This document shows positions 1 to 26,750 of a stretch of 26,750 nucleotides of DNA, piece after piece. The stretch lies in the IMG/VR virus record IMGVR_UViG_3300025897_000071, one strand, 5' to 3'. Under the pieces are notes generated by a model that did no database searches, was not told the DNA's origin, and saw only the letters and a program-made list of their open reading frames with translations. A program made the position numbers and the translations under genes. Origin of the DNA: a virus. Within the stretch, counting starts at the first letter, position 1. Every line of letters begins with the position of its first letter.

Positions 1-99
1 CGTGCCGCTGAAGCCCACGCTTTTTCGGCGGTGGTGAGCGTATCGCCATCCTGTCGTTTTTCAAGGAGCGAAAGCCAGAGGGCGTTGGCGTTTTCGCGC
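1..99. repeat. Terminal direct repeat, copy 1 (identical to 26652..26750)
   Basis: Base-by-base comparison shows that 99 nt at the window start equal the last 99 nt. A minus-strand ORF reads through the junction in frame. Confidence 0.95.
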
Positions 100-323
100 T
101 GGTAATCTGGGGCTACCGCGTCGATGCGCTTTCGGGCCTCGGCTTTTACTGTGCGTACATGATTGTCGCGCCTTAACAAAGCCATAGCATCATTGATATC
201 GAACGGAGTAAACCCGTCCTTCCATTCAATAACCCCGTCATTGATACCCAGGACATTATCGTATTGCCCCGATATTCGAAGTGCTTCCTTCATCAAGTAG
301 ATATCATCTAGCTTTTTTGTCAT
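1..323 (-). CDS. Hypothetical protein, 5' part of a junction-spanning 148-aa gene. Possible tail fibre assembly/chaperone-like protein.
   Basis: ATG at 323..321, 5 nt downstream of the fibre gene stop (328..330). Hand translation gives MTKKLDDIYLMKEALRISGQYDNVLGINDGVIEWKDG... The frame continues past base 1 into 26651 and stops at 26530..26528. The function is guessed only from its position after the fibre genes and its helical, alanine-rich C-terminus. Confidence 0.6.
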   Translation of the reverse strand, partial: MTKKLDDIYLMKEALRISGQYDNVLGINDGVIEWKDGFTPFDINDAMALLRRDNHVRTVKAEARKRIDAVAPDYQRENANALWLSLLEKRQDGDTLTTAEKAWASAA

Positions 324-327
324 TTAA

Positions 328-1131
328 TCACGCTCCGATTTCCATAAGGATAATGGTTGATGTGCCACCGCCCGTGTACTGTGTACGTACATCCCCGCTC
401 ACCTCTTTGCATTGTGTTTTATAAGTGTACGTACCTATTCCCGGGGCGATGTCGATAGTGTTCAATGCTACGTTGTCGACAGTTGCAAAAGTTACACTGT
501 CCTCGTCAAAAAACGCCTTTTTAAACTCCTTCACTACGGTCGTGTCACGCATTATTTGTAAATCTGCGTGGAAGGCGTATCCGTTCTCGCCCACATTTTG
601 CGCTACAAATATAAGAACATTGGAATCAGCGGCAGATACCGTAATAGATGCGCTTAATCCGGTGTCGGCGTATGTGGATGTGTGGGTTCTTTGAATCGCA
701 TATGCGCCAAAGGCTACCTGTAACAATTTCCCACCACCACCACCACCTGCATCAGCCCATTTAACGCCTGATGCTTCAGCTGAGTCTGCGGTCAACACTT
801 GATCATTCGTGCCAACGGCAACGCGACCGAGAGCAGAAGCACCGCGCACCAGAAGATCACCCTTCGTTGTTGCGGTAGCATTGGGATCGGCTACGGCAGA
901 CGTGGCCCCGCCTGTGATCTTCACCAGCCCAGAGTACGCAGAAACATCTGCTTCCAAACCGCCTTGCTCATGGGCCACCGTCCCGGTAATCTTGGCGGCG
1001 GGTACTTCGGCCCCGCTACCTTTCAACAGGTTTTTGATCTGAACCTTTTCATCGTTCGTGCCATCGGTGGAGTAAATAACATCCGTCCCATCGGGTGCGG
1101 TGTTTTCGGATAAACTAGGAATTGTACTCAT
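328..1131 (-). CDS. Tail fibre protein
   Basis: 267 aa at the distal end of the tail module. It carries the fibre-type motif GDLLVRGASALGRVAVGTNDQVLTADSAEASGVKWAD, a Gly6 linker and a beta-rich C-terminal domain. Confidence 0.6.
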   Translation of the reverse strand: MSTIPSLSENTAPDGTDVIYSTDGTNDEKVQIKNLLKGSGAEVPAAKITGTVAHEQGGLEADVSAYSGLVKITGGATSAVADPNATATTKGDLLVRGASALGRVAVGTNDQVLTADSAEASGVKWADAGGGGGGKLLQVAFGAYAIQRTHTSTYADTGLSASITVSAADSNVLIFVAQNVGENGYAFHADLQIMRDTTVVKEFKKAFFDEDSVTFATVDNVALNTIDIAPGIGTYTYKTQCKEVSGDVRTQYTGGGTSTIILMEIGA

Positions 1132-1137
1132 AATGAT

Positions 1138-1728
1138 TTACCAGATGCGGCGCAATGAGAGCCGTGATTTTGTAATTTCGTAGGATTCAGCGGGGTAGGA
1201 GTTTCCACTTTTAGCCATTTGAATTTTAGTCGTTCCGCTGGCCGATTCGCCGAACAAAACAAGCGTAAGGCGCAAGCTCTGCACCTGACCAACAAACGAC
1301 GAAAATGAAATTGAAAGGATATTGTCATCTGTCACGGCTGTTTTTTCCAACGCAAAGCTAACCACGCTATTGGTGGAAAAATTTTGCTTCCGAAATCCGT
1401 AAATGTAAGCCCTCACGCCTGTTGGTACGGTGACCGCGCAGACAAAATTGTCATCACTTGTCGCGGCATCGTTTTCGATTTCGCAATTGAACGTACCCGC
1501 GTAGCATTGGCCCTCGTCAATGTTGACGCTTGCAATATCCTGCAACGTGTCGTTCGTGAGGGATGCGGTGTGATCGTAATCAAAGGAGAGCCGCGCCGAA
1601 TCATAGCCATCTTCAGGCGTGGGAGCATTCAGCACATCCAGCGAGCCACGATCAAGGGCGGCAATCATCGCCGACCACGCCGCTTCGGTTACGGTGTCAT
1701 CTGTTTCGGGGAATACAGTAGTAGCCAT
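1138..1728 (-). CDS. Putative receptor-binding/tail fibre protein, paralog B (196 aa)
   Basis: The start is moved to the internal ATG at 1728 (MATTVFPETDDTVTEAAWS), which overlaps the upstream stop as TAATG. Its N-terminus matches that of the upstream gene (MSTTIFPESGDQITEAAWS). The C-terminus is unrelated. Confidence 0.5.
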   Translation of the reverse strand: MATTVFPETDDTVTEAAWSAMIAALDRGSLDVLNAPTPEDGYDSARLSFDYDHTASLTNDTLQDIASVNIDEGQCYAGTFNCEIENDAATSDDNFVCAVTVPTGVRAYIYGFRKQNFSTNSVVSFALEKTAVTDDNILSISFSSFVGQVQSLRLTLVLFGESASGTTKIQMAKSGNSYPAESYEITKSRLSLRRIW

Positions 1729-2519
1729 TATCCTATTATTCTCCGCGCAATAACTACGCTGTTGGCATTCACAACGGTGTTGCCTGCGAAAGCTGTTCCC
1801 TGCGCCCATTGAAGGGCCAACGTGCCGCCTGTGCCGACAAATACAATGCTATCGACAATGGCCACCGCGTCGGTAACTGAGCTGCCGTAGTTGATCGTTC
1901 CATCACCTGACGAGTGAAACGCGGATGTCTGAATTTCAGCTTGAATGGTTGTGTATTCGGTCAACGATCCGCCAGATATAGCCCATTGCAACTTGAAGTC
2001 CGCTGATGCGTCGGGATTGTCAATGATCAGAATTGTGCGGATCTCCCATTGTTCACCGCTAGAAACCGTAAACTGAAAATCGTCATCGTCTTGAAAGGTG
2101 GTCGAGTTGTTCACCGTCTCATCGGCTGGCTTGATGATCAGCACGTTTTGGCTGTTAGCGATGTTGTACGTGTGCGAAACGCTGGTGACGCTTGACCCAT
2201 CGGCAACGGCTGTACCCAGTAGCAATTCAGATCCGGGGTTCGTGCCTGTCGTGTTGGCCGAGAGTGTACCATCGGCGTTAAGCCAAATGTAATTCGTTTG
2301 AGAAGCCGTGACGCTGACCGCCTGCGTTCCGTCGCTAACAATGTGGTAGCCATTGACAACGCACGTTCCAGCCGCCACATCAGCATTGAGGCCCGTCCCT
2401 GCCGATAGGGTGTAACCGCTGACGCGGTAGCGTTCAGCAACCGTTAGGGCTTGGTTCTGCGTAGACCACGCCGCTTCGGTAATCTGATCGCCTGATTCGG
2501 GAAAAATAGTGGTACTCAT
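1728..2519 (-). CDS. Putative receptor-binding/tail fibre protein, paralog A (263 aa)
   Basis: It shares its N-terminal approximately 19 aa with the 1138..1728 gene. The body is beta-rich and Thr/Ser/Gly-rich, and ends ...TLALQWAQGTAFAGNTVVNANSVVIARRI. TAATG overlap with the upstream gene. Confidence 0.55.
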   Translation of the reverse strand: MSTTIFPESGDQITEAAWSTQNQALTVAERYRVSGYTLSAGTGLNADVAAGTCVVNGYHIVSDGTQAVSVTASQTNYIWLNADGTLSANTTGTNPGSELLLGTAVADGSSVTSVSHTYNIANSQNVLIIKPADETVNNSTTFQDDDDFQFTVSSGEQWEIRTILIIDNPDASADFKLQWAISGGSLTEYTTIQAEIQTSAFHSSGDGTINYGSSVTDAVAIVDSIVFVGTGGTLALQWAQGTAFAGNTVVNANSVVIARRIIG

Positions 2520-2974
2520 TATGCGTCAGCAAAGGTTAATGTCCAAGATATTATGACTGAATCAGACGAGGTTTTTACAACGGGAACACCAAGTATAGCA
2601 TGGCAAAACATTGTACCGCCAGAAGATTGGTCAAACAAACCGACTTCCGTTAGTGTACTACCGTTGGCATCCGACTTCGAAAAAAAAGCCTTAAAGGTTG
2701 CCACACCCGATGAACTGGTTTTTGTGGTAAACGCATTGCGCTCAACCTCGGATTCCATTGCGGTATCGGTAAGCGCAACAGCTGTCGTGCCTGTACCAAC
2801 GGCAATGTGTGAGGGAAACGCCGTAGAGTCTTCAGCAATCAAGGCAGCGATCCTGTTTCGCCCGGTGTTGACAACCATGTTTTTAGACGTTGTGCGCTGT
2901 ATTTCGCGGCCTTCGCGCATTACCTGAACAGTAACTTCGCCGCGTGGGTTTATGTTATCCAACATGGAATCCAT
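2519..2974 (-). CDS. Tail-collar-fibre-like small tail protein
   Basis: 151 aa. The pattern NTGRNRIAALIA...IAVGTGTT...E..R...NGSTLTEVGLFDQSSGGTMFCHA resembles the phage tail-collar fibre N-terminal domain (..IRE.GLFD..G.L.A). Recalled from memory, not searched. Confidence 0.45.
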   Translation of the reverse strand: MDSMLDNINPRGEVTVQVMREGREIQRTTSKNMVVNTGRNRIAALIAEDSTAFPSHIAVGTGTTAVALTDTAMESEVERNAFTTKTSSSGVATFKAFFSKSDANGSTLTEVGLFDQSSGGTMFCHAILGVPVVKTSSDSVIISWTLTFADA

Positions 2975-4460
2975 TGATATATGTATTTACGCCGTTGACA
3001 GTATATGCGCCTGCATAACTTGTTGTTGACGGTAAATCCTGCATGGTAATTGAATCTTTTGATTCTCGTAAATTCAGCACCGTTTCGTTTTCGCGCGGGG
3101 TAAACTTGCGATCTTGCCGTGTTTTGTCTTTGAAATCATGCGTCCACCGACCGTAGGCGGCAGAGGCCGAAGCCTGAACAGTATAGCGAAAAGATCCGTT
3201 ATCTTTTATGTTGGCCGAAATGCGCTCAATAAGATAATCAGCGTTTACGCCATGCGCCGAAAGGTTGATTGTTTGAAGCGTTCCCGCCACCAGCCCCGTT
3301 GTATCGGTTTCGTATTGTACCGTTTCCTGAAGGTTGCCGAACCGAGCCAATAAGCTAACGGCCTTATTTATCGCCTCGGCGCGGGTTTCAATGTCGGGCG
3401 CGTCATATATATGCTCGTATCTTCCATTTCCCGCTTCAACTAAGGCCCGATCATCCTCAAGATCTTTGTTGATGTTACTGACAATAAGGGGAATACGGGG
3501 TTCGTAGGTAATTTTGACCTTGTCGCTGGATGATAATACTGAGCCTCCACCGTCTTGATAAAACACCCGAACGCCTATATTGTAGTACCAATCCTTTCCA
3601 GTATCAACACCACCCACGCCAACGTTTTTAGATACATATCCAGACCCCGTATCAACCTCAATGGTGGGAACCGTACCGATGGCTGTTTCAGCAAGGAAAG
3701 CTCTTTTGCTTCCGTCCCCTGTTTGTGTTTCTGCGCGACTTTCGCCGATCTCTGATGCTGCCCGCACGTATTGCACCGTTCTCAAAAGGTTGCGACTACG
3801 CTTAAAAGTGATCTTTCGGTAGTCGGCGTTTGCATCTGTTATATCATACGCTGAGCGCAGAAGGTCGCGGGGAAAGAAATTAAGCTTTTTGTCTTTGTCT
3901 ATGTTCCACGAAAAGCCCGTCAACTCAGCCATTTCGTCTAGGCAATCTTCTGCGTACCTCCAATTAAACACCTTCTTTTCAATTAGTGGCCCTGCGGCAA
4001 TCGTTCCCGCCGTGATGCCCTCGGCTACTAAATGGGAATCTGCAATTATAGCTTCGACAATTTCCCCGGCGGTGCTGTCCGTAAAAGAGCGTTGTATCAA
4101 TCTCTTCGACAGGAGTTGGTCAAAATCGACACAACGATAAATGAAGCGCAGGTGCGTGGATGCGCCAACGGTTATGTCAATTTCATCGTAGCCGTTAACC
4201 GTACCGCCCCAAAAAGTAGTTCGTGCCACAAGACCCAGCTCACCACCGCCGACAAGTTCTAATGCGCCACCGCCGACAAGTTCTAAATCTTCATCAGCGA
4301 TGTCAACCAGAAAAACATCCTCGCCAATATCCAAAGGCGGCGAAGAACCATCGGCGGCGAATTGCACCGCGCCGCGCTGATTTATAGTGTCCTCGTACAC
4401 CAATGATTCCTTGATGTAGTTCACATCGGCAGCGGCCCCGTCTTGTATGGTGATGGCCAT
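2955..4460 (-). CDS. Minor tail / hub-like tail tip protein
   Basis: 501 aa, immediately after the tape measure (TAATG overlap). The layout FWGGTVNGYDEI...YRCVDFDQLLSKR...AGEIVEAII...LDEMAELTGFSWNIDKDKKLNFFPR recalls gpD/gp27-like hub proteins. It contains a 20-nt direct repeat (4243..4262 and 4267..4286) encoding LELVGGG twice. Confidence 0.45.
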   Translation of the reverse strand: MAITIQDGAAADVNYIKESLVYEDTINQRGAVQFAADGSSPPLDIGEDVFLVDIADEDLELVGGGALELVGGGELGLVARTTFWGGTVNGYDEIDITVGASTHLRFIYRCVDFDQLLSKRLIQRSFTDSTAGEIVEAIIADSHLVAEGITAGTIAAGPLIEKKVFNWRYAEDCLDEMAELTGFSWNIDKDKKLNFFPRDLLRSAYDITDANADYRKITFKRSRNLLRTVQYVRAASEIGESRAETQTGDGSKRAFLAETAIGTVPTIEVDTGSGYVSKNVGVGGVDTGKDWYYNIGVRVFYQDGGGSVLSSSDKVKITYEPRIPLIVSNINKDLEDDRALVEAGNGRYEHIYDAPDIETRAEAINKAVSLLARFGNLQETVQYETDTTGLVAGTLQTINLSAHGVNADYLIERISANIKDNGSFRYTVQASASAAYGRWTHDFKDKTRQDRKFTPRENETVLNLRESKDSITMQDLPSTTSYAGAYTVNGVNTYINGFHVG

Positions 4461-7400
4461 TAGTAGTTTGTCCCGTATACTGTTAATTCTTCGGCCATGT
4501 AGGGTACAGTTGCGGTCGCTATGGTCTGCCCGTCCAACATCACATACACGTTTTGACCACCAGTAGCGCGGCCCTGCCAGCCACCCATATTAGAGAAATC
4601 ACCCCAGCCACTAAAGTCTACGCCACTAAGATTATCAGCCCACCCCGCGCCACCGAGAAAGACACCGCTGTCCATAGCCATTTGCTGCCATTGTTCTAAT
4701 GTCAAACCAAGATCGGCAAGTGAGGTGCCTTCGCTTAATAATCTGCGTATTGATTCAACAAAAACCAATCCCGTAGCCGCAAGGCCAAGTGCTGTGCCTG
4801 CGCCGCCTCCTGCACCTGCTGTGCCTGCGCCGCCTCCTGCACCTGCTCCTGCGCCTGCGCCCGGCATAAGTGTATTGATTGTGTCATTGACTTGTGAGGC
4901 GGTATTGACCGCCGTTTGAGCATCGAACCAACCCCAGACTTTAAGCACAATCCACTTGATGCCATCTAGTACATTATCTAAAATACCAATGATTGAATCC
5001 CACGTTTCGGCTTTAAAAAGAACTAGCAATGCTTCAAATCCCAAAACCACATCTGCAACATCGGTTGCCACCTTCGTGATTTTATCAGCCCAGCCGCCAA
5101 GTTTTGAGCCAAACAAAACGTCTAACCCTCCTTTTACGTCCCTTAACGCACCAGCCACCAGCCCCGTATCTGAGCTAAGATCGCCCATGTAGTCGGACGC
5201 TTTTTGCACTTTTAAGCCAAACAAACCCCATTTGTTAATGTCATCTTCTGAAGGTGGATCTACGTCCCATTCAGGCATTTCCAGCGTAGACGGAACACGC
5301 AGATTGCCCGTTAGCACTACGGCTTCATCACTTACGCTTTTTATGGCAGAAATAAACGTGCTAAAGTTGGGTTTATACGTCTCAAGCTCTGCAACTACAT
5401 TTTTTACACCACCAACAGACCGCCCCGCATTGCTCGCCGCCGCACCGACGCTGAAGGTTTTGGATTCAGAAAGTGCATCTCTCAAGGTTTGGAACGATGG
5501 GGCAAGTTTATCCGCATCATTCACCGCTGTTTCGATGTCACCAAAGGCGGTATCAAGGGCTTCGGCATCTACCTTTCCGCTAGACAAAGCCGACTTGATG
5601 GTTGCAAACGATGGAGCGAGTATATCCGCATCACCCACCGCCGTTTCGATATTGCCAAAAGCAGCGTCAAGGGCATCAGCATCTACCTTCCCACCAGACA
5701 GAGCAGATTTAATGGTTGCAAACGATGGAGCGAGTATATCAACATCCCCGACCGCCGTTTCAATTTTTCTCAACGCAGAATCAAACAAGATAGCCGCCGA
5801 CTGCCCACCGCCCAACGCCGACTTGATGATCCCAAACGCTGGGTTAAGCCCGTCAACATCACCCACCGCCGTTTTGATATTATCAAAGGCTGTTTCTACA
5901 TCTTCAGCAGATAACTCTACACCATCTTCGCCAGTTAATTCTTTCTTTGCCCCGGCTCCAAAGTCACCCAACAAGCTCAAGCCGCTGGTCTTCATGTTGC
6001 TGATAGCGGTTGTAATGCCTCCCATCGCACCTTCAACAAGCGTCTTGAAATCTGTTGAGCCAAATTTCGAGTCTAGCTCAGTATCGCCTACGTCTAATGT
6101 GTCCTTTATTGTGGTTACAAAATTGGATGCCGTTTGATTTGTATAGTTGAGTTGTTGTTCTACAATGTTATTGAGTGCTGTCAATTCACCTCCCCATCCT
6201 GGCTTTAGGAGTTCCATTCCTAAATCAATGGCGTTCTTCATCTGCTCGAAGGCGTTGGTGATCACCAAAATCGTCTGAGATAACGCGCCGCCTAGTATGG
6301 TGATAATCTCCCCACCGTGAGCAGCCCACAAGGCAGATATAATTCCCAGCCCTGCATTGACAATGGTGTACGCCGCATTTAGACCAGTACCCAATGCACC
6401 GCTAATGGCGGTCATCATCGCCCCAACCTTGTCCATTACGCCTTGCTTGTTGTCATCCCACCAAGTCAAAAGGGTTCCGAATATGGACGCTCCAATATCA
6501 ACAACATTCTCAACATAAGATTTAATTTGATCAATCGCGGGCTGAAAATCATCTACAATGGAATCATAAAAACCCGACACGGCCGCCGTTACTGAGTCCC
6601 AGTTTCGAGCAAGGGCAAAGGCGATTACGCCTATACCTACCATTGCAATGCTCAAAGGTGAAAACAAACCCATCAACAGAGAGCCAACGTTGAAAACGGC
6701 AGACAGACTACTGGCCAAACCACCGACCACAAATACCGCAGGGCCAAAAGCGGCGGCAAGACCCGCAACGGCAAGGGCGGTTTTCTGTGCTTCCGGGGAA
6801 AGACTAGACAGCCATTGTACTGCGGTTTTTAGTTTTTCAACAAAGGGCAAAAGGGCTTGCCCCATAAGTGCGCCAAACGATTCGGCTAAATCACCTATTG
6901 AATTTTTTAGTTGAACGAACGGCCCCATTCCTGCACTAGCCGCCGCCGCTGCCGCACCGCCAAACTGGTTTTCTAGTTCGTCAAGAATCAACGCCTGTGC
7001 TTCTGCCAGCCGATTCGTTTCAGCCATCTCCTTAATGACAGCCTTTTGTTTATCAGAAAATTGTATGCCAGTGCGCGAGAGTGCGCCCATGTTTGCAACG
7101 GGGTCATTTAGGGCCTTACCCAGCTGAATCGTTGCGCTGGTGAGATCCGTTCCCATCCTTGTCGAAAGATTAAGAACGGCTTGCTGCGTGCGCTCAAACT
7201 CCGAGCCTGCAATACTGGTAAACGTGAGTAAGTTGGCGGTGACATTCTTTAGAATATCCTCATCACCAAACAAAGATGTTTTTTGTAGTTCAGAAGCTTT
7301 TTGCGCAAGTTCATCAACCTCAAACCCTGCCGCCTTGCCTGTTGATTTAACCGCGGATTCTACCTGTGCAAGTGCTTTCGCCTGCTGATCCCACGCCTTG

Positions 7401-7576
7401 ACCGCAACGGCTCCAAAGGCTACAAGCGGAGCCGTTAGGCCCAAACTCATGGTCTTTCCTACCGACTGCATTTTGCGACCCACATTTCCAATGCGAGAAG
7501 ACACCGCTGTCATCTTCTTATTGAAGTCGGTAATATCGCCTGCTATTCGGACGTTCAGCGTGGTCAGCGTTGACAT
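4460..7576 (-). CDS. Tail tape measure protein
   Basis: 1038 aa. The N-terminal core resembles TP901-family tape measures (...GKTMSLGLTAPLVAFGAVAVKAW...LFGDEDILKNVTANLLTF...GALSRTGIQFSDKQK). It has hydrophobic central segments and internal tandem repeats, and lies after the G/GT chaperones. Confidence 0.9.
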   Translation of the reverse strand: MSTLTTLNVRIAGDITDFNKKMTAVSSRIGNVGRKMQSVGKTMSLGLTAPLVAFGAVAVKAWDQQAKALAQVESAVKSTGKAAGFEVDELAQKASELQKTSLFGDEDILKNVTANLLTFTSIAGSEFERTQQAVLNLSTRMGTDLTSATIQLGKALNDPVANMGALSRTGIQFSDKQKAVIKEMAETNRLAEAQALILDELENQFGGAAAAAASAGMGPFVQLKNSIGDLAESFGALMGQALLPFVEKLKTAVQWLSSLSPEAQKTALAVAGLAAAFGPAVFVVGGLASSLSAVFNVGSLLMGLFSPLSIAMVGIGVIAFALARNWDSVTAAVSGFYDSIVDDFQPAIDQIKSYVENVVDIGASIFGTLLTWWDDNKQGVMDKVGAMMTAISGALGTGLNAAYTIVNAGLGIISALWAAHGGEIITILGGALSQTILVITNAFEQMKNAIDLGMELLKPGWGGELTALNNIVEQQLNYTNQTASNFVTTIKDTLDVGDTELDSKFGSTDFKTLVEGAMGGITTAISNMKTSGLSLLGDFGAGAKKELTGEDGVELSAEDVETAFDNIKTAVGDVDGLNPAFGIIKSALGGGQSAAILFDSALRKIETAVGDVDILAPSFATIKSALSGGKVDADALDAAFGNIETAVGDADILAPSFATIKSALSSGKVDAEALDTAFGDIETAVNDADKLAPSFQTLRDALSESKTFSVGAAASNAGRSVGGVKNVVAELETYKPNFSTFISAIKSVSDEAVVLTGNLRVPSTLEMPEWDVDPPSEDDINKWGLFGLKVQKASDYMGDLSSDTGLVAGALRDVKGGLDVLFGSKLGGWADKITKVATDVADVVLGFEALLVLFKAETWDSIIGILDNVLDGIKWIVLKVWGWFDAQTAVNTASQVNDTINTLMPGAGAGAGAGGGAGTAGAGGGAGTALGLAATGLVFVESIRRLLSEGTSLADLGLTLEQWQQMAMDSGVFLGGAGWADNLSGVDFSGWGDFSNMGGWQGRATGGQNVYVMLDGQTIATATVPYMAEELTVYGTNY
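4791..4844 (-). repeat. Perfect 27-bp tandem duplication in the tape measure gene (Gly/Ala-rich segment)
   Basis: gctgtgcctgcgccgcctcctgcacct occurs at 4791..4817 and again at 4818..4844. It encodes the GAGAGAGAGGGAGTAGAGGGAGTALG tract. Confidence 0.9.
5420..5875 (-). repeat. Four tandem 114-nt (38-aa) repeats inside the tape measure gene
   Basis: Units are at 5875..5762, 5761..5648, 5647..5534 and 5533..5420. Each starts with [KE]TAV[GN]D[VA]D.L.P[AS]F. The string ggttgcaaacgatggagcgagtatatc recurs at 5600 and 5714, a 114-nt period. Confidence 0.9.
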
Positions 7577-7908
7577 TATTTTCTCTTTATTTTGCGCACG
7601 ACATCATCACGCCATGCTCGATATTCTTCTATCGGCATCGTCTCCGTGTTCTTCTGCGCCCGCTTCGGCCACATGGCATCGAGTGGCTTTGGCTTGCGCG
7701 AAACGGTGTTGATAATTGCCTGCGATATTGTAAGGGTGCGCCGCCAGTTTTCTTCGTTCTGATCGCGCTGGTGGAGCATCACGCCGCGCATCATGGCGTT
7801 TAAATCTCGAAAAGAACATTGATCAACCTCGGCGGGTGTCATGCCCAGAAGTGAAGCACAACGCCCGTCGAGGCGATCAAAATCAGGGAACGAAGCCGAA
7901 GAAATCAC
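7576..7908 (-). CDS. Tail assembly chaperone T segment, probably expressed as a G-T fusion by -1 frameshift
   Basis: It lies in the -1 frame relative to 7905..8261 and has only a GTG at its 5' end, overlapping the G stop (GTGA). It ends TAATG-coupled to the tape measure start. Confidence 0.6.
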   Translation of the reverse strand: MISSASFPDFDRLDGRCASLLGMTPAEVDQCSFRDLNAMMRGVMLHQRDQNEENWRRTLTISQAIINTVSRKPKPLDAMWPKRAQKNTETMPIEEYRAWRDDVVRKIKRK

Positions 7909-8261
7909 TTCCCCGGCTTGTCGTTTCCCTCATCATCACCACCCGCGTTCTGGTCTTCGCCGAAGGTCAGACCATCCGTCATGCGTTGTAGTGCGACCCC
8001 AACAGAGGAAATGATTTTTCCCTCGTCGGAATTTGCCATCGAAATAACGAAATCGGTTTCCTTCAATTTTGGATCATCGGGTAGACATCCCACATACGCC
8101 AGTTGAGCCAGCGTTGAAAGTGTCGGATTCGATAAATCGGCCATTGAAAAAGTAATCTTGTGGCGTATCTCTGCCAATCTAAACGCGGCGGGGCCGAGCT
8201 TGATGGTTTTGGTTTCACCGTCCAATTCGATTTCGAGTGTTTCAGGATGATTGTTTTTCAT
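7905..8261 (-). CDS. Tail assembly chaperone (gpG-like)
   Basis: 118 aa with an acidic C-terminus, lying between the major tail protein and the tape measure. A slippery heptamer sits near its 3' end. Confidence 0.7.
   Translation of the reverse strand: MKNNHPETLEIELDGETKTIKLGPAAFRLAEIRHKITFSMADLSNPTLSTLAQLAYVGCLPDDPKLKETDFVISMANSDEGKIISSVGVALQRMTDGLTFGEDQNAGGDDEGNDKPGK
7923..7929 (-). promoter_or_regulatory. Candidate -1 programmed frameshift heptamer G GGA AAC
   Basis: The minus strand reads GAG GGA AAC GAC AAG CCG GGG AAG TGA in the G frame. The -1 frame has three consecutive TGA codons just upstream. It opens exactly at GGG AAA CGA and runs into the T segment. Confidence 0.55.
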
Positions 8262-8326
8262 GTCAGTTTTTTGACTTATGATTTAAAATTATTGCTCATT
8301 TGTTGAGCTTATTTGATAGCTGGTTT

Positions 8327-8773
8327 TTACGATCCAGCAACTTCCGTAAATGCTCCCGAAACCTGAATGGTTGCCGTGAACGTAGATGCAGATTCATCTG
8401 CAAACGATGTTGACAGATCGGTGATCACGCCGCTTCCATGCCATTCGGTATCTCCAGTCGTAGCAGATGTAACGAGAAAATAAACCGTACCTGTGGCTGC
8501 TTCAAAAGCATCAGAAAGTTTGGTATACCCTGCGTCTTCGGTGTGGTCGAAAAGCCCAGAGATCGAAACCGTTTCGTTTCTGCGTCCAGAGATGAATGAA
8601 CTGTTATCGCCATCGTCTTTCGTTGATGTGTCGATTGCGTTCCGTGAGCGCGAGATGCTGATGTCAGTTGCTTTACCAACTAACGCATAAGCAGCATCTC
8701 CATTATCTGCGGCTGCTGAAGGTGCTGACGTTCCGGCATAGCACAGATAAGCGCGGCCTGCTAAATTAGCCAT
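8327..8773 (-). CDS. Major tail protein
   Basis: 148 aa, upstream of the chaperones. Its size and sequence style (MANLAGRAYLCYAG...TVSISGLFD...YFLVTSATTGDTEWHGSGVITDLS...) match small siphovirus major tail proteins of the TP901-1/phi13 type. Confidence 0.75.
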   Translation of the reverse strand: MANLAGRAYLCYAGTSAPSAAADNGDAAYALVGKATDISISRSRNAIDTSTKDDGDNSSFISGRRNETVSISGLFDHTEDAGYTKLSDAFEAATGTVYFLVTSATTGDTEWHGSGVITDLSTSFADESASTFTATIQVSGAFTEVAGS

Positions 8774-8909
8774 TGTGTTGTTCTTTTTTGTTTGAAAAAT
8801 CCCGTATGCCGGGAATGAAAAAATCCAATTCCAATTTGGAATTGAAGCACACGGCCATGAAATTTTTGTATTTCAAAAATTGGCCGCAATTTGTATTTGT
8901 TTTTATCAT
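8766..8909 (-). CDS. Possible small ORF (47 aa) in the AT-rich island
   Basis: GGAGGA lies 7 nt upstream of the ATG at 8909. The product is MIKTNTNCGQFLKYKNFMAVCFNSKLELDFFIPGIRDFSNKKEQHNG. Its stop overlaps the major tail start by 8 nt. The region is low-complexity and AT-rich, so it may be non-coding. Confidence 0.2.
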   Translation of the reverse strand: MIKTNTNCGQFLKYKNFMAVCFNSKLELDFFIPGIRDFSNKKEQHNG

Positions 8910-8988
8910 CTCCATTCCTCCGATTTGTACACCACGTAGAACCAGTAGGAGGTCAAAAAAAATGTTGTCAATATCAACAAGGCTGTGA

Positions 8989-9387
8989 TCATTGTTCCTC
9001 AACCTCAAAGCGTACGTTGAAAGGAACGGCCCAGTACGTATCATTCGGGCGCGAAGCATCCTCTTCAATGTCACCCATGAACTCAAGACGCACCATCGAA
9101 ACGGTGAAGCCTGCGATTGACCACGTTACACCCCGATCGAGCAGAGCCGAGACACCTATGGCGGCGTTAGCCTGTGCCGTGTTCGGCGATGTTGACCACG
9201 ACACCATTGAGGCCACGCAGGAAAACCCGTCGTGGGTCTTGCTCATCATCAATCCCTCGCTGACGTTACCGACACGAAGGACGGTATACGGTAGCGCGTC
9301 CGAGTCTTCAGGGTCTACGTATACGGTGAGGCTGGCCGCGTTCAATTTGTCAAAACAGGCATCCTGTACGAGATTCTGGATATTCAT
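8989..9387 (-). CDS. Tail terminator / tail completion protein (DUF3168-like)
   Basis: 132 aa. The N-terminus MNIQNLVQDACFDKLNAASLTVYVDPEDSDALPYTVLRVGNV and the position between the gp10-like protein and the major tail protein support the call. Confidence 0.6.
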   Translation of the reverse strand: MNIQNLVQDACFDKLNAASLTVYVDPEDSDALPYTVLRVGNVSEGLMMSKTHDGFSCVASMVSWSTSPNTAQANAAIGVSALLDRGVTWSIAGFTVSMVRLEFMGDIEEDASRPNDTYWAVPFNVRFEVEEQ

Positions 9388-9857
9388 TTTTTCAACGCCT
9401 CTTTTATTCGCCTGCGGTGGGCGGCGCGTTCACTTTCTGTTGCGGGCAATAAAAACGGTCTTTTCTTTACGCCAATCCCCAGTTCATGATATTTGGCATA
9501 ATGCACACCAACGGCCACCGATGCGGCAGTCTTCAGGCCCGCAGACGCTTGCGCCAATCGGCTTACCGCCACACCATCGGCGGTGCTTCGATTGTCCCCA
9601 TCGCCAAAAACCTTGAGGTCTGAAAGGTTTTCACGAAATCCAATGTGGATGGATGCCCGCATTAGGCCTGTATCAACTAGCAGTTTGCGCTTCTTTCCAT
9701 CGGGGCGCGTCAATTCGCCGTGTTTGGTGACGTTCTTTTTAGCCTTTGCCTCAATGTTTATGGCGGTTTCGTTTACGGCATCGCGTACTGCGTCCGTAAC
9801 TTTCAGTTTGTAGTTTTTTATATCTACTCTTGCCCGCTTATCGTCGAAGGTAATCAT
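9384..9857 (-). CDS. HK97 gp10-family neck protein
   Basis: 157 aa. It carries the DTGLMRASIH motif and the N-terminal pattern typical of this family. ATGA-type overlaps on both sides. Confidence 0.7.
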   Translation of the reverse strand: MITFDDKRARVDIKNYKLKVTDAVRDAVNETAINIEAKAKKNVTKHGELTRPDGKKRKLLVDTGLMRASIHIGFRENLSDLKVFGDGDNRSTADGVAVSRLAQASAGLKTAASVAVGVHYAKYHELGIGVKKRPFLLPATESERAAHRRRIKEALKK

Positions 9858-10189
9858 GTGCGTTCCTCAACTTTTAGGCGTGTCCATTCGTCGCGAAAGT
9901 CTACGTTCTCCACGCTCCGAACGTCAAAAGTGCGTTCATCAATGATTAACTGGTGACGGGGAAGCAGTTCGGTGTTTCTGTCTCCCAAATCATTGCGGTA
10001 TCGCATCAGTATCTCATGATCAACAACTTCACCGTTCTGATCGGCAATTCTCAATTCACGCGCTGACAGCGGTTTCAAGGAGCAGTACACCGTGTCGATA
10101 GTAGACCACCCATCTGCGGTTTTAACGCCTTGAACGCGCGTTACGCTACGCTCCTGCACCTGTGCGCGTCTCCATAGCTTATGAATCAT
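9854..10189 (-). CDS. Head closure / head-tail adaptor protein, paralog 2
   Basis: 111 aa. It aligns by eye with 10186..10512 on TRV.GV...WST...VY...K.L...E...ADQ...HEI.MRYR...TFDVR.V. Confidence 0.65.
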   Translation of the reverse strand: MIHKLWRRAQVQERSVTRVQGVKTADGWSTIDTVYCSLKPLSARELRIADQNGEVVDHEILMRYRNDLGDRNTELLPRHQLIIDERTFDVRSVENVDFRDEWTRLKVEERT

Positions 10190-10512
10190 GTGACCACCTC
10201 CTGAACGCGCATAATCGTTAATTCCTTGCGGGGATCTGGATGCACAACCCCACGCACATCGAAGGTCTTGCCGCTGAATGTTACGCGGTATCGGCTGCGG
10301 GTAATGTCTGCTGCGCTGGCACGATAGCGCATCTTAATCTCATGCGTTGCCACCATCTCGCGTTGGTCGGCCGCCTGTCGCTCACCACCGCCGAGAGTTT
10401 TGATTTCAGCGTAAACGCTGGCGAGGGTACTCCACACATCTGCCCTTACGCCTTTTACTCTCGTAGGCGTATTCTTCTGTATTGTAACAAGATGGCGGCG
10501 GCTCCCAATCAT
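10186..10512 (-). CDS. Head closure / head-tail adaptor protein, paralog 1
   Basis: 108 aa with the SPP1 gp16 / Phage_H_T_join-like pattern (RHLVTIQ...W..L..VYAEIK.L.G.E...A.Q......HEI.MRY). Confidence 0.65.
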   Translation of the reverse strand: MIGSRRHLVTIQKNTPTRVKGVRADVWSTLASVYAEIKTLGGGERQAADQREMVATHEIKMRYRASAADITRSRYRVTFSGKTFDVRGVVHPDPRKELTIMRVQEVVT

Positions 10513-11081
10513 GTGATCAATTTGTAGTGGTATAGATCGTCGATGATCTGGTTTTCCCGCGTGGTAACAGCATCACGATCTTCATCGCCACGCCGTTCAT
10601 ACCGCATGGCTAACATTTCAAGCAGGGCAATCCGAATATCATATGGCACATCTGTTGATGATGCGCCGTAGCCTGCAACGTAGACCACCGTTCCAGCCCG
10701 ATAAGTTCTATCTAAATCCCATCCATCATTGCGCTCAACCAGTAAATGAGATCCTATCAACTGATAATTTGTCGCGTTGACCGTTGTGCTGACTTCTGAT
10801 CCAGATGAATCGTTATAGGTCGTGAGGCTGGTAATAGATGAGACGGGGCCACGCTGAAGTTCTATCATCCCAATCATCTCATCACTATTCAATTCAAGCG
10901 AATACGTGGTGTTGATCAACGTGCGGTTCAGCGCATTTTCTACGCGCTTACGAATCCCGGCAATCAGGATGGCCAACACATTGTCTTGGCTTGAATCTGC
11001 CGTGTCAATACGCAACCATTCCTTTGCTTCGGCTGTGGAAATCGGCTCAGATGCTGGGGCAACAGTTACGGTCAATGTCAT
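10509..11081 (-). CDS. gp6-like head-tail connector protein
   Basis: 190 aa. The N-terminal ISTAEAKEWLRIDTADSSQDNVLAILIAGIRKRVENALNRTL is typical of the gp6-like connector (DNA packaging) family. Confidence 0.7.
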   Translation of the reverse strand: MTLTVTVAPASEPISTAEAKEWLRIDTADSSQDNVLAILIAGIRKRVENALNRTLINTTYSLELNSDEMIGMIELQRGPVSSITSLTTYNDSSGSEVSTTVNATNYQLIGSHLLVERNDGWDLDRTYRAGTVVYVAGYGASSTDVPYDIRIALLEMLAMRYERRGDEDRDAVTTRENQIIDDLYHYKLIT

Positions 11082-11152
11082 TTTTTAAGCCGCTTTTTGG
11101 GTAATGTCCAAAACATTGCCCCCCAGCCTTACGGGGCTGAGAGGCTTCGTTT

Positions 11153-12937
11153 CTATGCGTTTTCAGCGTAGCCTAGTGCCGCACTTTGTGTAATTCCGAA
11201 AGCGGTTCGGAAGTACCAAAGAAGCCTGACCTGACCATAATCTGCGCGTGTGAATGGATCGCGCAGGAACTGAAGTGCTGGATCTTCAAACTTCGCTGCA
11301 TAGCGCCAGTTACCGAATAGGACGGGCTTGTTGCCTGTTGCGATTGTGTCACACTTGTTCGACAAGACTGCGCGGTAGCCGAGTGGCCCCGGTGTGTCCT
11401 GCGTGTTGGTAACGTAGCGACGCGTGTTAGCATCGTCCAGTTTCGCAATAGCGTTCAGCGTTGATGGTTTCATCACCCACGCAACAGATCCCGAATCGTC
11501 CAGATAGAACGCATTGTCGTCGTTGTATACAACATCTTCGAGTTCGTCAACGGCAATCGCGGCCGTACCTGCAAGGGCTTTGAACTGCGTTCCACCTGAT
11601 TTCACCGCGTTGATAAGCAGTTCATTTTCGGTTTTTGCATAACCCAACGCAACACGATCCATGATGTAGTTCATCACATCAGCCGAAGAATCACCGAGCA
11701 GTTCGTTGGAAATCAACGTGCGCTTGGAATACTTGGTTTTTGTCAGTACGAGTTGACCGATTGCCGGAGAATCCTGATCGTACTGGGCCGCTTCTGCTGT
11801 TGAAACAAATTCAGAGTCACCTTCATTGTCAATCGGCACATCAAGCGTAGTGCCTGTACCTGTGAATGAAGTAACGCCCAACTGAGAAGCGATAGATGCT
11901 TCGTCACGGCGGCGAATAATCGTCCCGAACATATCATCCGTTACGGTATTACCACCTTCAGCGGCCACACCGGCAGTCATATCTGCGGCATTACTTGCTT
12001 TGATTTCAACGATTGGGCCAGTAGGGTTTTCGCCTGTAATCAAATGCTTGACGCCGCCTACGTCTCCGGTGCGTAGCCAATGGCCAAACGCGGCTTTCTG
12101 ACTGTTACCGATATTGCGAATGATTGTAGGAGCGGCTCCTGTTTCCACGACTGACTTGACTTCTTGAACAGGTTCAGCGGCTTTCGCTTCCGTCGCGTCA
12201 AGTCTTGCGTGTAGTTTTTCGATCATCTCGTTGACGTTTTTCAAAGCGTCCTCGGATGTGTTTTTGGCTTCTTCGGCCATGATGTTATCCTCTTGGATTG
12301 GATGTTTGGTGACTTCAACCGCTTTGGCTGTTGTCTGCGGCTCTGCGCCGCCTGTGTTTTCAACTTCGCCTTGCTCTACGGTTGGCGCGGTCATGGCCTG
12401 AACCGCCTCTGCCTGTTCCGTCTCGTGATCGGGTTTGGTTGGAAATAGGGATTTAAGAGGCATCACAGTAGTTGCCATGCCTCCCGCTGGCTGGGTCGTT
12501 AGCGATAATTCGCCGAGTGGCCAGCTTGTAATTTTGTATGTGTTTCCGTCTTTGATGCGATCCACTAAATGGCCAACGGCCCCAGAGGATGAACGGAGTT
12601 TGCCTTTTCGAGCCAGTTCAAGAATGTGTTGCTCAAACTCATCGGCTTTGTCCAGTTCGGTTTCAAACCAGAGGCCCGCATCCATGCGCTTGATCGTGCC
12701 GATGCCAATGGATTTCTTCCCGAAGGCAGGGTTCATACCGTGATCGTAGTAGACGGGAAGCTGTTCGTGGATGCCAAACTCGGTGTCTTTGGCGAAATAA
12801 TCACCTACAAGATCAGGGTCTTCTGGCCCCGTGAAGTTGACAATCATGCCACCAATGCGGCTTTCGCCGATGGCCTTCAGTTCGCCGCCGATGGCAACAA
12901 GAATTTCGTCGTGTTCGACTTTTCCGGGATCTTCCAT
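11153..12937 (-). CDS. Prohead serine protease (HK97/S78 type) fused to HK97-fold major capsid protein
   Basis: 594 aa. Residues about 1-165 look like a prohead protease (...YYDHGMNPAFGKKSIG...LRSSSGAVGH...). An acidic, coiled linker follows. The C-terminal approximately 300 aa are HK97-MCP-like (...LTKTKYSKRTLISNELLGDSSADVMNYI...RLLWYFRTAFGI). An in-frame ATG at 12280 is preceded by AAGAGGA. Confidence 0.85.
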   Translation of the reverse strand: MEDPGKVEHDEILVAIGGELKAIGESRIGGMIVNFTGPEDPDLVGDYFAKDTEFGIHEQLPVYYDHGMNPAFGKKSIGIGTIKRMDAGLWFETELDKADEFEQHILELARKGKLRSSSGAVGHLVDRIKDGNTYKITSWPLGELSLTTQPAGGMATTVMPLKSLFPTKPDHETEQAEAVQAMTAPTVEQGEVENTGGAEPQTTAKAVEVTKHPIQEDNIMAEEAKNTSEDALKNVNEMIEKLHARLDATEAKAAEPVQEVKSVVETGAAPTIIRNIGNSQKAAFGHWLRTGDVGGVKHLITGENPTGPIVEIKASNAADMTAGVAAEGGNTVTDDMFGTIIRRRDEASIASQLGVTSFTGTGTTLDVPIDNEGDSEFVSTAEAAQYDQDSPAIGQLVLTKTKYSKRTLISNELLGDSSADVMNYIMDRVALGYAKTENELLINAVKSGGTQFKALAGTAAIAVDELEDVVYNDDNAFYLDDSGSVAWVMKPSTLNAIAKLDDANTRRYVTNTQDTPGPLGYRAVLSNKCDTIATGNKPVLFGNWRYAAKFEDPALQFLRDPFTRADYGQVRLLWYFRTAFGITQSAALGYAENA

Positions 12938-12943
12938 AAATGC

Positions 12944-12984
12944 AAAAAGGGGCCATACTTCGCAAAAAGCGAAACATTGGCCCC
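12944..12984 (-). terminator. Intrinsic-terminator-like hairpin plus T5 tract, 6 nt before the capsid gene ATG
   Basis: The minus strand reads GGGGCCA-atgt-TTCGC-ttttt-GCGAA-gta-TGGCCCC-TTTTT-gcattt-ATG. It has 7-bp and 5-bp stem segments, GC-rich at the base, followed directly by T5. Confidence 0.55.
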
Positions 12985-13011
12985 AGTTGGTGGGAAATTT
13001 TATGTTGAGTA

Positions 13012-13059
13012 GGATGAAACCGCTCCTGCGCCGGAGAAATAACGCAGAAGCGGTTATCC
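13012..13059 (-). promoter_or_regulatory. Long imperfect stem-loop in the capsid gene leader
   Basis: The arms ggatgaaaccgctcctgcg (13012..13030) and cgcagaagcggttatcc (13043..13059) pair over about 17 bp, with one mismatch and a small bulge. The loop is 12 nt. Confidence 0.4.
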
Positions 13060-13068
13060 TGATCGTTA

Positions 13069-13094
13069 TAGCGCGGAGAGGTAGGAACGCGCTA
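13069..13094 (-). promoter_or_regulatory. Stem-loop (7-bp GC-rich stem, 12-nt loop) in the capsid gene leader
   Basis: tagcgcg (13069..13075) and cgcgcta (13088..13094) are perfect reverse complements. Confidence 0.4.
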
Positions 13095-13120
13095 CACTTT
13101 AGAATATAAGGATTATTTTA

Positions 13121-13300
13121 TCATTTAATCAATTTCACGCTGTGGTACATTCGCTCCGTTGAAAATACAGACGCTCCATTTCTATTTTTCATCAAGCGAA
13201 TTTCTGCCAATTCTCCATCCCAAACTTTCATCGCTAGGTGCATCACCTCTTCGAGAAAGCGTTGGCGTTCCGCGTCGTATGCTGGTTTGTCGTTGCTCAT
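13121..13300 (-). CDS. Hypothetical small protein (59 aa)
   Basis: The start is moved to the ATG at 13300 (MSNDKPAYDAERQRFLEEV...), which has AAGGAG 5 nt upstream and an ATGA overlap with the upstream stop. Confidence 0.45.
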   Translation of the reverse strand: MSNDKPAYDAERQRFLEEVMHLAMKVWDGELAEIRLMKNRNGASVFSTERMYHSVKLIK

Positions 13301-13479
13301 GTGCGCTCCTTGTAGTCGGTGCAATAAAATCCCTGACCCTTAAAAATGATGTGTCGGCCTCCTTCAAAAATGCGTTGTACTGGTCGGCCCGCGTGTTCGG
13401 TTTTAGCGTCTTCCTTCATCGGGTGATCAATCTCAATTTCACCGCCTTTCTTATCGGTGTATTTGTAGCGGTATATCAT
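13297..13479 (-). CDS. Small FmdB-like protein lacking the zinc-binding cysteines (60 aa)
   Basis: The start is moved to the ATG at 13479, which has AGGAGG 7 nt upstream and an ATGA overlap. MIYRYKYTDKKGGEIEI...GRPVQRIF...FKGQGFYCTDYK parallels the FmdB/CxxC_CxxC_SSSS layout (M.IYEY.C..CG..FE...CP.CG..V.R......F.G.GFY.TDY), but both CxxC knuckles are replaced. Confidence 0.45.
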   Translation of the reverse strand: MIYRYKYTDKKGGEIEIDHPMKEDAKTEHAGRPVQRIFEGGRHIIFKGQGFYCTDYKERT

Positions 13480-13739
13480 TGACATTCCTCCTGAAATTGC
13501 AACGCCACCAAACAATCCTTTATCTCATTTACGGCTGATACCATTTCCCTGCGGAGTTGTATTTCTAGGCGCAAAGCATCCTCTTTTGTGAATCTGCTGT
13601 CATCTATTACATCAACTCTGCTTGTTAGTCTTGCCGTTTCGCTTAATGACCACGATGCGGCGGTAAGGGAAACCGCACAAAAGACCCCCAATAACCAAAA
13701 AAAAGCATCTTTGAACTGTTTGGATTTATCGTATGTCAT
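13476..13739 (-). CDS. Small membrane protein (one N-terminal TM helix plus a charged helical tail)
   Basis: 87 aa. FFWLLGVFCAVSLTAASW is a hydrophobic helix, followed by the helical region ...EDALRLEIQLRREMVSAVNEIKDCL. ATGA-type overlaps on both sides. Confidence 0.55.
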   Translation of the reverse strand: MTYDKSKQFKDAFFWLLGVFCAVSLTAASWSLSETARLTSRVDVIDDSRFTKEDALRLEIQLRREMVSAVNEIKDCLVALQFQEECQ

Positions 13740-14443
13740 TTTATTACTCTATGATAGATGGTACACCTGCACCGTATTACTTCTGCCGCGCCGCCATTCA
13801 TATCACCGGGGTATTGCATACCGTTTGAAAAGGCTTCGTTTAATTTTGCAAATTTGCCGTTCATTGCTTCGTGCGAATCTCGAACAACGTCATCACCAGC
13901 CGTAAGCCAAACTTTTTCTAAGTCCAGCCCCGTCGATTCTGCTCCAATGATAGACCCGTAATTTGATGCGCCCACCAGTTCGGTTGATGCTATGCGCTCG
14001 GCACGATTAGCCCCGTAGGTCAAGCCGTTCAATGATTTTTCGTCCCATTTCTTGCGGATGTTGTCAGCCACTTCTTTGACAGACAATCCTTCCTGAACGC
14101 CTATGCGCATCTGTCGGCGAATATAATTTTCGGTGGCTTCGTTTATCAAAAAAACTTTTTCGGCTCCAATAGTTGCAATCAGATCGTCAGCGGCTTCAGC
14201 CCAATCGACAATTTCACCGGCTCCGTAGCCTTTCAGCGTCTTTTCAATGGCATTGAACGTGGCACCTGCAAAGACAGGAATAGCTTGATTCCAAACCTTT
14301 GCAAGTGCCTTGTTCATTTTTACCGCGTCGATGGCTTCGCTTACGCTATCGCCCGTAGCAACTGCATCGGCTGCGGCTGTCACCTGACGGGTTAACACCG
14401 CCAAGATTGTTTTCGTAGCATCGGGCTTCAACTTGGCCCTCAT
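13736..14443 (-). CDS. Head morphogenesis protein (Mu gpF / SPP1 gp7 family)
   Basis: 235 aa. The C-terminal signature is ...AGDDVVRDSHEAMNGKFAKLNEAF...YPGD....EVIRCRCT (family pattern D.R.R..H...G......PG....NCRC). Confidence 0.8.
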   Translation of the reverse strand: MRAKLKPDATKTILAVLTRQVTAAADAVATGDSVSEAIDAVKMNKALAKVWNQAIPVFAGATFNAIEKTLKGYGAGEIVDWAEAADDLIATIGAEKVFLINEATENYIRRQMRIGVQEGLSVKEVADNIRKKWDEKSLNGLTYGANRAERIASTELVGASNYGSIIGAESTGLDLEKVWLTAGDDVVRDSHEAMNGKFAKLNEAFSNGMQYPGDMNGGAAEVIRCRCTIYHRVIK

Positions 14444-14544
14444 GCGCTCAATGGTCTGCGCGTGTTCGTTGCGCTCTTTTTTTGATGATGCCAGCGGCTT
14501 TAAAGCCTTTCTTTCGGGTGCGTGGTCGGCGTGGACGCTACCCT

Positions 14545-15963
14545 CTAAAAACCCACATATGGCGGGGCAAAGACTTCATCCAACGGCAGGTCATCCATCA
14601 GCCGCTCACGGATCACAGACGATTCGTGTTCATTCAGAGCATCAGGAGAGAAAGCCACATTGCGCCCGTGTGTCTTGATCTTCCTGCGCCATGCTACCAC
14701 ATCGGTTTTAACTTCGCGTGGCGTAGAGCGAACAGGAGACGGGTTTGCGGGGCGGTTCTCCAGTGCTTCTAGTTCGGCTTCTTCTTCGGGGCTGTATTGC
14801 CAGCCCATCATTTCCGTGAACTTCTTTCTGGTCACAAAGACGCGACCGGGAGAAAGGGCGGCTACCGCCTGCGCTTTTTGCAATTCGGCCGCTTGGAAAA
14901 CTTCTAAGCGAGCAGGGTTTGCTTCAATTCTCAAACCCAAATCGGCAAAAACTTGGTTGTTCAAAACCCGTTGACACAACTTAGCGCGGGGAATGTTGGT
15001 CATGGTCTGAAAGTTGACCTGATCGGCTTGAGCGGTTGCGTAGTTTGAGGCGTTGGACATTACCAATGACAAGGGTATTCCAAACGCCGTAGTGATTGCT
15101 TCCCTTGCATCTTTTGACAATGCGTTTGATTGCAAATCGGCAAGAGAAGATCCAATTTCTTTGGTGTCTAAACCTTGCATTATTTCGGGAGCTGTACCCT
15201 TTGCACCAGACAAGAAACGAACAATCCACCGCCTCCACTTGTCCATCTGTTCCGTTGATGGCGGTCGAGCATCCTTATCGGCCACGAATACGTGTTGCCT
15301 GATCAAGCCATTGCGCAACTGGTCGCTGGAAAAGGATTCGAGATCGGAAATGATTTGCGCTGCTGTACGGGCAGAAAAACCCAAAGATGAACCCGGCCCT
15401 TGTTCAATATATGGATCGGGCGCAAAAAAATGGGCGATTAGTTCCTTTGGGATGAAATAGTCTTTTCCGTTTGCGGTGCGTTTGAAAAATTGGAATTGAC
15501 CGTATTTGTCTGGCCCATATTTGCCCTTTTCCGTTACCACTTTTATGTTTTTTGGCGCAATATATGTCAGCCCTGTTACGGATGTAAATTTACCATCTGC
15601 TCTGGTTTCGCCTTCTTTCATTGCGAAAGCCGCACCAGTTAAAGCAAGAGAAGCCCCAACCCGATACAAAATATCGTCGGGGTGAAACCATTTCAATTCA
15701 TCGGGGATCTCTTGACCGCTTGACCAAATCGGTTCTTCCGAGTTCGTGCGGTACACGTTCCAGGGCATAGATACCAGACTATTGGCTAACACATCCACGC
15801 ATCGCTTGTACCAACCCTGCTGGGTATATGCTTGCTGAATACTCATATCAGCCTTACGGTCATTGTTGTCATAACCAAACACATCATTCAGGGTTGGGCT
15901 TTTCAGGCTTAACCCCTTTGTTGTACCGTCAAGCAAATATATATCAGGCTTATTAATGAGCAT
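14545..15963 (-). CDS. Portal protein
   Basis: 472 aa from the ATG at 15963 (MLINKPDIYLL...), 13 nt after the TerL stop. The longer track ORF, reaching 16110, would overlap TerL by 134 nt. Size, position and the conserved central region (...FAPDP...GSSLG...DQLRNG...) fit a portal. Confidence 0.85.
   Translation of the reverse strand: MLINKPDIYLLDGTTKGLSLKSPTLNDVFGYDNNDRKADMSIQQAYTQQGWYKRCVDVLANSLVSMPWNVYRTNSEEPIWSSGQEIPDELKWFHPDDILYRVGASLALTGAAFAMKEGETRADGKFTSVTGLTYIAPKNIKVVTEKGKYGPDKYGQFQFFKRTANGKDYFIPKELIAHFFAPDPYIEQGPGSSLGFSARTAAQIISDLESFSSDQLRNGLIRQHVFVADKDARPPSTEQMDKWRRWIVRFLSGAKGTAPEIMQGLDTKEIGSSLADLQSNALSKDAREAITTAFGIPLSLVMSNASNYATAQADQVNFQTMTNIPRAKLCQRVLNNQVFADLGLRIEANPARLEVFQAAELQKAQAVAALSPGRVFVTRKKFTEMMGWQYSPEEEAELEALENRPANPSPVRSTPREVKTDVVAWRRKIKTHGRNVAFSPDALNEHESSVIRERLMDDLPLDEVFAPPYVGF
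14548..14554 (-). promoter_or_regulatory. Candidate -1 frameshift heptamer G GGT TTT directly before the portal stop codon
   Basis: The minus strand reads GTG GGT TTT TAG. The -1 frame (GGG TTT TTA GAG ...) has no stop over the whole 101-nt gap and runs in frame into the ATG of the MuF-like gene at 14443. Confidence 0.35.
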
Positions 15964-15976
15964 TTTTTTGATAGGT

Positions 15977-17149
15977 TTATTGGCCCCAAAGGCCGAAAGT
16001 ATGATGTGCGCCTGCCAACTCGGTGTGGATGCCGTAGCGCATTGCATCCATTGCGTGATCCCGGTTTTTGACGGGCTTGTCGAGGAGTTCGCCTGTGCGG
16101 CGGTTCTCATCCCATCGGTATTCGCGCACCTCGTTCAGCAGGTGTTGGCTTGTGCGTGTGATTTCTAGATGGTATCGATTGACGGTATCAATGCCATCGT
16201 TGACGCTCTTATCTGCTGGGTGCGCGTTGAATCCTGCGCGGGAAAGTTCTTCGATTCGTGCGGGTTCTGCCGCATCGCAGTATATGCGGACGCTCTTGTC
16301 TTTGATGAGCGTTTCCATGCGCCGAATCAGATCGGTATTTGTCAGCCCTGATTCATACAGAATCTCATCCAGTCTCATCGCGGTGTCGGCGTTCTGGATG
16401 CCCACTAATGCGGTGGCGTTGTTAAATCCAAAGTCAAGGCCATAGAACGAAGGTTCACACGCCGTATCGGTGACGGTGTAATTAGGGTATACCAGACCGC
16501 GCAGGGCTTCGCCCCATTTGCCCTTCAAATATACCTCGCGGAGGTCTTTGGGTAGCGTCTTCAGTCGCTTGATATATTCATCACCTGCCCACGGATTATC
16601 TACGGCGGTGGTAAATTGGACGTATACATCCTCGGCGTGAGGGCTGTCGCTGTCGGTGCGTTCAGCCAACCAAGTGCGAATCCACTTCGCCAAAACAGTT
16701 GGGTTGAAGGTGAACGTGATCTGCTGCCACCCTTGACCACGCAGGCGCAGGTCGAGCAGTTGCGCGTCGAGCTTGCTGATCTCGGTGGCCTCTTCGACCC
16801 AAATGTCATCTATTTCGGCGATGGATTTGATCTTTTCCGCGTCATCCAGCCCCGCGTGGAGAATGGCCCCGCCTGACGGGAAGTCAAAACGCATCTCTGA
16901 CTTGTGAACACGCACCATATGGGTGCGCTTCATTGCGCTGAGAATGTCAAGAAAGAGTTGAAAGGTAGAATGGCGAAGCGTTCGGGCGGTCTTCCGTACG
17001 ACGAGAATCCTGCGCCCCTCACGGCCTGCCCGTTGGATGATGTTCTGAGCAACAAATACAGACTTGCCAGACCCCGCACCGCCACCGAGAACACGGTAAT
17101 GGCAGGAGGTCTTTGAAGCGGGCAAATATGTTTTGTTGATCTCAATCAC
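15977..17149 (-). CDS. terL: Terminase large subunit
   Basis: 390 aa. Walker A is GGGAGSGKS, followed by RILVVRKT and the Walker B-like DDIWVEEA. The C-terminal nuclease-like region contains DAMRYG. GTG start with a GTGA overlap. Confidence 0.9.
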   Translation of the reverse strand: MIEINKTYLPASKTSCHYRVLGGGAGSGKSVFVAQNIIQRAGREGRRILVVRKTARTLRHSTFQLFLDILSAMKRTHMVRVHKSEMRFDFPSGGAILHAGLDDAEKIKSIAEIDDIWVEEATEISKLDAQLLDLRLRGQGWQQITFTFNPTVLAKWIRTWLAERTDSDSPHAEDVYVQFTTAVDNPWAGDEYIKRLKTLPKDLREVYLKGKWGEALRGLVYPNYTVTDTACEPSFYGLDFGFNNATALVGIQNADTAMRLDEILYESGLTNTDLIRRMETLIKDKSVRIYCDAAEPARIEELSRAGFNAHPADKSVNDGIDTVNRYHLEITRTSQHLLNEVREYRWDENRRTGELLDKPVKNRDHAMDAMRYGIHTELAGAHHTFGLWGQ

Positions 17150-17394
17150 TTTCGTCCAAGTCCACTACATGGATGGTAATATCCCTTCATCAGAACCGTG
17201 ACGCTTCTTCGACCACAAAAAAGGGAATTATGGCTCCATTGCTCGTAGGTGGTTGCATCCACCTTGCGACAGGTAAATAACGGTGTTTCCTCGTATCTAT
17301 ACCAGCCGCCGACTTGTATGTCTTCCCAGTTCAAGCCCTTCGGCGTGGGTGGGTCTTCATATCCCCACATTGGAGTTAATTTCATCTTAATCAT
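17146..17394 (-). CDS. Hypothetical protein between TerS and TerL
   Basis: 82 aa with overlaps on both sides (8 nt and 4 nt). No recognisable motif. Confidence 0.5.
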   Translation of the reverse strand: MIKMKLTPMWGYEDPPTPKGLNWEDIQVGGWYRYEETPLFTCRKVDATTYEQWSHNSLFCGRRSVTVLMKGYYHPCSGLGRK

Positions 17395-17725
17395 CCCCTT
17401 CCGTCCACTTGAACGACAATGGGCTTTCGGCTACGCCTGCGACTTCCTGACGTTCGACATATCCACGATGCTTGCCCTGAGTTTTCAGATAGAAGATGAT
17501 CGCTGTCGGGTTTTCCTTTTGAATCAACGATTGCAGTTTGCCCTCGGCAAAGTCCACCTGTTTGATTTTTTCTTTGTTTATGGCCTCAAAAATATCATCA
17601 TCCCTGTCTTTCCAAGCGTATACGGTGGGTATACTGCACCCCACGCGCTCGGCAATTAAAGAAACGTACCCGCCGCTTCCTTGTACCGCTTTCATGAACT
17701 GCGCTTTTGTGTATTGTGAAGGCAT
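17387..17725 (-). CDS. terS: Terminase small subunit (HTH type)
   Basis: 112 aa. It has the HTH GGYVSLIAERVGCSIPTVYAWK and the C-terminal IIFYLKTQGKHRGY motif common in small terminases. It lies upstream of TerL. Confidence 0.65.
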   Translation of the reverse strand: MPSQYTKAQFMKAVQGSGGYVSLIAERVGCSIPTVYAWKDRDDDIFEAINKEKIKQVDFAEGKLQSLIQKENPTAIIFYLKTQGKHRGYVERQEVAGVAESPLSFKWTEGDD

Positions 17726-17787
17726 CTTTTATACCGTTAAGAGTTTATTAAGCGCATGGATCGGATCTGCCCCGTTTTTTTTAAGTT

Positions 17788-18351
17788 TCAAAGCTCACCC
17801 ATGCTGACTGAAAATGTTGCGCCTTCGTATTTTGACAATATACTTTTAACCTCAGACTGTGCAGATAAAAGGTCAGATTCACTTTCAAATGTGATTTTTA
17901 GTGTTGCAGGCTTATCTTTGTTTTCTGAGACAAGATCAGTCGGCATTTTAAGATCAACGTCGCTTACTTCGTCGAATAGTTCGTCGAGGAAATCATATCC
18001 ACCTAAAAGATCGGCGGCTACCTGCTCCATGTCCCATTGGGCTTCATCGCCTGTGCGGTTGTCATAGTAGGCCAGTTTTTTCTTCTGCTCATCGGTGAGT
18101 CCAGAACGGCGAACGGCAATTATTTCATCACCAGAGGCTTCGATGATTTTCACGCGGTCAATGCCAATCTGCCCAGCTGCTTCAACCGTACCGTTCCCGG
18201 CAAGTATGACCCCGTTTTCGTCGATAACAATCGAACGGGCCGCGCCGACTTGTTGCAACGATTCCTGAATCATAGCCTCACCCTTTGCGGTGCGAACACG
18301 CGCATTATTTGGGTCAAACGTCAGGTCTGATATTTTACTGGTTTTGCTCAT
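17788..18351 (-). CDS. ParB-like nuclease domain (ParB/Srx fold) protein
   Basis: 187 aa. The N-terminus ISDLTFDPNNARV...SLQQVGAARSIVIDENGVILAGNGTVEAAGQIGIDRVKII matches the ParB N-terminal domain layout. Confidence 0.7.
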   Translation of the reverse strand: MSKTSKISDLTFDPNNARVRTAKGEAMIQESLQQVGAARSIVIDENGVILAGNGTVEAAGQIGIDRVKIIEASGDEIIAVRRSGLTDEQKKKLAYYDNRTGDEAQWDMEQVAADLLGGYDFLDELFDEVSDVDLKMPTDLVSENKDKPATLKITFESESDLLSAQSEVKSILSKYEGATFSVSMGEL

Positions 18352-18740
18352 TGCATTAACTCGAAGTGTGGCAGGTCATCGAATCCATTGTTACGGGTAT
18401 CACCGTCTTGATCCCAGTCGTTGCCCCAGCGCATTGCTACGCCCATTGAATGAGCGATGCCTATGATAATCCCAGCAACATAGGTCTGTTGTTGAAGTTC
18501 GTCCCAGTTTATTGGGTACGCCCAAAGATCAACAGCCTTTGATGGTGTCGTGTTGTGCTTTGATTGTCCCGGTCGCGCCTTGCTCTTGCCCAAATCAAAC
18601 AACTGCTGTTGTCGCTCATGTGAGCGGTGGCCCTCATAGCATAGAAAATCTACTACCTTGATGGCTTCAGCAAGTACGTTTTGAAGATCAGGATGCAATT
18701 CGGACAACACGGCTTTGCTACGTGTCCCAAATTTCGGCAT
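18348..18740 (-). CDS. Endolysin, peptidase M15 (L-alanyl-D-glutamate / D-Ala-D-Ala peptidase type)
   Basis: 130 aa. The zinc-ligand pattern is GHRSHERQQQLF ... SKHN...AVDL ... DLPHFEL (H..R..Q, S.H, D, D..HFE). It has no cell-wall-binding domain. Confidence 0.8.
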   Translation of the reverse strand: MPKFGTRSKAVLSELHPDLQNVLAEAIKVVDFLCYEGHRSHERQQQLFDLGKSKARPGQSKHNTTPSKAVDLWAYPINWDELQQQTYVAGIIIGIAHSMGVAMRWGNDWDQDGDTRNNGFDDLPHFELMQ

Positions 18741-19027
18741 CAGTCGTTCGTTTCCGTCTTCGTCTCGCCGTTTTCAGGGAGGAAAATAGCAACGGCGGCG
18801 GCGATGGCTGTGACAACCTGCCAAATGATGTTTGATTCTTCGGCTTCAAGACCGAATAAACCGCCTAAAATAGCTACGCCCGCCCATGAGCTTGCTTCCT
18901 TCAATCTGTTCAGAATTGCTTTCATAACCCATATATGGTTTAAGTTCAAAGTGCGGAGCTTCTGCGCAGGTGCATTTGACGGAACGCGGGCGGGCGGCAG
19001 AATATCAACTTTTTCGATTGGCTCCAT
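18740..19027 (-). CDS. Holin candidate (two TM segments, charged C-terminus)
   Basis: It lies immediately upstream of the endolysin with a 1-nt overlap. The hydrophobic segments are SSWAGVAILGGLFGL and IIWQVVTAIAAAVAIFL, followed by the acidic tail ENGETKTETND. The true start may be the internal ATG at 18925 (MKAILNRLKEASSWAG...). Confidence 0.5.
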   Translation of the reverse strand: MEPIEKVDILPPARVPSNAPAQKLRTLNLNHIWVMKAILNRLKEASSWAGVAILGGLFGLEAEESNIIWQVVTAIAAAVAIFLPENGETKTETND

Positions 19028-19070
19028 CTTTGAAGATAAGAAAGCAAAAGCAAAAAAGCATTTTCATCAA

Positions 19071-19322
19071 TTACAGTTTCCAATCTGGGGAGGTAACTCG
19101 GTAGACGGTGCGCACATGAACGCCAAACTGCTTGGCAATCTCGGACACGCTTGCGCCCTTCCTGCGCCTTGCTCTGATTGCAAGGCAATCCACCATTCGC
19201 AAACTCTGCGGGGCTTGGTGCAGGCGTTCCAGTAAAGTGTACTTATCAAAAATAAAAGATTCCGATTCAAGCGAGATGCACAGATCACCGTCATCGGTAA
19301 TGCTCAACTGGGCTGATCTCAT
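19071..19322 (-). CDS. HTH DNA-binding protein (resolvase/Hin-type HTH), possible late regulator
   Basis: 83 aa. The C-terminal RRRKGASVSEIAKQFGVHVRTVYRV is a classic HTH. ATGA overlap with the upstream gene. It precedes the lysis and structural genes. Confidence 0.6.
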   Translation of the reverse strand: MRSAQLSITDDGDLCISLESESFIFDKYTLLERLHQAPQSLRMVDCLAIRARRRKGASVSEIAKQFGVHVRTVYRVTSPDWKL

Positions 19323-19747
19323 GGCGCAACCTCGGCAATGTATCGCCGTTTGGGATGTACTATTCGCTCAATAGCAGACTTGTACAAAAAGGTGTAATCC
19401 GAATAACCTTCGTGATTGATGCGCTCGGATGCGTTTCGACAGGCGTGGAAGGCGTTGTCATGTCGACCATCTTTGCCGTAGACGCTGAATGCTATTTCGC
19501 TGAACGTGTTGTCGGTGTACTCACGCAGAAGCAGGATAAACACAAAACGGGCGCAGACTAGGTACTCCTGTCTGCCGGGCTTAAGAATAGCGTCAAAATC
19601 AACGCCCGATTCTTCCGAAACGATTTTGATAATGTGCCAAAAAATTTCCTCCTTCATGCGGGGCAATGCCTGATCCCCTTTCTTTTGAAATTGACGCATC
19701 CAATATATCACCGTTCTTGCTTGTCTGATCTTCTGAGCTGTATTCAT
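19319..19747 (-). CDS. DnaA domain IV-like (DnaA-box-binding fold) protein
   Basis: 142 aa. VDFDAILKPGRQEYLVCARFVFILLLREYTDNTFSEIAFSVYGKDGRHDNAFHACRNASERI aligns by eye with E. coli DnaA domain IV ([57 protein letters not shown]). Confidence 0.75.
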   Translation of the reverse strand: MNTAQKIRQARTVIYWMRQFQKKGDQALPRMKEEIFWHIIKIVSEESGVDFDAILKPGRQEYLVCARFVFILLLREYTDNTFSEIAFSVYGKDGRHDNAFHACRNASERINHEGYSDYTFLYKSAIERIVHPKRRYIAEVAP

Positions 19748-20583
19748 TTTGAGTATTGATCGTGTTGTTCACAATAGTTTTTTGTTTGGTACGAATGGGT
19801 GGCTTTGCCGCCGCAGACGCAACAGGATCTTGACTTGGCCACCTTGTCAGTTTCGCCCCATTTCGGCCTTTCCTTTTTCTCGGTCTTTTGCCATTCACCC
19901 ACATCGTCATCAAAGCGATCCTGATTGAACCACGTTGATGGGTGCGGACAAAATGACCCCTGCCCAACTGGTGAGCGAGCGAACAGGGCTACGCGGTTCT
20001 CCATCCATTCGACAGGATCTTCTACGCGGTCGGCGATGCGCTCAATGGCTTTCGTTATGGCTACGAGGGCGGCACGTTTACCAACCTTCTTTGGGTAGTG
20101 CTGATACAATGCTTCAATTTCAGATTTCGACACCTTTTTTCTTTTATTAGAAGCAGAAACAGAAACAGAAACAGAGTCAGATAGGGGGACATTTGTGGGA
20201 CATGATTGGGACGAGTCATTTTCTTTGATTGATTCCCGGTACTTTTTCTTTCTTTCTCGCTCGTATGAGGTACTTTCGTCTTCTCTTTTTCTTCTGCGAG
20301 ATACGAGGGACAATTGTGGTAATGTCCCAGACCTGTCCCATTGAATATCTGCCACACCGTACTTTTCCAACTCCGCAATGGCGCGTTCCATTTCGTCTTT
20401 TTCGACACCTGCCATCTTTGATAATTCGCGCACCGTACCCGTCATTTCATAGGCATTCAATTCGTGCATCGCGCACAAGGATTCTAGCCATACTCCACGC
20501 GCCTCGGCTGACAATAATTTCACCTTTGGGTTTTTGCGCCAATCGCCAACCCACCACTTCATCCAAGGGTTTGAATCTGCCAT
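19744..20583 (-). CDS. Replication organiser-like protein (DUF1376/YdaU-like N-terminus, C-terminal zinc ribbon)
   Basis: 279 aa. The N-terminus is W.KWWVGDW...LSAEARGVWLESLCAMHE (DUF1376 pattern W...GD.....L...E.G.Y..LL). The centre is basic and serine-rich. The C-terminus is CCVCGGKATHSYQTKNYCEQH. Confidence 0.6.
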   Translation of the reverse strand: MADSNPWMKWWVGDWRKNPKVKLLSAEARGVWLESLCAMHELNAYEMTGTVRELSKMAGVEKDEMERAIAELEKYGVADIQWDRSGTLPQLSLVSRRRKREDESTSYERERKKKYRESIKENDSSQSCPTNVPLSDSVSVSVSASNKRKKVSKSEIEALYQHYPKKVGKRAALVAITKAIERIADRVEDPVEWMENRVALFARSPVGQGSFCPHPSTWFNQDRFDDDVGEWQKTEKKERPKWGETDKVAKSRSCCVCGGKATHSYQTKNYCEQHDQYSK

Positions 20584-20594
20584 AATGCTGAACC

Positions 20595-20639
20595 AAAAAA
20601 AAGCCCGACCCCGAAGCAGTAAGGTTACTTGCGGGGCCG
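20595..20639 (-). terminator. Terminator-like hairpin plus T8 in the leader, 11 nt before the replication gene ATG
   Basis: The minus strand reads CGGCCCC-GCAAGTAA-cc-TTACTGC-ttc-GGGGTCG-ggc-TTTTTTTT-ggttcagcatt-ATG. It has a 7-bp outer stem (one G-U) and a 7-bp inner stem with one bulged A. Confidence 0.45.
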
Positions 20640-20743
20640 AGCGAAGAAAGTTGTTAACGCTATTCAGGGAAAGACCTTACCAGACCCAGCGCGTGAAGCC
20701 AATATACACCGCATCAACATAAGATGTAGGGAAAAAAGGGCGG

Positions 20744-20788
20744 TGGGATTTATGGGATTTATGGGATTTATGGGATTTATGGGATTTT
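20744..20788. repeat. Five head-to-tail 9-bp repeats, TGGGATTTA x4 plus TGGGATTTT (iteron-like)
   Basis: Read directly: ggTGGGATTTATGGGATTTATGGGATTTATGGGATTTATGGGATTTTggg. It lies about 160 bp upstream of the replication genes and is followed by an AT-rich, T-rich tract (20850..20910). Confidence 0.9.
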
Positions 20789-20929
20789 GGGTATGACACG
20801 TATTGCGAATAAACGCAACAACTAATCCAGTACATTATTTCGCTATATGGCAGGAATTGGAATGTTTGTTGTTTTTGTTGATTGGTGTTGATTAAATCAT
20901 TTCAATCGCAGGGCTGCAAAGGTCTAGTC

Positions 20930-20962
20930 TGTAACGTGTAATGGGTCGCGTTACACATTACA
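20930..20962. repeat. Imperfect 14-bp inverted repeat with a 5-bp spacer (operator-like)
   Basis: tgtaacgtgtaatg (20930..20943), ggtcg, cgttacacattaca (20949..20962). 12 of 14 positions are complementary. Each arm is itself two copies of the heptamer TGTAA(C/T)G. Confidence 0.7.
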
Positions 20963-21050
20963 AGTTTGGCGTATGTCATATCGCATATGCCACATGACAC
21001 ACTGGCTTTTTTCGTATGAAGGGTGGTGATCTATATATTTGTGTTTATAT

Positions 21051-21079
21051 TTGGTTATTAAATAGTTTCAATGTATTAT
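21051..21079 (+). promoter_or_regulatory. Sigma70-like promoter candidate for the rightward early operon
   Basis: TTGGTT (21051..21056), a 17-nt spacer, then TATTAT (21074..21079). It lies 37 nt upstream of the ATG at 21116. Confidence 0.45.
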
Positions 21080-21115
21080 ACAAATGCAACCAAACAAAAG
21101 GGGTTAAACACGACG

Positions 21116-21340
21116 ATGACGAAGACAGAACATAAAATTTTGAAATCAATAGTTGATACCGGACTAGCACACATATTCACGGGAGGGCTAGGAGCAGTAG
21201 AACGAGGTGGAACAAGAGACTGGAAAGCCGCCGCGCACTTGATCGATTTGGGATTGGTTCAAATCAAACAAGATTTTGTATATATCGTGACGCTTGAATT
21301 TCCTTCAAAGGGTGAAGTATATGTTGACGCGGCAAGATAA
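21116..21340 (+). CDS. Hypothetical early protein (74 aa)
   Basis: The start is moved from 21071 to the ATG at 21116 (MTKTEHKILKSIVDTG...). The 21071 ATG overlaps the predicted -10 element. Confidence 0.5.
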   Translation: MTKTEHKILKSIVDTGLAHIFTGGLGAVERGGTRDWKAAAHLIDLGLVQIKQDFVYIVTLEFPSKGEVYVDAAR

Positions 21341-21417
21341 ACTTTAAAACAACACGACCGCATCGCCTGTGGCCTCATCGGTCACGGGCTTTTCGGGTGT
21401 AACCAAATTGGAGAAAT

Positions 21418-21573
21418 ATGACCACCGTATTTATTGCCTTCATTTACACGCTCGCAATAGTGGGCCTCATGTTTATTGGCGGCACGATCACTTTCTTTGC
21501 GTGGTTCGCCATCAAAGATTCCATTTCAACAATCATCATCAAACGAAATAATGAGCAAGAAAATCAAAGATAA
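21418..21573 (+). CDS. Small hydrophobic membrane protein (51 aa, not in the ORF track)
   Basis: Hand translation gives MTTVFIAFIYTLAIVGLMFIGGTITFFAWFAIKDSISTIIIKRNNEQENQR, with TAA at 21571. GGAGA lies just upstream of the ATG. It replaces the implausible His-rich 21369..21551 ORF in another frame. Confidence 0.45.
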   Translation: MTTVFIAFIYTLAIVGLMFIGGTITFFAWFAIKDSISTIIIKRNNEQENQR

Positions 21574-21730
21574 ATCCAACGATAAGATGGTGGGTCTAAT
21601 GATTCCGCTTTCTGATCTCGAGAAGATTGACGCGGCGGCGCAGGTTGAAGACCGCACCCGATCTGCGTTCTTCCGCGTGTCAGCCCTCGAACGTGCCACT
21701 AAAATCTTGGAGAACAAGAATGTACTATAA
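21551..21730 (+). CDS. Ribbon-helix-helix (CopG/Arc-like) DNA-binding protein
   Basis: 59 aa from the internal ATG (MSKKIKDKSNDKMVGLMIPLSDLEKIDAAAQVEDRTRSAFFRVSALERA). It has the beta-strand plus two-helix RHH pattern. Confidence 0.6.
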   Translation: MSKKIKDKSNDKMVGLMIPLSDLEKIDAAAQVEDRTRSAFFRVSALERATKILENKNVL

Positions 21731-22007
21731 CACCACCAGCGAAATTCTCGGCAAACTCGAATTGCACCGCGCATCTACCATTACGCAGTCGGATCGAATT
21801 TTGGCGTTGTTTCAAACGATTCCTGAACGATCCATTCACGCTTGGCAAATTCAGGCCTGTTTGGGGAGCAAAACACCAATCACTTCTGTTCGTCGAGCCA
21901 TTTCAGACTTGGCAAAGGAGGGAAAATTGGTCTGCACCGGGTCGGTCTATGCTGGGCCATACCAACGCAAGACATACACATATAAATTTTTTGAGGTAGC
22001 GAAATGA
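21720..22007 (+). CDS. Winged-helix DNA-binding protein
   Basis: 95 aa from the ATG at 21720, with GGAG 7 nt upstream. ...IHAWQIQACLGSKTPITSVRRAISDLAKEGKLVCTG... is a wHTH-like recognition helix plus wing. Confidence 0.55.
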   Translation: MYYNTTSEILGKLELHRASTITQSDRILALFQTIPERSIHAWQIQACLGSKTPITSVRRAISDLAKEGKLVCTGSVYAGPYQRKTYTYKFFEVAK

Positions 22008-22306
22008 TGAAGTGCATACGCTGTAATAATCCCGTATCTGGAAATCCCTTTTTCTGCGACGAACATGACGCGGGAGGCAATATCGTTGCCGCAGTCAATG
22101 ACCACCACACATCTCGGTTCAGCGTCCAAGAGGAATACATTCCACATCGCGGGCGCGTATCAGGGCGCGTACCAATGGAGACAATCAAAGCGGCCAAAAC
22201 TATTATGCAAAAACGCAGGGGAGAAGGCCACGACGAAACCATCTCAAATGTATTGTCTGCGGCATTGTCTCAGTACGTCACCCGATACCGCCGCTACAAT
22301 GAATAA
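22004..22306 (+). CDS. Zinc-ribbon plus RHH-like small protein
   Basis: 100 aa. The N-terminus is CIRCNNPVSGNPFFCDEH. The C-terminus GRVPMETIKAAKTIMQKRRGEGHDETISNVLSAALSQYV is RHH-like. GAGG lies 7 nt upstream. Confidence 0.55.
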   Translation: MMKCIRCNNPVSGNPFFCDEHDAGGNIVAAVNDHHTSRFSVQEEYIPHRGRVSGRVPMETIKAAKTIMQKRRGEGHDETISNVLSAALSQYVTRYRRYNE

Positions 22307-22586
22307 CTACCGCAAAACTCCTGAGGAGCAGGAGGCCACGCGCATTGATAATGAATGGTTTGACCAATTCTGTGAGCGCATCAACGAGATGATGGCCAAT
22401 AACCCAGAGGCCGAAACGGTGCGCGAAGTGCCACGACCGAAGAAGTTTGTGGATGATACCGTATGGCCCTGCGCTCACAAGGGTTGCGATCATGAGTTGA
22501 CGGGAGAAGAACGCTTTCCCGGTTGGCTATGCGACGAACACTATTGGAGGCCCGAAAATCGGCGTTTCCGTTGGAATAAAAATTAG
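22299..22586 (+). CDS. Zinc-ribbon small protein
   Basis: 95 aa from the ATG at 22299, overlapping the previous gene by 8 nt. The C-terminus is CAHKGCDHELTGEERFPGWLCDEH. Confidence 0.55.
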   Translation: MNNYRKTPEEQEATRIDNEWFDQFCERINEMMANNPEAETVREVPRPKKFVDDTVWPCAHKGCDHELTGEERFPGWLCDEHYWRPENRRFRWNKN

Positions 22587-22596
22587 GAGAAACAAG

Positions 22597-23109
22597 ATGG
22601 CTAAAAAGGATTCAGGAATTGTCAACATACACGGCAAGCAATACAAGACGGTTGCCTTGCGTGTCACCGAGTTTCGGGAGCTGTGTAAGATCGACGCGGG
22701 CTGGGGCATTGAAACCCAGTTGCATCACTTCGATGAACGGAGCGTCATTATTCGCGCTATTATTACCGATGCGGATGGGCGCATCATTGGAACGGGACAC
22801 GGCGAAGAGGTGCGTGGATCGTCCAACATCAATAAAACGTCAGCTCTTGAAAATGCTGAAACGTCTGCCATCGGCCGCGCCCTTGCCGCCTGTGGTTTTG
22901 CGGGTACGGAATACGCTTCAGCTGATGAGGTAGCCAATGCCATAAGCCAACAGAACGCGCCGCCGACAGGTGCGCCAACCGACAAGCAAAAAAAATACCT
23001 TTGGTCGCTCATCAAAAAGCAACCGAAGAACGAACAAAATGACCTAGTGGAGCGGGCGGTCAATGCCAACGCCGAACAGGTTTCTCAGATGATTGAGGGC
23101 TTGAAATGA
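22597..23109 (+). CDS. Rad52/Sak-like single-strand annealing protein (putative)
   Basis: 170 aa with AGGAG upstream. The motif NKTSALENAETSAIGRALAACGFAG resembles the Rad52/Sak signature (...KEAVTDALKRALRSFG). It is followed by a nuclease gene. Assigned from memory. Confidence 0.5.
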   Translation: MAKKDSGIVNIHGKQYKTVALRVTEFRELCKIDAGWGIETQLHHFDERSVIIRAIITDADGRIIGTGHGEEVRGSSNINKTSALENAETSAIGRALAACGFAGTEYASADEVANAISQQNAPPTGAPTDKQKKYLWSLIKKQPKNEQNDLVERAVNANAEQVSQMIEGLK

Positions 23110-23471
23110 CCGAACACCAGGAACAGGTGATGTTTTTCAAGATGCTGGCGATCAAGGCCCGCAGAGATGCGCGATTGAACTGCGTGTTTGCTGTGCCGAA
23201 CGCCGCGAAGCGAACGCCCCGGCAGGGGCGGTGGATGACGGAAGAAGGATTAAAAGCCGGAGTGCCGGATATTTTCGCCGCTATCCCTGTCGGGAAACAT
23301 CACGGCCTGTTTTTGGAGATGAAGCGGGTGAAGCCGAAAGGCCGACTGACACCCAATCAGAAAGCATGGATCGAACGCCTGACGGCGGCGGGGTATTATT
23401 GCGCCGTAGCCTACGGATTTGACCACGCACATGAGATTTTAACCACCTATTTAGGAGAGACAAATGAATAA
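23106..23471 (+). CDS. VRR-NUC domain nuclease (PD-(D/E)xK)
   Basis: 121 aa with the motif series GVPDIFA...GLFLEMK...LTPNQKAWIERLTAAGYYCAVAYGFDHA. Confidence 0.85.
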   Translation: MTEHQEQVMFFKMLAIKARRDARLNCVFAVPNAAKRTPRQGRWMTEEGLKAGVPDIFAAIPVGKHHGLFLEMKRVKPKGRLTPNQKAWIERLTAAGYYCAVAYGFDHAHEILTTYLGETNE

Positions 23472-23652
23472 AGGAAAACATGAGTTAACGGAAAAAAGAG
23501 TTAGGATGATTGCTTGGCGTGTTGCCAAATCGTTCCCAGAGTGGTACGACACAAGGCCCGTCAGGGGTAAGTCACACGGTTTTCGCGTGGGTGTTAAGTA
23601 TATGAAGAACGCAATTATTGCCGAGCTAAACGAAAAAGGAGAGACGAAATGA
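23464..23652 (+). CDS. Hypothetical protein
   Basis: 62 aa with AGGAG upstream and an 8-nt overlap with the previous gene. Basic, with no motif recognised. Confidence 0.5.
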   Translation: MNKGKHELTEKRVRMIAWRVAKSFPEWYDTRPVRGKSHGFRVGVKYMKNAIIAELNEKGETK

Positions 23653-23849
23653 ACACATATTTAGTCGCATTTGAATACTGGGACATTTTAGGCTTTCACG
23701 ATGACACGTACAAAATCGTGGAGGCTGACAGTATAAAGGAAGCCATCGAAGCGGTGCGGAGTCTCTTGGAGCAGGAGCCAAAAAAGTTTCACGAATGGAT
23801 AGCCAAGCGCATCTATGTTGAGAACCCAGATTGGAAACTTGACGTATGA
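23649..23849 (+). CDS. Hypothetical protein
   Basis: 66 aa with GGAG upstream and an ATGA overlap. Acidic, with no motif recognised. Confidence 0.5.
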   Translation: MNTYLVAFEYWDILGFHDDTYKIVEADSIKEAIEAVRSLLEQEPKKFHEWIAKRIYVENPDWKLDV

Positions 23850-24154
23850 AAAAAGGAACACGGGCGAAGCGATACGCCGCCTACAAACATACCGTTAAAC
23901 TGCACACGCAGATTTCAAAGACAAATCTTGGCTCACGCCCTGCCGGGTATACGTGCAACCACATCATCCCCGTTTCACGGGGCTTCGCCCTTGATATTGA
24001 CCCCGCCATCATCGGCTCGGAAATGAACCTGGAGTTTGTCCCTTATCAAGAGAACATTCAACAGGGGTCACGGATAACCGCCGAATCAATCCAAGTGATG
24101 CGGGCCGCTGGGCTGAATGATTTAGCCGATATTTACGAGGCCAAAATCCAATGA
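23846..24154 (+). CDS. HNH (H-N-N variant) endonuclease-like protein
   Basis: 102 aa. CNHIIPVSRGF-x13-NLEFVPYQENIQQG matches the beta-beta-alpha-Me layout (DHI.P.S.GG...NL.....N..KG). ATGA overlaps on both sides. Confidence 0.55.
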   Translation: MKKGTRAKRYAAYKHTVKLHTQISKTNLGSRPAGYTCNHIIPVSRGFALDIDPAIIGSEMNLEFVPYQENIQQGSRITAESIQVMRAAGLNDLADIYEAKIQ

Positions 24155-24903
24155 CAGTAGGTTCATTATTTTCAGGAATCGGCGGTTTGGATCTCGGCTT
24201 TGAATGGGCGGGATTTGAAACCAAATGGTTTTGTGAAATCGAGGAATTTCCACGCAAGGTACTAAACAAGCATTGGCCTGATGTGCCAATAATAGAGGAT
24301 ATACGTAATGTCACAGGAAAATCTGTTCAACCCGTCGACGTACTCATCGGCGGCTTCCCTTGCCAAGACATCTCAAACGCAGGAGACATGGCAGGGATCA
24401 CAGAAGGAAAGCGTTCAGGATTGTGGTCTGAGCAATTCAGAGTCATTCGCGTATTACGACCACGATACGCAGTCATTGAGAACGTGGCAAATCTCGTTGG
24501 CTTCGGGCTTGAACGAGTCCTTGCCGATCTTGCCTCGATTGGGAGAGATGCGTCATGGGCGGTTATACCGGCATCCGCAACAGGAGCAGATCACAAGAGA
24601 GATAGAGTATTTATCGTCAGTTACATTACCAACAATGTCAGCAACGGAATACAAGGGTGCGCCGAGAAAGCGTTTTCGTGGCTCCACGCACTTCAGGGGT
24701 TCTCGGATGGTAGAGGGCTTGCGGAATGGCCTGAACGATCCGTGCAGAATATCCATCCATTTCGCAGAGGCGCAGATGGGATTTCCACAAGATTATACAA
24801 TGATCGAATAAAAGGTCTTGGAAATACCGTTGTACCACAGGTTGCATACCTCGTTGCAAGAGCAGTCCGAGAACACGCAGAAGAACAAGGAGAATGGAAA
24901 TGA
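24151..24903 (+). CDS. DNA (cytosine-5)-methyltransferase, compact form
   Basis: 250 aa. Motif I is LFSGIGGLDLG, motif IV GFPCQDIS, motif VI ENV, the motif VIII-like stretch HKRDRVFIV, and motif X GNTVVPQVA. Confidence 0.9.
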   Translation: MTVGSLFSGIGGLDLGFEWAGFETKWFCEIEEFPRKVLNKHWPDVPIIEDIRNVTGKSVQPVDVLIGGFPCQDISNAGDMAGITEGKRSGLWSEQFRVIRVLRPRYAVIENVANLVGFGLERVLADLASIGRDASWAVIPASATGADHKRDRVFIVSYITNNVSNGIQGCAEKAFSWLHALQGFSDGRGLAEWPERSVQNIHPFRRGADGISTRLYNDRIKGLGNTVVPQVAYLVARAVREHAEEQGEWK

Positions 24904-25103
24904 TTGATCTGAAATACATCAAGCAACTACGCCTTCAACATGGGTGGTCGCAGTATTATGTATCGCGGAAACTGGAAGTGCATAAAGACACTTTTTGCCG
25001 ATACGAGAAGGGCAAACTCACGCCGAGCCTGCGCGTCCTGATGAAAATGTCATTGCTGTACGAGGTACGTATTGACAACCTGTTGATGTGGGATGAAGCA
25101 TGA
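24900..25103 (+). CDS. XRE-family HTH protein
   Basis: 67 aa from the ATG at 24900, with AAGGAG 7 nt upstream and an ATGA overlap with the methyltransferase stop. The track start at 24894 is also possible. IKQLRLQHGWSQYYVSRKLEVHKDTFCRYEKGKLTPSLRVLMKMS is a typical Cro/C1-type HTH. Confidence 0.75.
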   Translation: MIDLKYIKQLRLQHGWSQYYVSRKLEVHKDTFCRYEKGKLTPSLRVLMKMSLLYEVRIDNLLMWDEA

Positions 25104-25234
25104 AATTACATTGGACAGAACAAAGCCTTGCTCCTGATGAGCCGCGCACGACAAACGAACAACGAAGTCTTGTTGCGGCTTTGAAGCGGTGGGTGATCTT
25201 AAAAATAAAAAAGCTAAATGATAAGCGATATTGA
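25100..25234 (+). CDS. Possible small ORF (44 aa, not in the ORF track)
   Basis: Its ATG forms an ATGA overlap with the XRE stop. Hand translation gives MKLHWTEQSLAPDEPRTTNEQRSLVAALKRWVILKIKKLNDKRY. It overlaps the next ORF by 17 nt. Confidence 0.25.
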   Translation: MKLHWTEQSLAPDEPRTTNEQRSLVAALKRWVILKIKKLNDKRY

Positions 25235-25472
25235 CAAAAGACTACCGCATTTCTTGGCGGTAGTTGACAAACTCGAAGACAGGTTTGACATCTCTGCCCG
25301 CGAATGGGTGGATATTATGATGTACATATACACCAAACACGCCCTGCGGAAGCGGGGATCTGATGCAAAAACGCTACATCATCTCGATGTTACGTTGCGG
25401 ATAATGCAAGAGATCGGAAAGACGCGGGGTATATTTGTCAGCGAAGGTCAAGCAAATACGCCGACCAAGTAG
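25218..25472 (+). CDS. Hypothetical protein, last gene of the rightward block
   Basis: 84 aa and helical (…FLAVVDKLEDRFDISAREWVDIMMYIYTKHALRKRG…). No motif recognised. Confidence 0.5.
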   Translation: MISDIDKRLPHFLAVVDKLEDRFDISAREWVDIMMYIYTKHALRKRGSDAKTLHHLDVTLRIMQEIGKTRGIFVSEGQANTPTK

Positions 25473-25599
25473 AAATGCGCGGCAGAACACTAGGAATTGA
25501 CCGTAGTCAACGCCAATACATTTCCACATCAGTATATGGAAAAACTGTTTGCGTTCGTCTGCGGCGATCCTGTGGCCTCTGTGGGGTATATGTAACGCA

Positions 25600-26490
25600 T
25601 CAAACGGTTTGAGTAGCTGATATCAACATCTCCTGCGCTCTTGCTCGTTTGTCCACCTGAAATTTCAGCCAATAACCGCCCAGCGGTTTCGGCGGTGCGC
25701 CGCGTTCGATGTGCCAACCTTCTGCGCCATCCCCATATTCCTCTTTGTAAGCCGACGTACAGATGTGCTTTTGTGTCTTATGGTATACGCGCCCCTGAGA
25801 GGTAACGCTTTCCTGCATCAGAGTCATTTCCCACAACTCATGAATGTGACCCTTATGGACAATATCAGCATCAGGATAAATCGCCGCTTGCCGAACATTG
25901 GTCAGCGTACCTTTTGACATGATTCCACCGCCGCCAGAACCATGAAAATACTTCATTCGTTTGGTCATTATTTCCTTTGGATTTTTGGGGTTCACAAATC
26001 GAAAGAAAAGCCAGCCGCCGTACCCACCTAAAAACGCTTTTGCACCGTGTTCTTGGTTCAGCGTTGACACAAATGACCGAAGCACATCCGTCTCATTGTG
26101 CTTTATGATTGCCGTTTCATGATTACCGTACCCAAACCCTGCTAATACGGGAGCAAACTCGGCAAGCTCTTCAGCCGCTGATCGCGGAACCGCGTCAAAA
26201 TAATCAGCAACCATATGTTCGGGCCTAACATCGCCTTTGCTACCCCGCCGATCCTTTTTACCCTGCATAACACAAAACGCGTCACCGTTGCAAAATACGG
26301 GAGCCTTTTTTTCTAAGGCTTGGCCGAGGTGTTTCCTTAATAATGTTCGGTTGCATTTTGGGTGGTCATAATGCCAATCAGAAGTCAGCAGGGCTTCAAA
26401 TTCAAACCCCGGTCTTCTCCAGTCTGCTAAAACAGTTATCACGTGGACATTTCTGCTCAACGCTTTTACTGACCAGTTATGATTTGCCAA
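25600..26490 (-). CDS. Calcineurin-like metallophosphoesterase
   Basis: 296 aa. The ordered metal-ligand motifs are SDWHYDH (DxH), NGDAF (GD), YGNHE (GNHE), FHGSGGGG (H) and KGHIHE (GHxH). The track start is TTG at 26490, and GTG at 26442 is an alternative. This is the last gene of the leftward block. Confidence 0.8.
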   Translation of the reverse strand: MANHNWSVKALSRNVHVITVLADWRRPGFEFEALLTSDWHYDHPKCNRTLLRKHLGQALEKKAPVFCNGDAFCVMQGKKDRRGSKGDVRPEHMVADYFDAVPRSAAEELAEFAPVLAGFGYGNHETAIIKHNETDVLRSFVSTLNQEHGAKAFLGGYGGWLFFRFVNPKNPKEIMTKRMKYFHGSGGGGIMSKGTLTNVRQAAIYPDADIVHKGHIHELWEMTLMQESVTSQGRVYHKTQKHICTSAYKEEYGDGAEGWHIERGAPPKPLGGYWLKFQVDKRARAQEMLISATQTV

Positions 26491-26527
26491 CGTGCTTTAC
26501 CTTTTTTGTTTCAAATAACAATCAGAC

Positions 26528-26750
26528 TTATCCCCAGAGCGGACTATTCTCTATGTCATATGCACCCGCTTCAGCATCCGTTAGCGTAGCCAAGTGTGCT
26601 TCAATCAAGTTCGACTTATTGCGAATGTCTTTGATGGTGAGGCGCATTTGACGTGCCGCTGAAGCCCACGCTTTTTCGGCGGTGGTGAGCGTATCGCCAT
26701 CCTGTCGTTTTTCAAGGAGCGAAAGCCAGAGGGCGTTGGCGTTTTCGCGC
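26528..26750 (-). CDS. 3' part of the same junction-spanning gene (26652..26750 duplicates 1..99)
   Basis: Hand translation across the junction gives ...AWASAARQMRLTIKDIRNKSNLIEAHLATLTDAEAGAYDIENSPLWG, then TAA at 26530..26528. The gene is absent from the ORF track because the window edge splits it. Confidence 0.6.
   Translation of the reverse strand, partial: RENANALWLSLLEKRQDGDTLTTAEKAWASAARQMRLTIKDIRNKSNLIEAHLATLTDAEAGAYDIENSPLWG
26652..26750. repeat. Terminal direct repeat, copy 2 (identical to 1..99)
   Basis: Same 99-nt string as 1..99. It is consistent with the assembly overlap of a circular or circularly permuted genome, or with a short physical terminal redundancy. Confidence 0.95.

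Follow-up and report, generated by a model that had tools for sequence, protein, structure and literature searches.

The major capsid gene in the 26,750-nt stretch of viral DNA analysed here (the window) is preceded by a 183-nt noncoding gap, which opens with a predicted promoter and closes with a strong terminator stem-loop whose U-tract abuts the start codon. That this layout is conserved, with a terminator before the gene in 19 lineages, is a new result. By analogy with known late circuits we interpret the cassette as a gate like lambda pR'-tR', built from promoter, leader and terminator, off by default and needing antitermination, and we put the probability of this reading at about one half. 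The capsid is probably not made until RNA polymerase is enabled to pass the terminator. We favour a default-off gate because a promoter followed by a strong terminator ahead of the head genes is the layout of both pR'-6S-tR' and the capsid operon of the Bartonella gene transfer agent (BaGTA).

Genome context of the capsid gene

The first ~90 bases of the window recur at its end (1..90 and 26661..26750; e.g. 10..56 = 26661..26707), indicating that it is a complete, circularly permuted phage genome of ~26.65 kb. No close cultured relative was found by blastn and tblastn against 50,697 phage records. The minus strand carries, in order, the replication gene (19744..20583) and the genes for a DnaA-domain-IV protein, an 83-aa HTH protein, an endolysin and a ParB-like nuclease, then those for the small and large terminase subunits, the portal and MuF proteins, three small ORFs and the 183-nt gap. 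After the gap come the 594-aa prohead-protease/HK97-capsid fusion gene and the adaptor and tail genes. In an alignment, 21 homologues of the fusion protein (40-56% identity) have their first residues (M-E/A-D/N) at the same point, which identifies the ATG at 12937 as the real capsid start. The features of the region are listed in Table 1.

Recognisable Shine-Dalgarno (SD) sequences precede only about one-fifth of the genes (e.g. AAGGAG at orf59 and CAGGAGG at 9854..10189). Since most gene starts are A-rich or overlapping, the host probably tolerates SD-independent initiation. The ORF at 13297..13482 (minus strand), which overlaps the start of orf59 by ATGA, is homologous to FmdB-type zinc-ribbon proteins but lacks the zinc-ribbon cysteines, having YKYT where CxxC is expected; PF09723 was found in its relatives in lineages L098, L101 and L105.

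Table 1. Features of the capsid leader and of related elements, in the order of transcription; entries beginning with L refer to relatives
Feature	Coordinates	Strand	Basis
Second strong terminator; stem 20642..20603, -25.3 kcal/mol; T8 20602..20595	20595..20642	minus	terminator scan
orf59, small conserved protein directly upstream of the leader, possible partner only	13121..13300	minus	homologues, AlphaFold model
orf59 family members in relatives	L098 2628-2804; L102 2548-2733; L101 1044-1214; L105 2750-2911		
-35 hexamer TTGATT of the predicted capsid-leader promoter	13127..13132	minus	promoter scan; overlaps end of orf59
-10 hexamer TATATT	13103..13108	minus	promoter scan; predicted transcription start near 13096
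Leader hairpin 1, GC-rich, 7 bp (13094..13069), 9 bp in the MFE structure	13067..13096	minus	folding; at predicted RNA 5' end
Leader hairpin 2, 5 + 15 bp with 2-nt bulge	13011..13060	minus	folding; conserved only in 98-99% relatives
Single-stranded linker ACUCAACAUAAAAUU, A/U- and C-rich, G-poor, with ACAUWW-type motif	12996..13010	minus	read by eye
Mini-hairpin UCCCA-CCAAC-UGGGG, candidate antiterminator element	12981..12995	minus	folding, complementarity test
Terminator stem-loop (hairpin 3), 15 pairs, -21.8 kcal/mol	12949..12984	minus	folding, terminator scan, conservation in 19 lineages
U-tract and spacer UUUUUGCAUUU	12938..12948	minus	sequence; no SD
Prohead protease/HK97-fold major capsid fusion gene, 594 aa	11153..12937	minus	PF05065, E = 6.7e-34; PHROG major head protein
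GC-rich hairpin directly after the capsid stop codon, poor U-run	11118..11145	minus	scan
Post-capsid terminators in relatives	L011 ~4830-4880; L013 ~2800-2855; L100 ~4786-4840; L102 ~4805-4850		

A strong predicted terminator next to the capsid start codon

A 201-nt stretch covering the leader on the minus strand folds with a minimum free energy (MFE) of -68.5 kcal/mol, as compared with -42.6 ± 4.4 kcal/mol for 200 dinucleotide shuffles (z = -5.95), none of which folded as well. The three stem-loops that the original prediction had placed on the minus strand of 13120..12938 were reproduced by both a sequence check and folding. The last of them, hairpin 3, had been called terminator-like, and it has all the sequence features of an intrinsic terminator, with four G-C pairs at its base directly next to a U5 tract. 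It is followed by TTTTT (12948..12944), GCATTT (12943..12938) and the ATG at 12937, so that the stem ends 11 nt before the start codon. When the whole window was scanned for hairpins followed by T-runs, two sites on the coding strand were by far the strongest: hairpin 3 and the one preceding the replication gene. We agree with the earlier view that no space is left for a promoter between the terminator and the ATG. The SD that was said to be missing is absent indeed, there being no GGAG-like motif between hairpin and ATG at either the capsid or the replication site.

One candidate of another kind, a leader peptide, was rejected: the sole ORF (12977..12813, 54 aa, out of frame) begins within the terminator arm and has no counterpart in the relatives. 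A search against Rfam gave no match at E <= 1 anywhere in the window.

Conservation and covariation of the terminal module

Capsid relatives were collected from IMG/VR, GTDB genomes and other assemblies. In 19 lineages (capsid identity 31-56%) the capsid gene is preceded by a noncoding gap of 89-426 nt, which ends in a GC-based hairpin of 11-16 pairs (-14.6 to -26.7 kcal/mol) followed by U4-7. The distance from stem end to ATG is 9-12 nt in 18 of the 19, with no SD between, and the tail has the consensus U4-7-(G/A/C)(C)(G/A)-UUU. Such sites are not frequent, as 220 kb of related loci contained only 40 hairpin-plus-T-run matches, about half of them at the capsid-leader position.

The stem sequences are unrelated, the inner 5' arms being only 31% identical between lineages, and yet each pair of arms is matched. 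Native arms gave a mean of -21.4 kcal/mol, as opposed to -9.3 ± 3.4 kcal/mol for chimeras combining arms from different lineages. Covariation in the last stem, which the original prediction had made a test of its function, was thus found in the form of arms that match only within their own lineage. A MAFFT alignment of 18 terminal modules was out of structural register, and covariation was instead measured per sequence in Python. G.U pairs account for 54 of the 250 terminator pairs (22%), with the U mostly in the 5' arm, and because of them the sense RNA folds much better than the antisense RNA (means of -21.4 and -13.9 kcal/mol, respectively). Conservation, covariation of the arms and the bias towards the sense strand together show that selection acts on the hairpin as folded RNA, in the sense of the mRNA.

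The many U.G pairs arise because the 5' arms are U-rich and the 3' arms G-rich. In lineages L102, L098, L010, L101 and L016 the G-rich 3' arms lie ~17-25 nt before the ATG, and SD-like strings are frequent in them (AGGAGGGUGG, GAGGGUGG, AAGGUAGGUGG). These strings are buried in the stem and are too distant from the AUG for a normal SD.

In L050 and L054, fused-capsid relatives at a greater distance, a terminator is retained and is followed by a longer spacer with an SD-like motif; what is conserved most is therefore the terminator itself and not its position directly against the ATG. The module is absent where the capsid gene is unfused or where the capsid ORF abuts the upstream gene. Pattern searches added little: 1) ACCAACTG-N25-50-TTTT-NNN-TTTATG gave at least 117 matches in viral contigs, mostly random, and nothing remained after filtering but lineages already known and some few unrelated terminators. 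2) CCCTTTTTGCRTTTATGGAA gave 23 matches in metagenome contigs, the only capsid leaders among them being those of the same phage and of one new lineage (L247). Since so few of the latter matches are capsid leaders, TTTTTGCGTTT is simply a common terminator tail.

A predicted promoter at the 5' end of the gap

The predicted promoter of the window, TTGATT-18-TATATT, matches the sigma70-type consensus at 9 of 12 positions; recognition by the sigma factor of the host is assumed. Promoters of this type (TTGAAC/TTGAAA-N17/18-TATAWT) with at least 9/12 matches were found in 11 of the 19 lineages, and two more lineages have one with 8/12 (13/19 in all). The commonest forms are TTGAAC-N18-TATATT and TTGAAC-N18-TATAAT. 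Without exception they lie where the gap begins, at a distance of 69-261 nt from the ATG. In 9 of the 13 promoter-bearing lineages only 6-7 nt separate the -10 hexamer from a stable hairpin, which thus starts at the predicted 5' end of the RNA and supports the promoter call. Such 5'-proximal hairpins, of unrelated sequence, are present in L011, L013, L016, L037, L056, L092, L098 and L100, and from its position hairpin 1 of the window is likely to be a 5'-terminal stabiliser of the leader RNA. Since the conserved promoter sits upstream of hairpin 3, capsid expression must pass through the terminator. The conclusion that the capsid gene needs read-through, drawn earlier from the lack of space for a promoter further downstream, therefore gains a second basis, as the sigma70-like promoter puts the terminator in its path.

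Two other promoter types were considered on inspection and rejected: a promoter for a leaderless mRNA overlapping the hairpin, and a Bacteroidota-type TAnnTTTG promoter in the U-run. No TA lies two bases before TTTG, there is no usable -10, and some genes of this phage have a strong SD. Several lineages have a hexamer starting with TA between +1 and +10, and in the window TATAAC lies at ~+27; hexamers of this kind would arise by chance about as often, no common position was found, and no convincing -10-like pause element emerged in the initial transcribed region.

A mini-hairpin competing with the terminator base

Immediately upstream of the terminator the linker ends in a C-run that is able to pair with the start of the terminator 5' arm. 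The result is a mini-hairpin whose 3' half is made up of the first four G residues of that arm, and it therefore competes for the terminator base. It is 15 nt long in the window and has 4-7 bp and a loop of 4-10 nt across the lineages. Versions of it are CCUCA-CCAAC-UGAGG in L011 and L100, CCCA-CCAAC-UGGG in L098 and CCCA-CCGAA-UGGG in L102, while other lineages differ. The change of stem from CCCA/UGGG to CCUCA/UGAGG follows the terminator base.

When folding was stopped before the terminator 3' arm, the mini-hairpin formed in essentially all lineages. Complementarity between the upstream segment and the arm base had a mean of -5.56 kcal/mol, compared with -3.32 ± 0.41 kcal/mol for shuffled upstream segments (0/200 as good) and -4.30 ± 0.36 kcal/mol when the arms were permuted among lineages (0/500); the effective sample behind these figures is smaller than 19, since the lineages with the CCAAC loop are related. 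This loop, a pentaloop closed by A, occurs in only five lineages. The mini-hairpin is weak (~-5 kcal/mol) beside the terminator, so that it would need a kinetic advantage or a stabilising factor to prevent termination. ACAYAUW-like strings lie 10-15 nt before it in L011, L013, L100, L101, L102 and L103, as judged by eye and without statistics. Pairing of an upstream C-run with the G-rich 3' arm was also inspected as a candidate, and no consistent complementarity was seen.

Other terminators in the genome

The original prediction had pointed out a similar hairpin before the replication gene. A second strong terminator does lie beside that ATG (20583), which follows the T8 run by 11 nt, but homologous leader elements such as the mini-hairpin are lacking. 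The two terminators are analogous, not homologous. Upstream of the replication-gene leader and terminator, a questionable ORF of 52 aa contains five tandem 9-mers (AUCCCAUAA, minus strand) at 20744..20790, possibly iterons or sites for an operator.

The hairpin directly after the capsid gene, which in the window has a poor U-run, is a strong terminator in L011, L013, L100 and L102 (-22 to -30 kcal/mol, T4-7). The window shares a loop of the CCCCGUAAGG type with L011, L013 and L100. The U-run of the L100 hairpin continues directly into the ATG of the head-tail adaptor gene, which has no SD and lies 9 nt from the stem end; in L013 and L102 this distance is 18-22 nt. Further downstream, the 215-nt gap before the major tail gene (8774..8988, minus strand) contains two hairpin-plus-U-run elements (8846..8824 with U6 and 8814..8800 with U5) followed by a 21-nt A-rich leader without SD. 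The major tail gene is a second highly expressed structural gene preceded by terminator-like hairpins.

Search for an antitermination factor

Members of the Q, N, AlpA, CAT/PRD and other antiterminator families were not found among the ~30 phage ORFs scanned with Pfam and PHROGs. The remaining candidate partners are the 83-aa HTH protein (19071..19322) and orf59. Homologues of orf59 lie upstream of the leader in ~10 lineages, though not in all those that bear the module. The family (53-61 aa) is confined to this phage group and is usually encoded by the last gene before the capsid leader; only 15 representatives were found in 1.8 billion proteins. The AlphaFold model of orf59 consists of a helix plus a beta-hairpin (pLDDT 87), for which searches returned no fold match (best E = 1.2) and no family match. 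We regard orf59 as a possible regulator and do not claim it as an antitermination factor.

Comparison with known systems

The BaGTA capsid operon has a promoter-terminator layout in which the Q21-like factor BrrG overrides the terminator, and, as with lambda Q, it is established that circuits of promoter, terminator, -10-like element and antiterminator gate capsid operons (bioRxiv 10.1101/2024.11.20.624540). The phage cassette resembles lambda pR'-6S-tR' and the BrrG circuit in having a predicted near-consensus, constitutive promoter, a short noncoding leader and a strong intrinsic terminator ahead of the head genes. More terminators remain to be passed downstream, as in lambdoid late control, and the terminated product would be an RNA of ~150 nt, comparable to 6S of lambda. 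It differs from lambda in that i) it is located inside the structural block, between the packaging genes and the capsid gene, rather than before the lysis genes, ii) the terminator U-tract abuts a start codon that has no SD, and iii) no Q-family protein was found among the ORFs scanned, nor a clear -10-like pause element. The mini-hairpin competing with the terminator base is also foreign to the Q mechanism, which needs none.

In this last respect the cassette is closer to the RAT elements of BglG, SacY and LicT (and to the HutP, GlpP and PyrR types), where a hairpin upstream shares nucleotides with the terminator 5' arm and the two structures are mutually exclusive, and where the element likewise lies in the leader between the promoter and the first gene. 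The RAT is 29 nt long, however, whereas the phage hairpin is 15 nt in the window, about half that size, and its loop is not universal; no CAT/PRD or known RNA-binding antiterminator is encoded among the phage ORFs scanned, though the host might supply such a protein.

In T7 the major capsid gene, gene 10, is likewise served by a strong promoter of its own; a stem-loop at the 5' end stabilises its mRNA, a U-rich enhancer promotes translation, and the T-phi terminator follows the gene directly. It differs from the phage cassette in having no terminator between promoter and gene, a strong SD and transcription by the phage's own RNA polymerase.

Proposed mechanism and alternative explanations

Under the gate reading, a promoter of the host sigma70 type (13132..13103) would start RNA near 13096, and the leader RNA would consist of a 5'-terminal hairpin, a variable structured part, an unstructured A/C-rich linker and the strong intrinsic terminator. 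Most RNAs begun here or in the packaging genes would by default end 3-4 nt before the AUG, and the capsid and downstream head-tail genes would be made only when termination is overridden. From the sequence we infer that termination does occur, that it is regulated and that a factor takes part. The override would be an antitermination timed by the phage, of one of two kinds: i) RNA polymerase could be modified at the promoter or leader, as by lambda Q at pR'-tR', or ii) stabilisation of the mini-hairpin (12995..12981) could tie up the G residues with which the terminator stem begins. The U-rich tail directly 3' of the hairpin would, in the read-through mRNA, be a landing site for ribosomes in place of an SD. 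The terminators after the capsid gene in L011, L013, L100 and L102 and the one before the replication gene fit a phage that relies on regulated read-through.

Against the gate, a strong terminator before the gene of the most abundant virion protein could be a constitutive device for dosage and stability. A fixed fraction of polymerases would then pass a leaky attenuator with no dedicated factor, and the same element would act as a platform for mRNA stability and translation. The hairpin would be a protective 5' stem-loop, perhaps once RNase E has cut the A/U-rich linker, where RN-WUU-like strings occur; it would insulate the U-rich, SD-less start and leave it open for S1-dependent binding of the 30S subunit, and with a further hairpin behind the stop codon it would yield a long-lived capsid message. 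Several observations fit this explanation. The stem ends at the 9-12 nt from the AUG (18/19 lineages) that an SD helix would usually occupy; relatives without the module (L038, L042 and L086, with GAGAGGG; L029; L089) carry SD-like sequences instead; hairpins lie on both sides of the capsid gene; and the 5'-terminal hairpin at the predicted start makes stability elements a theme. Weak, time-independent terminators that tune dosage are, moreover, common in phages (PMC9163698). However, in no lineage is the hairpin a weak tuner, all of them having strong terminators of canonical form, and a strong terminator would cut the output of the protein needed most. L050 and L054 have both the terminator and an SD behind it, so that conservation of the terminator does not depend on the start being SD-less, and the 9-12 nt spacing could equally result from an ATG placed after a full-length U-tract in a compact genome. 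We consider a constitutive device a serious rival, though less probable than the gate.

A late switch of a new type, with one 60-nt element at its core, is also conceivable, although we hold it to be doubtful. Binding of the mini-hairpin, which is of boxB size, would prevent termination, and the U-tract would double as an SD-independent ribosome-binding site, so that a single element would control the capsid gene at the level of transcription as well as of translation. The binder would be an unrecognised small phage protein, the initiating ribosome or S1.

A role in cis for the leader RNA had also been proposed, in which stems 1 and 2, like put of HK022, would bind the transcribing polymerase, which would then resist termination at hairpin 3 and at later terminators without any protein. 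Two stable stem-loops do lie between the predicted start and the terminator in the window, just after the promoter as in put; several terminators follow, and no antiterminator protein was recognised among the ORFs scanned. However, this two-stem layout is not conserved among the relatives. The leader hairpins of the relatives range in number from none to more than three and vary in shape, with none in L012 (which has only ~26 nt before the terminator and no stable hairpin there), one small hairpin in L037 and L056 and several in L102; hairpin 2 has no counterpart in L012, L037 or L056. Since number and shape differ so freely, hairpins 1 and 2 have no conserved counterpart. Among the close relatives (98-99% identity) the leader shows few changes, which preserve wobble pairs or fall at unpaired positions, with one disrupting a pair; in L003 hairpin 2 has two, an A-to-G change that keeps a G.U pair and one in the bulge. 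No compensatory changes in stems 1 and 2 were seen among these relatives, nor was there a match in Rfam, and a cis-acting RNA that is always active would render the terminator pointless. The put-like role is therefore not borne out and we regard it as very unlikely. That hairpin 3 is an ordinary end-of-operon terminator of the packaging genes (terminase to orf59) with no role in capsid control would agree with the long co-directional block upstream and with the frequency of terminators between phage modules, but is scarcely credible, given a conserved promoter upstream of it and no room for one downstream, a capsid gene and all tail genes that need transcription through it, and an architecture kept in 19 lineages.

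Implications

To our knowledge, little is known, outside a few model phages, of how small phages without an RNA polymerase of their own time and dose the synthesis of their most abundant protein. The cassette described here, consisting of a promoter, a 5' hairpin, a mini-hairpin, a terminator and a start codon without SD, is compact and widely conserved in an uncultured phage clade. A strong terminator set against the capsid AUG implies either an antitermination factor or an unusual mode of SD-independent initiation, and the cassette could serve as a tight, portable expression switch.

Follow-up and report, generated by a model that had tools for sequence, protein, structure and literature searches.

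Does translation of the portal gene in this uncultured marine phage always end at its stop codon, or do some ribosomes change frame there and read on into the gene for a head protein that follows? The question is raised by a locus on the minus strand of a viral sequence of 26,750 nucleotides (IMG/VR record IMGVR_UViG_3300025897_000071; the whole stretch is referred to here as the window). In it, a gene of the MuF (SPP1 gp7-like) family lies directly downstream of the portal gene, in keeping with the rule that a MuF gene sits immediately after the portal gene (PMC5576092). At the DNA level, portal and MuF are two open reading frames (ORFs) in different frames, and they would give a single polypeptide only if a shift of frame occurs. 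The evidence set out below makes it very probable that a programmed −1 ribosomal frameshift takes place at the final sense codon of the portal ORF and yields a portal–MuF protein.

The portal gene (14545..15963, minus strand) defines the zero frame and encodes an HK97-type protein of 472 amino acids (52.8 kDa) that ends in ...PPYVGF before a UAG stop and matches Pfam PF04860 (E = 2.7e-23; 83.1 bits, cut-off 39.1). Translation most likely starts at ATG 15963, which lies 13 nt past the stop codon of TerL, the gene directly upstream, and gives the 472 amino acids of all public gene calls; use of the ORF-maximal start, ATG 16110, would make the gene overlap TerL and is improbable. The exact 472-residue product is present in public collections, where it is named ‘phage portal protein’. 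The nearest solved portal relative in a profile search is that of RcGTA (6TBA), which aligns to residues 249–391, and a C-terminal extension of about 80 amino acids lies between the aligned part and the shift site. A single-sequence search of the Protein Data Bank found no match for the portal or for the linker plus MuF. Nucleotide and protein searches of GenBank phages found no close relative (the best match was the portal of Marinomonas phage P12026, at 23.5% identity), and there is therefore no cultured model or curated annotation for comparison. Across 185,579 species genomes, a scan returned only portals of 25–29% identity with ordinary junctions, no prophage copy was found and no host was assigned.

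The MuF ORF as publicly called (13736..14443, minus strand) lies in the −1 frame relative to the portal and encodes 235 amino acids (25.3 kDa) from ATG 14443. Residues 108–229 match Pfam PF04233 (Phage_Mu_F; E = 3.4e-12; 47.5 bits, cut-off 29.6), and one source names the product ‘SPP1 gp7 family putative phage head morphogenesis protein’. The gap of 101 nt between the two genes is open and free of start codons throughout in the −1 frame.

The last codons of the portal ORF, read on the minus strand, are ...CCA TAT GTG GGT TTT TAG, and Phe472 is its last sense codon. The initial annotation had described a slippery heptamer, G_GGT_TTT (14554..14548), abutting the portal stop, a −1 frame that stays open over the 35 codons of the gap and enters MuF in frame at ATG 14443, and the absence of ATG, GTG or TTG from that frame in the gap; the sequence bears out all three statements. 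The putative shift site is thus G_GGU_UUU (14548..14554, minus strand) with U_UUU (14551..14548) as its conserved core, the zero-frame UAG (14545..14547) lies directly 3′ of it, and the codon read after a slip would be UUA (Leu). Only 2 of the 24 main ORFs of the window terminate with TAG. The −1 frame, which is open from 14575 and contains no ATG, GTG or TTG before 14443, reads GGG TTT TTA GAG GGT AGC ... GAG CGC ATG. Its 35 codons form the start-less linker LEGSVHADHAPERKALKPLASSKKERNEHAQTIER (14444..14548, minus strand; publicly annotated as intergenic), which leads into the MuF methionine (14443..14441). The window therefore holds a shift-prone sequence that allows −1 re-pairing, X_XXY_YYZ or minimally Z_ZZN; the Z_ZZN tetranucleotide is given as the minimal −1 shift site in a 2016 recoding review (PMC5009743).

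Taken by itself, the open frame in the window would arise by chance with a probability of about 0.2–0.25, in agreement with the earlier estimate of roughly 0.2, and it is only the comparative evidence that places it far beyond chance. The initial annotation had also pointed to the weak Shine–Dalgarno sequence at the MuF ATG. The sequence is weak, as it had stated, but many genes of this phage lack a Shine–Dalgarno sequence, so the point carries little weight and we dropped it as an argument against that start. A terminator-like hairpin with a U5 tract overlaps the shift site (14566..14552); it was rejected as a signal, being as frequent in shuffled sequences, with a stem that derives from conserved Pro-Pro ... 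Gly codons.

The whole trans-frame coding unit (13736..15963, minus strand) would comprise portal residues 1–472, the −1 shift and a further 270 amino acids. The predicted product of 742 amino acids (82 kDa) has the portal domain PF04860 at its N terminus and the MuF domain PF04233 at its C terminus. Its predicted junction peptide is ...DEVFAPPYVGFLEGSVHADHAPER, also given as LMDDLPLDEVFAPPYVGFLEGSVHADHAPER; in the abundant related lineage of the L014 type it is ...PPFVGFLEADRSEAEPEGTK. The exact 742-residue product is absent from public protein collections.

Relatives of the locus were compared across a clade defined as every related locus with a full-length portal identity of 29% or more (range, 29–99%), which amounts to about 75 loci with 37 distinct junctions. 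The pattern NNU UUY followed by a stop is found at every locus of the clade, and alignment A1 shows no variation at the Phe with which the portal ends. The penultimate codon is GGT at 27 of the distinct junctions and GAT at 10, the last codon is TTT at 36 and TTC at 1, and the terminator is TAG at 33, TGA at 3 and CAG-TAG at 1, with the stop adjoining UUY at 36 of 37. NNT and TTT are retained although TTC, GGC and GAC are usually the preferred codons (joint expectation per lineage, 0.04–0.33). The initial annotation had proposed that a −1 frame interrupted by stops in relatives, or a missing heptamer, would speak against frameshifting. The opposite is seen: all 37 distinct junctions keep U_UUY, have MuF in the −1 frame and leave that frame open, over 265–289 codons in complete loci (343 in L114). 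The full X_XXY_YYZ heptamer is present at 27 junctions and the other 10 read G_GAU_UUY, which points to the tetramer U_UUY with its adjacent stop, not the full heptamer, as the conserved core.

One point against the model is that G_GAU_UUU, the form at 10 of the 37 junctions, does not count as a canonical heptamer for tandem slippage.

No start codon is conserved in the clade. An in-frame ATG, GTG or TTG first appears 15–85 codons past the shift site, and the upstream overlap lacks a start codon at 30 of the 37 junctions. In three lineages (L004, L046 and L048), the methionine used by the window is missing and the homologous sequence is kept upstream of any start. More distant portals (25–34% identity, mostly partial matches) have overlapping starts of the ATGA, TAATG or GTGA kind or in-frame fusions, and none of their junctions carries U_UUY.

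The linker itself bears the signature of coding sequence. In the −1 frame its pN/pS is 0.15 in the L014 group and 0.21 in the L030 group, the same level as in the body of MuF (0.17–0.19), compared with values above 1.3, and up to 6.2, in the other frames; differences within it are distributed 104/44/462 over the three codon positions. These patterns of substitution indicate that the linker evolves as protein in the −1 frame, under purifying selection, and that the downstream ORF, which lies in that frame without a conserved start of its own, is under protein-coding selection from the shift site on. Most lineages, the window included, have a methionine (A-M-x-R-[LM]) 29–38 codons into the linker, at which MuF could be started separately, and the fusion would then not be its sole source. 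A conserved motif, K-A-L-x-P-x-A...R-x-E-H (14462..14509), lies upstream of this methionine and is under purifying selection, and must therefore be translated. A small palindrome in the linker, GGCUUUAAAGCC, was considered as a structure and rejected, as it is not conserved and reflects the K-A-L-K-P peptide.

Where the initial annotation fell short was on the 3′ side of the stop, where it had missed a conserved hairpin. In the window this putative stimulator (14516..14543, minus strand) has the form GGGU-A-GCGU / 11-nt loop / ACGCACCC in the centroid structure and begins 1 nt past the stop, that is, 4 nt past the shift site. Alone it is weak (−10 kcal/mol; z = −0.8 against the local background and z = +0.57 against synonymous shuffles), and folding of the entire 117-nt region gives no unusual stability (z = +0.98); only tests that were comparative and specific to position proved informative. 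Nearly all lineages have a hairpin 1–3 nt past the stop, and the stem sequences are unrelated: that of L125 is a perfect 9 bp, and those of L046 and L048 span 8 and 13 bp; between L011 and L098 an A-U pair is exchanged for a G-C pair. Of 15 lineages, 14 have a hairpin that exceeds the local background in stability (combined p = 2e-6), and in 17 of 20 it exceeds synonymous-codon shuffles (combined p = 8e-6), both combined values being optimistic because the lineages used are related. An alignment (A2) of five sequences, the window (WIN), L003, L011, L098 and L004, has 85% of hairpin cells paired, compared with 27–50% in slid controls, and three of the eight pairs differ in both partners. No variation occurs within 47 nt past the shift site in the L014 group, where a sliding scan places the lowest synonymous variation of the entire 745-codon span at codons +2 to +8 (0.0, compared with 0.21 on average). 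A 3′ structure a few nucleotides past the site thus appears to be a feature of the clade, one that is not provable from the window sequence alone. A search of Rfam with 14380–14680 found no frameshift element; the best match was a chance-level IRES_n-myc (9 bits, E = 0.57).

That portal and MuF can be joined in one protein is already known, as portal–MuF fusions have been described in Microbacterium phages of subclusters EA3, EA5 and EA8 and of cluster EB (PMC7302621). Directly fused portal–MuF genes, which the initial annotation had suggested seeking in relatives, are indeed present, and they align across the junction. About 28 of the best 150 MuF representative clusters are single-ORF portal–MuF fusions of 630–840 amino acids, and all 13 fusions tested have PF04860 at the N terminus and PF04233 at the C terminus. 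One natural fusion (P0013) aligned with the predicted product in a single BLASTP HSP, collinear across the junction, and an inter-domain motif, K-x-[LF]-x-P-x-A...R..H, was matched inside the single-ORF fusions.

We propose the following mechanism. The majority of ribosomes would stop at UAG and release the 472-residue portal protein. A fraction would slip back by one base with tRNA-Phe on U_UUU (14551..14548), which in this phage lies within a G_GGU_UUU heptamer, and the slip may be aided by slow decoding of the adjoining UAG and by the hairpin 4 nt downstream (14543..14516). Slipped ribosomes would continue with UUA GAG GGU... through the 35-codon linker and the MuF ORF to give the 742-residue portal–MuF protein. 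We infer that slippage occurs at some efficiency, with one tRNA or two re-pairing and probably with a role for the stop codon. HK97-type portals have their C terminus in the crown, directed towards the capsid interior, so that fused subunits co-assembling in the dodecamer would carry MuF into the procapsid, to the portal vertex, possibly to be released later by proteolysis. The copy number of MuF would then be set by the frameshift rate, in what would amount to a covalent version of the SPP1 gp6–gp7 interaction.

The main competitor to this account accepts the frameshift and makes it minor: most MuF would be the free protein of 235 amino acids from ATG 14443, with the fusion as a low-abundance extra. 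We regard this as rather unlikely, but it has several points in its favour. Every public gene call uses ATG 14443, most lineages have a methionine at this position or 3 codons upstream, starts without a Shine–Dalgarno sequence are common in this phage, so that the poor one here is no counter-argument, and the free gp7 of SPP1 binds its portal non-covalently. Against it stand the three lineages without this methionine, L004, L046 and L048, in which the first start lies 54–85 codons downstream, within conserved sequence. In natural fusions, as in relatives that start further upstream, the position simply takes a hydrophobic residue (V/I/F/M), the motif K-A-L-x-P-x-A..R..H is under purifying selection upstream of it, and the 25 nt before ATG 14443 have a G+C content of 60%, in contrast to several other genes, which have A-rich leaders. 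Coupled expression by termination and reinitiation, in which ribosomes would resume in the −1 frame on or beside the stop without slipping (from UUG where the stop is TGA and from UUA, a non-canonical codon, where it is TAG), is improbable. It recalls the classic stop/start overlaps with the downstream gene seen next to distant portals (ATGA, TAATG and GTGA), and in the three TGA lineages the junction reads UUUUGA, with a UUG that overlaps the stop (UUGA) and from which gene callers start MuF (P0022 and P0027), so that coupling may operate in these lineages. However, 33 of the 37 junctions read UUUUAG, where the overlapping −1 codon is UUA, two positions away from AUG and no known bacterial initiation codon, and in L048 the overlapping codon is UCA. 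A stable hairpin right at the start codon would hinder initiation, and the conserved features (U before UUY against codon bias, a hairpin and zero synonymous variation) are typical of −1 frameshifting and not of a restart site.

The remaining two explanations dispense with recoding by the ribosome. In the simpler one, portal and MuF are two ordinary genes with a 101-nt spacer, and the open −1 frame and the heptamer coincide by accident. For the window alone this would be unremarkable, given the chance of an open frame noted above, the commonness of such heptamers, a hairpin that is not significant in the window and the separate genes of public annotation; for the clade it is very hard to sustain. 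The arrangement recurs at every one of the 37 distinct junctions, with portal identities as low as 29%, NNT TTT is kept in defiance of codon bias, the substitution pattern of the spacer is that of protein in the −1 frame and its peptide motif is found inside natural fusions. We give equally little credence to an artefact, in which one fused ORF was mis-sequenced in its T5 run, and to RNA polymerase slippage that adds a U to some transcripts. One more T (T5 to T6) would join both ORFs in frame, and single-ORF fusions do exist in other phages. Yet the same frame relation is found in independent ENA, JGI, NCBI and Logan assemblies, from dozens of samples, the ENA ‘Day-2-25m’ series among them, and many diverged lineages. 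Efficient transcriptional slippage takes A/T runs of about 8–9 or more, whereas the run here is only 4–5 T (4 in L048 and L125), and a hairpin 4–6 nt downstream has the geometry of a ribosomal stimulator.

A bolder version of the frameshift model, which we hold tentatively and at somewhat below even odds, is that MuF in this clade is made only, or essentially only, as an extension of the portal, with the rate of shifting fixing how many of the 12 subunits bear MuF. The slip would be that of a single tRNA, tRNA-Phe moving on U_UUY in the P site with a slow UAG in the A site and the hairpin adjacent, and not tandem slippage. In this version the clade would derive from a hard-wired fusion, and the linker motif may serve as a tether or as a release site for the prohead protease, which is the N-terminal part of the protease–capsid protein of 594 amino acids.

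MuF/gp7 proteins are among the most widespread and least understood head proteins of tailed phages, and in temperate phages they are carriers of toxins. A route by which a defined, small number of MuF copies enters the capsid is known only for SPP1, through non-covalent binding of gp7 to the portal. If the frameshift model is correct, it offers a new and directly testable answer to the stoichiometry of MuF, intermediate between separate genes and hard-wired fusions, and the portal would join the short list of phage structural genes with recoding. If MuF is made only as a portal extension, the portal vertex would lose its symmetry by a translationally encoded route. The more than 35 diverged shift sites, which combine U_UUY, a stop and a hairpin with either GGU or GAU in the P site, would form a natural series for the study of stop-adjacent −1 slippage. 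The locus is also mis-annotated everywhere, with the linker called intergenic and some MuF genes truncated to 184 amino acids, and gene callers and frameshift predictors could be corrected accordingly. Neither the full-text literature searched nor annotation yielded a portal–MuF frameshift, or any frameshift described for a portal, an absence that is no proof of novelty; what the same literature did yield was fused portal–MuF genes, along with frameshifting in the genes of tail chaperones, capsids and tail tubes. The word ‘portal’ does not occur in the first 300,000 characters of the 2016 recoding review (PMC5009743).

A functional parallel is SPP1, in which gp7 enters the procapsid by binding the portal, in one or two (a few) copies (PMC6316719, PMC5576092). 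In both systems the portal gene is followed immediately by a muf gene and the MuF domain belongs to one family, and the copy number of gp7 is what a frameshift rate of about 10% would give on a dodecamer. In SPP1, by contrast, gp6 and gp7 are made separately and bound non-covalently, the portal belongs to a Pfam family different from the HK97-type portal here, and a capsid-internal, portal-bound MuF in few copies is known for SPP1 gp7 only. The single-ORF fusions of Microbacterium phages and of metagenomic sequences (P0013, P0033, P0034 and P0044) have the same domain order and bracket the predicted 742 amino acids in size. They are hard-wired, with MuF on every portal subunit and no recoding, whereas the fused form here would be only a fraction of the portal. 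Gag-Pol of retroviruses and totiviruses likewise packages a low-copy component through a fixed extended fraction, by means of a slippery site and a structure. It differs in its eukaryotic ribosomes, strict X_XXY_YYZ tandem slippage and enzyme polyprotein, and is evolutionarily unrelated.

Virion proteins extended by frameshifting are known from T7 (10A/10B) and Lactobacillus phage A2 (see also PMC7260188). Further cases are the major capsid protein of Kuravirus, extended from 353 to 892 amino acids at GGGAAAG near its stop (PMC9965538), and SPP1 gp17.1*, which arises by a +1 shift at CCC UAA (PMC6316719). These capsid and tail-tube proteins also shift at or near the stop of an abundant virion protein, and the minor isoform joins the same oligomer, but their extension is a decoration or extra domain that is not a gene in its own right, whereas here it would be a whole conserved and otherwise independent gene, MuF, with the portal as carrier. 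As described in PMC1874602, prfB/RF2 and antizyme also shift on the codon 5′ of an in-frame stop, with slow decoding of the stop involved. Their shifts are +1 and autoregulatory; here the shift would be −1, and a role for the stop is suggested by its conservation (adjacent at 36 of 37 junctions; TAG at 33). The tail chaperone pair gpG/gpGT of lambda (Xu, Hendrix & Duda 2004, as cited in PMC6316719 and PMC7911831) likewise has a conserved −1 shift near the 3′ end of an upstream structural ORF that produces, at a fixed ratio, a protein with an extended C terminus, recognizable by comparative genomics. The gene pair and function are different (tail length and chaperoning, as opposed to a head-internal protein at the portal), and typical G/GT sites are X_XXA_AAG-like heptamers inside the ORF, whereas here U_UUY lies against the stop. 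A tail assembly chaperone frameshift pair of this G/GT type seemingly also occurs in the window, at 7576–8261.

The junction between the portal and MuF genes of the window is arranged as expected for a programmed −1 ribosomal frameshift. The portal gene (PF04860; stop 14547..14545, minus strand) directly follows TerL (15977-17149, minus strand; PF04466) and is itself followed by the MuF/gp7-like gene (13736-14443, minus strand; PF04233); every large ORF listed for the window is encoded on the minus strand. At its 3′ end the portal ORF reads CCA TAT GTG GGT TTT TAG, which confirms the slippery heptamer G_GGT_TTT (14554..14548, minus strand) that the initial annotation had placed against the stop. 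MuF is read, as had also been claimed, in the −1 frame relative to the portal; this frame is open from 14575 and free of ATG, GTG and TTG from there to the MuF ATG at 14443. The −1-frame peptide ahead of this ATG is GFLEGSVHADHAPERKALKPLASSKKERNEHAQTIER, and the predicted trans-frame product, the portal–MuF protein made by slippage at the portal end, has 742 amino acids (82 kDa). Only 2 of the window's 24 main ORFs end in TAG, making it the least common stop codon there. The weak Shine–Dalgarno motif before the MuF ATG, previously offered as an argument, is uninformative because many of the phage genes have A-rich leaders without such a motif. Leaders that are A/T-rich and lack the motif precede, for example, the starts at 8773, 8261, 11081 and 12937; the few genes with a motif include those starting at 10189, 9857 and 9387 (AGGAGG, GAGGA and AGAGG, respectively).

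Relatives were gathered by exact-protein look-ups and by scans of IMG/VR, species genomes and JGI/ENA metagenomes. In all loci with a full-length portal match (29–99% identity; hereafter, the clade), the portal ends NNT TT[T/C] before a stop and MuF is read in the −1 frame, which is open for 265–289 codons from the site in complete loci (343 in locus L114). Among 37 distinct 96-nt junctions (duplicates removed), the penultimate portal codon is GGT (27) or GAT (10), the last is TTT in 36 and TTC in one (L125, in which U_UUC is retained), and the site is followed by TAG (33), TGA (3) or CAG-TAG (1). Thus, U_UUY and the open −1 frame are conserved in 37 of 37 junctions, whereas the full G_GGU_UUU heptamer of the initial annotation gives way to G_GAU_UUU in 10. 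In the portal alignment, the column of the terminal Phe does not vary. Clade lineages usually prefer TTC, GGC and GAC, and the observed codon pair has a joint expected frequency of 0.04–0.33 per lineage; because NNT TTT is nevertheless kept, the U run must be constrained at the nucleotide level. This broad clade consists entirely of uncultured phages and is marine at least in part: one close relative (98% identical) lies on a contig called ‘Day-2-25m’ in an ENA metagenome. A scan of 185,579 species genomes detected no prophage copy.

The conserved peptide PP[FY]x[GD]F precedes the shift site in all lineages and might have a role of its own, for example through a nascent-peptide effect or pausing at Pro-Pro. 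A terminator-like element overlapping the site (CCCGC-CAUAU-GUGGG then UUUUU; 14552-14566, minus strand) was rejected, as hits equalled the shuffle expectation (4 versus 3.5); its stem derives from the conserved Pro-Pro...Gly codons.

Several signatures indicate that the ‘intergenic’ linker, the 35 −1-frame codons between the site and the MuF ATG, is translated in the −1 frame. The first canonical in-frame start occurs 15–85 codons past the site, except in three TGA lineages in which UUUUGA gives UUG at codon 0. The short upstream overlap holds no start codon in 30 of 37 junctions, and the rare TTGs in it are not conserved. The linker peptide is conserved across lineages (L-[ED]-[AG]..., K-A-L-x-P-x-A, R-x-E-H, then A-[MV]-x-R). 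In the L014 group of loci, the linker pN/pS is 0.15 in the −1 frame and 1.75 and 6.17 in the other frames, with 104/44/462 differences per codon position, and is again 0.15 over only the 25 codons ahead of any start; corresponding values for the L030 group are 0.21, 3.9 and 1.4. The MuF body has the same pN/pS as the linker (0.17–0.19). In L004-type phages, the called MuF has just 184 amino acids and 85 start-less codons upstream of it are homologous to the window linker plus the MuF N terminus. A selected, conserved peptide with no conserved start implies that the linker is reachable only by ribosomes arriving from the portal frame. The window linker also contains seven A's (UCA AAA AAA GAG, encoding S-K-K-E; 14477-14483, minus strand), an A_AAA_AAA/G-type run that is itself shift-prone and is restricted to the close group of the window.

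In nearly all lineages, minimum-free-energy folding places a hairpin 1–3 nt past the stop, at a distance of 4–6 nt from the final U of the shift site. Stem sequences are not related from one lineage to another: GGGU-A-GCGU / ACGCACCC in the window (14543..14516, minus strand), CGGUAGGG / CCCUACCG in L011, CGGUGGGG / CCCCACCG in L098, AUGCCCUC / GAGGGCAU in L046, GCCGGUCCC / GGGACCGGC in L125 and a 13-bp stem in L048. When set against every 45-nt window of its own locus, the site falls on the stable side for 14 of 15 lineages, with z of −2.2 to −3.4 in L004, L043, L044, L046 and L048 (combined p 2e-6, from lineages that are not independent). It is also more stable than 300 synonymous randomisations that keep the linker peptide in 17 of 20 lineages (combined p 8e-6). 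When five lineages are aligned without gaps, 85% of cells are paired, versus 27–50% with the partner slid, and three of the eight hairpin pairs change on both sides. In the L014 group (12 distinct junctions), the first 47 nt past the site are invariant and the next 28 nt hold 10 variable sites; across the 745 codons of portal plus MuF, a 15-codon sliding scan of 11 complete distinct loci has its lowest synonymous-difference value at codons +2 to +8 (0.0 versus a mean of 0.21). The window's own hairpin, at just −10 kcal/mol, is indistinguishable from background and from synonymous shuffles, so its support is positional and comparative. Among the 745 codons of the L014 group, the lowest synonymous windows recur at only one other place, MuF codons ~177–182 counted from the shift site (inside the PF04233 domain), where synonymous variation is strongly suppressed.

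An open 35-codon frame would arise by chance in about 0.2–0.25 of single sequences, but conservation of the junction in relatives excludes coincidence of the frame and heptamer. Sequencing error or transcriptional slippage on the T run is difficult to reconcile with the same frame relation in independent assemblies from four sources and with a run just 4–5 long. Independent MuF initiation at ATG 14443, giving dual expression, is possible in the window phage, and Met is common at this position; natural fusions, however, simply have a hydrophobic residue there, three lineages (L004, L046 and L048) lack the Met, and the conserved motif upstream must be translated.

Only at the three UUUUGA junctions, in which UUG overlaps UGA, is termination–reinitiation at the portal stop a plausible route. 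The UUUUAG majority provides just UUA, which to our knowledge is not a start codon, and a hairpin at the start codon would be counter-productive. In the UUUUGA sub-lineages (L032, L109 and L112, and proteins P0022 and P0027), UUG is the −1 codon at the junction and gene callers start a ‘complete’ 262–272-aa MuF exactly at the shift site. These phages could use coupling, frameshifting or both, and may show the evolution of one arrangement into the other. Distant portals (25–34% identity, mostly partial matches) have ATGA, TAATG or GTGA overlaps with the next gene or a MuF in the same ORF; no U_UUY occurs in those with such overlaps, which represent ordinary coupling.

Directly fused portal–MuF genes, envisaged in the initial annotation, do occur in relatives and are collinear with the trans-frame product. 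In an exhaustive HMMER search with linker plus MuF against 1.84 billion representatives, ~28 of the 150 top clusters consist of 630–840-aa proteins with the MuF match at the C terminus, starting within the linker (query residues 5–30). All 13 fusions tested have PF04860 at the N terminus and PF04233 at the C terminus. The fusions carry the clade's inter-domain motif, and the trans-frame product aligns with one, P0013, in a single BLASTP HSP across the junction. Single-ORF fusions have been described in cultured Microbacterium phages (PMC7302621). The covalent portal–MuF protein is thus a viable, recurrent architecture, which the clade would reach by a frame change rather than in one ORF.

Comparative evidence from relatives therefore supports the proposed frameshift, with refinements, and programmed −1 frameshifting at the final sense codon of the portal gene is very probably the correct reading. 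U_UUY (the full G_GGU_UUU in the window), an adjacent stop, a hairpin at stimulator distance in nearly every lineage, a start-less −1 ORF under selection and collinear natural fusions all argue for it. Because tRNA-Asp could not re-pair well on G_GAU_UUU, the common denominator would be a tRNA-Phe slip on a Z_ZZN tetramer, the minimal −1 site according to the recoding literature (PMC5009743). A site that is stop-adjacent and built on a tetramer, as in the clade, is unusual. A stop adjoins the site almost without exception and is mostly the rare UAG, which suggests that slow termination helps the slip; alternatively, the adjacency could reflect selection for an unshifted portal free of a junk tail.

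In profile comparison, the portal aligns with the RcGTA portal to the C terminus of the latter and continues for ~80 residues. The C-terminal crown of HK97-type portals faces the capsid lumen, so a MuF fused there would sit inside the procapsid. SPP1 gp7 reaches the capsid interior by portal binding, and each capsid receives one to two or a few copies (PMC6316719, PMC5576092). If some 10% of ribosomes shifted frame, about one subunit per dodecamer would be fused, and we speculate that the prohead protease might later cleave the fusion.

In public collections, the 472-aa portal and the 235/236-aa MuF occur as two proteins, and the trans-frame product is absent. A full-text literature search found no description of a portal–MuF frameshift, although absence there is no proof of absence, and the word ‘portal’ is absent from the first 300,000 characters of a 2016 recoding review (PMC5009743). 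Phage frameshifts are known in tail chaperones, capsid proteins and tail tubes, including the Kuravirus capsid protein with GGGAAAG near its stop (PMC9965538); the strategy, a structural protein extended by frameshifting, is familiar in phages, but its use in the portal and MuF pair would be new.

The most likely start codon of the portal is ATG 15963 (472 aa, 52.8 kDa), 13 nt past the TerL stop and used in all public gene calls. The portal frame stays open for 49 codons upstream to ATG 16110 (15964-16110, minus strand), overlapping the TerL 3′ end by 134 nt; gene callers ignore this extension, which is probably not coding. Directly after MuF, and overlapping its stop by 4 nt (an ATGA-type junction), is an 87-aa ORF (13476-13739, minus strand) without a Pfam match; ORFs of equal length are called at the same place in L001 and L004–L007. 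The 594-aa ORF at 11153-12937 (minus strand) is probably a protease–major capsid fusion, with a weak, below-cut-off Peptidase_S78 prohead-protease match at its N terminus (E 0.0011) and a strong Phage_capsid match at its C terminus; Phage_capsid ORFs of exactly 594 aa are called in L003–L007. Two further minus-strand ORFs, 7905-8261 (118 aa) and 7576-7908 (110 aa from GTG), resemble a tail assembly chaperone G/GT pair and lie upstream of the 1038-aa tape-measure-like ORF 4460-7576. Relative to the first, which ends CCG GGG AAG TGA, the second is read in the −1 frame; the candidate shift site G_GGG_AAG (7914..7908), not a canonical X_XXY_YYZ heptamer, is also stop-adjacent.
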